Shown: positions 1-64,000 of the stretch, one piece after another
Numbering within the stretch: position 1 is the stretch's first letter
How the letters are laid out: every line of letters starts with the position of its first letter
Source: Candidatus Poriferihabitaceae bacterium
Lineage (GTDB): Bacteria; Pseudomonadota; Gammaproteobacteria; Arenicellales; Poriferihabitantaceae
Assembly (NCBI GenBank): GCA_965214625.1
Contig: OZ243962.1
Coordinates: forward strand, 91,326 to 155,325
Direction: 5' to 3'
Length of the DNA stretch: 64,000 bases
Translations under genes and position numbers: made by a program
Notes under the pieces: generated by a model
Seen by the model: the letters and a program-made list of their open reading frames with translations, nothing else
The model's database searches: none
What the model was told of the DNA's origin: nothing

Positions 1-1
1 T

Positions 2-262
2 TCAGTGAGTGATACCGGTATCGGTATTGAGTCGGAAGAAATCCCCCGATTGACCGAGCGCTTTTATCGCATTGATTCAGGCCGCTCCCGTGAGACCGGG
101 GGGACAGGTCTGGGGTTGGCGATTGTCAATCACATTGTTACCCGACATGACGCGGACTTGATCATTGACAGTGAAGTTGGAAAAGGCAGTCGGTTCAATG
201 TTCATTTCCCTAAAGACCGCATCAAGAATAACAACGAGCAAGTCAATTTGTTGTTGAATTGA
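2..262 (+). CDS. phoR: Phosphate regulon sensor kinase PhoR, C-terminal HATPase fragment (truncated by window edge)
   Basis: DTGIGI…RLTERFYRIDSGRSRETGGTGLGLAIV G1/F/G2 boxes; sits directly upstream of pstS. Confidence 0.9.
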   Translation, partial: SVSDTGIGIESEEIPRLTERFYRIDSGRSRETGGTGLGLAIVNHIVTRHDADLIIDSEVGKGSRFNVHFPKDRIKNNNEQVNLLLN

Positions 263-452
263 TGCCGTCACCCGTACGGGGGTTGTCTGGGTTCAAGATG
301 GTCCGGAAGATTCACTGTTCATTGAATCGGTGTTCAACGATCAAGCGGCCAATCCGGATTTGGCACATAACATGCCTTTATTTCGAATGTTGAAAAATTA
401 AATATAAATATCAATATCTTATGCATATATTTTTAATTTTAACTTTAATAAC

Positions 453-492
453 ATGTAATCTAACTGCAATATTTCTTTAATACTCAATTCAT
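453..492 (+). promoter_or_regulatory. Tandem Pho-box-like repeats (PhoB sites)
   Basis: Heptamers ATGTAAT(453), CTGCAAT(464), CTTTAAT(475), AATTCAT(486) at exact 11-bp period with AT-rich spacers; resembles the CTGTCAT-N4 consensus; upstream of pstS. Confidence 0.7.
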
Positions 493-560
493 TAAGTTGA
501 TCTAACTTGGCGTTTCACAATTTTTAATATTTAGTGAGTAATAGAAATATGAATAGAAAT

Positions 561-1598
561 ATGTACAGATACCTCCCGAAATTTTTTGCACTATTGCTTG
601 TTGTCTCCGCTTCGTCGGTCGAAGCACGTAACAACATACAGATTGTGGGTTCGTCCACTGTCTACCCGTTTGCGACAGTGGTCGCTGAAAAATTCGGCAA
701 GACCAGTGACTTTAAAACCCCCATTATCGAATCAACCGGTTCAGGGGGTGGCATGAAATTGTTCTGTAGTGGGGTAGGGGACTCCCATCCGGATTTCACC
801 AATGCATCTCGTCGTATCAAAAAATCCGAGTACGATCAATGTCTGGAAAACGGAGTGTCCGATATTATCGAGGTCAAAATTGGCTATGATGGCATTGTGA
901 TTGGTAATTCACTGGAGGCCGAACAATTGGCGTTGACCCGAAAAGATATTTTTCTGGCTCTGGCCAAAGAGATTCCCAATCCAGATGGTAGTGAGACACT
1001 GGTCGCGAATACCTACCAAACATGGCAGGATGTGAATGCTTCCCTTCCAGCCATCAAAATCGAAGTGCTTGGCCCTCCTCCGACTTCCGGGACACGGGAT
1101 GCCTTTGTCGAATTGGCAATGGAAGGCGGCTGCAAAACATATGACTGGATAAAGGCAATGAAAAAGACGGACAAAAATGCGTATAAGGTCCTGTGCCATA
1201 CCATCCGGGAAGATGGAGCATTTATCGAGACAGGTGAAAATGATAATTTGATTGTACAGAAACTGCGTGAGAACCCTAAGGCACTGGGTGTCTTCGGGTT
1301 CAGTTTTCTTGATCAGAATGCCGATGTGATCCAAGGCTCAAAAGTAGACGGCGTTGCGCCTGAATTCGAGGCAATCGCTGATGGATCCTATCCGGTCTCA
1401 CGCCCGCTTTATTTTTACGGGAAAAAGGCGCATATCGGTATTGTCCCTGGAATTGCCGAATACATGGCGGCGTTTACTGATGAAGCTGCTTTCGGAGAAG
1501 AGGGTTATCTGACGGATAAAGGATTGATTCCGATGCCTGAAGAAGAGCGTGTCAAATTCAGCAACGACGTAAAAAATCTGGTCGCCCTGCAAATGTAA
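561..1598 (+). CDS. pstS: Phosphate ABC transporter substrate-binding protein
   Basis: Signal peptide, then IQIVGSSTVYPF, STGSGGG, GPPPTSGTRD, YPVSRPLY; alternative starts at 534/549. Confidence 0.95.
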   Translation: MYRYLPKFFALLLVVSASSVEARNNIQIVGSSTVYPFATVVAEKFGKTSDFKTPIIESTGSGGGMKLFCSGVGDSHPDFTNASRRIKKSEYDQCLENGVSDIIEVKIGYDGIVIGNSLEAEQLALTRKDIFLALAKEIPNPDGSETLVANTYQTWQDVNASLPAIKIEVLGPPPTSGTRDAFVELAMEGGCKTYDWIKAMKKTDKNAYKVLCHTIREDGAFIETGENDNLIVQKLRENPKALGVFGFSFLDQNADVIQGSKVDGVAPEFEAIADGSYPVSRPLYFYGKKAHIGIVPGIAEYMAAFTDEAAFGEEGYLTDKGLIPMPEEERVKFSNDVKNLVALQM

Positions 1599-1626
1599 AT
1601 TTTTCTCACCGTTGATTTGGGAATGG

Positions 1627-1660
1627 ACCGGCTTTCACCTTTGGCAGGTCGAGGCCGGTC
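1627..1660 (+). terminator. Hairpin after pstS (mRNA stabiliser or weak terminator)
   Basis: GACCGGCT…GGCCGGTC stem followed by GTTTGTTATT. Confidence 0.5.
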
Positions 1661-1858
1661 GTTTGTTATTGTCATTTTCGGTGTCATTTAGTCTGGTGAA
1701 TATCCTGAATTTTGACGTAAGATGTTCTTCATTTGACGGGTTTCGCACTGTGTGGTTGGGTAAAACGGGACTGTAAAGCAAAAGGTGTGACAAAAGATGC
1801 CAGCTGGTCATGACAAATCGATTCAGATGATAACCGCCGATAACGATAAAATATAACG

Positions 1859-2863
1859 ATGGAAATTCTGGTCCTGTTATTTGTTCTTTTTATCCTGTCG
1901 CCGTGTCTGTTGATTATTGCGTTAAATCTTTGCAAACGTAATCGTATCTTGAGAAATAAGATCGAATCGGTCATCCGATTTTTTCTCATTTCCTGTGCCT
2001 GTTTGGCCATCTTTACGACCGTCGGTATCGTTTTGTCTGTGCTGTTCGAGTCGGTGCGTTTTTTCAAGGTAATTCCTATCACTGACTTCCTGTTTGGCCT
2101 GGAGTGGTCGCCGCAAACAGCAATCAGAAGTGACCAGGTCGGATCGTCAGGGGCTTTCGGTGCCGTTCCACTATTTGCCGGTACATTTCTGATTACCATT
2201 ATCGCCATGTTGATCGCGGTACCGTTCGGGCTGATGTCGGCCATCTATCTGTCTGAATACGCCAATCATCGGATTCGCACGATTGGAAAACCGCTGTTGG
2301 AAATATTGGCGGGCATTCCAACCGTCGTATATGGATTTTTTGCAGCGCTCACCGTTGCACCGATGATTCGTCGAAGTCTCGAGTCTTTTGGATTGTCGGT
2401 TTCAAGCGAAAGTGCACTCGCAGCCGGGGTTGTGATGGGAATCATGATATTGCCCTTTGTGTCCTCCTTATCCGATGACGTGATCAATGCAGTGCCACAA
2501 TCACTGAGGGACGGTTCTTACGGACTCGGGGCAACCCAATCTGAAACGATTAAAAGAGTGATACTTCCCGCTGCGTTACCGGGTATTGTTGGCAGTATCC
2601 TGTTGGCGGTTTCCAGGGCGATTGGGGAAACCATGATCGTTGTGATGGCCGCCGGACTGTCCGCCAATCTGACAGCGAATCCGTTCGAGTCGGTGACCAC
2701 CGTCACTGTTCAGATTGTGACCTTACTGATTGGAGACCAGGAATTCGACAGTCCGAAAACACTGGCCGCTTTTGCGCTTGGGTTGACACTATTTGTCATT
2801 ACACTGGTTTTGAATGTCATTGCGCTTAAAGTCGTGCAGAAATTCAAGGAGCAATACGAATGA
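1859..2863 (+). CDS. pstC: Phosphate ABC transporter permease PstC
   Basis: LEILAGIPTVVYGFF, EAA-like loop SLRDGSYGLGAT, SRAIGETM; ATGA overlap with pstA. Confidence 0.95.
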   Translation: MEILVLLFVLFILSPCLLIIALNLCKRNRILRNKIESVIRFFLISCACLAIFTTVGIVLSVLFESVRFFKVIPITDFLFGLEWSPQTAIRSDQVGSSGAFGAVPLFAGTFLITIIAMLIAVPFGLMSAIYLSEYANHRIRTIGKPLLEILAGIPTVVYGFFAALTVAPMIRRSLESFGLSVSSESALAAGVVMGIMILPFVSSLSDDVINAVPQSLRDGSYGLGATQSETIKRVILPAALPGIVGSILLAVSRAIGETMIVVMAAGLSANLTANPFESVTTVTVQIVTLLIGDQEFDSPKTLAAFALGLTLFVITLVLNVIALKVVQKFKEQYE

Positions 2864-4128
2864 ATACGGCTGAAATTATTCAATTGAGTATTGCCAAGCG
2901 CTATCGCCAGGAGCGTCGGTTTCGCTTATATGGATTATCCGCAATCATTTTAGGGATTATCTTCTTGTTTTTTCTGCTCTTTATAACGGTATCGAATGGT
3001 TATACCGCGCTACAGCAGACGTATGTTGCGCTTGACATCACCCTCAGTGAAGCGGATTTTGATGGTGATGTCCGTGACGAATCACTGAAATCAGCCAATT
3101 ATGGTGCAATGATCAAAAGGACATTGCGCGAAGACTTTCCTCACGTCTCCAAACGACGGGAAAAGAAAGCACTCTACAAGATTGTGAGCGGGGGTGCCGA
3201 ATACAGTCTGAGGCAGTCTGTCATAGACGATCCAGACCTGATTGGCAAGACAACACGGTTCTGGTTGCTGGCTGATGATGAGGTGGATATGTTGATAAAG
3301 GGAAAAATCAAAAGGGAAACACCGGAAAAATTCCGACCCCTGAAAAATAATACGATCAGTTGGGTGGACCAGTTGTCGGAGCAGGGGAGGGTTGAGAAAC
3401 GCTTTAATATCCCTTTCTTTAACGCGGGTGATTCACGGGAACCTGAGCAGGCAGGCATTCGCGGCGCTGTGATGGGTTCGTTTTTTACCATCCTTGTCAC
3501 CATGCTGCTTGCCTTTCCGATCGGCGTCGCAGCCGCAATCTATTTGCAGGAATTTGCGCCCAAAAATAAAATCACCAATTTAATCGAGGTCAACATCAAT
3601 AATTTAGCTGCGGTTCCCTCGATTATTTTTGGACTATTGGGTTTGGCAATCTTCATCAATTTTTTTGGATTACCCCGGTCAATCCCTCTGGTCGGGGGGA
3701 TGGTCCTGGCATTAATGACGCTGCCTACCATCATCATTTCAAGCAGGGGGGCGTTGGCTGCGGTTCCGCCAAGTATCCGTGAAGCCGCGTTGGGTGTTGG
3801 CGCCTCGCCCATTCAGACTATCTTGCATCATGTTTTACCTTTGGCAATGCCAGGGATGTTGACAGGGACCATTATCGGACTGGCCCAGGCCTTGGGAGAA
3901 ACAGCACCACTACTCGTTATTGGTATGGTGGCCTTCATTGTTGATATTCCGTCAGGACCGATGGATCCCGGAACGGTATTGCCTGTGCAGATATATTTGT
4001 GGTCAGACAGTCCAGAGCGTGCATTCGTGGAAAGAACCTCCGCAGCAATTATGATACTTTTAGTCTTTCTGGTCGCGATTAATGGATTGATTGTTTTGCT
4101 CAGGAAAAAACTGGAACGACGTTGGTAA
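2860..4128 (+). CDS. pstA: Phosphate ABC transporter permease PstA (with DUF3333-type periplasmic region)
   Basis: [43 protein letters not shown]. Confidence 0.95.
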
Positions 4129-4147
4129 TTTAGGCTGGAAAATCAAT

Positions 4148-5023
4148 ATGAGCCCATCACTTTCCGAAAAACCAATGCCTGATTTCTTGACGGGGCAAAA
4201 ATCAAAGACTGATCTGGACCCGCTGACGGACCCCAACTTCCAGACGGTCGGCGAAAGTCGGGTCAACAATCCCTCGATGACCTGTCGGGATGTCAATGTT
4301 TTTTATAGTGACAAACAGGCCATAGCCGATGTTTCACTGGACATTGGGCGCAATGAGGTAATTGCGATGATTGGCCCTTCCGGGTGTGGCAAATCGACTT
4401 TTTTACGCTGCTTGAATAGGATGAATGACACGATTGATATCTGTCGAGTCGAGGGTGAAATTACATTGGAAGGAAAAAATATCTATGACAAGGAAATGGA
4501 TATTGTCTTTCTGCGAGCAAGGGTAGGGATGGTCTTTCAAAAACCGAATCCGTTTCCAAAATCACTCTATGACAACGTGGCCTACGGCGTCAGGCTGCAT
4601 GGATTGGCGAACAATAAATCCGAATTGGACGATATCGTTGAATCCAGTCTCAAAAAAGCAGGGCTTTGGCGTGAGGTCAGTGACCGACTCGATAAACCAG
4701 GGACAGGCCTGTCTGGTGGACAGCAACAGCGTTTGTGTATTGCAAGGGCGATCGCTATCCGCCCGGAAGTGATTCTCATGGATGAGCCCTGTTCAGCTCT
4801 GGACCCGATCGCAACAGCGGTGATCGAAGAATTGATTGATGACCTTCGTCAGCAATATTCAATCTGTATCGTCACCCATTCGATGCAACAAGCAGCGAGA
4901 GTGTCGCAACGGACGGCTTATTTCCATTTGGGCAAGCTGATCGAAATTGGTTCCACAAGCGACATGTTTACCAATCCGACGCACCCGCTCACTGAAGGCT
5001 ACATTACAGGAAGATTCGGATAA
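4148..5023 (+). CDS. pstB: Phosphate ABC transporter ATPase
   Basis: [44 protein letters not shown]; start placed at ATG 4148. Confidence 0.95.
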
Positions 5024-5051
5024 ACGTATATCTCAACAGGTTACTACAGTT

Positions 5052-5798
5052 ATGACAATCCAGGGTGAAGGGCATATTTTTAAGCGATTTGACAATGAAA
5101 TGAACCAACTCCATGGCTTGGTTTTGGAAATGGGGGAATTTGCACAAAAACAATTGCTGGATGCCAAGCAGACACTTGAAACGGGTGACTCGATCATGGC
5201 AAGAAAGGTGATCGAAAATGACAACAAACTCAATGCGCTGGATGTCCAGGCAGACAATACAATCATTAGTCTGATTGCCCGCAGACAACCCGTTGCAAAA
5301 GATTTGAGGGAAATTATCGCAGTTGGAAAAATTGTGGCTGATCTAGAACGTGCCGGAGATGAAGCACGTAAAATAGCCGGGATGACAATTCGCTTTTTTG
5401 AAATCGCAGATCATCCACCTAGCAAGGAAATTCTCGAAGACATTCATACCTTGTCAGAATTTGTCGTCAAGATGCTCAATACCAGCATGAAATCCTTTGA
5501 CAAACTGGATCTGTCGATCGCAACCGGGGTGTGGAATGACAGCTTGAAGCTGGAGAGTCTGCTTCAATCGGTAATACGACGGCTCAGTACGTTTATCATG
5601 GAAGATTCGCGTAATATTGGACATTTTGTCGATATCGTGCTTGGGGTTCGTGCTTTGGAACGATTTGGTGGGCATGCAAAGAATATTGCCGGACATATCG
5701 TTTTTATCAAAAGCGGGGAAGATGTGCGTCACCAGGAACTTGATGACATCTTGCCACATATACTGTCAGAAGAACCGGGTTCGTCTACTGACAGTTAA
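5052..5798 (+). CDS. phoU: Phosphate signalling protein PhoU
   Basis: LIARRQPVAKDLR, DLERAGDEA, ALERFGGHAKNIA, GEDVRH; last gene of the pst operon. Confidence 0.93.
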   Translation: MTIQGEGHIFKRFDNEMNQLHGLVLEMGEFAQKQLLDAKQTLETGDSIMARKVIENDNKLNALDVQADNTIISLIARRQPVAKDLREIIAVGKIVADLERAGDEARKIAGMTIRFFEIADHPPSKEILEDIHTLSEFVVKMLNTSMKSFDKLDLSIATGVWNDSLKLESLLQSVIRRLSTFIMEDSRNIGHFVDIVLGVRALERFGGHAKNIAGHIVFIKSGEDVRHQELDDILPHILSEEPGSSTDS

Positions 5799-5956
5799 CA
5801 TGCGACGTGTGCCGCAGCTCGACACATGATGCCGATACCGTATCTCGTTGCTGGGCAATATCGTTCCCTGGACTGACCAGCGTCAAGTCGAGCAGACTCT
5901 CATGATCTTTGATAGAGATATTTGTGGAGGGACTGGGTAAGCGCTTATTCGGATGT

Positions 5957-7009
5957 TCACTGTTGACGCATCGCTTTGCCCGCAAGCAGGTACATAATGA
6001 TGTAAACGATGACCCGATACATGACAGGTGAACCGGGTGGTATACAAATAAATGAAAATCCATTCACACCGCGCAAGCCCAATTCATGGGCGATGCGTAT
6101 ACACTCATAGTCGGTCATACCGATAGGTTCAGCCAGTTCTCCGAGGATATCGCCCGGTGCCGGGCCGGCTCCGCCGAGTACATCCATATCAAAATGACCA
6201 TAAATCGCCTTGGTTCCGTTATACGCATGATCCAGTCCTTTGCACACTGCTTCAATACCTTGTCTGCGGACATCCCAGCCGGAATAAAATGCAGCACCGC
6301 GTTCGATCAACTCTTCAACCACATCGGGGGCTTCGAGCATGCCACGAGGACCAATTTCGACCAGATTTCGGGCATGGATATTGTCGTGAAACTCGATGGT
6401 TTTGTATAACCAGCAAAATCCGCCCGCGATTCGTGGATCCCTTGTTTGTGGACACTCGCGGAAAATATCCCAGTGCGTATCGAGACTGACAATGCCGACA
6501 TTACCTTCGGTGTGTTCAGCCACGCATTTTGCAATGGCATAGGAACTGCAAGGCGAGTTTTGGCCAATCACGATGGGAAGGGCGCCAACATCCAAAGCGT
6601 CGTTGACTTTTGATTCCACGGCCGCCTGGGCCTGAAGAATCAATTCAGGATCGAGTTTACCAACATTTGCTTCCGGTGGAATATCCGCATCACCATAATC
6701 AACAAGTCTGAGGTAATCAAACACATTCAGTCGAAAATCCTGAACATATCCTGATTGATAACGGATGGATTGTTGGCGAACCCGTTTCGGAGCAGCTAAC
6801 CAGTGCTCCTTGGCAATGCCGGCCCATTCATCCGATGAACTGGAAACATACGGACTACCGATGATTACTACATCCGCGCCCACCAGGTTTTCCTTGGTTT
6901 TTGCATGCGGCTGGGCCAGGAAAGTGGGTGTTTCATCATCGATCATCGGAAAGTTACGTTCTGCCGCCCACATGCTTTCCCGGGTCTCTTTCCAATCTGG
7001 ATATTTCAT
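5957..7009 (-). CDS. Arginase/agmatinase-family (ureohydrolase) protein with atypical metal site
   Basis: APKRVRQQS, VDYGDAD, LDTHWD, VEIGPRG, HFDMDVL; GAGGA RBS upstream of ATG 7009. Confidence 0.8.
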   Translation of the reverse strand: MKYPDWKETRESMWAAERNFPMIDDETPTFLAQPHAKTKENLVGADVVIIGSPYVSSSSDEWAGIAKEHWLAAPKRVRQQSIRYQSGYVQDFRLNVFDYLRLVDYGDADIPPEANVGKLDPELILQAQAAVESKVNDALDVGALPIVIGQNSPCSSYAIAKCVAEHTEGNVGIVSLDTHWDIFRECPQTRDPRIAGGFCWLYKTIEFHDNIHARNLVEIGPRGMLEAPDVVEELIERGAAFYSGWDVRRQGIEAVCKGLDHAYNGTKAIYGHFDMDVLGGAGPAPGDILGELAEPIGMTDYECIRIAHELGLRGVNGFSFICIPPGSPVMYRVIVYIIMYLLAGKAMRQQ

Positions 7010-7137
7010 TTTGTTTCCTCTCAACTGAATAATTTTAATTGGAATGCCGTCTTCTTTGGGATCAAAAGGCGAGAGGGGTGAATAATCCCGCAAGCGCTCT
7101 GTCAACTGAATCAAGTCAGAGTGCTACAATCCATATA

Positions 7138-7165
7138 ACTTTACATAATATACATTATACGAAGT
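7138..7165 (-). other. dif: Chromosome dimer resolution site dif (XerC/XerD)
   Basis: Minus strand ACTTCGTATAA-TGTATA-TTATGTAAAGT: 11-6-11 layout, central hexamer identical to E. coli dif; intergenic; flanked by converging KOPS. Confidence 0.92.
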
Positions 7166-7272
7166 ATTACTTGTTGCGCAAAAATAACCAGATTCCAAAG
7201 AAATATGAGCTAAAATATATTTTTAATACAGCATGTTACAGTCTATTCCGAAAATAAATGGAGAAAGACACA

Positions 7273-8226
7273 TTAGTCGCCATTTTCATTTTCAATATTT
7301 TTTAAATGTGCAAATCGATTTTGCGCTTCAATGAAGATGCGCGCGATCTCAGGATGTTTTTTCTTGATTTGCATTTCCAGTTGTGTAATGGTTTTTTCCA
7401 CCTCACCCGCATTGATATAGTCGTAATCGTGAAAATCCAGACTGATGTTTAAAAGGACATCTTCCGGTCCCATGTGCATGGTCAGGATTTCGTTAATCGT
7501 CAATATCTCTGGTTTCCCATTTACAATCTCGCGAATACTGGCAACAACTTCTCGACTCGCCGCCTCGCCAATCAGTAATCCCTTGCTTTCATATGCCAGC
7601 AGCATTGCCGTAAGGCTCAGGATCAATCCGATAACGATGGAGGCTAATGCGTCATAGACCGGATTACCGGTCCACTGTGTCAGCAATAGACCGATAAAAG
7701 CAGCCATCAGTCCCAACATTGCGGCGCTATCTTCAAATAACACGGTAAAAACCGTCGGATCCTTGCTCAGCTGCACGGCCTTCAGATAGCCGAGCTTGCC
7801 CTTTCGCTTGCGAAATTCCCTGAATGCAACACTCCAGGCCCAGCCTTCGAATATGACTGCAAATCCCAAAACCAGGTAGTTGATATGAATATACTTGACT
7901 TCTTTCGGGTGGTTTAATTTACTGAACCCCTCATACAGCGACACTCCGGCTCCAATGGCAAAAATCAGGATTGCGACCACAAATGTCCAGAAATACAGTT
8001 CCATGCCGTATCCAAACGGATGACGCTCATCAGCTGGCCTCGATGATCTCCTGATCCCCCAAAGCAACAAGCCCTGATTACCCGTATCGACAATGGAATG
8101 CACGGCTTCACTCAACATTGCAGAACTTCCGGTAATTGCAGAGGCGATCATTTTGGTGATCGCGATCAAACCATTGCCGATCATGGCCGCTATGACCACC
8201 CATTTCGAGCCGGACTTGCGTTTCAA
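7273..8226 (-). CDS. Cation diffusion facilitator family transporter
   Basis: SSAMLSEAVHSIVD, HPFGYG, VLFEDSAA, C-terminal dimerisation domain; TTG start. Confidence 0.9.
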   Translation of the reverse strand: MKRKSGSKWVVIAAMIGNGLIAITKMIASAITGSSAMLSEAVHSIVDTGNQGLLLWGIRRSSRPADERHPFGYGMELYFWTFVVAILIFAIGAGVSLYEGFSKLNHPKEVKYIHINYLVLGFAVIFEGWAWSVAFREFRKRKGKLGYLKAVQLSKDPTVFTVLFEDSAAMLGLMAAFIGLLLTQWTGNPVYDALASIVIGLILSLTAMLLAYESKGLLIGEAASREVVASIREIVNGKPEILTINEILTMHMGPEDVLLNISLDFHDYDYINAGEVEKTITQLEMQIKKKHPEIARIFIEAQNRFAHLKNIENENGD

Positions 8227-8328
8227 CGTTCGAATTGCATTGTAATGCAGCGGTTCCTTGCTGCAATGATGGCGGTGCTCAAGATGATACAGCGTTTTAT
8301 ATTGCGGGTTTTTCGGTTTACCGATTGA

Positions 8329-9036
8329 TCAGATTCCAAGATAAGCCTTTTTAACGTGTTCATTGTCTGAAAGGAAAGCAGCGGTTCCTTCCAGGGAAAT
8401 TTTACCCGTTTCCAACACGTAACCATAATCCGCCAGTTTAAGGGCAAGATCAGCGTTTTGTTCTACCAGTATCACGGTTACGCCCTGTTGGTTGATTTCA
8501 CGGAGAAATTCACCTATTTCCTGCACAATAATGGGCGCGAGACCCAACGATGGTTCATCCAGCAACAACACCCGTGGCCTCGACATGAGTGCACGACCGA
8601 TGGCCAACATTTGTTGCTCTCCCCCGCTCAAGGTACGGGCATGCTGGTTTTTTCGTTCAACGAGTCGGGGAAAACGGGAAAATACATTTTCCAGTTCTTC
8701 ATTGATTCTGGACTTGTCATGATGAATATAGGCGCCCAAAAGCAGATTTTCAAGAACGCTCAAATCTTTAAAAATACGGCGCCCTTCCGGAACATGGGCG
8801 ACACCCATTCGCACGATCTGATCAACCCCCATCCGGTCAATTCGTTCTCCATTCAGTCTGATTATTCCACTGTTTGGTCTAATCAACCCTGATATGGCTC
8901 GCAACGTTGTACTTTTTCCCGCACCATTGGAACCGATCAACGTAATGAATGTACCGTCATCAACATCAAAACTGACACCTTTGAGTGCGGTCACATTATT
9001 GTATTTGACCGCCAGGTCCTGTATGGACAATTTCAT
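8329..9036 (-). CDS. HAAT/Liv-type ABC transporter ATPase (LivF-like)
   Basis: GSNGAGKST, VPEGRRIF, LSGGEQQML, LDEPSLGLAP. Confidence 0.92.
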   Translation of the reverse strand: MKLSIQDLAVKYNNVTALKGVSFDVDDGTFITLIGSNGAGKSTTLRAISGLIRPNSGIIRLNGERIDRMGVDQIVRMGVAHVPEGRRIFKDLSVLENLLLGAYIHHDKSRINEELENVFSRFPRLVERKNQHARTLSGGEQQMLAIGRALMSRPRVLLLDEPSLGLAPIIVQEIGEFLREINQQGVTVILVEQNADLALKLADYGYVLETGKISLEGTAAFLSDNEHVKKAYLGI

Positions 9037-9042
9037 TCGGTT

Positions 9043-9795
9043 TTACCCGCTCCCAAGGTAGGCATTGATAACATCGGGATTGTTTCTGACCTGTTCCGGA
9101 GTTCCCTGAGACAGTACGGCGCCAAAGTTCAATACGGTGAGTTGATCACATAACCCCATAACCGCTTTCATGTCATGTTCAACCAGGACAACAGTCACAC
9201 CGGATTCACACACCTTGCGCGTCAGTTGCATCATACGCCCGGTTTCTTCCGGATTCATCCCGGCAAAGGGTTCATCCATCAGTATCAGTTGGGGCTTCGA
9301 CATCAGCGCTATGGCAATTGCCAGGGTGCGCTGGGAGCCTAACGGAAGTTCTGATGCCAGTTGATGTTTGCGTTCGGCAAGTCCCATAAAATTGAGCATT
9401 CGCATTGTGGACCGGACAGTCTCGTTCTGCTGCGCCCGGTCAAGTCCCAATATGGCTGAAATCACATTGGTCTTCATGTGATTGTGGGTACCGACCAGGA
9501 CATTATCAAACACACTGAGTTCCTGGAACAAGGTGGACTCCTGAAATGTGCGTACGATGCCCAATTTTGAAATGTTCGAGGGCTTGCGTCCTTTTATACT
9601 GAGACCGTTGAACAGAATGTCACCGCTAGATGGAACATGAAATCCGGAAATATTTTTGAACAGGGTACTCTTGCCCGCTCCGTTGGGTCCAATGAGGCCA
9701 TGTATGTGATTCGCCGACACCGTAAAGCTGACATTGTCCAATGCTGTCAGGCCCCCAAATTTCTTGGTCAGGTTTCTGATCTCAAGAATCGGCAT
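9043..9795 (-). CDS. HAAT/Liv-type ABC transporter ATPase (LivG-like)
   Basis: KFGGLTAL, GPNGAGKST, RTFQ, DEPFAGMN, VEHDM, AYLG. Confidence 0.92.
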   Translation of the reverse strand: MPILEIRNLTKKFGGLTALDNVSFTVSANHIHGLIGPNGAGKSTLFKNISGFHVPSSGDILFNGLSIKGRKPSNISKLGIVRTFQESTLFQELSVFDNVLVGTHNHMKTNVISAILGLDRAQQNETVRSTMRMLNFMGLAERKHQLASELPLGSQRTLAIAIALMSKPQLILMDEPFAGMNPEETGRMMQLTRKVCESGVTVVLVEHDMKAVMGLCDQLTVLNFGAVLSQGTPEQVRNNPDVINAYLGSG

Positions 9796-10760
9796 CAGAT
9801 TTTTCCGAACCGTCTTTTTCCCTGTCTGAAATGAGTCCTCATTTTTTGTGGCAAACTTTCCAGTCCGGCAGGTAAAAACAGGATGGAAACAATCAACAAG
9901 CCTCCATAGATCGCCGGGCGGAGTTCATCAAACTCTCTGAATGCCTCATCCAGAATCGACAACACGACAGCACCCAAGATCGCACCATAAAAGGTTCGGT
10001 AGCCCCCCACAATCACCCAGATCAGGATAAATACCATAAAACCGATATCAAACTGTTTCGGCGTGACCGTACCAATATAGTGAACTTTCAGCGCACCGGC
10101 AATCCCAACAAATAATGAGCCGATGATAAAGGCCAATGAACGATAGTTCCAAGTATTCACCCCCACTGATTCTGCCAACGGTGCTTTCCAGTGAACAGCA
10201 TTCAGGATTAGGCCAATTCGGGATATTTCAATACGATACAGCACCAACAGGCACAAAGAAACAATAATCAGCGTCAGATAAAGATAAGGAATGGGCTCCA
10301 GAAAATCAATATTCATCAGTTCAGGCGACGGAATACCACTGATTCCCCCAGTCCCGCCAAAGGGTTGAATGAAATGAATCCAGCAAAGTCGAATGGCCTC
10401 TCCGGCAGCAAACGAACCAATCAGGAAATAAAACTGGGTCATCCGAAATAAAGGAAAACACAACAATGCAGCAATCACCGCTGCCGTTATCCCTGCAATC
10501 GGCAAGCCAAGCCAGAATGGAAGTCCCAGATTCTTGGTCACAAGGGCGCTGGAATAGGCCCCGATTCCCATCATCACGGCATGGATCAAAGACCATTCTC
10601 CGGTCAGGGTGACCAGTCGGTAACTGACGACTACCAGGATGTTAATCACCAGAAAAATCATGAAATCCTGATGGTGATATTTAAGAAAGTGCGGCAGGAT
10701 GACTAGGATGAGCAGTATTCCGGCAACCCACCCCCATAATCTGAAACTGGCGGTGGTCAT
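9795..10760 (-). CDS. HAAT/Liv-type ABC permease (LivM-like)
   Basis: Polytopic membrane protein, AESVGVN, VIVGG; operon context. Confidence 0.88.
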   Translation of the reverse strand: MTTASFRLWGWVAGILLILVILPHFLKYHHQDFMIFLVINILVVVSYRLVTLTGEWSLIHAVMMGIGAYSSALVTKNLGLPFWLGLPIAGITAAVIAALLCFPLFRMTQFYFLIGSFAAGEAIRLCWIHFIQPFGGTGGISGIPSPELMNIDFLEPIPYLYLTLIIVSLCLLVLYRIEISRIGLILNAVHWKAPLAESVGVNTWNYRSLAFIIGSLFVGIAGALKVHYIGTVTPKQFDIGFMVFILIWVIVGGYRTFYGAILGAVVLSILDEAFREFDELRPAIYGGLLIVSILFLPAGLESLPQKMRTHFRQGKRRFGKI

Positions 10761-10761
10761 G

Positions 10762-11631
10762 CTATTCGCTCACTCTTCGGCCCATGATTCCTGAGGGTCG
10801 GATAATCAACATCAATACCATCAGAAGCAGACCGGAAATCGTGGCAATGGTACCACTGAAATACGTCGTAATCAGAGTATGAAACAAAGCATAAAACACG
10901 GAGGCAATGACCGCACCGGACAGACTCCCTACCCCGCCCACAATGGTGACGATGAATGCAGTAATGATCACATTGTGCCCCATGTGTGGATTAATATTGG
11001 TTAATGGCGCCATTAGGGCTCCCGCCAATCCCGCCATCGCAGCGCCGACACCAATCGCAATCATTGAAATGCGGTTACTGTTGATGCCTTGCAGTTCGGC
11101 GGCTTCTCGATCCTGGGAGACAGCACGTAAAGACCAGCCCAGTTTTGATCGTGTCAGAAAGTACCAAAGCAGGATCAATGCGGCGACAGAAACGACAATA
11201 CTGAACACACGCTGGTTCGGTATGTGCAGAAAACCAAACAGGGTCATAGTTCCTTCAAAGGGAGGAGGCACTTGTTTCGATGGTCCATCTCCACCCACCA
11301 CAGTTGCGATTACCTGGAGGATGAACAAGGCGCCGATTGAACAAATCAGCCCACCCAGCGGTTCTCCACGCATCGGGCGAAACAGGAATCGTTCCATCAT
11401 CAGGCCGATCGCCGACACTAGGATGATGGCGATGACAACAGTCAGCAGGAACGGGACATTGTTTTGGGCATGCAGCAGCCAAACGGTATAGGCGCCGACC
11501 ATCACCAATTCACCGTGGGCAAAATTAACCACGCCCATTACCCCGAATATCAAGACGAGTCCGACCGCTGCCAGCGCGAAAAAACCGCTTTGAATAACGC
11601 CGTAAACGATGGACTGCAACAGCAGTTCCAA
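10762..11631 (-). CDS. HAAT/Liv-type ABC permease (LivH-like)
   Basis: GLVLIFGVMGVVNFAHGE, LRAVSQDREAAELQGIN; TTG start. Confidence 0.9.
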   Translation of the reverse strand: MELLLQSIVYGVIQSGFFALAAVGLVLIFGVMGVVNFAHGELVMVGAYTVWLLHAQNNVPFLLTVVIAIILVSAIGLMMERFLFRPMRGEPLGGLICSIGALFILQVIATVVGGDGPSKQVPPPFEGTMTLFGFLHIPNQRVFSIVVSVAALILLWYFLTRSKLGWSLRAVSQDREAAELQGINSNRISMIAIGVGAAMAGLAGALMAPLTNINPHMGHNVIITAFIVTIVGGVGSLSGAVIASVFYALFHTLITTYFSGTIATISGLLLMVLMLIIRPSGIMGRRVSE

Positions 11632-11649
11632 ATTATAGCCCCATGTTGC

Positions 11650-11677
11650 AGGGAGAGGGCGTTACACCCCCTCCCCT
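11650..11677 (-). other. Intercistronic hairpin between the SBP and permease genes
   Basis: GGGAGAGGG-CGTTACA-CCCCCTCCC imperfect stem; typical position for an SBP mRNA stabiliser. Confidence 0.5.
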
Positions 11678-11704
11678 TTCACAGACATCTTAAAAATAAT
11701 GTAT

Positions 11705-12985
11705 TCAGACCGTGCGTAGTCCCAGTGCCTTCATGTGCTTGATCAATACATCCTTATTTTGCGCAAGCCAACCGGCAACATCACCAAATTCCTGAATACG
11801 CGCTTTGCCGTCGACGATTCTGACCACTGGCCAACGCCCCACCAGTGCATTGTCAAGCCCCCATAACTGACTGCCCCACCAGTCACCACCGCCGAACACG
11901 AAATCCTGTTTCTGCCCGAGCATGGTTGCAGCGACAGCCTCGGTTTCAACGCTACCCGCAGCCTTCGCCGCTTCGATCCAGTTAAGCAGGATGGCGGGAT
12001 ATTCCCAAGCAACGGCAGACCAGTCGTTCGGATGATCTTTTCTGAATGCGGCATCAAAGCCGGCTGGATCCGGGAAGTTGATCCCTTCTTCCTGTAATTT
12101 GGGATCATCAAAATCCGGAAACTGGTAGATGGTGCCGTTAACAAATTCCTCACTTGTTTTGGCGATAATTTCTTCGTAGTAATCCAGTGTGCAGGAAATA
12201 ATCAATCCCTCATAGCCTTGGTGGAACAACTGCTCCATGATCGGCGTCACATAAAAGCTAGTAGCCATACAGATGATATCCGGCTTTTTGGCAAGCAGGG
12301 AACCGACAACAGGCGCAAAATCGCTGATATCAAATCCGTGCAGGTTGGTATCGATCACCTCGATACCGGCAACTTCAAAAGCAGCACTGTAGGTCGCGGC
12401 GGATTGCAAACCATATTCGACATCATTGTTGGTAATGATTGCGGCAGTCTTCGCCTCAGGATAGTTTTTCGCCAACCATTCAACCCCAGTCACGTTATAT
12501 AGCGGATGGGATTCACACGTCGCCACCAGATACTTGGAATCCGGGGTAATATCACTCGGCAAAAGCGTTGTGGTCAGCACTTTTTTGCGCGTTGCCCACG
12601 GCAACACAGCTGCGACAGTGGAGCCGCCCAGCATCATAACCATTTTCGCATCATCTTCATTGACCAGTTTCTTGAACCCCTGTACTGCCTTTTCGGTATC
12701 GTAGCCATGATCATAGGCAGCAATGTTGATATTCCAAGTCTCGTCACCAATGGTAACCCCACCCGATGAATTGATATTGTTGGCAATAATTTCGCAGCCA
12801 TACAGCCCTGGCAACCCCCACGGCGCGTAATCACCCGTCATTGGTATATTCATGCCCACAGTCAATGTCTTATTGTTCGCAAAAGCACGAACAGGCAAAA
12901 GACTTGCGGTTGTTACAGTGGCAGCACCCGCTATGGCATGCTTGAGAAACCGTCGACGGTTGGGGTGTTGTATTTCAGTTGTCAT
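11705..12985 (-). CDS. HAAT/Liv-type substrate-binding protein with Tat signal peptide
   Basis: NRRRFLK twin-arginine motif and AFA cleavage; GMNIPMTGDYAPWG, periplasmic binding protein type 1 pattern. Confidence 0.88.
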   Translation of the reverse strand: MTTEIQHPNRRRFLKHAIAGAATVTTASLLPVRAFANNKTLTVGMNIPMTGDYAPWGLPGLYGCEIIANNINSSGGVTIGDETWNINIAAYDHGYDTEKAVQGFKKLVNEDDAKMVMMLGGSTVAAVLPWATRKKVLTTTLLPSDITPDSKYLVATCESHPLYNVTGVEWLAKNYPEAKTAAIITNNDVEYGLQSAATYSAAFEVAGIEVIDTNLHGFDISDFAPVVGSLLAKKPDIICMATSFYVTPIMEQLFHQGYEGLIISCTLDYYEEIIAKTSEEFVNGTIYQFPDFDDPKLQEEGINFPDPAGFDAAFRKDHPNDWSAVAWEYPAILLNWIEAAKAAGSVETEAVAATMLGQKQDFVFGGGDWWGSQLWGLDNALVGRWPVVRIVDGKARIQEFGDVAGWLAQNKDVLIKHMKALGLRTV

Positions 12986-13537
12986 TGTCTAGTTCCCTCA
13001 TCTAAATTTGTTGAACACTCATATCTACGACTAAAGACAGCTTCGGATCAATTATCCAGCCTGTCACAAAGCACAAGCCTCCTGTTGGTCGTTGCCATCC
13101 TTAATCTCTCACTTTAATAATACGCTACAGGTATTCACAAGTCCATGATCTTGTAACGGTTTGGAACTACGGTCCCATTTGCTTCCGACCTGATAGAAAC
13201 AAAAAGAATCGGTTGTTGAAACTGTGCAAATCCGGTTCCACCGGCTATTCGTTACCTTGAAATTTCCGGTGTTCCTCTCTTTGTTCATTGGATAAGGCAG
13301 ATAGATGCTTGATACACTTTTATTTGAATCGAAGAGGCATATTCTGCAATCTACGGGCAGTGCGGTAACGCTCTTATTTTTGTTATGCGATTAGGCATAC
13401 CACCGGCTGAACTTCTTGAGACAAAGTATTGATGGCTAAGCACGGAAATTCCCAATCCCATCACTGATTAGTTTACACATCTCTCCGTAGTGTCATAGAC
13501 AGCATAATCGAGTGATTTTTACAATTGCCGATGACTA

Positions 13538-14683
13538 TTAGCTACGCATTGCATTCGAGTAAGCCTCTAGTACCAATCCATGGAAATGATGCACGGCGTG
13601 TTCCGATTTTCCTGACCCGGCCGGATCATAAATGATTCTGCCTTGTTCAAATGCAGTTGTGCTCATGCCACGTTGGACATGTTCAACAATCCAGATATCC
13701 TCAGCCTGTAGGACATTGTCGAGATAATCGATTGCCTCTTTTTCGGCTTCAGTTGGAATCGATGTTTCAAAAAAGAAATCGTAGGTTTCGAGACAATATC
13801 CGGGAGAAACAGGAATAATCTGCATCACGATAAGATTACCGCGACCCGGATAGCGCATTAAACAGGTATTCGGCCACAACCACCAAACCGCATGATCCCT
13901 GACAGAAGCCTGATCAACCGTATAGGCGGAGTTGTCACCCTTGCCTGCTTCCGCCATGTGACTGGAATAAATACCATGCGTTGTCACTTTGTAGGTATTC
14001 ATATCTACCAGCGTGCAAAAGTCCTTGTGTGCGATGGGGCAGTGGTAGCATTCAAGAAAATTGTCGACTACATTTTTCCAGTTGGCCTGAATCTGATAAT
14101 TCAACCTCTTGGCAAAGGTGAGCCGTTCAATATCTGGAACCCAGAAATCAATTTCATCGGCCAATGCGCCGCTTAGGCTTGCCAGTGAAGGGGCTTTTGG
14201 ATCAAGGTTGACAAAAACAAATCCACAAAACACTTCGACCTGAATCCTGTCCAGACAAATGGTTTTAGTATCAAAATCAATCAAATGCTCTGTCGCGGGT
14301 GCCACAATCAATTGTCCACCAAGATCATACGTCCATCCATGATAGGGGCACGTAATTCGGGATGTCTGGCCCGCATGATCATGTAGAAGCTTCATCGCCC
14401 GATGTTTGCAGACATTGAAAAATGCACCGAGCGTTTTATCCTTGTTTCTGATGATGCAAATCGGCTGCCCGGCAATATCAGCAGTGACAAAAGAACCGAC
14501 ATCACGAAGATTTTCGATATGGCATACCCATTGCCATGTCCGCTTTATAATTGTCTCCTGATCAACCGCGTGCCATTTTTCCTCAATATAGATTTCTGAT
14601 GACAAAGAGTGTGACCGGGCAGGATTGCTGTCGTACCCCCTGCAAACACGCTCAAGATCATGGCTATCAAGATTGCCTTTCAT
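13538..14683 (-). CDS. Rieske non-heme iron oxygenase alpha subunit, CntA/YeaW (quaternary amine monooxygenase)-like
   Basis: Rieske CKH…CPYH; NWKNVVDNFLECYHCPIAH with bridging Glu; C-terminal SEHAVHHFH as in CntA. Confidence 0.8.
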   Translation of the reverse strand: MKGNLDSHDLERVCRGYDSNPARSHSLSSEIYIEEKWHAVDQETIIKRTWQWVCHIENLRDVGSFVTADIAGQPICIIRNKDKTLGAFFNVCKHRAMKLLHDHAGQTSRITCPYHGWTYDLGGQLIVAPATEHLIDFDTKTICLDRIQVEVFCGFVFVNLDPKAPSLASLSGALADEIDFWVPDIERLTFAKRLNYQIQANWKNVVDNFLECYHCPIAHKDFCTLVDMNTYKVTTHGIYSSHMAEAGKGDNSAYTVDQASVRDHAVWWLWPNTCLMRYPGRGNLIVMQIIPVSPGYCLETYDFFFETSIPTEAEKEAIDYLDNVLQAEDIWIVEHVQRGMSTTAFEQGRIIYDPAGSGKSEHAVHHFHGLVLEAYSNAMRS

Positions 14684-14692
14684 GTGGTTACG

Positions 14693-16156
14693 CTATTGCA
14701 TATGTGAATCACTGACTGGAGTGAAATCAAACTCTTCGGAATTCAAGATTGCATCTCTACCACCTAATTTGCTGATCAATTTTTTCTGGTCATCGAATGC
14801 CTGTTGATTGACCACTTCTGGGTCTACCAAGTCACGTAGATGGCGATGACATTGCGCAACAACTTGCCTGTATTTCTGATGCTGTCCAAGATCAATCAAC
14901 TCGTCTCGATCATTCTCAAAATCGTACAGCTCAGGTGGATAACCAGGATAATAGTTATACTTCCATCTACTGTTTTTCATCATGAACATACCGGTGGGCG
15001 AGCCGCCATCATGATATTCGCTCAGAACCGGACGATCAAAACAAGACTCTGATGCCAGTTTCTGCAAGGCAAATCCCGGACGAGTTTGACTGTCTTCCTG
15101 TGCACCGACTGCAGAGAGTATGGTGGGACGGATATCGACCAGTGAGGCATTGGTCGCAATGGATTTGCCCTGTTCAAGACCCGGTCCGGAAATGATTAAC
15201 GGAATACCAGTTGATTCTTCAAATAGACTCATTTTGGTCCACATGTGACGGTCCCCATTATGGTCTCCATGATCACTGGTGTAAATAATCAGGGTGTTTT
15301 CAAGTTGACCACTGGATTCAAGCGCGTCCAGTACCTGGCCAATCTGATAATCCAGAAAACTGCAAAGTCCATAGTAGGATGCACGGGCAATTTGACGCGT
15401 TTTATCTGAAAAATACGCATCATAGTTAAAATTATTTTTCAATGTCTGGACAACCGGATGGGGGGCGCTTGGGGTTTCCAAGAGGAATCGAGCCCGATCC
15501 ATTTCTCCAATAGGATACATTTCATAAAATTCACTCGGACAGACAAGCGGATAATGAGGGCGAAGCCATGAAACAAATAATACCCAGGGTTTAACGGGGG
15601 ACTGAACTGACGTGTCTGGCCGATTGTTTTTCGCTTTACTTCGTAGCCAGTCGCAGGCCTGATGCGTGATATTCAAATCGAACTGTGTATAAGTATTCTC
15701 TCCAGGGCCGATCTGGCGGGCATAATCGGAACAATCAAGCACCGTTTCGTGGTCTCTGAGCAATCCCTTAATCCAGCCAGTCCCATTTCGGATATATACC
15801 GGGAGATGTTCCTGATCAAACCCATTGTTATACTGTTTTCCGCGATAATGCAATTTCCCAATCGATTCCACATTGATACCCTGGGACTGAAGCTGGTGTC
15901 CCCAACTTCGTGGCTGCCCCCCATAGGCCTGGGCATTAGACCAGCATCGGGTTTTGTGGACATATTCTCCGGTTGCCAACGAAGCTCGAGCAGGAACACA
16001 AATTGGGGATGTTGTGTAGGCGTTTTCGAACCGGATACCCCGTTCGGCCAGTTTGTCTAAGTTGGGGGTTTTAACCAATGGATGATCGTAGCAACCCAAT
16101 GCATCTCTGCGGTGTTCATCGCTGAACAGGAATAAAACATTGAGGGGCTTTGACAT
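14693..16156 (-). CDS. Formylglycine-dependent sulfatase (choline-sulfatase-like)
   Basis: FSDEHR, SPICVPARASLATG (CxPxR), IGKLH, SDHGD, SEYH. Confidence 0.88.
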   Translation of the reverse strand: MSKPLNVLFLFSDEHRRDALGCYDHPLVKTPNLDKLAERGIRFENAYTTSPICVPARASLATGEYVHKTRCWSNAQAYGGQPRSWGHQLQSQGINVESIGKLHYRGKQYNNGFDQEHLPVYIRNGTGWIKGLLRDHETVLDCSDYARQIGPGENTYTQFDLNITHQACDWLRSKAKNNRPDTSVQSPVKPWVLFVSWLRPHYPLVCPSEFYEMYPIGEMDRARFLLETPSAPHPVVQTLKNNFNYDAYFSDKTRQIARASYYGLCSFLDYQIGQVLDALESSGQLENTLIIYTSDHGDHNGDRHMWTKMSLFEESTGIPLIISGPGLEQGKSIATNASLVDIRPTILSAVGAQEDSQTRPGFALQKLASESCFDRPVLSEYHDGGSPTGMFMMKNSRWKYNYYPGYPPELYDFENDRDELIDLGQHQKYRQVVAQCHRHLRDLVDPEVVNQQAFDDQKKLISKLGGRDAILNSEEFDFTPVSDSHMQ

Positions 16157-16533
16157 TAAAGACAGATCACAGATCAATGCAACGCAGTATGGTCAACAGG
16201 CCGCATACTGTTATTCTGTACTTTCGCAACCAACTGGTCTTGGGTCACCGTTGCCTGATGTGGAAAAATGACAAGAAGTCATAAAGGTTGGGATTGATCA
16301 GCTTATCTTCCTTTTTGCGCGTTTGGCGACAAAAATCGGGCTGTCTGAAGCATGTTGATCACAGTATACTGTGCTGAAAAGTGAAGCTCGGCCTGGAATA
16401 TCATTGGCAAGGCAGGCTGTTAGTGTGACAATGTGAGTGGGTCAAATTGACAGATTCCATTATCCCTATAGATACAATCCCTGTCTAGTAAAAATCCGTT
16501 ATTTGCAGTTCACGATCAGGGAAATCAACTGGC

Positions 16534-16995
16534 ATGCCCAATCTACTTATTGTCTCAAACTGCCCTTCGCCAAACACGTTGGCGCTACAAAAAGCGGTTG
16601 TTTCAGGTTGCCAGCATAAAGCGGTTGAAAATCTCACTCTTCGTGTACAGGCACCTTTGGAAGCGACCCATCACGATGTGCTTTGGGCAGACGGCATCAT
16701 TATCGGTACAACAGAGAATTTTGGATACATGAGTGGGCAGATAAAGGACTTTTTTGAAAGAATTTATTATCCATGCCTGGAAAATAAAGAAGGATTGCCT
16801 GTGGCTTTATTTGTCAAGGGTGGGCTCGATGGTCAAGGTGCAAAAATGAGCGTGGAAAGGATATTGGTGGGGCTGAAATGGAAGCTGATACAGCCTCCCT
16901 TGATCTTGAAAGGCGACTTTAAGTCACAATTTCTGGATGATTGCAAGACACTGGGGACATTGATGGCTGTCGGTCTAGAAACAGGTATCTTCTAG
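16534..16995 (+). CDS. Flavodoxin-like / NAD(P)H-dependent FMN oxidoreductase
   Basis: SPNT, ADGIIIGTTENFGYMSGQIKDFFERIYYP, GGLDGQG. Confidence 0.85.
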   Translation: MPNLLIVSNCPSPNTLALQKAVVSGCQHKAVENLTLRVQAPLEATHHDVLWADGIIIGTTENFGYMSGQIKDFFERIYYPCLENKEGLPVALFVKGGLDGQGAKMSVERILVGLKWKLIQPPLILKGDFKSQFLDDCKTLGTLMAVGLETGIF

Positions 16996-17255
16996 TCTGT
17001 TGCCTCATCCAAGAGCAGCGTGCACAGAAAGCCCGTGCACTACGCCTTTTTCGAAGGCGCGGTATGTCTGTGGAATCCAACAAACAGGAAAGTTCTGCAA
17101 TTTGGTTTCCGCTCCAATATGAACGAATACTAAGTTGACGCCTGGAGCACGCAGCAGCTGTCACTCACAACGGACAACTCCATAACTTGATCACAGATCC
17201 GAACAGACGGGGCCCCTGTACATGTTACTTCCCGCCATACAATCATGACAGCCGT

Positions 17256-17489
17256 TCATTCCTCTTGGGACATCTGTTTTTCAAGCTCCTGCACTCTCAG
17301 TTCCAACAACTTTGTCCGCTCTCGGGTTCTTTCCAGGATTTTTTGCTGTATTTCGAATTGCTCCCGGGTCACGAGATCCATTTTTTCCAGATTGCTTCGT
17401 AAAACAGCTTCAATATTTTGTTTGACATCATCAGCAATTTCACCAGGAAGAGCAGAAGCAATTGCTTGTGTTAATTTCTCTAGCATCAT
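17256..17489 (-). CDS. ubiK: Ubiquinone biosynthesis accessory factor UbiK (BMFP family)
   Basis: KMDLVTREQFEIQQKILERTRER coiled-coil signature; GGA RBS. Confidence 0.85.
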   Translation of the reverse strand: MMLEKLTQAIASALPGEIADDVKQNIEAVLRSNLEKMDLVTREQFEIQQKILERTRERTKLLELRVQELEKQMSQEE

Positions 17490-17511
17490 TATTTCCTGCA
17501 ATATTTCGTTG

Positions 17512-18783
17512 TCAATTGCCAGCGACATAAATGACATGGGCAGTGTTTTTCAATGCCTCCAGCCAATTCTGATACCGCGCGGTAGCCTTGCGCGTGTAGA
17601 TGGTCTGTCGGGCCTCTTCTCTTGCAACGTCCAAAGAGGGATCGTGCTCTCTTTGATCCAATACCTGGATAATATGGTATCCGAAGGGCGACAATATGGG
17701 TTCACTAAACTCGTTGATGCCCATCTGACTGATGGCTGTATTGATTTCATGCGTCATGTCGTCAGGATTGACCCAGCCAATCAGACCACCCTCGGCACTC
17801 GTTCGCACATCATCTGAATGCAACCGGGCCAGACTCTCGAAGTCAGCCCCATTTTTCAGTTGATCATACAAACCCCAAGCAAATGCTTCATTCTCCTGCT
17901 GTGTCCGTTGCTTCCTTTGTGGCTGAATCAGGATATGACGAATAAGGAACTGTAAAACCAATTCTCCTCCGCCCTTCTTATCATGGAGCTTCAAGAGATG
18001 AAAACCGTTTTCGCTTTGAATGATATCCGTTATCTGTCCGACAGGTGTCGCCCGCAGAGCCAACAAAAATATTTCTGGAAGTTGGGCCCGATTCCTCCAA
18101 CCAAGGTATCCTCCATCGTTTTTATTCGAATCAGAATAATCTTCGACAGCCTTGGCAAACGGGGCACCTTCGACAAGTTTTGCATGTATAAATACCAGAT
18201 TGTCATAGTCAGACCGAATTTGTTCCTCATTCTTTTGTGCTGTCGATATCGCCAAATGCGAAATTTCATATGCCTCATCAGTATCCTGCAATCTTTCATG
18301 CGTTCTCAGATAATGTTCAATCTCCTGATCGCTGACCCTGACTTTAGAATAAACTGCCGTTTCTATTAATTGTTGAACCTGTACCTGACCCCGAAGATTT
18401 TCCCTGAATTGTTTCGCGGTTAATCCGTCTTTTTCCAACACTTGTTGCAGTTGATCAACAGTGAGATTGTTTCGGTCTGCAATATTCCGAACCGCTTGTT
18501 CGACCTGTTCATCTGTTATGGTAATGCCGAATTTTTCGGCTTCAATCAACTGAATGCGTTCATCAACCAACAGATCAAGTACCTCGGGGTCAATGGGACT
18601 CTCCGAGGAGACTTGCTTCAGATTGTTTTCCAGCGCTATCTGACGATATCGCGTGTCGTATTCGGAAAGCGTGATTGCCTTGTCATTGACGATAACCAAT
18701 ATTTTATCAATCGCTATCGTCTGGGCCAAACTGACGGTTGAAAGCGACAATGAGAGGATGAGAGATAGGATTAGTTGCAGCAA
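17512..18783 (-). CDS. surA: Periplasmic chaperone/PPIase SurA
   Basis: IDKILVIVND, two parvulin domains (GGYLGW, GFHLLKL; GGLIGW, FGYHII); downstream of lptD. Confidence 0.92.
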   Translation of the reverse strand: MLQLILSLILSLSLSTVSLAQTIAIDKILVIVNDKAITLSEYDTRYRQIALENNLKQVSSESPIDPEVLDLLVDERIQLIEAEKFGITITDEQVEQAVRNIADRNNLTVDQLQQVLEKDGLTAKQFRENLRGQVQVQQLIETAVYSKVRVSDQEIEHYLRTHERLQDTDEAYEISHLAISTAQKNEEQIRSDYDNLVFIHAKLVEGAPFAKAVEDYSDSNKNDGGYLGWRNRAQLPEIFLLALRATPVGQITDIIQSENGFHLLKLHDKKGGGELVLQFLIRHILIQPQRKQRTQQENEAFAWGLYDQLKNGADFESLARLHSDDVRTSAEGGLIGWVNPDDMTHEINTAISQMGINEFSEPILSPFGYHIIQVLDQREHDPSLDVAREEARQTIYTRKATARYQNWLEALKNTAHVIYVAGN

Positions 18784-18820
18784 CTTGTTTCACCCACTTC
18801 AGACGTTCGAGATTTGTAAT

Positions 18821-21253
18821 TTATAGTTGTGAGCCGATGCGACCAAGATCATCCAGTGAAAAGATCAGAATAAACCGGTTGTCATATATGCCGCTATCGT
18901 GCAAATAACGTTGTGTTTTCAGTTTGACCGCCCAACAGCAGCCATCATAAGCGATTCCTGCCCCTGTGGTGGTCATTTCGCTCTCTTCAATTGAATAACC
19001 GGCCTCCATTTCCAATTGCCATCTTGGTGCAACAGGCATTTGGGTGCCGAGATGAACAGCCTCTTTCTTCGATTGGGACTGATTAGCAAAATCTTCGTCC
19101 AATGTATATCGTATCGTAAAATTACGGCGTCGACTGTGATCATATTCAGCCGAAACCTCGAAAAAACCGATCTGTTTCTCTTGCTCGGACCAGCGGGTAA
19201 ATCCCTGGATATTCCAATCCGGATTGATATTGGCTCCCAGCTCAATGAGAAAATCAGATCGATCCGCGGTCTCTGTCGGAGCGATGGTGGTTAACCCGAC
19301 CTCCCGGTCCTCCAGAAAGAACACCTGCCCCAGTTTGATGTTGAATTTTTCCTCCCCGGAATCATCATCAATCAATCGGCTGGTCAGTCCAACTGAAATC
19401 TGATGGGTATCTCCAACGATATCGCCACCGAAATAGCGATTCTCTCTAAAATAGTGACTGAAACTGCTGCCACTGCCACCACCACTATCAAACTTCGGAA
19501 ACCGTTCTTGTTGGCTCCTCCCTGGAATATTGACATAGAAAAGACGCGGTTCCAATGTTTGCAGATAATTGATCTCGTTACGCGAGAACAGCCTTTCAAA
19601 GATCAGACCACTATCGACACTGGTGATCGGAACGGATACTGTGGGGGAATTGTCCATCCCAAGCGCAGTGTGATCGAGTGAATAACGGATGGATTGTACG
19701 GACACTTTTGGCGTGATATAGCCATACACTTCCTTCATGGGCAGTTGGAGATATGGTTTTACATTCAACCGTGTTCCAGTCACCTTGGTACGATCATCGT
19801 GTTCGAATCGGTTATACCGGGAGTTCAGTCCGGTTTCAAAAATGCCGACCTCCTGAGGTTTGATGTCCAAGGACAGTGACGGCAGTCTCTCATACGGATA
19901 ATCGCTTTGCGCTACTGATTCATTCACGGATTTGAAGGTGGATACCCCTGCCGTGAATTTCAGCAGTTGACTGTTGTAGTCCACGCCTGCTTTCTGCTGG
20001 ACATAACTGGACGCGACAACATCCACTTCATTGGAGAAATCATCGAAATAACGGCTATCCGACACGTCCTGATAATCAATCGCCGCCCCCCAGCGCTGAC
20101 CCAGATCATGACGATGTTTGTATCCGATGGCATAGCGATCATCCCCGTATACGTCGTCTGAAGGCAGTATTTCCGCTTTGATTTCCCCCTTACTCTGGTG
20201 AGTCAGGTAACGGTACTCACCATAAAGCTGGTTCCCCCGATGACTCAGGACGCGAGGAATAATGGTTGCATCATGTTGAGGGCCAATGTTGATATAGTAC
20301 GGTATCTGAACAATATAGCCGGATTCCTTTTCATAACTGACGGAAGGGAACAAAAAACCGGTTTTTCGTTCGTCATTGATGGGAAAGGTGACTGTCGGAA
20401 AATAGAATATTGGAATCCCCTTGAATTTCACTTTCATCGATTTTGCCGTTCCTACACCGGCAGCATGATTAAGTTTGATCTCGCGGGAATGAATGACCAC
20501 ATCTTCGTTGCCCTTCGGGCAGGTCGACATGGTCGCCTGACTGAGTCGTGTCACATGCCTTCCCTCAAAAGTGACCTGTTCAGCAGTCGCCCTGGCCCGG
20601 ACAGCGGTTTCGTTCTTGTCCGGCTCGTCATCCCGTTGCAATTGGCGGTCAGATTCGAACACCGGCCTTCGTATCGGATCAAATAGGGAATAGCTTTCAA
20701 TAAATGATGTGTGAGCGCGGGTTACGTACTTCGGCGCATCATCCTCAAGTCGCATTTGCACCTTGGAAGCATCGCCAATAGTCGTCTCCACATCCAACTG
20801 CAATGAGTCAGCGGTCACCTCATCGCCATTCGGTGTATAGTATTTCACATTACCTTGAGCGGTAACTTCATAGGTTTGCCTGTCAAAAGAAATCTCATCA
20901 GCAAATAATCCTTGATTGCCCTGTACAACTTGGGCATGACCGGTAAGGAGAACGAGTTCGGTACCCTGCTCGACATCAATCTCATCGGCTTCCAGATTGA
21001 TCGGCAGTTCATCCTGGTTTTCAGCGGGACTTCTGCCCAGCACCAAAGGGGCATTGATCACGCCGGGTCGACAGAGACGGGCATCGGCAAATCCCATTTC
21101 ATTATCACCCAGTGTAATTGCTGATACGGTTGGAATCCCCAGCATGACCATCGAGATGACGGTCAAAACAAATAACAGCGGGTTCAGGTTCTTTACTGAC
21201 GTTGTGTTAATTGTGTTTCGCGTCATTCTGCCCTCGGCATGCATGATGGTCAT
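18821..21253 (-). CDS. lptD: LPS assembly protein LptD
   Basis: STCP, RKTGFLFP, PYYINI, QTLEPRLFY, YDGCCW; start uncertain. Confidence 0.93.
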   Translation of the reverse strand: MTIMHAEGRMTRNTINTTSVKNLNPLLFVLTVISMVMLGIPTVSAITLGDNEMGFADARLCRPGVINAPLVLGRSPAENQDELPINLEADEIDVEQGTELVLLTGHAQVVQGNQGLFADEISFDRQTYEVTAQGNVKYYTPNGDEVTADSLQLDVETTIGDASKVQMRLEDDAPKYVTRAHTSFIESYSLFDPIRRPVFESDRQLQRDDEPDKNETAVRARATAEQVTFEGRHVTRLSQATMSTCPKGNEDVVIHSREIKLNHAAGVGTAKSMKVKFKGIPIFYFPTVTFPINDERKTGFLFPSVSYEKESGYIVQIPYYINIGPQHDATIIPRVLSHRGNQLYGEYRYLTHQSKGEIKAEILPSDDVYGDDRYAIGYKHRHDLGQRWGAAIDYQDVSDSRYFDDFSNEVDVVASSYVQQKAGVDYNSQLLKFTAGVSTFKSVNESVAQSDYPYERLPSLSLDIKPQEVGIFETGLNSRYNRFEHDDRTKVTGTRLNVKPYLQLPMKEVYGYITPKVSVQSIRYSLDHTALGMDNSPTVSVPITSVDSGLIFERLFSRNEINYLQTLEPRLFYVNIPGRSQQERFPKFDSGGGSGSSFSHYFRENRYFGGDIVGDTHQISVGLTSRLIDDDSGEEKFNIKLGQVFFLEDREVGLTTIAPTETADRSDFLIELGANINPDWNIQGFTRWSEQEKQIGFFEVSAEYDHSRRRNFTIRYTLDEDFANQSQSKKEAVHLGTQMPVAPRWQLEMEAGYSIEESEMTTTGAGIAYDGCCWAVKLKTQRYLHDSGIYDNRFILIFSLDDLGRIGSQL

Positions 21254-21331
21254 ACAGAATTATAGAATGTTGTCCATTTATAATCCATGACCAAATATAA
21301 TTACCGTCATGAGCATAGACAGCCAGTATAA

Positions 21332-22000
21332 ATGGAAGCGGTAATTCTTGCTGCGGGTCGTGGCGAGCGATTGCGACCGATTACAGATCATGTGCCCAAA
21401 CCATTGATCAAGGTCGGTCAAAATCGGTTGATTGAACACCATATTTGGCGACTCAAGCAAAATGGCTTTAAACGATTGGTGATCAATCTCGCCCATCTCG
21501 GCGACCAGATCAAAGCGGTACTGGGGGCTGGAACCCGATTCGGCATGGAGATTGTTTATTCACCAGAGCCTGAAGGTGCACTAGAAACGGGGGGTGGCAT
21601 CAGGCAGGCGTTGGATTATATCCACTCAGACGTGTTTATCGTGATTAACAGTGATATCTACACTGATTATGAATTTAAAAAAATTAAGTTGGGGAAAGAT
21701 CAAAATGCGCATTTGATTATGGTCGATAACCCCATTCACAATCCCACCGGAGACTTTGTTCTCCATGGCGCAAAAATCGGATTGATAAAACGACCATCAC
21801 TCCATTCGATGACTTTTTCCGGCGTGGGCTACTATCGACGATGCATGTTTGAGTCCCATCCGAAGGGACGGTATCCCCTCTTGTCCCTGCTGGAACAACA
21901 AATCCGGAACCAAAGAGTCAGTGGAGAGCCCTATCACGGTATCTGGATTGATGTCGGCACCAAAGAACGGTTGGAAGCAGCCCGTCAAGTCGCACGGTAA
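21332..22000 (+). CDS. murU: N-acetylmuramate alpha-1-phosphate uridylyltransferase
   Basis: ILAAGRGERLRPITDHVPKPL, LETGGGI, VDNPIHNPTGDF, WIDVGT; divergent from lptD. Confidence 0.85.
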   Translation: MEAVILAAGRGERLRPITDHVPKPLIKVGQNRLIEHHIWRLKQNGFKRLVINLAHLGDQIKAVLGAGTRFGMEIVYSPEPEGALETGGGIRQALDYIHSDVFIVINSDIYTDYEFKKIKLGKDQNAHLIMVDNPIHNPTGDFVLHGAKIGLIKRPSLHSMTFSGVGYYRRCMFESHPKGRYPLLSLLEQQIRNQRVSGEPYHGIWIDVGTKERLEAARQVAR

Positions 22001-22206
22001 ACAACTGCTTGTCACGAGTCCAAACCCGTTCACTTTACAGCCTATTTTCATTGTTCTGTCTCGGATCATCAGGCTCCGCATCGGTTACCAAGACCGCAAA
22101 GACGACTTTGTTGATGAGGTCCAAGCCACTACCCACTTGAACGGGCGCCACGAAGATGATGGTTTTATCAGCATCGACGCCTTGTTCCTGACGACCCAGT
22201 GCGGAT

Positions 22207-22818
22207 TCAGGAAAAGTGTTTTCGCAGCACCTGAACGATCGTGGAAGAAACGCGCTCAATGTTGATTGAGGCTAACCATTGACTCATCTGCGTGACTTTC
22301 AGATGCTCGTCGCCACAAGGGACGATCCATGAAAAAGGCTCAAGGTCCATATCGATGTTCAAGCTAAACCCGTGATAACAGCATCCCTGACGGATACGCA
22401 GGCCCAAAGCAGCGATTTTCTCCGATGAAACATACACGCCGGGTGCTCCTTTGGTGGTATACCCATGGATACCGTGAATTTCCAGCGTTTCGATCACTGA
22501 CAGTTCAATCTTGCTGACCAGTGACTTGGGGCCGATGCGTCGTCTCTGCAGGTCCAGTAACAGATAAACGATAAGTTGGCCCGGGCCATGGTAGGTGATT
22601 TGTCCGCCCCGATCAGACTGAACAACGGGAATACCCTGGACGGATGGTTTCGGGTCATGTCTGCAGCGGGTGCCGAGGGTAAAAACCGGATCGTGCTCCA
22701 GTATCCAGATTTCATCGCCTGTCCTGGCGGTCCGATGGTCCGTAAAGTATTTCATTTTCAGCCAGCTTGCACGATACTGGCACCGACCAAGAGAACGAAA
22801 CTGAATCTCTTTGTTCAT
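22207..22818 (-). CDS. lipB: Octanoyltransferase LipB
   Basis: LEHDPVFTLG, DRGGQITYHGPGQL, KIAALG, IVPCG. Confidence 0.95.
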   Translation of the reverse strand: MNKEIQFRSLGRCQYRASWLKMKYFTDHRTARTGDEIWILEHDPVFTLGTRCRHDPKPSVQGIPVVQSDRGGQITYHGPGQLIVYLLLDLQRRRIGPKSLVSKIELSVIETLEIHGIHGYTTKGAPGVYVSSEKIAALGLRIRQGCCYHGFSLNIDMDLEPFSWIVPCGDEHLKVTQMSQWLASINIERVSSTIVQVLRKHFS

Positions 22819-23087
22819 AGCACCATGACCACCTCGGGGTGTGAAGTGAGACGGCGAAATAACGTATCAATAAGCGTTTTATTCCTCGCCCGCACCTTAC
22901 AGCTCAATGACCGATAGCGTCCCTTTGAACTTGTCTTTGTGCACAGACCAAGCAGGTCAGTGGGATGTATGACTTCAAGCACGACTTGCCTGATCATATC
23001 ATCTGCACCTGCCTGTGCGTAAACGAAGACCTTGATATCGATGATGCATGGAAAAACCATGCCTTGCGGCTGGCTGTTCCCTGTCAA
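22815..23087 (-). CDS. ybeD: YbeD/DUF493 family protein
   Basis: FPC…IKV, SSKGRYRSL, C-terminal VVMVL; between dacA and lipB; TTG start overlaps the dacA stop. Confidence 0.85.
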   Translation of the reverse strand: MTGNSQPQGMVFPCIIDIKVFVYAQAGADDMIRQVVLEVIHPTDLLGLCTKTSSKGRYRSLSCKVRARNKTLIDTLFRRLTSHPEVVMVL

Positions 23088-24274
23088 TTGAGAAATACGG
23101 CCAGTGGTCGCAGGAGCAATTGTTTGCACCAATCCAATACTTGTGAAAACCAGGGCCCTGCAGGATAGTCTTCGTCAACTTGCAGTGCCTTTTCCATGAC
23201 CGTCTCTCCCGCATACTGAATCCGGAGTGATCCGACACGGTCACCCTTCGCAAGGGGTGCTTCCAAGCTTTGCGGCAGTATCAGGTGTGCGGACAATTTG
23301 TCCAATGTCCCTGTCGGATAGAGAATGCCAATCGACTCCGCGGCATGCACGCGTGCTTTTGGCACCTGTCCCATCCATAGTGGCAGCACCTTGATTTCTG
23401 CCTCGGGTTCGTAAAGTATCCTTTGTTCATACGCAGAATAACCGTATTCCAATAAAGACTGGACCATATCGGCCCTGCGTTTTTTACTTTTGGCGCCTGC
23501 GACGATGGCAATGAACCGAGTCCCGTTTCGATTTGCAGATCCGATCAGGCAATAACCTGCGTTTCGAGTATACCCCGTTTTTATCCCATCTACCGTTGAG
23601 TCCCGGTAAAGCAAAGAATTCCGGTTTGGTTGGGAAATATCGTTATAGGTATACTCCTGTTGAGAATAATAGGTATAAAAATCCGGAAAATTTTTGATCA
23701 ACGATCTTGCCAGTATCACGATGTCGTGTACGGTACTGTAGTGATTTTCATCTGGCAGGCCACTGCTGTTGGTAAAGTGGGTATCCATCATACCCAACTC
23801 TGCTGCCATCAGATTCATCATAACTGCGAATTGTTCCTCTGACCCACCGAGATGTTCTGCCAAGGCCACCGAAGCATCGTTGCCTGATTGTATGATCAGT
23901 CCCTTGATTAAATCCTCAACACGCACCTGTGTGTCAACCTGGACAAACATCCGGGACCCGATTGTTTTCCAGGCCTTTTTACTGATGTGAACCTTGTCCG
24001 ATAATTGTATCTTCTGTTTTTTCAGGGCATCAAATACCAGATAACTGGTCATCAGTTTCGTCAGGCTGGCAGGTTCTATTCGCCCTGTTTGATTTTCTCC
24101 AGCCAGTATCCAGCCTGTTTGAAACTCGACCAAAAGCCATGATGTCGCATTAACGTTCGGCACAGGAATAGTGGATTTGATCTCCTCAGGAACAGGCTGT
24201 AATATGGCCGATGCATTGATCGGAACAAGATAAAGCAAAAACAGTAAAACAAGAAATCGATGCATTTCAAACAA
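23084..24274 (-). CDS. dacA: D-alanyl-D-alanine carboxypeptidase (PBP5/6)
   Basis: PASLTK (SxxK), SGN, KTG. Confidence 0.92.
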   Translation of the reverse strand: MFEMHRFLVLLFLLYLVPINASAILQPVPEEIKSTIPVPNVNATSWLLVEFQTGWILAGENQTGRIEPASLTKLMTSYLVFDALKKQKIQLSDKVHISKKAWKTIGSRMFVQVDTQVRVEDLIKGLIIQSGNDASVALAEHLGGSEEQFAVMMNLMAAELGMMDTHFTNSSGLPDENHYSTVHDIVILARSLIKNFPDFYTYYSQQEYTYNDISQPNRNSLLYRDSTVDGIKTGYTRNAGYCLIGSANRNGTRFIAIVAGAKSKKRRADMVQSLLEYGYSAYEQRILYEPEAEIKVLPLWMGQVPKARVHAAESIGILYPTGTLDKLSAHLILPQSLEAPLAKGDRVGSLRIQYAGETVMEKALQVDEDYPAGPWFSQVLDWCKQLLLRPLAVFLN

Positions 24275-24360
24275 TGGATAAAGACAAAAGTTAACTAAGT
24301 CGGTGAGAATGAAGCAGGGTTGAATCAGTGCCCGCAGAGGTTATTCGAAGCATATTCAAA

Positions 24361-25239
24361 TCAGTCGGTGGTCAGTGTCATCACGATGCCAAACTCAGAT
24401 TCTAGGGCTGTCTTGGACATCATCATGGTATCGAACTTGTCGAAAGGCCCGACGCGTACTCGATAAGGCGGACCGAGCGATATCTGCTCATGGTCCGATT
24501 CAGGAAACAAGGGCCAGCCTCCTGTTTCCAATATCTTTCTCATTTTCAATGCATTTCCCAACTGTGAATAGGCAGCGACCTGGATATAGAAACTAACACC
24601 AGCAGGTAGTGCATAACCGGTCGATTCGAACTGTGGCGCGTCAGATTTGTGATTGGCCTGATGTGTTTTTGCCGTACGATGGCGTGACGGGTCAATCGCC
24701 CTGACTTCGACTCGCCCTGTCCCTTTTTGGGCAATGCCGAGCTTATGCGCTGCCGCATAGGAAAGATCAATGATTCGCTGGTGAAGGAACGGGCCACGGT
24801 CGTTGACCTTGACGATGACTTTTTTCCCATTATCCAGATTGGTTACTTCAACATAGGTCGGAAGAGGCAGTGTCGTGTGGGCTGCGGTCATCGCCCACAT
24901 ATTATAGGTTTCGCCACTGGAAGTACGCCGACCGTGAAATTTCTTGCCGTACCAGGAAGCCACCCCCCTTTTGACATAACCCTTGGATGACTTCAAGGGC
25001 CGATAGTGTTTCCCCAACACGGTGTAGGGCTTGTTGCCGGTACGACTCAGCGGTTCATGTTTCGGTTGTGCATCCGGGATATCCTCAATTGCGATATCGA
25101 TGCTGTCCGGAGGCCGATCCCCGCCGTAATATCCACCCGCCTTCAGTGGTACCGTCGGCTTGCCGCATCCGGAAAGCACCAACAACCCTGCGATGAGCAG
25201 CCCGTAGAGACAGGGAACCGGGCGCCAGAAGACGATCAT
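24361..25239 (-). CDS. rlpA: Septal lytic transglycosylase RlpA lipoprotein
   Basis: Lipobox LSGC, ASWYG, TAAH, VNDRGPF, IIDLS, C-terminal SPOR domain. Confidence 0.93.
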   Translation of the reverse strand: MIVFWRPVPCLYGLLIAGLLVLSGCGKPTVPLKAGGYYGGDRPPDSIDIAIEDIPDAQPKHEPLSRTGNKPYTVLGKHYRPLKSSKGYVKRGVASWYGKKFHGRRTSSGETYNMWAMTAAHTTLPLPTYVEVTNLDNGKKVIVKVNDRGPFLHQRIIDLSYAAAHKLGIAQKGTGRVEVRAIDPSRHRTAKTHQANHKSDAPQFESTGYALPAGVSFYIQVAAYSQLGNALKMRKILETGGWPLFPESDHEQISLGPPYRVRVGPFDKFDTMMMSKTALESEFGIVMTLTTD

Positions 25240-25243
25240 GCCA

Positions 25244-26236
25244 TCATCCACTCCTCGCATGTTTCACGGAATCGGCAAGTTCAATAATTGCCATGGCATA
25301 ATTCAAACTGGGGTTATAACGCGTCAAAACATACAGATTCTTATAGCCCACGATGTATCTGTTGTGATTTTTTTCCTTTAGCCGGAGCAATGCAACCTTT
25401 TCACTGGCCTTTTCACTGTCATAAGTGATGCCCACCGCGTGAAGTTGCTGATGCGTCAGTCCGGGTTTCACCTTCTTGCTCACAAGATTGACTGCCTCCG
25501 GTGACAGCTCCTGGCTAATATCGGCATAGATTGTCTGATGGCGCTGCCAGCCATGCCGCTTGAGATAATTCGCAACACTGCCGATTGCGTCCTCAAACTC
25601 ATTCACCAGATCACGCTGGCCATTGTCGTTAAAATCAATGGCATAAGCCTGATAACTGCTCGGCATAAACTGAGGAATTCCAATGGCACCTGCAAAGGAA
25701 CCGACTACAGTGGATGGATCGATATTTTCCTTTCGAGCAGTGTTGAGAAATATTCTCAACTCAGAGGTGAAGAATTTACTTCGTCGGGGGAACTCAGCCG
25801 ATAGCGTGGCCAGACTGTCTAGAACCCGCCGACTGCCCATTCGGACACCGTAATGTGTTTCAACACCCAGCAGTGCAACTATAATCGATTGTGGAATACC
25901 AAACTGATCCGTTGCTTTGTCTAGCGTCGCTTGATGGGCATTCCAGAATTTCACCCCATCGTTGATTCGTCTTTTGTTGATGAAATGTTTTCGATATTGA
26001 TACCAGGGTAATGATTCATATTGCCGATTCATCAGCTCCAGTGTTTTTTGGTCAATCCTTGCACTTTCCAGGACCCGGATCAGTTCCGTTCGTGGATAGC
26101 CATCTTCGCGGAACATTGTCTCCACTAGTGACTGCAGCACCGGATGATCTGCAATTTGAAGGGCACTTGCATGGTGTGACACCGCCAACATGCCCATCAC
26201 CACCGCCAGTCGAATCAATTTGTAAAATGACATCAT
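25244..26236 (-). CDS. mltB: Lytic murein transglycosylase B
   Basis: GVETHYG, GSFAGAIGIPQFMPSSY, YNPS..YA. Confidence 0.92.
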   Translation of the reverse strand: MMSFYKLIRLAVVMGMLAVSHHASALQIADHPVLQSLVETMFREDGYPRTELIRVLESARIDQKTLELMNRQYESLPWYQYRKHFINKRRINDGVKFWNAHQATLDKATDQFGIPQSIIVALLGVETHYGVRMGSRRVLDSLATLSAEFPRRSKFFTSELRIFLNTARKENIDPSTVVGSFAGAIGIPQFMPSSYQAYAIDFNDNGQRDLVNEFEDAIGSVANYLKRHGWQRHQTIYADISQELSPEAVNLVSKKVKPGLTHQQLHAVGITYDSEKASEKVALLRLKEKNHNRYIVGYKNLYVLTRYNPSLNYAMAIIELADSVKHARSG

Positions 26237-26238
26237 AT

Positions 26239-27327
26239 CTATCTTCTCGATAAAAATTGCTTGTGCCTGTCAATGCTCATCAGTATCCCAAACGCGATCA
26301 TGAAAGTCATCATTGAGGTCCCACCATAACTCACCAGGGGAAGTGGAACCCCGACAACCGGCAGGATACCCGATACCATGCCAATGTTAACAAAGACATA
26401 ACAAAAAAACGTAAAAGAGAGGCTCCCTGCCAATAATCTCGAATAGGTGTCGTGAGCATAAAATGCAATCATCAGACCCCGAAAAACCAAAAACAAATAC
26501 AGCGACAACAACACCAGTCCACCGAGCAACCCAAATTCTTCGGTATAAACCGAAAAAATAAAATCAGTGCTTCTTTCGGGGATAAATTCAAGTTGGGATT
26601 GACTGCCCGACAACCATCCCTTGCCCTGCATCCCTCCCGATCCGATGGCGATAATTGACTGAATGGTATGGTAACCGGCCCCTAACGGATCCTTCCAGGG
26701 ATCAAACAGGGTGAGTACCCGCTGTCGCTGATAATCCCGCAGAACCAGCACCCACAAGATCGGTGCCGCCACACTCAAGCCGATCAGGACGGAGACAATC
26801 CATTTCCATCCCACACCGGCAAGGAAAATGACCAGAATCCCGGTCAATGCAACAAATATGGCAGTCCCCAGATCCGGCTGCAGGATGACGAGCCCCGTGG
26901 GTATCAGCACCAGCACCACGGCAACCAGCAACACTAACGGGCGGGGGGGCAAGGTGAACCGAGTCAACAGCCATGCCACCATCATCGGGACAGCCAGTTT
27001 CATGATCTCAGCGGGCTGAAATCGGAACAGTCCCAGATCGATCCACCGCTGAGCCCCTTTGCCGGTAAAGCCAACCGCCAGCACGATCAACAGCAAGGCC
27101 AGACCCAAAAGATAGACATGGGGCGACCAGTAAGCCAGTCTCGCCGGCGAGATACGGACCACAAGCAGCATCACGACAAAGGCGACCCCACCGCGGATGC
27201 AGTGTTTGATGAGCAGTTCAATATCCTCACCGCCAGCACTGAAAAGAGCAATCAGGCTTAACCCGAAAACCATCGCAATGGTGCTTAGGATCGAGAAATC
27301 AAGAAAATTTTTCTGCTTCGATATCAC
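26239..27327 (-). CDS. rodA: Rod shape-determining SEDS protein RodA
   Basis: GAQRW, QPAEIMK, QPDLGT, GYHTIQS, TDFIF, SYGGTS. Confidence 0.95.
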   Translation of the reverse strand: MISKQKNFLDFSILSTIAMVFGLSLIALFSAGGEDIELLIKHCIRGGVAFVVMLLVVRISPARLAYWSPHVYLLGLALLLIVLAVGFTGKGAQRWIDLGLFRFQPAEIMKLAVPMMVAWLLTRFTLPPRPLVLLVAVVLVLIPTGLVILQPDLGTAIFVALTGILVIFLAGVGWKWIVSVLIGLSVAAPILWVLVLRDYQRQRVLTLFDPWKDPLGAGYHTIQSIIAIGSGGMQGKGWLSGSQSQLEFIPERSTDFIFSVYTEEFGLLGGLVLLSLYLFLVFRGLMIAFYAHDTYSRLLAGSLSFTFFCYVFVNIGMVSGILPVVGVPLPLVSYGGTSMMTFMIAFGILMSIDRHKQFLSRR

Positions 27328-27330
27328 AAT

Positions 27331-29202
27331 CTATAGCTGGCTGACAAGCGTTTCTTCCGGATACAGTTTCAATCGCTCCAGCAAGTAATAATCCAACAGA
27401 CCCCGGGCAATCGGCGCCGCAACTCGACTCCCGCTGCCACCATGTTCAATGATGACCGCAATCGCGATTTTAGGATCATCAAGCGGCGCGAAGCCAACAA
27501 ACAGGGAATGGTCACGATGTTCTTTCTTGACATTTTTTTCATCATAGGTCTCATCTTGGGCAATACTTTTGACCTGTGCCGTTCCCGTCTTACCCGCCAT
27601 TTCGTAGCGTATTCCCCGGTTTATCGACCTTGCCGTCCCCCTTTGACCGTGAACCACGTCCTTCATGCTATTGATCACCCGGGCATACTGATCAGCCGTG
27701 TAGGGAGGCGACGTGGTAACCGACCGGGGTTCCAATTTTTCGATGGCCTGACTTTGCGCATTCTCAAAAGCGGTCAAGAATCGTGGATAAATGCGTTGTC
27801 CCCTATTCGCCAGTGTTGCCGTCGCGCTGGCAAGCTGTAACGGTGTCACCAGCATATAACCCTGACCGATACCGGTAATCACCGTTTCACCTTGATACCA
27901 AGGCGCACCCCTGGCCCGCTTTTTCCAGTCCCGTGACGGCATCAAACCACTGGGTTCATCCGGCAAGTCGATCCCGGTCTGCTCACCGAAGCCAAACTGT
28001 CCCATACCTTCGTGCATACGATCTATTCCCATGTCCATTGCCAATCGGTAAAAATAAACATCGCAGGACTGCACAATTGCATCATGCCCATCAACTTTTC
28101 CGTGTCCACTTTTTTTCCAATCGCGATAGCGATGCTTAACGCCCGGGGGGCTGTACCAGCCAATACAAACCACCTCAGTATCATGACTGATCCCACTACC
28201 CATTCCAATCAATGACATAAAGCTTTTGATGGTTGAACCCGGAGCATATCGGCCGTAAAGTGCCCGATTGAACAGCGGACGGCGAGGTGAATTACTCAGT
28301 GCCGCATACTGTTTCTGACTGATGCCATTGACAAATGGATTGGCATCAAATGTTGGCACACTGGCAAACGCCAACACATCTCCGGTTGCCGGTTCAATTG
28401 CCACGATGGCGCCTTCGTATCCCTCGAGCAGTTCGATACTTTTTTGCTGTAGCTTGATATCCAGTCCGAGATGGATGCTATGCCCGGAATCCGGAGCGAC
28501 CTGTTCAAGGCTTCTTAGGACTCGACCGTGTGCATTGGTTTCAACGCGTTCAATGCCTGATTTCCCCAACAAATCGGATTCATAGTAAGACTCGATACCA
28601 CTTCTGCCAATATAGTCCAATCCCCGATAAATCTGATTATCGACCCGGTTGAGATCATCGCCACTAATCCTGCCGATGTACCCGATGACATGCGAAGTCA
28701 ACTCGCCTCTGGGGTAATGTCTTTGCAATCCGGCACGCAACTTGACGGCAGGATAATGATGTTGGTTTACCGCAAACCGAGCCGCTTCGTCTTCGCGCAG
28801 GTTGGTACGCAATATCATGCGCTCAAATTTCGGTCGTTTACTGATCCGATTCTTGAATTCACTCACATGCTCGTCAGTCAACTCGACCAGTTGCCCCAAT
28901 TTGTCCAAAAGCCGATCCCAATTCTCGACCTTGTCTGGAAGAATCTCCAGATTGTAGCTTGTGAAGTTCTGCGCCAACACCTCACCGTTTCGATCATAAA
29001 TCAATCCTCGAGTCGGCGGTAAGGGGAAAAAGTCGATTCGATTATTTTGCGCCAGGGTCGAAAAACGTTCGTGCTGAGAAATCTGGAGATAGGCCAGACG
29101 GACAATCAGTATCAACGCCAAAATGGTGACGAATCCGAATAAAAACAGAATGCGTCCGTGAATGACCTCACTCTCCTTGAGATAGTCCCGAATCGGAATC
29201 AC
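27331..29202 (-). CDS. mrdA: Penicillin-binding protein 2
   Basis: RGLIYDRNG, PGSTIK, SCD, KTGTAQ; GTG start at 29202 overlaps the mreD stop, with GAGG RBS. Confidence 0.95.
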   Translation of the reverse strand: MIPIRDYLKESEVIHGRILFLFGFVTILALILIVRLAYLQISQHERFSTLAQNNRIDFFPLPPTRGLIYDRNGEVLAQNFTSYNLEILPDKVENWDRLLDKLGQLVELTDEHVSEFKNRISKRPKFERMILRTNLREDEAARFAVNQHHYPAVKLRAGLQRHYPRGELTSHVIGYIGRISGDDLNRVDNQIYRGLDYIGRSGIESYYESDLLGKSGIERVETNAHGRVLRSLEQVAPDSGHSIHLGLDIKLQQKSIELLEGYEGAIVAIEPATGDVLAFASVPTFDANPFVNGISQKQYAALSNSPRRPLFNRALYGRYAPGSTIKSFMSLIGMGSGISHDTEVVCIGWYSPPGVKHRYRDWKKSGHGKVDGHDAIVQSCDVYFYRLAMDMGIDRMHEGMGQFGFGEQTGIDLPDEPSGLMPSRDWKKRARGAPWYQGETVITGIGQGYMLVTPLQLASATATLANRGQRIYPRFLTAFENAQSQAIEKLEPRSVTTSPPYTADQYARVINSMKDVVHGQRGTARSINRGIRYEMAGKTGTAQVKSIAQDETYDEKNVKKEHRDHSLFVGFAPLDDPKIAIAVIIEHGGSGSRVAAPIARGLLDYYLLERLKLYPEETLVSQL

Positions 29203-29699
29203 CGATTTATCCTCGACTTGTGTCGTACGAACCGAAGCACTGTATAGATGACCGGCCACATCAAGGCGGTCGTGAAAGCGGATAGCCAATACACCGGTTT
29301 GATCTCAATCCCACTGGTTACGTGGTAGACCCATACGGTAAAAAAAAGATCAACACTCGTGATCACAAAAACAATGAGACATTGCCGCCACAAATGATAC
29401 ATCCGTGTTCTGCGATAGGTACTGACTGCGATCAGCGCAACAAAGGCCTTACCAATCGCATGCTGACCGAGCAGTGAATAATACAGGATGTCCAGTGTCA
29501 AACCGATCCCCCATCCTGCGCCGACACCAATCCGCTCTGGAAGCGCAAGACACCAGTAAAACAAGACCAGAGTCACCCAGTCCGGACGCGCATTTTCCAA
29601 CCAGTCCGGATACGGAACAAGATTGAGAAAAACCGCCACAACGAAGGTAAACAGGACGACCCGCAGTTGCCCTCGACCGGCTGTTTTTTGCTTATTCAC
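29199..29699 (-). CDS. mreD: Rod shape-determining protein MreD
   Basis: RPDWVTLVLFYW, LLGQHA; operon context. Confidence 0.92.
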   Translation of the reverse strand: MNKQKTAGRGQLRVVLFTFVVAVFLNLVPYPDWLENARPDWVTLVLFYWCLALPERIGVGAGWGIGLTLDILYYSLLGQHAIGKAFVALIAVSTYRRTRMYHLWRQCLIVFVITSVDLFFTVWVYHVTSGIEIKPVYWLSAFTTALMWPVIYTVLRFVRHKSRINR

Positions 29700-30543
29700 T
29701 TAATCGTCCAACAAGTTCATCAGAATCAACCGTCGACCTATCGTTGTCCCACAACAGCAGCACTTCCTTGGTGAAACTGATCCGGGCGGAAGTAACCCCA
29801 GTCACGCTGAGAAAGGCCTCATTGGCATCCTTGATGATTTCAGTGACTTCCGCCACTTTATAGCCCGCCGGAAAGCGCCCTCCCATTCCTGAAGTCACCA
29901 GGATATCGCCCTGCTCAATGTCGGCTTGCTTGCCGAGAAAGGGAAGGATGACCTCGTCAGTGTGACCGGAGCCCTTGACAATGGTTCTCAGCGTATTTCG
30001 CCGGATCTGTACGGGCAGGCCATGGCCCGGATCTGTGATCAGAACGAGCTTGCTTCGCTTGTAGCCGACAACGGAAACCTGGCCAAGTACGCCATCCGAT
30101 GTAATGGCTGGTTGACCCGGATAGACACCGGATTCGATCCCTTTGTCGATTACTATCTTGTGGTTGAATGGTTCAAAGCCGACTTCCACGATGTTGGCGA
30201 GCAACACATCACCGACGGTCTTTTTTGATGCAGAAGAGAGTAATTTTGATAACCTTTCGTTTTCCTTGAGCAAGGTTTCATATTGCTGCAGCCGGGATTC
30301 AAGGATCAACTGCTCTTTTTGTAATTCAACAAACCGATCATATAGCGCACTGTCCGGATAATATTTCTCCAGCAAAAATTGTATTTTGTCCGGTAATCGA
30401 ATGACCGCTTCGAATGGGATATTGATGAGGGGAGTGATGATTCTGACGGAATGCAGAAGCGTGCTGCGATGATCAACAATCATCAATGCGATCGACAGCA
30501 CCATGAGAAGAAAAAAACGAAATACTGCGGACGTCTGACCCAT
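29692..30543 (-). CDS. mreC: Rod shape-determining protein MreC
   Basis: ENERL, IDKG, GDILVTSGMGGRFPAG. Confidence 0.93.
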   Translation of the reverse strand: MGQTSAVFRFFLLMVLSIALMIVDHRSTLLHSVRIITPLINIPFEAVIRLPDKIQFLLEKYYPDSALYDRFVELQKEQLILESRLQQYETLLKENERLSKLLSSASKKTVGDVLLANIVEVGFEPFNHKIVIDKGIESGVYPGQPAITSDGVLGQVSVVGYKRSKLVLITDPGHGLPVQIRRNTLRTIVKGSGHTDEVILPFLGKQADIEQGDILVTSGMGGRFPAGYKVAEVTEIIKDANEAFLSVTGVTSARISFTKEVLLLWDNDRSTVDSDELVGRLSE

Positions 30544-30807
30544 CTTCAGGTAATCATCACCTGGGTCAATAAACGATGCTGCATAGTTGACACCATGTTA
30601 CGGTTGCGCATTGCCAATGCTCTAGCTCGTTTCGTGCCCGCACAATGTGCTTTGCCTGTTCATGATGACATCCTTGTCCCAGACAGCGATCCGTTTTCGT
30701 GTGATCAAGACAACCAGGCGGTTTTTATGACATGGTATGAAAGCGCTTGCTTCCTGGTTGCAATACATCGCAATGAGATGCGCCTCATGCAGAGCAACGT
30801 ATCTTTA

Positions 30808-31890
<1,083 letters not shown>

Positions 31891-32661
31891 TCACACCATG
31901 ATCAAGAGGCCCTTACTTTATCAATCGCATGTAGACTATTCAATAGTAGGAAATCAGATACTTCGATACCCAAAGGGACACCCGCAAGATACCGTCACGT
32001 GATGCTCCCTAGCGACCTGAAGCCATCCTCATGATGGATTTTTGATTTCGCGATTCATTCCCGATATGACATTGGCCTGTTTACCGGGTCGGTCCACCGT
32101 TCCCTTTGCAAAGAATGTCATGTTCGTGTCTTCAAATTCTCCATGACAATCACGTCATTGTGTTTCACGATATCCATGGTCATTCGATACTATATGCTTG
32201 CGTTTCCCGAAAAGCCGGCTGTCTGGCCTGCAACGCACAAGGAACGTCTGCATCGCGTTGCCTGGTCGGCTCAAGGTCGCGGTTGAAACGGTGACGAAAA
32301 ACCCCACAGCCTAGAGGCTTCGCTTTGCCTCTTTCAGTGAGGTGGTCGTACTGTTCATGCAAAAAGAGCGTCTGGCCTGTTTTTTGATCGCCGTCGATCC
32401 GTTCGTGCAAGATCGCATTGATCAGGTCACAGTGCTGGCGTCTCAACGCATCGATCCGATTATCACCCGCATCGACTGCACAGGCCCTGAGTGGATACCT
32501 CTTGTCAGTGTGCATGTTCTTATTTTGCTGTGTAGTCATCCTTGCCGGGCGGTTATTGGTTTTAGCGACTGAGGTATATAATTCCCCAAAGCACATTACA
32601 TATGGTAATGTATCCTGTGATACCCATGTCCGTCCGGTTGTCCGCTGCAAAAGTTTGAACC

Positions 32662-32949
32662 ATGTCGATTACACCTGAAGAGATTGCCCATCTCGCCCAT
32701 CTTGCCAAATTAAAGACCGATAAAGAGACCTCTGCGTTCTATGCGGTACAACTGACACGCATCCTGGCATTGATCGAACAGATGAATCAGATCAACACCG
32801 AGGATATCGAGCCGATGTCTCACCCCCAGGATATGGCATTGAGATTAAGGGAGGATATTGTAACCAAGACCGATCATCGGAAAGCATATCAGGCCATTGC
32901 GCCCGAAGCCGAAGCCGGTCTGTATCTGGTTCCCAAGGTGATCGACTGA
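32662..32949 (+). CDS. gatC: Asp/Glu-tRNA amidotransferase subunit C
   Basis: LAHLAKL, LRED, YLVPKVID. Confidence 0.93.
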   Translation: MSITPEEIAHLAHLAKLKTDKETSAFYAVQLTRILALIEQMNQINTEDIEPMSHPQDMALRLREDIVTKTDHRKAYQAIAPEAEAGLYLVPKVID

Positions 32950-33205
32950 ACTCATGATGCGGTCACATAAGTTGTTATGCCCGCCCTGTTGTCTGATGAC
33001 TGCCCTGCCGGTTCACAGACGTCTGAGCGCCCGGACAGGCCAACAGGGCAAGCCCGTCCTATCATGACAGGGTGCAGATAGCGAACCAGTCGACAATCAT
33101 TTTTCGTTTCCGATGTCCGACTAATCCGGAGACAGACGAGCTATCGGGGAAAGGGGTCTGATCATCCAAACCATACTGCACATAAGTAATTCAGTCACAT
33201 AAATA

Positions 33206-34660
33206 ATGCAAGAAAACTCGATTTTGTCCCATGCCAGTGCATTGCGTAAAGGCACCTATTCCAGTGTCGAACTGACCGAGTATTACCTGCATCGGATCAC
33301 CTCCAACCAACATCTGAACGCTTTTATTACGGTGGTCGCGGAACAGGCGATGGCACAGGCCAGACAGGCGGATGAAAGGTTGAGAAAGGGAACGGCAACA
33401 ATGCTGACCGGTGTCCCTCTGGCGCACAAGGACTTGTTCTGCACTGAAGGGATATTGACCAGTTGTGGTTCGAGAATGCTCTCGGATTTCATCTCGCCGT
33501 ATGATGCGACCGTGGTCGAGAAACTGAAGGCACAGGGCATGGTGAACGTTGGGAAAACCAACATGGACGAGTTTGCGATGGGTTCATCCAACGAGAACAG
33601 TTATTTCGGGCCGGTCAAAAACCCCTGGAATCTCGATGCCGTTCCCGGTGGCAGTTCCGGCGGTTCAGCCGCAGCGGTAGCGGCTCGACTAGTGCCGGTG
33701 GCCACAGCAACCGACACGGGGGGATCCATTCGACAACCCGCTGCCTTTTGTGGCTTGACCGGCATCAAGCCCAGTTACGGCCGGGTGTCCCGTTTTGGTA
33801 TGGTGGCCTTCGCCTCTTCGCTTGATCAAGGGGGCGTGCTGAGCCGTAGCGCGGAAGATGCTGCGTTGGTATTGCAGGCAATGGCGGGGTTTGACGACAG
33901 GGATTCCACTTCCCTGTCCGAGCCGGTACCTGACTATATGGCTGGTTTGAACGAATCGATTACCGGCAAGATTATTGGATTACCCAAGGAATTTTTTACT
34001 GATGATGTTGGAAGTGATGTTGCTCAGGCGATTCAGGAGGCCCTTCGCCAACTGAAATACCTGGGCGCGAAAACGGTCGAAGTCGAACTGCCCAACAGTC
34101 ATGTTGGTATTCCCTGCTATTATGTTCTGGCCCCGGCTGAAGCCTCATCCAACCTCTCCCGCTTTGACGGCGTGCGCTACGGTTACCGGGCGAATCAATA
34201 TCATGATCTTGATGACATGTATGCCAGGACCCGTGCACAGGGCTTTGGTACCGAAGTGCAAAGGCGTCTGATGATCGGCACCTATGTCCTGTCATCGGGG
34301 TATTATGATGCCTATTACATCAAGGCCCAGAAATTACGTCGTCTGATTGCGGATGATTACCGCAAGGCCTTTACGAAATGTGATCTGGTGCTAGGGCCCA
34401 CCACGCCCCATTCGGCCTTCCTGATCGGGGAAAAGAACGAGGACCCTATTGCGATGTACCTGAATGACATATTCACCAACTCCGCGAATCTGGCCGGGTT
34501 GCCGGCAATTTCCGTACCGGCGGGATTTGATCGAACCGGCCTGCCGATTGGCCTGCACCTGGTGGGGCGTTATCTCGATGAATCAACGCTGTTGAATGTT
34601 TCCCATTGTTATCAACGGGAAACAGATTGGCACCTGAAGATACCGGAGAACTGCGAATGA
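33206..34660 (+). CDS. gatA: Asp/Glu-tRNA amidotransferase subunit A
   Basis: [29 protein letters not shown] amidase signature. Confidence 0.97.
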
Positions 34661-36090
34661 TCAAATGGGAGACGATCATCGGGCTGGAGGTGCATGTCCA
34701 GCTCAAGACCCGAAGCAAGATTTTTACGGGTGCCTCTACCGCTTACGGTGCTCCACCGAATACCCAGGCCTGCGATGTCAGTATTGCGCTGCCGGGCGTG
34801 TTGCCGGTGATGAATCGGGCGGCTGTCGAACTGGCGGTCAGATTTGGGCTTGCCATTGGCGCGAAAATAAATCAACGATCAATTTTTGCCCGAAAGAATT
34901 ATTTTTATCCGGATCTGCCGAAGGGCTATCAGATCAGCCAGAATGATGCCCCGATTATCGGACGTGGAGTGCTCGATATCACAATCGATGATAACACCCG
35001 GCAGATCGGTATTACCCGGGCACATCTTGAGGAAGATGCCGGTAAGTCATTGCACGAGGATTTTCACGGTTATTCCGGGATCGACCTCAATCGAGCCGGC
35101 ACCCCGCTACTGGAGATTGTCTCCGAGCCGGATATGCGTTCCGCTCGTGAAGCGGTTGCCTATTTGAAAAAACTCCATCGTCTGGTGCGTTACCTCGACA
35201 TCTGTGATGGCAACCTGCAAGAAGGGTCCTTCCGTTGTGATGCCAACGTGTCTGTCCGGCCACAGGGTCAACGCGAACTGGGAACAAGAACCGAGTTGAA
35301 AAATATCAATTCTTTTCGATTTGTCGAAAAAGCGATTGACTATGAGGTCACTCGGCAGATCGATATTCTCATCAACGGTGGAACGATCATGCAGGAAACC
35401 CGTTTGTATGATGCAGACCGGAACGAAACCCGTCCCATGCGCACCAAGGAAGATGCCCATGACTATCGTTATTTTCCGGATCCGGATTTGCCCGAGATGG
35501 TTCTGGATGACGGATTTATTGAAGCCATCGGTCGATCCATGCCTGAACTGCCCGACCAAAGGCAGCACCGTTTTACTGTCGACATGGGGCTGAACCCGAA
35601 TGATGCCCAAAAACTGGTTTCTGAGCGGGCCGTTGCCCATTATTTTGAAGCCGTTTGTGCTCAAAGCGTTGCGCCTCCCCAAAGGGTTGCCAACTGGATA
35701 AACGGCGAATTGAGCAGTGCACTGAACCGACACCAGCTGGGCATCGAACAATCTCCGGTTGACAGCCTGCGGTTGGCCACTTTGCTCGACCGGGTCGAGG
35801 ATCAGACAATTTCAGGGAAAATCGCCAAAGAGCTCTTTTTGCTGTTGTGGGACAGTGACCGGACGGTGGATGACATCATCAGGGAAAAAGGATTAAAACA
35901 GATGACCGACGCCGGTGAAATAGAAGCGATCATCGACACCGTGCTCAAGAACAGTGAAAAACAGGTCAATCAATACAAGCAGGGCAATCAGAAAATTCTC
36001 GGTTTTTTTGTCGGGCAGATCATGAAACAGACCCGTGGCAAGGCGAACCCCAGGCAAGTCAATGAAATCTTGCGAAATAAACTCGACTAA
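34657..36090 (+). CDS. gatB: Asp/Glu-tRNA amidotransferase subunit B
   Basis: [40 protein letters not shown]; ATGA overlap with gatA. Confidence 0.97.
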
Positions 36091-36123
36091 CGCGCAGATT
36101 TGATGTAAAAGGTGATTCCATGC

Positions 36124-36200
36124 GGGCCTGTAGCTCAGTTGGATAGAGTATCTGGCTTCGAACCAGATGGTCGGGGGTTCGAGTCCCTCCGGGCCCGCCA
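36124..36200 (+). tRNA. tRNA-Arg, anticodon TCG
   Basis: 77 nt cloverleaf: acceptor GGGCCTG/CGGGCCC, D-loop with A20, anticodon arm TCTGG-CT TCG AA-CCAGA, GTTCGAG T-loop, encoded CCA. Confidence 0.95.
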
Positions 36201-36438
36201 GTTCAGTCATCGGATTTTCAGGAACAATTCAGGGCGTGTTGTGATCGGACGCACAAACCCACGGTGGACAAAGCGTGCAAAGGGGTAATGGGAAGGCCAC
36301 CAACCCAGAATCAGTCCTTGTCGTAATCCCGGTCCAGCGGGCGAAGCGTTTCAATATCGATCATGCACCGTACAAATCGAACTGGAAAGCCCTATTGATC
36401 ATTCCTTCTCGATGTCTGTCCTGGCGTCCTGTTGAACC

Positions 36439-37239
36439 CTATCGATTTTTTTGCCGGTGGTGAAACCGGATGCGGGTCATCACAAATAACATTAATGCGG
36501 CGACAACGATAGAAGGCCCTGATGGCGTATCCAGTTCTGCCGAGGCCAGTAATCCCCCGACAACCGCAAGCACCCCGGCGACCGCCGCACCGGCGGCCAT
36601 TTTTTCGGGGCTGGTTGCAAAGCGCCGCACCGTCGCAGCCGGTATTACCAGTAGCGCGACGATCAGCAACACTCCGACAATCTTGATGGCAACGGCAATC
36701 ACAGCTGCCACAAGGAGACCAAATGCCAATTGCATGCGTTCCGGTTTCAGTCCCGCCACGGTGGCCAGATCAGTGCTGACGGTTGCCGCTAACAGCGGAC
36801 GCCAGATCCACCACAACGTTCCCAGTGCAACCGTACCACCAATCCAGATGACCGCCAGATCAATACGCGTTACGACGAGAATGTCCCCGAATAATAATGC
36901 ATGCAGGTCAAGTCGCATGTTCGGGAAAAAAGAGAGAATGACCAAGCCAAGGGCAAGTCCCCCATGGGCAAACAGACCCAGCAGGGCATCCGTGGGAAGC
37001 GTATCACTCCGCTCAAGAAAAAACATCGCGAATACCACCACCGACGCAGTGGCAAATATGCCCAAGACCAGATTCAATTCGAACAGGACCGCAAAGGCAA
37101 CACCGAGCAAGGCCGAGTGTGCAATCGTTTCACCAAAGTAGGCCAGTCTTCGCCAGACCACAAAACATCCTGTCGGCCCCGTCACAAGTGCCAGTCCGAT
37201 ACCTGCAAGCAGTGCGCGTACGAAGAAATCATCCAGCAT
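36439..37239 (-). CDS. znuB: Zn/Mn ABC transporter permease (ZnuB-like)
   Basis: GCFVVWRRLAYFGETIAHSALLG, LLFGDIL, DTPSGPSIV. Confidence 0.85.
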   Translation of the reverse strand: MLDDFFVRALLAGIGLALVTGPTGCFVVWRRLAYFGETIAHSALLGVAFAVLFELNLVLGIFATASVVVFAMFFLERSDTLPTDALLGLFAHGGLALGLVILSFFPNMRLDLHALLFGDILVVTRIDLAVIWIGGTVALGTLWWIWRPLLAATVSTDLATVAGLKPERMQLAFGLLVAAVIAVAIKIVGVLLIVALLVIPAATVRRFATSPEKMAAGAAVAGVLAVVGGLLASAELDTPSGPSIVVAALMLFVMTRIRFHHRQKNR

Positions 37240-37242
37240 GGC

Positions 37243-37935
37243 TCAGTCCAATGACATGTCGACCTCGTCCCGGGCCGAGATAACATTGCGCTCCGAGGTT
37301 GGTTCATCATGTTCATACGGTACCAGTACCACGATATCATCGCCCATCTCCATGGCTTTGGCGAGGTCGTGGGAGATCATCAGGACACCACAGCCGAGAT
37401 CATCGCGGATATCGTTAACCAGCGTATGGAGTACATCGGTTCCCGTCACATCAACACCTTGGGCCGGTTCATCGAGAATCAGCAAGTCGGGACGGTCGAG
37501 CAGTGTACGCGCGAGTAGCAGTCGTTGGAACTCACCGCCTGACAGGGTTGTGACCGGCGGGTCACCCAGACGTTCCAAACCGACTGCAGCCAGCGCAGCA
37601 TCAATGTCATGCGCATCGAAATGACCGGTCAGCGTCATCAGTCGGCGCAGACTCAACGGCAACGTCGGATTCATCGACAACCGTTGCGGAACATAGCCTG
37701 TCTTGAGAGACGGCATCCGCTCAATGGCCCCCTCATCTGTACCAATTAAACCGAGAACAGCCTTAGCACAGGTTGACTTGCCTGCACCATTGGCACCGAT
37801 CAGGAAAACCAGTTCACCGCGAACCACCCTGATGTCGACATGCCGCACGATCCAGCGTTCCCCTCTTCTCACACCAATGTCGCGTGCATTGATGAGCAGG
37901 CGATCCCTTGCAGTCGATATCTTCTCCAAGGCCAC
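37243..37935 (-). CDS. znuC: Zn/Mn ABC transporter ATPase (ZnuC-like)
   Basis: GANGAGKST, GYVPQ, LSGGEFQR, LDEPAQGVD, ISHDL. Confidence 0.85.
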   Translation of the reverse strand: MALEKISTARDRLLINARDIGVRRGERWIVRHVDIRVVRGELVFLIGANGAGKSTCAKAVLGLIGTDEGAIERMPSLKTGYVPQRLSMNPTLPLSLRRLMTLTGHFDAHDIDAALAAVGLERLGDPPVTTLSGGEFQRLLLARTLLDRPDLLILDEPAQGVDVTGTDVLHTLVNDIRDDLGCGVLMISHDLAKAMEMGDDIVVLVPYEHDEPTSERNVISARDEVDMSLD

Positions 37936-38868
37936 CTAGTGACACCTGTCTCCACTTAACGGAGCCGGACAACCCGCCATTGTCTGTCTGTCCGGTTTCG
38001 GGATACAACCCGCTTCCGACCTCTTTTCGATCGCTTCTGTCAAACCTTTAAGTCTTTCCGTTCCAGTGTAGGGACAATTTTCTATGACATTATACACTTG
38101 ATCTGAGCTGTATAATTCAGGTCACACGACAGCACCCATGTCCATGTTTTCCTGATCAGTTTTGACATCTTTTAGGACCTGCAGGTCGGTTCTTGCCTTT
38201 CTGCATGACGACCGCCCTCTGCCTTTTTTTTGAGCATTGGCCGTGTGGTCCTTGACATCGAACATGGATATTTTGCTCCATCACCTCGTCTCGCAAAAAG
38301 ACTTTTGTGTAAAAGCTTGTGATGGCCCATGCTTCCCTCATATGATGCGTTGCTCCCGGCGTGTCCCGATCATTTATTTGACACTGCCATCGCAGTGCTT
38401 CATATCGGTAACTTCTTTCAGGTCTGCCACATCACGTTTGCAACCAGATCAGTGGAACATTGACAAGAACATCGTTTCCCAATCGGATTTATTCGATGCA
38501 TCAGCAGTGACCCTTGATTCAATCTCCCCTTTTAATCCACTGACAACCGGATTGTTTTGTTCAGTTGAATATGATGATGCCTGTTGCGGACAATACACGA
38601 CCCAGTCTGGTGTGTGCAGGGTCCACACATAACGACCATTCCAGTTCGTACAAATCAAGTACTCACGAACGATTCAGAGCGATTACAAGGAACAAAGGAA
38701 CCACGGTTGATAACACGACAACCCACTCGGATAGAAAGGTTCCTGCAGCAAGTCTCGACGTTCCACTGATTGGTCAATCTTATGCCAAGGTATGAAATAA
38801 TTGTTCCGGGCAGACCCGTCTTCGATAAATTTGATTCGGGCAGCATTATTTTCAGGGGACAGGATCGA

Positions 38869-40068
38869 ATGAAACAAAATCAAGTAGATGATTCCGGGTT
38901 GGCGATTGGTTTTAAGATTGATAACTGGCGTTCAGCCTCCCGACCCAATCAGGACACTCTGACGGGCCGTTATTGCTGTTGTGAGCCACTCGAAATGGAG
39001 AAACACAGCGAACAGCTTTATTCCGCCTATCGACAGGACAAGGAAAATCAGATTTGGACCTACCTCCCCTACGGCCCGTTCCAGAATATCAATAGCTATA
39101 GGAAATGGATGACAAGCACCTGTTTTAATGGTGACCCTTGCTTCTATGCAGTTATCGATCGCAACACCCATCTGGCCGTTGGCGTTGCCAGTTATCTTCG
39201 GATGGATCCGCAAAATGGTGTCATCGAAGTCGGACATATCAATTATTCCCCCCAACTACAGGGGACCGTTGCATCGACTGAGGCCATGTATCTGATGATG
39301 AAAAATGCTTTTTCCTTGGGGTATCGACGATATGAATGGAAGTGTAACGCGTTGAATTTTAAATCCCGACAGGCAGCCTTGCGTCTTGGTTTCCAGTACG
39401 AAGGGATCTTTCGCCAAGCCGCAGTGGTCAAGGGTCGGAATCGAGATACGGCCTGGTTTGCCATGATCGACCTTGAATGGCCCGCCTTGCAGCGTGTTTT
39501 CGAATCCTGGCTCGATCCGCAGAATTTCGATCGCAACGGGGTACAGAAATCAGCCCTCTCGATGTTAACTCGAAAAGCGTTGAGGGCAACCACAAGTCGG
39601 AGGGGATATCGAGGGAGCCAAACCGGATTTGCGATTCGCCCCGTTCAATCGACCGACTTCATTGATTGGGCCCGGGTTTACCGCGGTTATGCCGATTTTT
39701 ACCAGGTGCCGATGACCCAGACTGTCCTCGATACGGTATGGGCATGGCTCATGGATGAGGATCACGAAATGGAAGGATTGGTTGCGGTGCATGATACCCG
39801 TCTTTGTGGATTGGCACACATACGACGGATGCCTAATCCACTTCGTGGTATTGAAATCGGTTTTCTGGACGATTTATTTGTGGAACCGGCTTCACGGGGC
39901 AATAAGGTGGGTGAAGCCCTGTTTGAAGCACTACGGGGACTTGCCAGACAACGCGGATGGTCAAAAATCAGATGGATTACAGCCGATGACAACTACCGTG
40001 CTCGCGCACTTTATGACAAGGTCTCAAACAAAACGATGTGGAATACATACGAAATGGCCATTGAGTAA
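38869..40068 (+). CDS. Tandem GNAT acetyltransferase fusion (RimJ/RimL-like + GNAT)
   Basis: Domain 1: WTYLPYGPF, IEVGHI, GYRRYEWKCNALN, RNRDTAWF. Domain 2: FLDDLFVEPASRGNKVG, RWITADDNYRARALYDKV. Confidence 0.85.
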   Translation: MKQNQVDDSGLAIGFKIDNWRSASRPNQDTLTGRYCCCEPLEMEKHSEQLYSAYRQDKENQIWTYLPYGPFQNINSYRKWMTSTCFNGDPCFYAVIDRNTHLAVGVASYLRMDPQNGVIEVGHINYSPQLQGTVASTEAMYLMMKNAFSLGYRRYEWKCNALNFKSRQAALRLGFQYEGIFRQAAVVKGRNRDTAWFAMIDLEWPALQRVFESWLDPQNFDRNGVQKSALSMLTRKALRATTSRRGYRGSQTGFAIRPVQSTDFIDWARVYRGYADFYQVPMTQTVLDTVWAWLMDEDHEMEGLVAVHDTRLCGLAHIRRMPNPLRGIEIGFLDDLFVEPASRGNKVGEALFEALRGLARQRGWSKIRWITADDNYRARALYDKVSNKTMWNTYEMAIE

Positions 40069-40162
40069 CGCCGTCCTTGCTGTCGCTGGCAGTGACCATC
40101 CCGCGAGACGGTCTGATCAGGTGCAATACTGGAACGTCCAAAGATGCGGTCGCACCGTTGTC

Positions 40163-40894
40163 TTATTTTCCGGATCCTGTTTTTTGTTCTATCGCTGTCA
40201 GTATCCCTCTTAACATCCTGATTTCCTGCTGACGGGGATTGGCCCGATTGAACAAACGGGTCAGTTTTCGAAGTAGTTTGCCTGAACGGCCATCGATAAA
40301 TTCAATCTGCTCAAGCACAGCGGCCAAGTGGGCATAAAACTGACGCATCTCGTGTGCATTTGCTTTCGGCTCGCTCAGCTCAAGCGACGGTGTGACATCA
40401 GTCACCGCAAGGGTGCGTCTGAGTTCATACAGCAACACCATGACGGCCGAGCCCAGATTCAAAGACGCAAACCCAGTCTCTGCGGGAATTCGGACCAGGT
40501 AGTGACATCGTTCTATTTCCCGGTTGGTCATCCCCCTGTCTTCTCTTCCAAAACAAATGGCGACAGGTGAACCGGTCTCCTCACAAATTATTTTTTGCAT
40601 GGCGTCAGCCGGTGTCAGGCAGGGCCACTCAATGGAACGCGGTCGGGCGGTGGTGCCGATAACCAAGGTACAGTCGGCAATCGCCTGATCGAGATCAGGA
40701 ACGACCTGCGCTTCATTCAAAATCCGATCCGCCCCTGCGGCTCTGGCATTGGCAACCGGACTGGGAAACTGTCGGGGATTGACCAGGATCATCTGTTTGA
40801 TGCCCATATTCGCCATGGCCCTGGCACTCGCCCCGATATTTCCTGGATGTGTAGGTTCTATCAGTACGACTCGGATATAATGCAATGCTTTCAT
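40163..40894 (-). CDS. trmJ: tRNA (C32/U32)-2'-O-methyltransferase TrmJ
   Basis: PTHPGNIGASARAM, FGREDRGM, SLNLGSAV, RMLRGIL. Confidence 0.92.
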   Translation of the reverse strand: MKALHYIRVVLIEPTHPGNIGASARAMANMGIKQMILVNPRQFPSPVANARAAGADRILNEAQVVPDLDQAIADCTLVIGTTARPRSIEWPCLTPADAMQKIICEETGSPVAICFGREDRGMTNREIERCHYLVRIPAETGFASLNLGSAVMVLLYELRRTLAVTDVTPSLELSEPKANAHEMRQFYAHLAAVLEQIEFIDGRSGKLLRKLTRLFNRANPRQQEIRMLRGILTAIEQKTGSGK

Positions 40895-40962
40895 GTCAAG
40901 ATTCTGCCGCAAGCTTTCGATCAATGGAACGGTTTGTTGGTATTTCGGGAGAGTAGATTCAG

Positions 40963-41778
40963 ATGAATCCAATCATTAACACAGGCATCAAGGCCGTCCG
41001 TCGCGCCGGCAATCTCATTATTCGTTACTTCGATCGACTCGATCGACTCACGGTCAAGCGAAAAGGATACAATGATTTTGTCAGTGAAGTCGATCGGATG
41101 GCAGAAGACGAAATGATTGATATCATTCACTCCCTCTATCCCGCTCACCGGATTCTCGCCGAGGAAAGTGGGCAACAACGTTCGCCACCCCATGACGTCC
41201 CGCCGAAAGAATCGGTCGAGTGGATTATTGATCCTCTCGATGGTACGACCAATTACCTTCATGGACACCCGCATTTTTGTGTCTCCCTTGCCGTTAGAAT
41301 CAATGACCGCATTGAACATGCGATTGTCTTTGATCCGTTGCGCGATGAAATTTTTACCGCCAGCCGGGGACAAGGAGCCCAGTTGAACAATCGTCGCATA
41401 CGGGTCAGTGGCCAGAGGAAACTGGGGCAGTCGATCATCTCCACTGGTATTTCGACGCTTGACGCGGTCCACTGTGATGCATGGATGGACAGTTTCAAGG
41501 CCGTGTTACTCCGGACCAATACGGTTCGTTACTCGGGCTCGGCGGCGCTGGACCTCGCTTATGTCGCTAGTGGACGTGTGGACGGTTATTGGGAACCGGG
41601 ACTCAAAATATGGGATATTGCCGGCGGAACACTGCTGGTCAGGGAGGCCGGCGGCTATGTTGCAGATTTTGCCGGACAACAGGATTTTCTTGCCAGCGGT
41701 CATGTTGTGGCAGGCAATCAGGGTATTTTCAGCGAGCTGATGAACATTATCAAAAACAAGGCTGGCCAGATGCAGTGA
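40963..41778 (+). CDS. suhB: Inositol monophosphatase family protein SuhB
   Basis: WIIDPLDGTTNY, GSAALDLAYVASG, WDIAGG; divergent from trmJ. Confidence 0.95.
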   Translation: MNPIINTGIKAVRRAGNLIIRYFDRLDRLTVKRKGYNDFVSEVDRMAEDEMIDIIHSLYPAHRILAEESGQQRSPPHDVPPKESVEWIIDPLDGTTNYLHGHPHFCVSLAVRINDRIEHAIVFDPLRDEIFTASRGQGAQLNNRRIRVSGQRKLGQSIISTGISTLDAVHCDAWMDSFKAVLLRTNTVRYSGSAALDLAYVASGRVDGYWEPGLKIWDIAGGTLLVREAGGYVADFAGQQDFLASGHVVAGNQGIFSELMNIIKNKAGQMQ

Positions 41779-41851
41779 ATAAGCCGTTGTCACTTCCCTG
41801 AATGCAGCGACCCTGGAGGATCGTCTGGCCGACCACACGCCAATGATGCGC
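41775..41851 (+). pseudogene. mutS': Orphaned original 5' end of mutS (frameshifted)
   Basis: 41798-41851 reads LNAATLEDRLADHTPMMR, the MutS N-terminal HTPMMxQ motif. GTG at 41775 overlaps the suhB stop but is 1 nt out of frame. Confidence 0.75.
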
Positions 41852-42142
41852 AGGTGTTTTTGCGTTGATATATAAGGTATTTTTTAATTTTTCACGTATA
41901 AATCTATCCTATATGTTGCAGTTTTTTAAGGAGCTATAAAATTCTGAATAGTTGCGATTTGCTCGCCATCACACGCTTTCAATCGATGAATGACGAGCAC
42001 ACATGCGGCCATGCAAAGCCTGTTGTACGAACGCCATGGAAGCATTCTTTTTCGACTCGACAAATTGCCGAATCTGACTGGCCACGGCGTCAGCCTAGTT
42101 CAAGCCAGGGCCCTGTACCCATTACTCCTTCTGAACATTACT

Positions 42143-42333
42143 TCACCGCGCCCGCATCTGTTCGGCCAGTTCATAGCCAAACGTGCCGTTCGACAGCCAT
42201 TCATAGCCGCGCCACATGATCTGATGGCCCGGGGCGGATCATGTTTGCGATGCCGATAGCCCCCCAGAATGGCCACCAGTCGCACCGCCGCCAAGTGGTC
42301 CGGTGGTAGCTTGTGGCGGGTCGACGCATAATC
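42143..42333 (-). pseudogene. IS4-family (IS50/Tn5-like) transposase C-terminal fragment, frameshifted
   Basis: DYA…LAAVRLVAILGGYRHRKHDPP / GHQIMWRGYEWL, with 1 nt missing at PP(P)G; matches the LGGxxxRKxDxxPGxxxxWRG dimerisation motif. Confidence 0.8.
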
Positions 42334-42542
42334 GCACCGGAATGAGTCACGCGACCCTATATCGTCGAATCAGTGAAGGCTTATTCCCTCCCGGGGTTTC
42401 CCTTGGTAATCGTTCTGTCGGCTGGCTGGCCCATGAAGTGGACACGATGTTAAATGCATTTGCCTCGGGAAAAACGACAGAGGAACTTCAAGCCGTGGTA
42501 AAATTCTCATTGAATAGTGGCAGACTCTGGCCAGTTGATTGA
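42333..42542 (+). pseudogene. AlpA-family regulator, N-terminally truncated
   Basis: RTGMSHATLYRRISEGLFPPGVSLGNRSVGW..HEV AlpA signature; abuts the IS4 fragment. Confidence 0.8.
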
Positions 42543-42700
42543 GCGATTCCCCCCTTCGAATTAGCTGCCGGAGTTAACTTGGGACAATAACCTCCATTCA
42601 CCACCTATAACCCGCTTCCGCCACTTTTATTTCTCATAATTAATAAATATACTGCACATTACCCGCTATGCAACATATATTTCTTATTTTTAAGTAACTA

Positions 42701-42730
42701 TTGACATATTGCACTGCATCGACCTATAGT
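42701..42730 (+). promoter_or_regulatory. Sigma70 promoter of hipBA
   Basis: TTGACA-N18-TATAGT, then GGAGA RBS and ATG 42752. Confidence 0.7.
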
Positions 42731-42751
42731 TTCTTTTATTGGAGAAATTTT

Positions 42752-43045
42752 ATGGCCAGAAAAATTACGCCGTTACCCCTGCCCACCTCCCCGGTCGTCG
42801 ATTCGGCGGAGGCGTTCGGCACATTTGTGCGCAGCCTGCGCACGCAACAACAACTGCGCATCGATGATGCCGCTGCACTGTGCGGTGTTTCGGTTCAGCT
42901 GCTCTCGGATCTTGAAAATGGCAACCGTTCCGTCGGCCTGGACAAGGCCCTGGCAGTTGCACGGCAACTGGGGCTCACCCTGCTGGCGGTACCAAAATCG
43001 GCGCAACCCCAGGCAATTGCCGCCATCAAGAGTCAGTCATTATGA
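42752..43045 (+). CDS. hipB: HipB-like XRE-family antitoxin
   Basis: FGTFVRSLRTQQQLRIDDAAALCGVSVQLLSDLENG HTH; ATGA overlap with hipA. Confidence 0.85.
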   Translation: MARKITPLPLPTSPVVDSAEAFGTFVRSLRTQQQLRIDDAAALCGVSVQLLSDLENGNRSVGLDKALAVARQLGLTLLAVPKSAQPQAIAAIKSQSL

Positions 43046-44370
43046 CAACTCACAGTCTTTCAGCCTGGATTGGTGAACAACAGGTTGGCACCCTGAGCTT
43101 TCACGACGATACCGGACGCTTCTCTTTCGAATACGAACAGAGCTGGGTGACGAATAGCGACGCTTATCCAATCTCCCCCGCCCTCCCGTTTCGGCGTCCG
43201 GACGACCAAACGGATGAACTGCATTCGGTCAACGTACGCCGCTTCTTTGAGAATCTGCTGCCCGAAGGCAAAGCCCTGGAGGATGCGGCTGCAGCGCACA
43301 CGGTCTCAAAAGGCAACCTGTTTGGTCTGCTGCGCTGGCTGGGCCAGGAGAGTACAGGCGCGCTTGCCCTGTTGCCTGAAGGCACCCTGCCGGCCCGGGT
43401 TGAACCGATCGTGCGCGAAGTCGCCTTTGAAGAGCTCTCCGAGCGCATTCATGACCGGGCCAATCGTCCCTTCAATGTATGGGACGGCCGGGTACGCATG
43501 TCCATTGCCGGTTATCAGGATAAACTGGCGGTCTATGCTGCTGAGGGAGGAAAACTGTCCCTGGTGGAAGGCCGGCTGGCTTCGACGCATATCCTCAAGC
43601 CGGAGCCGATGAACCCAAAGCTATCCAGGCTGGTGGCCAATGAGCACTTTTGCTTGAAGCTGGCTGCCGCACTCGGTATACCCTCGGCCGAGGTAGAGAT
43701 TCTACGAGCACCGGAGCCGGTACTGATGGTCAAACGCTTCGACCGCACCAAACACGACCGCCATGTCGAGCGTTTACATGCGGTGGATAGCTGCCAGGTG
43801 CTCAATCTCAGCGTCAACCACAAGTATGAACGCAATTTCGGCAGTGGGCGTGATGTCGCCACTATTCGGGACGGCGTCAGTTTCGAGAAGCTCTTCTCCA
43901 TCGCTCCGCTCACCCTGTCTCAAGCGGCCACGCGCATGGCACTGATCCGTTGGGCGATCCTGCAATACCTGATCGGCAATAGTGATGCCCATGGCAAAAA
44001 TATCTCGTTTCTGGTCGAGCCGGGTGGCCTACGCCTCGCCCCTGCTTACGACCTGGTTTCGGTGTGCATCTACCCGGATATCGAACACGAATTTGCCATG
44101 GCCATCGGTGACGAGTTCGACATGACTAAAGTCCGCGCCTTTGATTGGGCAGACTTTTCCGACCGCTGTGGCATAGAACGCCGCCTTCTGGTGCGTGAGA
44201 TGAACCGGATGATCAAAGTGATCAGAATCCAGCTACCGACATTACTATCTCTACCCAATTACATTGAGGAAGAGCACGCCATGCTGCAGAAGATCTCGGA
44301 CATGGCCCTGCAACAGGCTGAGCGACTGGAAATCGATGCGAAAATGATTGCGAAAGTGGTCATTGAATAG
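43042..44370 (+). CDS. hipA: HipA-family Ser/Thr kinase toxin
   Basis: FFENLLPEG, MSIAGYQDK, HILKP, NEHFC, KRFDR, GNSDAHGKNIS, LAPAYD; all intact. Confidence 0.93.
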   Translation: MTTHSLSAWIGEQQVGTLSFHDDTGRFSFEYEQSWVTNSDAYPISPALPFRRPDDQTDELHSVNVRRFFENLLPEGKALEDAAAAHTVSKGNLFGLLRWLGQESTGALALLPEGTLPARVEPIVREVAFEELSERIHDRANRPFNVWDGRVRMSIAGYQDKLAVYAAEGGKLSLVEGRLASTHILKPEPMNPKLSRLVANEHFCLKLAAALGIPSAEVEILRAPEPVLMVKRFDRTKHDRHVERLHAVDSCQVLNLSVNHKYERNFGSGRDVATIRDGVSFEKLFSIAPLTLSQAATRMALIRWAILQYLIGNSDAHGKNISFLVEPGGLRLAPAYDLVSVCIYPDIEHEFAMAIGDEFDMTKVRAFDWADFSDRCGIERRLLVREMNRMIKVIRIQLPTLLSLPNYIEEEHAMLQKISDMALQQAERLEIDAKMIAKVVIE

Positions 44371-44587
44371 AAGCTGGTGCAGCTTCAGCCCGTTCCAATG
44401 AGCGAGTCCAGATGATCCGCCATTTCTGATCGGCCCGATTCGTGCTCCCAGCCCCCCGACCCCCCGGAAATGAAGTGAAATCATGCCTTGATTAGGCTAT
44501 CCTTCGAGACAGTGTTGTCGATGATATCATTCCCCTTGTTGTCGATTCACCACCCCCAAATCTGAAAAACCCTACAGCGCAAGTCCC

Positions 44588-44808
44588 TCCTGTACTACAT
44601 CCTGTACTACTACAGTGTTCTGGCAGATAGAGATTTGGTATCCTGTAATGTTGCTATGGGTATCCTCTTGAATTAATGTCAGTTTGTCCGACGAAACGGA
44701 AAAAAGTGTAGGTTGTAATCTTTCGCAAAATTTACACCAGAAAGATCTACACTTCAACCTATAATTTTTTGTGAGATTGGATGATATTTCGTGAGACTCA
44801 ATGAGACT
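44588..44808. repeat. Cluster of short phased repeats (integrase arm-site-like)
   Basis: TCCTGTACTAC x2 (44588, 44600); IR AAAAAGTGTAGGTTG/CAACCTATAATTTTT (44701, 44755); TTTACACC/TCTACACT; RTGAGAYT at 44771, 44791, 44801. Confidence 0.6.
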
Positions 44809-44869
44809 TTAAGAAACGGCACAAAAACGATAAATACTTAAAAATCAATAAGTAGAGCAGCGTAATGGC

Positions 44870-47461
44870 ATGAGTTTATTAAAAAAAAAGGAACAACATA
44901 CACCAATGATTCGTCAGTATTTGACGATCAAGGCAGATTATCCCGACACATTGCTGTTTTACCGCATGGGCGATTTTTATGAACTGTTCTATGATGATGC
45001 CGAAAAAGCCTCGGCACTACTCGATATTACGCTGACCGCCCGGGGCAAGTCGGGTGGCACCGAGATACCGATGGCCGGTGTCCCAGTGCACAGTGTTGAT
45101 CAATACCTGGCCAGGCTGGTCAAGCGCAATATGACTATTGCCATCTGCGAACAGATCGGCGATCCCGGTACGACAAAGGGGCCGGTGGAACGAAAAGTAG
45201 TCAGAGTCCTGACACCGGGAACACTGACGGAAGAAAATCTCCTGGCAGATCGTCAGGAAAATCTCACCGCCGCGATTTTCGAACATCACAATCAGATCGG
45301 TATTGCCACTCTTGAAATTTCCAGTGGTCGCTTTCGTGGTATTGAGGTGCCCCACATTGATCAACTCCCGGAGGAAATGGAACGTCTTCAGGCAGCAGAA
45401 ATTGTGGTGGCCCAGAATCAGCATGGGCTGTTTGACCAGCAATGGGAAAAACCACTCCCTGACTGGTATTTTGATACCACCCGAACCACCCGAGTACTTT
45501 GTGAAACCTTTGCAACCCAGAATCTTGAGGCATTTGAAAGCAGCCAATTTCCGTTAGCTACCCGGGCGGCCGGCGCACTGGTGCAGTATATCCGCGATCT
45601 TCATGATCAAAAAACACCGCATATCCGATCGATCAAATACGAAAGACATGACACCACGATCATCATCGATGCCGTGACACGTCGGAATCTGGAACTGGAC
45701 AGCAACCAAAGTGGCACGACGGATAATACACTCATAAAGCTGTTTGACCATTGTGCGACCCCAATGGGTGCACGTATGTTGAAACGATGGTTTAGCAGTC
45801 CGATCCGGGACCGTGAAAAACTGCAATGCCGGCACAACGCCATCGACTGGCTACTGACTGATCAACGGTATGTCGATCTCCAGCCGCTGCTAAAGCAAAT
45901 TGGTGATCTGGAACGCATTGTTGCCCGGGTTGCGATGAAAACGGCCCGCCCGAGAGATTTGTTGCGGTTGCGCTACGCATTGGAAATCACACCCAAACTG
46001 GTCTCTTGTCTCGAGAGTACCTCATCACGGATCATTCGCTGTCTGTTGCCATCACTGCAGATTGATCCGATGCATTTGACACTGTTGGTCCGTGCGATCA
46101 GGGAAAACCCGCCGAGCACGATTCGCGATGGCGGCATGTTGAGAGATGATTACGACAGTGAACTCAAGGCGCTGCGTCATCTGCAGCGCGATTCAAGCGA
46201 GTTTCTGCTTGAACTCGAAACAAGGGAGCGGGAAAAAACCGGCGTTGCCAACCTCAAGGTAAAGTACAACCGGGTACACGGTTACTATATAGAACTGCCA
46301 CGCGCCCATGCCGAGAAAGTCCCCACAGGCTATATACGCAGACAAACGATCAAGCACGCCGAACGTTTCATTACAGAAGAACTTAAGTTGTTTGAAGACA
46401 GGATATTGAGTGCCAAAGGCAAGGCACTGGCAAGAGAAAAGTGGCTGTATAATGCATTGCTTGAAATCCTGATCCCGCATGTTGATGTCTTGTTGCAATG
46501 TGCGGGGGCCCTGGCAGAACTGGATGTATTGAACAACCTGGCAGAACGTGCCCAGAGTTTGAATTTGAGTCGTCCAGTCTATAGTAAGGCCAGTCTCATC
46601 GAAATCAGGGAAGGACGGCATCCGATCGTCGAAAAGATGCTTAGCGGAAAGTTTATTGCGAATTCGACGAAATTAGATCACGAACAACGGGTACAGATCA
46701 TTACCGGGCCCAATATGGGTGGTAAAAGCACCTATATGCGGCAGGTAGCCGTGACCACCCTGCTGGCCCATACGGGGTCTTATGTCCCAGCTACTTCCGC
46801 CACTTTCGGACCGATCGACCGGATATTTACACGCATCGGGGCATCCGATGACATCGCCAGTGGTCGCTCAACTTTCATGGTGGAAATGACCGAGATGGCT
46901 CATATTCTGCGTAATGCAACGGAACACAGTCTAGTGCTGGTGGACGAAATCGGGCGGGGAACAAGTACATTCGACGGTCTTGCGCTGGCCTGGGCCTGTG
47001 CCAGCGATCTTGCCACAAGAGTGAACGCTTTTGTTCTGTTCTCGACCCACTACTTTGAAATAACGGCACTTGCCGATCAACTCGACAATGTGAGTAATGT
47101 GCACCTGGATGCAGCAGAGCATGGCAATGAGGTCGTTTTTCTTTATAGTGTGCAGTCAGGTCCGGCAAATCAAAGTTATGGTTTGCAGGTGGCGAGATTA
47201 GCCGGTGTGCCGAATAAAGTGATCGAGATGTCCCGAAGTCGATTGAAAGAACTTGAAAAACAGTATGCGGGTAAGATGGAAATCACAACTCGGAATGACT
47301 TCTCCCAATCTAACCTGTTTGCAGAAAGTCGCCCGGAAGAACAGGCAGTTATCGCACGACTAGGTACGGTTTCTCCTGACAAGACATCCCCTCGGGAGGC
47401 GCTTGATCTGCTGTATGAGTTAAATGAGTTGCTGGCAGGTCATCTGACAGATAAACACTAG
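44870..47461 (+). CDS. mutS: DNA mismatch repair protein MutS
   Basis: [43 protein letters not shown]. Confidence 0.98.
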
Positions 47462-47768
47462 GCAACCACAGTGCCCGAATGTCTTATTCAACCAAAGGCA
47501 CATCAGGAGAACATGGTCACGTGGTGTCCACTACCACACCGGAGACCTCCCACCCGGCAAGGCCGACGGTCCCAAAATATTGACCGATGCAGGCATGCCT
47601 GCATCTCTCGCCTGACCACAGGACCTGTAACCCTAACGCCTGATCTTTCGGCTGGACGGATCGATCATCCTGCAAACCGAATAGGATAGGGAAGTGTGGT
47701 GGGGGCGATCTTCAAAATCAAACGACCCGCTTCTTTTGTTTTGTCAGTATTTGCACCTGAAGCAATCC

Positions 47769-47963
47769 TCATGATGGGTTATTGATCTCCCGATTCGATC
47801 CGAACTTCTGTTTCACTGGCCTGGCGAGCTTCTCAATTGTTCCCTTTGTTGGGCGCATGATCTTCAAATCCTCCCGGACAATCTCGTCATTGTATTTCAT
47901 CAAAGCCGTGGTCATTCGATGATATTCGTTCCAAATTGTACAGCCGGTCATTTTCATGTCCAT
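47769..47963 (-). CDS. Small hypothetical protein, weakly CsbD-like
   Basis: WNE…KY.EI..EDL…KG..EKL…VKQKFG..RE pattern recalls CsbD; not verified. Confidence 0.25.
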   Translation of the reverse strand: MDMKMTGCTIWNEYHRMTTALMKYNDEIVREDLKIMRPTKGTIEKLARPVKQKFGSNREINNPS

Positions 47964-48277
47964 TCGATAACGTCCGCTTGTGTTGTTTGACGCGGATGCT
48001 TTCTTGCTTGCGGTGATTCAATTATCGTGACACAAAGGCGATATGGTTTTAAGCATAACAAGAGCGAGGAAGGTGATTCTCCCGGCTCCTGTCCATCTGT
48101 TTTGAACCAAGACGGAAACATTCTGCGGTGTCATCGGATTGACACCCGTTTCGTGCGGTGAGTGTTTGACTGAACCGTCTTCAAATATCGTGTTAAAAGT
48201 ACCTTGTATCTCTGTACCTGATGCGCCAGAGTCAATACAATACATGCCCGTTTGTATTGAAATTTGGAGCGCTGTGA

Positions 48278-48601
48278 ATGACCTATGTGGTTGTTGAATC
48301 GTGTATTCGTTGCAAGTATACCGATTGTGTCGAAGTCTGCCCGGTGGATTGTTTTCATGAAGGCCCGAATTATCTGGTCATTGATCCGGAGGAATGCATT
48401 GATTGCAGTTTATGTGAACCAGAATGCCCGGTCGATGCGATTTACTCGGAAGATGAGTTGCCAGAGCACCAACAGCACTTTCTTGAACTGAACACTGAAC
48501 TCAGTCAAATCTGGCCGGTCATTACCGAAATGAAGCCTGCCCCGGAAGACGCCGCGGAATGGGAGAATGTGACGGACAAACTCGAATATCTGGAGCGCTA
48601 G
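48278..48601 (+). CDS. fdxA: 7Fe ferredoxin FdxA
   Basis: [17 protein letters not shown]…[12 protein letters not shown]. Confidence 0.95.
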
Positions 48602-48834
48602 CTCAACTGCTTGGACTGGCTGGAACACTGTTTGTTTGATTTTTGTACCGTGGGTCTGTGGGCATATGTGAATACGGCTTGTCGTTATGCCTGACAAACA
48701 GTCACAGTGACGCCTTCCAATCCTCTGATTCCCGTCCTTGTGACTGGGTCACCAATTCCTATAGTGTCCATCAACGCTATTTCTGATGACATCACAATGG
48801 TTGCTGGTCCCGTAGTGATCCAATTTTGACGCCG

Positions 48835-51468
48835 ATGAGACATGACAACAATTCCGCGGTCTATCTGAAAGATTACCGACCACCCGATCACCGGATCGAG
48901 ACGACACGACTCGATATCTGCCTTGATTTTGAAACGACCCTTGTCCATGCCACCCATCAGGTGATCAGGCAGAACAAGGATGTTGATACATTGGTGCTTG
49001 ACTGCGAATTGATGGAAATCGAATCGGTTACCATTAACGACCGACTGCTCGAAGACAATGTATATTTCCAAAATAATCACCGCCTTTTTATTCATTGTCA
49101 GGCTGATCAATTCAAGCTGGATATTGTCAATCGGATCAATCCATCGGCAAATACCGCGCTAAGTGGACTATACCAGTCCGGCGACCTATTGTGCACACAG
49201 TGTGAAGCCGAGGGTTTTCGCCGAATTACACCTGCCGTTGACAGACCAGACAACCTGACAAAGTACACGGTGACATTGCGTGCCGATAACCAACATTTCC
49301 CGGTTCTGCTTTGCAACGGGAACCTGGTCGAAAGCGGTGTTTGTGGCAAAAAACAGGGTCATTTTGCAACTTGGCATGATCCCTTCCCGAAACCCACCTA
49401 CCTGTTTGCGATTGTTGCTGGAAAATTGGCGTGTCTTGAGGATGAGTTTATAACCCGTCGGGGAAAAAGGGTGAATCTGAAATTTCTGGCACGTCATCAG
49501 GATATCAGCAAATGCCATCATGCGATGACCTCCCTGAAAAAAGCAATGCGATGGGATGAGGAAGTATACGGCAGGGAATATGACCTTGAGCTGTTCCATG
49601 TTGTCGCAGTGAATGATTTCAATATGGGTGCCATGGAAAACAAGAGCCTGAATATCTTTAATACCAAGTATGTTCTGGCTGATTCGAAGATGGCAACAGA
49701 TACCGACTTTCAACATGTTGAGAGTGTCATTGCCCATGAATACTTTCATAACTGGTCAGGGAATCGGGTCACTTGCCGTGACTGGTTCCAGTTGAGCCTC
49801 AAAGAAGGTTTTACGGTATTTCGGGATCAGGAATTCAGTGCCGACATGGGTTCAAGAGGGGTTACACGCATCGATGATGTGAATCTGCTGCGCATCCATC
49901 AATTCAAAGAAGATGCCGGACCCATGGCCCACCCGGTTCGTCCCGAGTCCTATCAGGAGATCAACAATTTTTATACCGCAACCGTCTATAACAAAGGCGC
50001 CGAAGTGGTGCGGATGCTGCAAACGCTGATCGGAAGGACGCAATTCCGGCGAGGATGTGACCTGTATTTCTCCCGTCATGACGGGCAGGCGGTCACAACG
50101 GATGATTTTGTGGCCTGTATGGAGCAGGTCAGTGGCCAGGAGATGTGCCAGTTCAAACGTTGGTACAGCCAATCAGGGACACCGGTAGTGAGTGTCGACA
50201 TCGATTATACTGCCGACCGAGGCAGACTGGTCATTACGCTCAAGCAAACCTGTCCGCCCACCCCCGACCAGGCTGAGAAAAAGCCTTTTGTGATACCCGT
50301 TTCAATGGCGATTCTCGATCATTCCGGAAATAAAATTTCACTGAGAGGGGGTGAAACAGAAATCACGCTGGTATTGAGAGAATCGCGACAGAAATTTGTT
50401 TTCGAAGAGATTGATCAGGTACCGTACGTCGCCTCTTTGCTGCGGGGCTTCAGTGCCCCCGTCAAATTGAATCATGCCCCAAGTGAGCGGCAACTTGCCT
50501 TTCTGGTTATCCATGATGACGACCCGTTCAATCGCTGGGAAGCGAGACAACAGCTTTTATTGAAAGAGATTCTGTTGAATATTGAGAAAGTTCAATCCGG
50601 GGAGCCATTCATCCTCAACGACATCGTTCTGGAAGTCTTTGATCAGATCATGGATGACACAACAACGGATCCGATGTTACTGGCCCAGTTGTGGACCTTG
50701 CCGACCATCTCCTATATCGAGCAGTCGCTGGACAAAGTCGACCCAATCGCAATTGCAAAAGCCAGGAACCATCTCAATAAATCCATTGCCCAAGTGATGA
50801 AATCTCGCCTTATCGATCGTTATGGCCAGTGCCAGCAACGGAACAAGGGGCAATTCAATGTGCAGGAGGTTTCGGCCCGTGCCTTACGTGATGCCTGTTT
50901 GCGGTTTCTATGCATTCTTGATGATCCTGATGTCCATCAACTGGCCATTGACCAGTTAAAAAAACCCAAGTGCATGACGGATTCCTCATCGGCATTATCG
51001 GTCATTGCTCAGAGCAGTCATGATCAAAAAGACAATCTGCTTGACGGGTTCTATCAACAATGGAAAGAAGAACCACTGGTCATTGATCTCTGGCTACGCA
51101 GTCAGGCGGTGGCGGTTCATCACAATACGCTAAATACGGTCAAACAGCTGACCGAACATCCCGGGTTCAATCATCTGAATCCGAACAAGGTTTATTCACT
51201 GATTATGGGTTTCACGCACGGCAATCCGGAATGTTTTCATGCTGAAGACGGCAGTGGGTATCAGTTTCTGGTTGAATGGGTACAACGACTGGACCCGGTC
51301 AATCCACAGGTTTCGGCAAGACTGGTTTCCGGACTGATCTACTGGAATCGTTTCGAGTCGACTTATGGCGATCAGATGCGCACTCAGCTGCAACAGGTTG
51401 CAGACAGCACTGATCTATCGAACGATGTTGCGGAACTTGTCAGAAAAAGCTTGCCTCAACGCAACTGA
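48835..51468 (+). CDS. pepN: Aminopeptidase N
   Basis: TQCEAEGFRRI, GAMENK, HEYFHNW, LKEGFT, VYNKGAEV. Confidence 0.97.
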   Translation: MRHDNNSAVYLKDYRPPDHRIETTRLDICLDFETTLVHATHQVIRQNKDVDTLVLDCELMEIESVTINDRLLEDNVYFQNNHRLFIHCQADQFKLDIVNRINPSANTALSGLYQSGDLLCTQCEAEGFRRITPAVDRPDNLTKYTVTLRADNQHFPVLLCNGNLVESGVCGKKQGHFATWHDPFPKPTYLFAIVAGKLACLEDEFITRRGKRVNLKFLARHQDISKCHHAMTSLKKAMRWDEEVYGREYDLELFHVVAVNDFNMGAMENKSLNIFNTKYVLADSKMATDTDFQHVESVIAHEYFHNWSGNRVTCRDWFQLSLKEGFTVFRDQEFSADMGSRGVTRIDDVNLLRIHQFKEDAGPMAHPVRPESYQEINNFYTATVYNKGAEVVRMLQTLIGRTQFRRGCDLYFSRHDGQAVTTDDFVACMEQVSGQEMCQFKRWYSQSGTPVVSVDIDYTADRGRLVITLKQTCPPTPDQAEKKPFVIPVSMAILDHSGNKISLRGGETEITLVLRESRQKFVFEEIDQVPYVASLLRGFSAPVKLNHAPSERQLAFLVIHDDDPFNRWEARQQLLLKEILLNIEKVQSGEPFILNDIVLEVFDQIMDDTTTDPMLLAQLWTLPTISYIEQSLDKVDPIAIAKARNHLNKSIAQVMKSRLIDRYGQCQQRNKGQFNVQEVSARALRDACLRFLCILDDPDVHQLAIDQLKKPKCMTDSSSALSVIAQSSHDQKDNLLDGFYQQWKEEPLVIDLWLRSQAVAVHHNTLNTVKQLTEHPGFNHLNPNKVYSLIMGFTHGNPECFHAEDGSGYQFLVEWVQRLDPVNPQVSARLVSGLIYWNRFESTYGDQMRTQLQQVADSTDLSNDVAELVRKSLPQRN

Positions 51469-51509
51469 TTGCCCGACCTGTTTGCCGTACAGGGTACTGC
51501 ATCAGTGCA

Positions 51510-52775
51510 TCAGCGGGCCAGTTGTTGTGCAACAAAAAGCTGGACTTTTTGTATCGCTCCTTTATTCTCTTCGATCAGTTCCCTGCCCTTTGAGCCATAC
51601 TGATGGCGTAAAACCGGATCATTAAGCAGCTTGATCATCACGTCACTTAATTCATCACTGCCGACAACTTGAATGCCGGCTCCCTTCGCTAACACCAGAT
51701 CTGCAATTTCAGAGAAATTATACATGTGTGGACCAAACACGACCGGTATGCCCGAGGCACTCGCCTCCAGTACATTGTGTCCTCCGGTTGGTACCAGGCT
51801 ACCTCCGATAAAAGCGACATCACTGGCCGCGATCAACAGCGTCAATTCTCCCATCGTATCGCCAATATAAATTTCAGTTTCAGGATCAATGCTGCTCGAG
51901 TCGGATCTTCGTGCAACCTGAAATCCACGACGGGCACATAACCGATAAACCGCCCTAAATCGCTCCGGGTGTCTTGGAACCAATACCAGCAATAATTGCG
52001 GGATGTGTTTCCTGACTTTAACAAGGGCCTCAATGATTTCAGCTTCCTCTCCCTCGTGAGTACTTCCGGCAACCCAGATTGGGCGTTCCCAACCCAGTTG
52101 CCTGCGGATGGACTGCGCAAGCTTAGACAGACTGGCCGGTATCGGCATGTCAAACTTGATATTTCCAGTCACTTGAACACGGTTGTTACGTGCACCCAGG
52201 CTGATCATACGCTGGGCATCAAACTCTGACTGGGCAGCAAAGAGATTGACCTTATCGAGAACCGGTCGAATAATGGCATTGAAACGCTGATAGCCGTTGA
52301 ACGAACGCTGGGACAGCCTCACATTGGTATAGATCATGGGGATGCCGAAACGATGGCAGGCAGTAATCAAATTCGGCCAAATCTCGGTTTCAATAATCAT
52401 CGCCAAAGCCGGTTGCACTGATTTTAAAAACCGCTTTACAGACCCGGGATAATCATAAGGCAGATAACAATGGTGAATGCGCTCATGAAATAATTGCTCA
52501 ATCCGGTTATATCCGGTCACCGTCATGGTGGTGACCGTAATGCTTCGTTCCGGATAGGTATCCAGCATATGCTCAATGAGGGCCGCCGAGGCATTTACCT
52601 CACCGACCGAAACCGAATGAATCCAGATGCCGCCTGGCTTGGGCTGAATCAGTCCGAACCCAAATCGTTGCGGCAAACGGGCAAGATATTGCCGATTTTG
52701 AATTATTCTTATCAGCATGCGGAGCCACACAACCGGCAGCACAAGATATAAGAAAATTCGATAGAATATCAACAT
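51510..52775 (-). CDS. waaA: Kdo transferase WaaA
   Basis: WIHSVSVGE, ETEIWPN, GSTHEGEE, VPRHPERF, GGHNVLE. Confidence 0.95.
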   Translation of the reverse strand: MLIFYRIFLYLVLPVVWLRMLIRIIQNRQYLARLPQRFGFGLIQPKPGGIWIHSVSVGEVNASAALIEHMLDTYPERSITVTTMTVTGYNRIEQLFHERIHHCYLPYDYPGSVKRFLKSVQPALAMIIETEIWPNLITACHRFGIPMIYTNVRLSQRSFNGYQRFNAIIRPVLDKVNLFAAQSEFDAQRMISLGARNNRVQVTGNIKFDMPIPASLSKLAQSIRRQLGWERPIWVAGSTHEGEEAEIIEALVKVRKHIPQLLLVLVPRHPERFRAVYRLCARRGFQVARRSDSSSIDPETEIYIGDTMGELTLLIAASDVAFIGGSLVPTGGHNVLEASASGIPVVFGPHMYNFSEIADLVLAKGAGIQVVGSDELSDVMIKLLNDPVLRHQYGSKGRELIEENKGAIQKVQLFVAQQLAR

Positions 52776-52776
52776 G

Positions 52777-53718
52777 TCAAATCGGTCTTTCCGCCAGCCA
52801 GTCTCGCGGTCTGAGGTAAACATCGGTCAACTCGCCTTCTCGGGTATCCGGTTCGGGCGCCCAGGCATATCGCCATTGCACGGTGGGTGGCATGGACATT
52901 AATATGGATTCGGTTCGTCCTCCGGATTGCAATCCAAACAAGGTTCCTCGGTCATACACCAGATTGAATTCGACATAGCGACCTCTTCGATAACACTGAA
53001 ATTGCCTTTCCGCCTCCGTATAGGGATGCCCTTTTCGTCGATCAACAATCGGACCGTAAGCGACGGTAAAGCTGTTGGCGACACTTTTCACGAAGTCAAG
53101 TGTCCGCGAAAAAGGCCATATATTGAGATCATCGAAAAACAACCCGCCAATCCCTCTCGACTCCTGTCGATGGGCCAGATAGAAATACTCGTCACACCAC
53201 GCCTTGTACTTCTCGTACAGGCCATTACCAAACGGGTCACAGGCCGACTTGGCGGTTTGATGCCAGTGCACGCAGTCCTTGACGAATCCATAGCAAGGCG
53301 TCAGATCATACCCGCCTCCAAACCACCATGTCGGCGAATCGGAATAGGGGTCGGCGATGAAGAAGCGTACATTCATGTGCACTGTGGGAACATAGGGATT
53401 GAGTGGATGCAAAACCACAGAAACTCCCGTGGCCTCGAAAGCCTTTTGTGCTATCTGCTTGCGTTTCGTACTGGCGGATTTCGGCAGGTGGTCGCCTTTG
53501 ACATGTGAAAAATTGACCCCTCCCTTTTCAAAGACAGCCACCTCCCGCAACACACGGGTCACCCCTCCTCCACCATTGTTGTGAGACCAGACATCCTCAA
53601 CAAACCGGTTCTCATGATCAATCGCAGTGACAAAATCGCAAATTGTTTCCTGCAGTCCCTTGAAATACCTAATCACCTGTTGGATATCCGGAAGATCCGT
53701 TGCGGCGGAGTTGATCAT
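52777..53718 (-). CDS. hemF: Oxygen-dependent coproporphyrinogen III oxidase
   Basis: EKGGVNFSHV, WWFGGGYDLTP, RRGRYVEFNL, GGRTESILMS. Confidence 0.97.
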   Translation of the reverse strand: MINSAATDLPDIQQVIRYFKGLQETICDFVTAIDHENRFVEDVWSHNNGGGGVTRVLREVAVFEKGGVNFSHVKGDHLPKSASTKRKQIAQKAFEATGVSVVLHPLNPYVPTVHMNVRFFIADPYSDSPTWWFGGGYDLTPCYGFVKDCVHWHQTAKSACDPFGNGLYEKYKAWCDEYFYLAHRQESRGIGGLFFDDLNIWPFSRTLDFVKSVANSFTVAYGPIVDRRKGHPYTEAERQFQCYRRGRYVEFNLVYDRGTLFGLQSGGRTESILMSMPPTVQWRYAWAPEPDTREGELTDVYLRPRDWLAERPI

Positions 53719-53720
53719 GG

Positions 53721-54275
53721 TCAGGCCCTGACAAGTGCACCGGTAAGTCCATCACGAATGACCGATGGAGCGCTCGCCTTGCCCACTCGACCATCCACGA
53801 TATAATCCAGTTCACCGGCAAACTCCGTTGCCACGGAAGTGGCCGTTCGCAGCATCACTTTCCCTGACCGGTTTGCGCTGGTGGAAACCAGCGCCATCCC
53901 GGCCAGACGACAAAGCATCGAAGCCTGCCGATGGGCGGTGACTCTCACGGCGATGGAACTGTGATGTCCTCGAACCAGGCGACTGACACTATGACGTGCG
54001 GGCAACAGCCAGGTAAATGGACCGGGCCAGGAATCGAGCATTTCCTCTCGGTATTTTTCCGGCAGAGAATCCACATGGCGATGGAGCACAGACAATCGGT
54101 GAGCAATCAAAATCAAACCTTTGTATTGTCTCCGGTACTTCAGGCGCAATAGTTTGCGAACAGCCTGTGGCCGGGACGGATCACAACCAAGTCCATAACA
54201 ATATTCTGTGGGATAGGCAACAACACCGCCTGACCGAATCACGGTTGCGGCCTGTCGTAAGGATTCCAGATTCAA
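53721..54275 (-). CDS. tsaC: L-threonylcarbamoyladenylate synthase TsaC
   Basis: AYPTEYCYGLGCD, WPGP, STSANRSG. Confidence 0.92.
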   Translation of the reverse strand: MNLESLRQAATVIRSGGVVAYPTEYCYGLGCDPSRPQAVRKLLRLKYRRQYKGLILIAHRLSVLHRHVDSLPEKYREEMLDSWPGPFTWLLPARHSVSRLVRGHHSSIAVRVTAHRQASMLCRLAGMALVSTSANRSGKVMLRTATSVATEFAGELDYIVDGRVGKASAPSVIRDGLTGALVRA

Positions 54276-54531
54276 TGTTTACCTGTCACCTGATGAGCCC
54301 ATATCGTACGATTCTATCCGTCCACGTCGGGCAAGCACCATTGTTTACTGGCAAGGCAGACCTGGCCGTCAAACACGAAAACCGTCTCATGACGAAGGCG
54401 GTTGCAGTCGAATGATCGACGAAAGCCAGGCGATCCGTCATGCTCATCCATGTCAGGGCTGCATCAATCGGGACAACCACCCGGTCTCCCATACCAGGTG
54501 CACCACAGGACCCTCGGTTCCGGCGCACTAT

Positions 54532-55824
54532 TCATTGTTCGCACAAGGCCCGATAGCCGATATCGGAGCGCGACCAACACCCCGGCCAGTACACGGTGCG
54601 AGCAAGCTCGTAAGCCCTCAATTGGGCCTGCCTGATATCGTCTCCAAGTGCAGTGGCACACAGGACTCTTCCCCCCAATGTGGTAATCTGACCCTTGTTC
54701 AGAGCCGTCCCCGCATGAAACAACTTGCGATCACAATCAGTCCGGTTGTGTTTTTCGGATGTGATGCCAGAAATGACTTTTCCTTTTTCATAGGCACCGG
54801 GGTAACCTTTGGCAGCGAGCACAACACCCAACGCGGTCCGTTCATCCCAAATGGCGGTTTGGCCGGCCAGTTGTCCATCCAGTGCCGCGAGGCAGTGCTC
54901 AAGCAAATCTGATTTCAGCCTCATCATGATCGGCTGGGTTTCAGGGTCACCCAGCCGACAATTGAATTCAAGTACCTTTGGGTATCCATCGACACCAATC
55001 ATCAGTCCGGCATACAGAAATCCCGTATAGGGATTCCCTTCCGCTTTCATCCCCTGAACAGTGGGCAAAATGATCTGGTCAATGACTCGGTCGGACAGCT
55101 GTCGATCAACAAACATGGCCGGCGAATACGCGCCCATGCCGCCCGTGTTCGGTCCACGATCCGCATCGTAAGCGGCCTTGTGATCCTGACTGGTCGCCAA
55201 CGGCAAGATGTGCTCCCCGTCCACCATGCAGATAAAGCTGACTTCGTTTCCCAGCACAAACTCCTCAATCACAATACGCTGTCCGGCCTGACCGAAGCGA
55301 TTTTTGGACAACATGTCTTCCACCGTACGGATCGCTTGCCGATCAGTATGGGCAATCACTACGCCTTTTCCGGCAGCCAGTCCATCTGCCTTGATCACAA
55401 CCGGCAATTGGCACTGGGTCACATGCTCCAGCGCCGGAGTCAAATCCGTGAAACTGGCATACGCCGCGGTCGGAATCGCATGACGTTGCAGAAAATCCTT
55501 GGCAAACTGTTTTGAGCCTTCGAGTCGGGCGGCGGCGGCATTCGGGCCGAAACATGCCAGTCCCTTTGATTGCAATGCATCCACAATCCCCAGGACCAGT
55601 GGTGCTTCCGGTCCAACAATCGTGAGATCAATCCTTTCCTTGTCGACAAAATCGACCAGCCGCGCAATATTGTCCGCGGCGATGGGTACATTCTTAACAC
55701 CATCCTCCAATGCCGTTCCGGCATTTCCCGGTGCGACTCTGACCATTTTGACTCGAGGTGACTGTCGTATTTTCCAGGCCAATGCATGCTCCCTCCCCCC
55801 GGAACCGACGATCAATACATTCAT
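54532..55824 (-). CDS. purD: Phosphoribosylamine-glycine ligase
   Basis: GSGGREHAL, KADGLAAGKGV, GPNTGGMG, EFNCRLGDPE. Confidence 0.97.
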   Translation of the reverse strand: MNVLIVGSGGREHALAWKIRQSPRVKMVRVAPGNAGTALEDGVKNVPIAADNIARLVDFVDKERIDLTIVGPEAPLVLGIVDALQSKGLACFGPNAAAARLEGSKQFAKDFLQRHAIPTAAYASFTDLTPALEHVTQCQLPVVIKADGLAAGKGVVIAHTDRQAIRTVEDMLSKNRFGQAGQRIVIEEFVLGNEVSFICMVDGEHILPLATSQDHKAAYDADRGPNTGGMGAYSPAMFVDRQLSDRVIDQIILPTVQGMKAEGNPYTGFLYAGLMIGVDGYPKVLEFNCRLGDPETQPIMMRLKSDLLEHCLAALDGQLAGQTAIWDERTALGVVLAAKGYPGAYEKGKVISGITSEKHNRTDCDRKLFHAGTALNKGQITTLGGRVLCATALGDDIRQAQLRAYELARTVYWPGCWSRSDIGYRALCEQ

Positions 55825-57029
55825 GATGGCACCAACTCCAATGGTGGCCGGAGGCTGACGATCTGCAGAATATCATCATCGGTGGAGAAAGTACGGTCGG
55901 GACCGGCTGAAACAAACACGTAGCGCTCCAGTTCAGCGCGCACCTGAATAACCGTTCCCCAGCTGTCTTCCAATTGACTGTTCTCAATTCGACTGATGTA
56001 CTGTTTGATGGCCTGCTCATTTTCCACTTGGTCATCAAGTACCGTGAACAGTTTCATGGTCGTTGCCAAAAAAGACAATGAAAAGGCGGTTTTCGCCAAG
56101 TCCGAGTCAGCCGCTCCAACATCTGTGAGTATCGACCCGTCACCTCTCATTTGTGAGCCGGAACCCGGCAAAACATCACTCACCTGATGACCGTGTTTCT
56201 CCCACAGTCTTTCCGCCATGTAATGGCTGCCATAATAAAATAACAAACAGGTGAGGATTCCCCCGAACCATACAGCACCCCGACTGACCCCGCCACGTCC
56301 GGCGCTGCTGTCTCCACGGTTAATCGAGAGCGACTGAATACGGTTTCTGACATGTCTGAAATAGATATAATTTGCCATTATTGGCCAGACGCTCAACCAC
56401 AGTAACGACAGCCATGTCGAAGGCGTTGAGACCATCAGTGCCAGTCCCCCAATAAAATTGATTGCAGCCCACATCCACAGTTTGCGATAAAGGGCCCAAA
56501 AATAGAAAAAGAAAAACGCAGGCCAGTGCCAGGAAAAGGCATATCTTGGCTGATGCGGAGAACCGAATCGGGCAAATTGTCCCAAATAGTACTCCGTATT
56601 CACTTCCACAAACCGTGCCACCTGATCCTGAAAACCATTTTTGGAAGAAGCCCGGCTGTCTTTCTCTGTAAAAGAAGCACCGGCCGTTTCTTCATGTGTC
56701 TGCTCGGTTGAGTTTGCCTTCTCATTGCGTGATGCCAGCCCGGCATCGATATCAGGATCAGGCGGGTCCGGAGAAACATCCACAACCTCAGCTTCCGATA
56801 CGGTCCGCATATCACATTGTGCCCCGGTGTTGCGAATGGCATCACAAATGTCAACCGCTTCTTGCTGACTGTATACCTTGGTCAAAACCGTCTCCCTGCC
56901 CTGCAAGATTTTTTCTATCTGTTGCTCAGTCGAATGAAACAGGGTCGCAAGGGCTTTCACCACTTCCAGACGATCAAATCCATTGATCACATGACCACTT
57001 AAGGCTACACGATAGCTAGACATCTCCAT
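55821..57029 (-). CDS. DUF2628-type membrane protein with GspG-like C-terminal motif
   Basis: SWHWPAFFF..FWALYRKLW (DUF2628-like); C-terminal DSWG…VSAGPDRTFSTDDDI; ATGA overlap with purD; start uncertain. Confidence 0.7.
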   Translation of the reverse strand: MEMSSYRVALSGHVINGFDRLEVVKALATLFHSTEQQIEKILQGRETVLTKVYSQQEAVDICDAIRNTGAQCDMRTVSEAEVVDVSPDPPDPDIDAGLASRNEKANSTEQTHEETAGASFTEKDSRASSKNGFQDQVARFVEVNTEYYLGQFARFGSPHQPRYAFSWHWPAFFFFYFWALYRKLWMWAAINFIGGLALMVSTPSTWLSLLWLSVWPIMANYIYFRHVRNRIQSLSINRGDSSAGRGGVSRGAVWFGGILTCLLFYYGSHYMAERLWEKHGHQVSDVLPGSGSQMRGDGSILTDVGAADSDLAKTAFSLSFLATTMKLFTVLDDQVENEQAIKQYISRIENSQLEDSWGTVIQVRAELERYVFVSAGPDRTFSTDDDILQIVSLRPPLELVPS

Positions 57030-57284
57030 CTTATCAATCAAAATAGTTGGACATCCATCGTTAGATGTCTCATCCAAGTATTCTTGCCGAATTGAAATGG
57101 GTTGACAATCTGTTTTGCGCTGTTTTTTGTGTCTGTCTTCGATTGATGACCGGGTCGCATGCCAAACCGTTTCAAGTTGTCATCTCGATCTTTTGGGGGA
57201 ATGATCGGCTCAGGAACGACAGCGCCATTGGATACCGACGACATAGTAATGACCATAACATCCATCCGCCCAATCACTGAAAAA

Positions 57285-58844
57285 CTAATGTCTGAAGTGT
57301 CGCATGCCGGTCAATACCATCGCAATACCATGCTCATTGGCCGAGTTAATCACCTCTGGGTCATTGATTGAACCTCCGGGCTGGATAACGGCTCGGATAC
57401 CGAATTGCGCCGCATAGTCGAGTCCATCGCGAAACGGGAAAAAAGCATCCGATGCCATGACGGCCCCTTGAATACTGAAGCCGGACTGCGCAGCCTTGGT
57501 CGCCGCAATCCGAGTTGAATTCACACGACTCATCTGTCCGGCACCCACACCCACCGTCATCAGATCAGAGACATAGACGATCGCATTGGATTTGACATAC
57601 TTGGCCACCCGCCAGGCAAATTGCAGATCGGCCCATTCTGCAGGGGTCGGCTTTCTTTCTGTGACCACATCAAGCGAGTTTTCAAGTTCGGTATCGAACT
57701 CCTGGATCAACAGTCCGCCGTGAACCTTTTTGTAGTCAAATGCAGGATGCGGTGACCGTGCATCCCAGGCACCACTGCACAACAGACGAACATTGCCTTT
57801 CACCCGGAGAATCTCGATCGCCTGCTGACTTATTTGAGGTGCAATCACCACTTCCACAAATTGCTGATCAATAATACGCCTTGCGGTCTCTCCCTGTAGC
57901 GTCGTATTGAACGCAATAATGCCACCAAATGCCGATTCGGGATCCGTACGATAGGCCGCCTCATAGGCTTCCTTCTGGGTTTTTCTCTGCGCAACACCGC
58001 ACGGATTGGCATGTTTAACGATGACACAGGCCTCATCATCGAACTGTTTGACGCATTCAAGCGCCGCATCAGTGTCGGCAATATTGTTAAATGAAAGCGC
58101 CTTGCCCTGGAGCTGGGTTGCGTTTGCGACACCGAAACCGGTCTCTTTCTCGATATAAAATGCGGCCGACTGGTGTGGATTTTCACCGTATCGAAGACTG
58201 TGTTTCTTGCACACCTGTATCGACAGGGTACGCGGGAACAGCGCATCCGTTCCGACCGCTTTTTGTCCAAGATAATTCGCTATCGCACCATCATAAGCCG
58301 CCGTATATGCAAACACCTTGGCAGCCAGATCAAGCCGGAGTCCACCAGATAAGGTACCCTTATTGCTTTTCAGTTCCTCAAGCACCCGGGGATAATCATC
58401 AATATCGATGACTGCAATGACAGCCTGATGATTTTTGGCGGCGGAGCGCAACATGGCCGGGCCACCGATATCGATGTTTTCGATCGCATCGTCCAAAGAA
58501 CAGTCTGTCTGCTGAATGGCCATCTCAAATGGATAGAGATTAACCACCACCATATCGATAGGCGCAATGTCATTTTCTGCCATCACCCCATCGTCCTGCC
58601 CCCGTCGTCCAAGGATGCCACCGTGTATCTTGGGGTGCAGCGTCTTCAGTCGGCCTGACATCATCTCAGGAAACCCGGTATGCTCACTGACTTCCGTGAC
58701 ACGGACTCCGTTTTCTTTCAGCAGCGCAGCCGTTCCACCGGTTGACAGAATCTCAATCCCCAGCCGACCCAACTCGCGAGCAAATGGAATGATGTTGCGT
58801 TTATCTGAAACGCTGACAAGCGCTCTTTGAACCGGAAGCTGCAT
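57285..58844 (-). CDS. purH: Bifunctional AICAR transformylase/IMP cyclohydrolase
   Basis: [42 protein letters not shown]. Confidence 0.97.
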
Positions 58845-58955
58845 ACAATAATGGATGAAAACAGGATATAGCGTCGAGACAAATCACTTTATCAACAGGA
58901 AAATCACGACAGGAGAACCGAAAGTGTGGTCAGGCCACTCGCTCGGTCTTTTGTA

Positions 58956-59210
58956 TCACAAATGATAGGTTTCAAGTTTTTTGCGCAATGTATTGCGATT
59001 GATACCGAGAATTTTCGACGCCTTGCTTTGATTGTTGTCGGCATATTCCATGACGGATTCCAACAACGGCTTTTCCATTTCGGCCAGGACCATTTGATAG
59101 ACTCCGCAAGGCTGTTCTCCGTTCAGATTCTCAAAATAAACATCCATTAACACCCTGACATGATCAGACAACCTCGTGGTATCGGTTATGTGCTCATTAA
59201 ATGCGGTCAT
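58956..59210 (-). CDS. fis: Nucleoid protein Fis
   Basis: YQMVLAEMEKPLL…NNQSKASKILGINRNTLRKKL; upstream of purH. Confidence 0.9.
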   Translation of the reverse strand: MTAFNEHITDTTRLSDHVRVLMDVYFENLNGEQPCGVYQMVLAEMEKPLLESVMEYADNNQSKASKILGINRNTLRKKLETYHL

Positions 59211-59587
59211 ACTGCTACGGTATCTACTCAAAACAGGGGCTGAAACATGCATGCTATCTTCAGATGATCCTTCGAACGACGCTAACCAAGCGACTTTCAG
59301 ACTAAAACGCAACACTGAAAATTCCGTTACTTCATTGTATATGTTTTGAGGTAATCCGGACAACCCAAATCGATCATCGATTGATAAATTTAATGTGTAT
59401 TAGTCGGATGTGAATGCGAAATGGGACCAATCGGTCAAAACGGTACTGGACAGGGACATCCAAAAACGTCAACGTCATAGACAGGCGATACCCTGCCCGG
59501 TCGATGCTCAACGATGATGATGAACGACAGCCATCGCAAGCCAGTCGCCGGTCGCCAGTATAACCGGTGGAGGCCCCGGACCAGGTC

Positions 59588-61243
59588 TTAGCGTTGATGA
59601 TGTTCCCAGTTCGGGGCCAACCCGATATCGGTTTCAACAGGACAAAGCATCCCTTTGCCCTTGATGATATCCGCAGCACGTTCGGCAGTCATGATGGTCG
59701 GTGCATTCAAATTGCCATTGGTGATCACCGGGAAGATCGAAGAGTCGACAATCCGCAGACGGTCAATGCCGATAACACGGGTTTGCGGGTCAACCACCGA
59801 CAGGGCATCGGTTCCCATCTTGCAGGTACAGGAGGGATGATAGGCACTCTCTACGGCCTGTCTGATATAAGCATCGATTTCATCATTACTGCGGATGGTC
59901 TCTCCGGGTTGGATTTCTGATCCGCGATAGGGATCCATCGCTCTTTGAGACATGATGTCACGGGTCAAGTGAACACATTGCCGGAATTTTTCCCGGTCAT
60001 GCGGATGTTCCAGATAGTTGAACACGATAGCGGGCTTGTCGGCCGCTTCGGCAGAACGGACCCGGACATGCCCCCGGCTTTTCGCTTTGTTGTGCCCTAC
60101 ATGGACCTGGAAACCATGGCCGTCAAAAGCCGCCTTACCATCATATCGCATTGCCGCAGGCAGAAAATGGTATTGAATGTCCGGTGCCTTGAGACCGGCT
60201 TCGGATCGTATAAACGCACAGGATTCGAAATGGTTGGTGGCACCCAGTCCGTTTTTGAATGCCATCCAGCGAACGCCGATCAACAATTTGTTCCACCAAT
60301 CGATCTTCCCGTTCAAGGTTATTTTCTGCTTGCATCGGAATTGAAAGTAGATTTCTAGATGGTCCTGGAGATTTTTCCCGACCCCGGGCAAGTCGTGAAC
60401 CACTTCAATCCCGGCTTCTTGAAGCACTGTGCCCGGCCCAATCCCGGACAATTGCATGATATGGGGTGAACCGATCGAACCGGCGCTCAGAATCACTTCC
60501 CGGCTTGCCTTGACCTGTTGTTGATGCTCTCCGAGACGATAGGCAAGGCCGACCGCCACACGCTGCTCAACCAGGATCCGGGTAATCAGCGCGCCGGTAA
60601 TCACTTTCAGGTTGGGCCGTTGCATGGCTGGCTTAAGATACGCATTAGCCGCAGACCAGCGTACGCCATTGCGAACCGTCATGTGCATCGGCCCAAATCC
60701 TTCCTGTTGGCGCGCATTGTAATCTTCCGTTTGCATATAACCGGCCTGAACACCTGCATCGATAAACGCACGATAGAGCGGATTGGCCATTTCATTTCCA
60801 TTGTTCACACTCAAAGGGCCGCCCTGTGCACGATAGTCGTCACTGCCATACTTCCAGTCATCGGCCTTCCGAAAATAGGGCAGACAGTGCCGATAGCCCC
60901 AGTCGGTTGCACCACTGTCTTCCCATTCCTCAAAATCCATCGCATGTCCCCGGACATAGACCATGCCGTTGATGGAAGAAGAACCGCCCAGCACTTTTCC
61001 TCTTGGACAATGCATGATCCGATTGTCCAAAAAGGGTTCGGGCTCGGTATGAAACTGCCAAGCATATTTTTCGGTATTCATCGGTATTGATAACGCCGTC
61101 GGCATCTGGATGAAGATACTCTTGTCGTTTCCTCCGTATTCCAGCAGTAACACATTCACTGACGGGTCTTCGGTAAGCCGATTCGCCAGTACACAACCTG
61201 CCGAACCGGCACCGACGATGACATAATCAAATTGTTCAGCCAC
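59588..61243 (-). CDS. betA: Choline dehydrogenase
   Basis: [57 protein letters not shown]. Confidence 0.9.
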
Positions 61244-61303
61244 CCTATCCTCCCCTGTTCTGTGTAATTATTGACATCGCATCGAGTCTACTGTTCCACT
61301 CCG

Positions 61304-62065
61304 TCAGTCCAGCCGCAGCGATAGACAGGTCAGCCCGCCATCCATTTTCGCAATCTCGGACACAGCAAGCCCGAGTACCCGACTGCCTTGCTCGGCCAGT
61401 AAAGCACGGGTCTGACCATAGCCGGCAGGCATCAGCAGCGTTCCGTTCACCCAGACCACATTCGCCGCATACTGTTCAGCGGGCGGGACCACCACATGCT
61501 GATATTTCGCCAGGCACTCGATCCCCAAACAGGCTTGGGTCATGATCAATGTCTTCTGATCAATAAAATTGACACTCGATTTGAGATGCAATGCATCAGG
61601 CACTTCGACAATATCGATATCGTAACCATATCTCGAGAGGATATGGCCCAATTGCCTGGCACCGTGATAATTGGTCCGTTCCGATAGGCCGATGATGCAG
61701 TGCCGATCGACAATCAACACATCCCCGCCATCCAAAGTACCCGGAGAATGAATGTGTTCGCACTGTCGATATCGCCGAAGAATGGAAGCCATCGACTCCG
61801 TCTCTGCCCGTCTACTGGCCGTGCCAGGCCTTGTGATGATTGCAGTTTGTGACACGACAACAGCCACATCTTCAACAAAATAGGCATCAGGGCAGGCGGG
61901 ATGGGGATCTAGTTCAATCACAGCCAGACCCAGCGCTTTCAGCACCTCGACATAACGGTTGTACTGCTTCAATAACAAAGCAGGATCCGGACATCCCAAA
62001 TCCACACTTGTCAAGCCTTCAGCACAGTTTAGCCCCGGTTTTCTGACGATCGCGGTTGTATACAT
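61304..62065 (-). CDS. Dimethylarginine dimethylaminohydrolase (DDAH) family protein
   Basis: PDAYFVED, LDGGDV, LHLKS, DGGLTCLS catalytic Cys. Confidence 0.88.
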   Translation of the reverse strand: MYTTAIVRKPGLNCAEGLTSVDLGCPDPALLLKQYNRYVEVLKALGLAVIELDPHPACPDAYFVEDVAVVVSQTAIITRPGTASRRAETESMASILRRYRQCEHIHSPGTLDGGDVLIVDRHCIIGLSERTNYHGARQLGHILSRYGYDIDIVEVPDALHLKSSVNFIDQKTLIMTQACLGIECLAKYQHVVVPPAEQYAANVVWVNGTLLMPAGYGQTRALLAEQGSRVLGLAVSEIAKMDGGLTCLSLRLD

Positions 62066-62245
62066 AAACCAATCTCTACAGCCAATGGGAACGTGTTCTT
62101 CTTCAGATCAATTTCTGATTCAAGTTATTTTATTATGGCTATCTTCTTTGATGCCCCGAAATTACTTGCACCGATTATCTGTTGATCCGGTCTATTTAAC
62201 ATGGCCAACAATTCTACGTTTATCTTACGATTTAATTTTCCTGAG

Positions 62246-62761
62246 CTAATCATGACTATTGCACCAAGCGCAATCCAATTGAAGCTGTTTCTCCATGAAC
62301 ACGGATAACGAATCATTCCCGGGATAGTTGCCAAAGGCAGCGCGCCGGCAATACCCCAAGGCCTGATAAAGACTGATCGCCTCGGGTTGATAGATGCCGG
62401 TTTCCAGTCGAACCACCCTGATACCGGATTGCCAGGCATGCTGTTCGAGTGCCGCTACAATACGTTTGGAAATACCTTGACCTCTCGATTCCGGCTTGAC
62501 GAAAAGTCGTTTCATTTCCCCGTATCGTATCTCTCCGGCAATATACTTGATGGCTCCGCAACCGAGCAGGCGGTGTTGCGACTTGGCGACGACAAAATAG
62601 CCATCGGACTGCAAGAGTGTCTCGGGTGCATCCAGATGATTGGATTCCTCGGGATAAAGCTGCCGCTGATAATGATCCAGTGCCTGGATCAGTTCGACCA
62701 CCTCCCGATCACACGGATTGGCCGGAACAATCTGGCAGTTGTCCATCTGAACCGTTGTCAT
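62246..62761 (-). CDS. GNAT N-acetyltransferase
   Basis: LYPEESNH, GEMKRLFV..RGQG, LETGIYQPEA. Confidence 0.85.
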   Translation of the reverse strand: MTTVQMDNCQIVPANPCDREVVELIQALDHYQRQLYPEESNHLDAPETLLQSDGYFVVAKSQHRLLGCGAIKYIAGEIRYGEMKRLFVKPESRGQGISKRIVAALEQHAWQSGIRVVRLETGIYQPEAISLYQALGYCRRAAFGNYPGNDSLSVFMEKQLQLDCAWCNSHD

Positions 62762-62846
62762 GGATCTATTGCAAAGGCACGGCAGAGGCACCCCAGCCCG
62801 ATTGATCTATCGTTGGCCACCCTACCCCATTGAACGGTATTCGGCG

Positions 62847-63632
62847 TCAATATCCTTTCCACACCGGATCACGTTTTTCGCTAAAGGCCCTTGCGCCCTC
62901 AAGCATATCCTCGCTGTTGTACAGGGTTTTGACGGTCGGAAGCTGTTGTGCGTTCAAAATATCAAAGGCATCCTGTACCGAAGCGGTCTCCAGCGAACGT
63001 ACCGCCTCCTTGATGGCGGCAAAGACCAATGGCGGGCCCGAGGCCAGTAATCGGGCCCGTTCCCTGGCGCGACCCATCAGTCGTTCAGCGGTGGTCACCT
63101 CATTGACCAAGCCCCAACGGTGCGCCTCTTCGGCATCCATCCAGCGACCTGTCAACAACAGTTCCATGGCAATGTGATAGGGCATGCGGCGGGGCAGCTT
63201 GATAGTCGCGGCATCAGCCAATGTACCTGCATTGATCTCCGGTAGGGCAAAGCTGGCGGTCTGTGACGAAAGGACGATGTCAGCCGACAGTGCCAGTTCG
63301 AATCCGCCACCACAGGCAATACCATTGACGGCCGCGATGATCGGTTTGTTGAGATGCGGCAATTCCTGGATACCACCAAATCCACCGACACCAAAATCGG
63401 TCGTGATACCCTCGCCCTGTGCAGCCGCCTTCAGGTCCCAACCGGCACAGAAAAACTTTTCCCCACCACCGGTAATGATCGCAACGCGCAATTCAGGGTC
63501 ATCCCGGAATGCTTCAAATACCTGTCCCATTTGACGACTGGTTGCACCATCAATGGCATTGGCCTTCGGTCGATCCAGCGTGACTTCAAGGATGCCCCCG
63601 TCGATTCGTGTTTTTACTGTATGTTCTGTCAT
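62847..63632 (-). CDS. caiD: Carnitinyl-CoA dehydratase (crotonase family)
   Basis: LDRPKANAID, FFCAGWDLKAAA, GGGFELAL, ALPE, KLPRRMP. Confidence 0.8.
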   Translation of the reverse strand: MTEHTVKTRIDGGILEVTLDRPKANAIDGATSRQMGQVFEAFRDDPELRVAIITGGGEKFFCAGWDLKAAAQGEGITTDFGVGGFGGIQELPHLNKPIIAAVNGIACGGGFELALSADIVLSSQTASFALPEINAGTLADAATIKLPRRMPYHIAMELLLTGRWMDAEEAHRWGLVNEVTTAERLMGRARERARLLASGPPLVFAAIKEAVRSLETASVQDAFDILNAQQLPTVKTLYNSEDMLEGARAFSEKRDPVWKGY

Positions 63633-63662
63633 CTTTAAATTACCCACGATTACACCCGATGA

Positions 63663-64000
63663 TTATTCTCGAACGCGGATCAACGCATCCGCGACGATTG
63701 CACCCCGGCCTTTTGCCCGCACCAGCAGTGGATTGATTTCCAATTCCACGATGGAATCCTGCTCACGCACGGTCAATTGGCCTACCTGAACGACCGCATC
63801 AATCACTGACTCCACATCCGCATAGGCCCTTCCCCGATAGCCGGTCAACAACGGGTAGATGCGCAATTTTTGCAATGCCGCTCTGATCTGATCAGCCTCC
63901 ACAGGCAAAAACAGCAATTGCCGATCGCGGATCAATTCAACCAATGTGCCGCCCGTCCCAACGACAAGATAATGGCCAAACTGAGGATCATACAATACTC
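63663..64000 (-). CDS. Acyl-CoA synthetase (NDP-forming, ATP-grasp) C-terminal fragment
   Basis: DPQFG…GGTLVEL..D, LLTGYRGR, ELEINPL, ADAL; truncated by window edge. Confidence 0.85.
   Translation of the reverse strand, partial: VLYDPQFGHYLVVGTGGTLVELIRDRQLLFLPVEADQIRAALQKLRIYPLLTGYRGRAYADVESVIDAVVQVGQLTVREQDSIVELEINPLLVRAKGRGAIVADALIRVRE

Follow-up and report, generated by a model that had tools for sequence, protein, structure and literature searches.

The window analysed here, the whole 64,000-nucleotide stretch of DNA from Candidatus Poriferihabitaceae bacterium, raises the question of why its mutS gene starts with an N-terminus of the MSLLKKKEQ type, 3063 bp beyond an orphan MutS stub that lies directly 3' of suhB, in frame, and translates as …LEDRLADHTPMMR. 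The segments follow one another in the order suhB, MutS stub, element left end, transposase and alpA debris, hipB, hipA, integrase remnants, right end and mutS (Table 1). A previous sequence-only reading had proposed a fossil integrated element that supplies the working start of mutS. The remnant between suhB and mutS, whose only intact genes are hipB and hipA, very probably belongs, in decayed form, to the mutS-targeting elements that Chu et al. 2017 described (mBio, PMC5296598).

Table 1. Features of the suhB-mutS region (window coordinates)
Feature	Position	Strand	Evidence or remarks
suhB (inositol monophosphatase family)	40963..41778	+	Pfam PF00459 Inositol_P, E 1.2e-63; host gene adjoining mutS in relatives
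Orphan host-derived mutS 5' stub, …SLNAATLEDRLADHTPMMR	41783..41851	+	translation; without in-frame ATG/GTG/TTG
attL-side direct repeat copy	41834..41859	+	core CCAATGAT at 41840-41847
Element left end, GCAGGTGTTT…AAGGTATTTTTTAA…CTATCCTATATGTTGCAGTTTTT	41852..41945	+	aligns with left ends of other carriers
Transposase C-terminal fragment, frameshifted, probably IS4 family	42146..42339	-	two frames, …AAVRLVAILGGYRHRKHDPP and PGHQIMWRGYEWLSNGTFGYELAEQMRAR (stop)
alpA pseudogene	42330..42542	+	AlpA fragment 42303-42542; L045 homology from 42330; PF05930 E 8e-12, profile positions 12-48 only
Promoter-like site 5' of hipB (TTGACA-18-TATAGT)	42701..42730	+	11/12 consensus matches
hipB antitoxin, 97 aa, XRE-type HTH	42752..43045	+	PF01381 HTH_3 E 1.4e-9; XRE-family PDB matches
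hipA toxin kinase, 442 aa, intact	43042..44370	+	HipA_C (PF07804) E 8e-48; Couple_hipA (PF13657) E 1e-20
Integrase gene 3' remnant (…ADHLDSLIGTG, stop)	44385..44429	-	14 codons
Filler, about 180 bp	44430..44609	.	in place of ~1227 bp of integrase; 36-nt repeat 44554-44589, 12-nt tandem unit 44588-44610
Integrase gene 5' remnant, IPIATLQDTKSLSARTL (two stops)	44613..44663	-	17 codons; compared with L045 MPMATVQNTKPLSSRTV and alignment A1
Element right end (int-mutS intergenic)	44664..44869	+	YTACAC cluster, inverted repeat, conserved block up to start codon
mutS, 863 aa	44870..47461	+	five MutS Pfam domains; first ~10 codons element-derived
attR-side direct repeat copy	44897..44922	+	core CCAATGAT at 44903-44910

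The stub frame 41783-41875 translates as AVVTSLNAATLEDRLADHTPMMRRCFCVDI followed by a stop and begins right behind an in-frame TAA located 2 nt past the suhB stop. The 17 stub codons from this TAA to the His codon include no canonical start (ATG, GTG or TTG); the stub being short and having three CTG codons, the absent start could reflect a non-canonical start rather than decay. Two further genomes have stubs of like kind, MSNTVSPSHTPMM and MSSKQETQHTPMM, ahead of the same left end. The position directly behind suhB is where 24 of 29 relatives begin mutS, with HTPMM in frame there, which agrees with the stranded MutS N-terminus recognised previously; the N-terminal extension of the stub is not alignable to those of the relatives, no two of which are alike. 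Further on, the mutS product has the GDFYE, Walker A and DEIGRGT motifs, and its ATG at 44870 is the first start following the in-frame stop. The 24 related loci in which suhB directly abuts mutS encode other MutS N-termini and none has the MSLLKKKEQ start, as had been anticipated for relatives free of the island. Among the 29, the MSLL-type start occurs only in G012 and G032, neither of which has an adjacent suhB and both of which have the element right end; this start is found only along with that right end. It is common to element-bearing G012, G032, G182, G146 and others. Elements from hosts with a MutS of just ~50% identity also have this start and ~260 bp of DNA upstream of it, at 75-89%. 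No start other than the one in element DNA is available to mutS.

The two copies of the imperfect direct repeat, whose cores at 41840 and 44903 had been noticed before, agree at 19 of 26 positions (73%) with a start-to-start spacing of 3063. Both encode HTPM in frame, which puts the insertion site among the HTPMM(Q/R)Q codons of the mutS 5' end. The HTPM-coding pattern CAYACNCCNATGAT has exactly two matches in the 64-kb window, both at the repeat copies, for 0.02 expected, and two matches were obtained in 0 of 100 shuffles. Host-specific sequence begins just past CCAATGAT in alignment A1. The left end aligns with those of G012, Sedimenticola selenatireducens (L079) and G043 (L080) and with an attP-like junction of G199; a host stub plus a homologous left end is found in two other genomes. 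The right end, 75-89% identical to its counterpart in seven loci with intact or broken integrase, presumably holds the mutS promoter and arm-type sites. The phased repeats mentioned in the sequence-only reading correspond to a cluster of three YTACAC motifs spanning 47 bp (44706-44752), to a 16-nt inverted repeat (44700-44715/44755-44770) whose arms co-vary between two subtypes in alignment A1, and to a 12-nt tandem repeat of 1.9 copies (TRF, 44588-44610). A consensus promoter scan of 44600-44869 upstream of mutS called no sigma-70-like site; alignment A1 has a conserved block within this interval, up to the mutS start. The promoter of mutS probably lies within the ~260 bp that are left of the right end, and selection for mismatch repair would maintain this end.

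No integrase ORF was found between the repeats, as claimed before, and only two gene ends are present. Intact relatives have between hipA and mutS a divergent 441-aa tyrosine integrase gene with Phage_integrase, Arm-DNA-bind_3 and Phage_int_M domains, a comparison that shows the fossil status of the window copy directly. The order hipB-hipA-int(441 aa, minus strand)-mutS is found at about 94% nucleotide identity in six intact loci, those of two Sedimenticola species among them (L045 of S. selenatireducens, L066 of S. hydrogenitrophicus, L047, L048, L049 and L060). In four of the six, L045, L049, L060 and L066, an alpA was found 5' of hipB. Window positions 42330-44428 match L045 9286-11388 at 94.5% and positions 44610-45084 match L045 12616-13092 at 77%, so that L045 11389-12615, flanked by matches on both sides, is missing from the window; the same two deletion breakpoints recur in the comparison with seven loci. 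The stretch 44371-44428 aligns immediately behind hipA in 11 other loci. The filler has no match in any related locus; its 36-mer is found again at G000:C1:1548473, and run contigs have doubled depth and loose ends there. Both Met codons of the 5' remnant are now ATA. A search of the organism's own genome for an integrase acting in trans gave six PF00589 matches and no related integrase, the best match being a broken integrase with 30% identity over the arm domain. Having neither an integrase of its own nor a relative of it in the rest of the genome, the remnant would no longer be able to excise.

The alpA gene has lost its first ~16 codons and its C-terminus has diverged, confirming the AlpA debris; the intact AlpA of L045 and L049 has 85 aa. 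AlpA is the usual excision factor. Of the IS4 debris reported alongside, a transposase-like fragment was recovered, a C-terminal and frameshifted remainder of only ~60 aa, while its IS4 identity is weakly suggested by six weak plasmid tblastn matches (E 0.6-0.9), every one within a gene that bears an IS4 family transposase annotation; NCBIfam profiles gave 0 families for it and there is no second copy in the genome.

The hipB-hipA pair is intact, as first read, with HTH_3, HipA_C and Couple_hipA matches and an ATGA overlap at 43042-43045. HipB is 97% identical to HipB of G012 and L066. HipA matches the HipA-family toxin of PDB 4pu5/4pu3 at E 1.2e-86 with alignment of GN(S/A)DAHGKN and YDLVSV; we take GN.DAHGKN and YDLVSV to be its catalytic motifs. 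No stops occur in hipA of 10 homologues, the pairwise dN/dS of hipBA is about 0.16-0.29, and the changes specific to the window are 9 synonymous and 7 nonsynonymous. Judging from these substitutions, hipBA is under purifying selection. The promoter-like site upstream of hipB has an internal palindrome and is also kept in G012; promoter-like sites in the region are no more numerous than in shuffles, so that this site is weak alone. The intactness of the pair, its purifying selection and the close trimming of its flanks in two lineages suggest that hipBA may guard the remnant, and it could be kept either since its loss is costly (addiction) or since it is useful. Remnants of the family devoid of hipBA are present in G146 and G182, hence the toxin-antitoxin pair is not needed for remnant persistence. 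In the class sample hipBA is absent from two of the three elements with readable flank, and in element L107 alpA directly adjoins int with no hipBA between.

We favour the following scenario. A tyrosine-integrase element aimed at the HTPMM codons of mutS would once have inserted between suhB and mutS, splitting off the host mutS start and placing before the gene its own right end, with an ATG and upstream DNA. Internal deletions, and probably also an IS4-type insertion, would then have removed almost all of the element. The outcome would be the 3.06-kb remnant, its integrase down to 17 + 14 codons, its alpA truncated and its backbone lost.

Other explanations were weighed against this decay. 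MSLLKKKEQ could be the native start of mutS, the HTPMM stub a chance likeness or a local duplication and the hipBA region an ordinary intergenic insertion; the stub has indeed no canonical start codon and MutS N-terminal extensions are not conserved among relatives. However, this candidate is contradicted by the starts of the relatives (MSLLKKKEQ is absent from 24/24 with adjacent suhB), by the upstream DNA shared with elements of distant hosts, by the element left end behind the stub and by the two HTPM-coding matches where 0.02 were expected; it was rejected and keeps practically no probability. An assembly artefact, in which two co-occurring hipBA variants were mis-joined into a false suhB-hipBA-mutS order, is very unlikely. 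A second hipBA variant is present and run contigs break inside hipBA, but contigs of three runs, which come from a single study and from which the assembly itself may have been made, bridge with 0 differences both suhB, stub, left end, alpA and hipB (41400-42896) and right end and mutS (44560-45400), and the same gene order is found independently in G012, a single-contig genome.

Less remote than an artefact, yet still improbable, is that the 3-kb unit is a live integrase-less mini-element flanked by att sites (CIME-like), excised and moved by a helper integrase belonging to its own family, and shared in reduced form between the window lineage and G012. Both genomes lack the integrase in their copies, the window retains att-side repeats and both element ends, and the two have a common left-end subtype and sister hipBA at 95% nucleotide identity, yet belong to different genera (MutS 62% identical, suhB 65-70% nucleotide identity); the three runs that contain the window's organism also yield contigs with the G012-type junction. 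Against such movement, the two copies share no breakpoint (42330, 44428 and 44610 in the window; window-equivalent 42586, 44405 and 44799 in G012), their left fillers are unrelated, alpA is truncated in the window and undetected in G012, the attL and attR copies are alike at only 19/26 positions and a related integrase is absent from the window's own genome. The empty 41840->44903 junction proposed as a check was seen in none of the contigs of the three runs; Logan contigs cannot reveal rare excision.

The integrase family is specific in its target: in the class sample an integrase at least 57% identical is found in seven genomes and adjoins mutS in six, and 233 bp separate mutS from a 67%-identical integrase in an E. 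coli chromosome. Decay as favoured here is not restricted to the window. Remnants with no integrase or a truncated one, yet with the element-type start of mutS, recur in other genomes. Integrase-less stubs at mutS were seen in G000, G012, G146, G182, G351 and G416. Four of the five right ends at mutS in the order sample have no adjacent integrase, and the eight other genomes with a right end in the class sample comprise four full integrases, two truncated and two unresolved; in the scanned samples integrase-less or truncated cases are about as frequent as intact copies. G012, of another genus, holds an integrase-less remnant with a sister hipBA. As the hipA tree joins the two remnants as sisters (100/99), their decay may not be independent, and both may come from a common integrase-less ancestor moved in trans. 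The same hipBA pair is trimmed to about 35-170 bp on both sides in these two co-occurring genera, which points either to toxin-antitoxin addiction shaping survival or to a helper-moved integrase-less mini-element passing between community members. A broader reading, which we put forward tentatively as possible rather than likely, is that integrase loss acts as a one-way ratchet: the right end could not be shed without losing the mutS start, integrase-less stubs would pile up across Gammaproteobacteria, and the trimming in two genera would come from either of these two processes.

The locus would represent the end state of a published phenomenon: once the integrase is lost, the start of a core repair gene, and probably its expression signals as well, are permanently those of foreign DNA. 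As a natural experiment it could show whether the cargo that outlasts element decay is decided by a toxin-antitoxin pair. In annotation, both the orphan stub and the true N-terminus of MutS are worth marking.

The predicted toxin-antitoxin pair resembles HipBA type II systems (closest solved 4pu3/4pu5; E. coli HipA 3dnt and others) in its two-domain HipA kinase with aligned catalytic-loop and Mg-binding motifs, its overlapping upstream XRE-HTH antitoxin and its promoter-like site with internal palindrome; it differs in being cargo between alpA and int in one element sub-lineage. CIMEs, the cis-mobilisable elements described for streptococcal ICEs, are att-flanked remnants without recombination genes. 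The window remnant is likewise flanked by both att-side repeats and has no integrase of its own, but its genome has no helper integrase, its repeats have diverged and its movement was not seen in contigs.

The closest known systems, named in the sequence-only reading for Vibrio splendidus 12B01, are real. In the part of Chu et al. 2017 (PMC5296598) used here, elements in the HTPMMQQ motif of mutS supply a new start and promoter, with the integrase adjoining mutS, in V. splendidus 12B01, E. coli 536, P. putida F1 and B. multivorans CF2; their sizes range from 4 kb to >150 kb, and degradation is raised there as one possibility only for the 7-kb element of E. norvegicus FF-162. The survey in this part searched by integrase and an integrase-less copy like that of the window would therefore escape it. 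The window element has the same target codons, orphaned host start upstream, element-supplied mutS start and direct repeats at its ends, and its six intact relatives likewise have a tyrosine integrase next to mutS. It differs from the elements described there by the lack of this integrase (31 codons left) and by its size of 3.06 kb, under their range. Keeping only 17 + 14 integrase codons, it is a decayed derivative of these elements rather than a functional member.

The complete mutS of the window and an orphan piece of its 5' end lie on either side of a roughly 3-kb interval behind suhB (see table). It is a genuine and well-delimited fossil of an element whose kind is known, one that integrates at the HTPMM codons of mutS. 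The frame behind suhB translates as AVVTSLNAATLEDRLADHTPMMRRCFCVDI followed by a stop, and no ATG, GTG or TTG is found among its 17 codons preceding the His codon. The HTPM-coding stretches of this host-derived stub and of mutS are imperfect direct repeats of each other (26 nt at 73% identity, starts 3063 nt apart), and the pattern CAYACNCCNATGAT occurs only at the two repeat copies within the 64 kb, with 0.02 occurrences expected. The base composition of the interval is AT-rich at the ends and GC-rich in the middle.

Features from suhB to mutS, in window positions
Feature	Position	Strand	Assignment or remark
suhB	ends 41778		Pfam Inositol_P
mutS stub frame	from 41783		immediately after in-frame TAA
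Direct repeat, left copy	41834-41859		HTPM-coding
Transposase-like C-terminal fragment	42146-42339	minus	frameshifted; 6/6 weak plasmid matches fall in annotated IS4 family transposase genes
AlpA fragment			PF05930
hipB	42752-43045		HTH_3, E 1.4e-9
hipA	43042-44370		HipA_C and Couple_hipA
36-nt repeat in filler	44554-44589		97% common to G000:C1:1548473-1548509
Inverted repeat, right arm	44755-44770		int-mutS intergenic region
TATAAT	44760-44765		within the right arm
mutS	start 44870		complete, 863 aa; five MutS domains; GDFYE, Walker A and DEIGRGT motifs present
Direct repeat, right copy	44897-44922		HTPM-coding

The sequence-only reading held that the MSLLKKKEQ start of the window's MutS is not native, and its own check, whether relatives free of the island keep that start, did not refute it. 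Twenty-nine loci were read from a MutS search across 40 related genomes; 24 have a SuhB match immediately upstream of mutS, and the N-termini preceding HTPMM in these 24 are all different, none being of the MSLL type. The mutS start of two genomes, G012 (a relative in another genus) and G032, resembles that of the window, ending (G/E)KKEQHTPM, with no suhB within 1.5 kb in either.

Intact relatives of the element came from a HipA scan of one genome per species, which yielded 27 loci. Six of these, namely L045 of Sedimenticola selenatireducens, L066 of S. hydrogenitrophicus, L047, L048, L049 and L060, carry hipB-hipA followed by a gene of 441 aa in the opposite orientation and by a mutS whose start is of the MSLL or MSS type; alpA is found upstream of hipB in four. 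The 441-aa gene encodes a tyrosine integrase with Phage_integrase, Arm-DNA-bind_3 and Phage_int_M domains. Genes for an S24 peptidase, DUF2857, AcaB and a ParM-like protein farther upstream in L045 suggest that the backbone is larger and may be conjugative. In S. selenatireducens the two ends of the element are on separate contigs. A pattern search found host stubs, MSNTVSPSHTPMM… and MSSKQETQHTPMM… (S. selenatireducens and G043), that continue into the left-end sequence following the window's stub. Across five hipA-bearing genomes no stub was found within 1.5 kb of suhB, and mutS there is not adjacent to suhB.

The integrases of this family are specific for their target. Among 400 genomes sampled evenly from the class, seven encode one with 57% identity or more; mutS adjoins it in six, and the seventh stops at a contig edge. 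Matches of 64-66% at the nucleotide level were obtained in 8 of 5,426 E. coli genomes, and the integrase of the one examined is 67% identical in amino acids and lies on the opposite strand, 233 bp from mutS. The E. coli locus L125 (NZ_LR536431.1 1108574-1121821) has this int-mutS arrangement, with genes for a TrlF family AAA-like ATPase and hypothetical proteins behind the integrase and an annotated MutS start reading MSLNDNVNLDSHTPMM.

Comparison with L045 shows what the window has lost. Window 42330-44428 corresponds to L045 9286-11388 with 94.5% identity and window 44610-45084 to L045 12616-13092 with 77%, whereas 181 bases of unrelated sequence stand in place of L045 11389-12615 (~1227 bp, almost the entire integrase). 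The integrase was deleted in the window, and both edges of the gap recur when the window is compared with seven loci. The integrase leftovers are …ADHLDSLIGTG, ending in a stop, and IPIATLQDTKSLSARTL followed by two stops, whose L045 counterpart is MPMATVQNTKPLSSRTV. The replacing filler contains a 12-nt tandem unit and a 36-nt repeat shared with one other site of the genome; the latter has several differing flanks in run contigs and is thus a short dispersed repeat. The int-mutS intergenic region, which is retained, holds three YTACAC motifs in 47 bp and an inverted repeat with arms that co-vary between two subtypes of the element, plausible candidates for arm-type sites. Two changes in the right arm relative to the left create a perfect TATAAT, 105 nt before the mutS ATG, where other elements have TACACT. 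No promoter was called upstream of mutS, and this TATAAT has no acceptable -35.

The transposase fragment gives no HMM match and has no further copy in the genome or the fetched loci, and the left debris (41852-42335) has no nucleotide match in the fetched loci or the rest of the genome; the filler of G012 is likewise without match. The window's alpA lacks its first ~16 codons (intact AlpA is 85 aa long). A promoter-like site, TTGACA-18-TATAGT, stands 5' of hipB, and the hipA product aligns to the solved HipA-family toxin 4pu5 (E 1e-86), including the catalytic-loop and Mg-site motifs. Rfam returned no match within 41700-45000 at E up to 1.

hipBA is cargo of one element sub-lineage: in one related element alpA directly adjoins int, and in another hipA is missing behind int. 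The hipA reading frame is open in each of the ten copies compared, with pairwise dN/dS of 0.16-0.29, and lineage-specific synonymous to nonsynonymous changes number 9:7 in the window and 11:15 in G012, small counts that, with the ratios, are compatible with purifying selection. A hipA tree of 15 rows, omitting L053 and L065, whose hipA is truncated, as well as the more remote L057-L059, L061-L064 and L068-L071, places the copies of the window and of G012 as sisters (support 100/99). They share 95% nucleotide identity in hipBA versus 65-70% in suhB, so the element arrived long after the hosts diverged. The two remnants could descend from a shared ancestor already devoid of integrase, in keeping with their sister hipA copies, but their deletion edges and fillers differ, and independent decay is the simpler reading. 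A second hipBA variant (region of window 42586-42896) is present, in the three runs whose contigs also bridge the window's island junctions, on a 17-kb contig with a G012-type junction as upstream flank, so a G012-like organism co-occurs with the window's organism.

Decay of mutS-targeting elements is recurrent. The right end is present in 6 of 243 genomes of the window's order, the window included. G012 retains a 2.27-kb suhB-stub-hipBA-mutS remnant; G146 has a different remnant, of 2.8 kb; G182 has no integrase within 12.5 kb; G032 keeps integrase residues 1-243, running to the contig end; and G199 carries an attP-like junction away from mutS. At the G146 locus (L101 1-3924, G146:C2) the remnant that separates suhB from mutS contains an ORF of 519 aa with a Fic domain and a piece of a zinc-ribbon transposase of the IS1595 type; the element-type start there is MNSLVKKENQTPMM, with the motif H replaced by Q, and no host stub was recognised. 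At the G199 junction (L099 17625-17960, G199:C1 ~1051.6-1052.0 kb) the right end, with an MSLLEKK… start, runs directly into the left end, and the genome's own mutS, ~117 kb away, has a native-type start; the element may have integrated by another route, or the copy may be tandem or rearranged. Eight other genomes of the class sample have the right end, four with a full integrase, two with a truncated one (G351, G416) and two ending at contig edges. Two hipBA-bearing loci look like intermediate stages of decay: in L051 integrase residues 387-441 adjoin hipA, another piece is 5.8 kb off and mutS is 3.5 kb downstream, and in L050 the integrase is in three fragments.

It is unlikely that a helper integrase could still move the att-flanked remnant. 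The genome has six PF00589 matches, and the L045 integrase query finds in it at best 30% identity, over the arm domain of a gene that is itself broken. In three runs of a single study, which is possibly the assembly source, contigs bridge both island junctions with zero differences and contain no joint across the island, although rare excision would escape contig data; two short joints that were listed have sides of 21-23 nt and are not at the repeats, and no contig of a fourth run matched the region. The sequence shows that mutS depends on an element-derived start codon; we infer that the element also supplies its promoter, and hipBA presumably plays an addiction role. In the literature searched, elements inside mutS are treated only by Chu et al. 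2017 (PMC5296598), and no paper on integrase-less mutS remnants came up. The target-specific family described above, with the integrase adjoining mutS, agrees with the elements of Chu et al. 2017.
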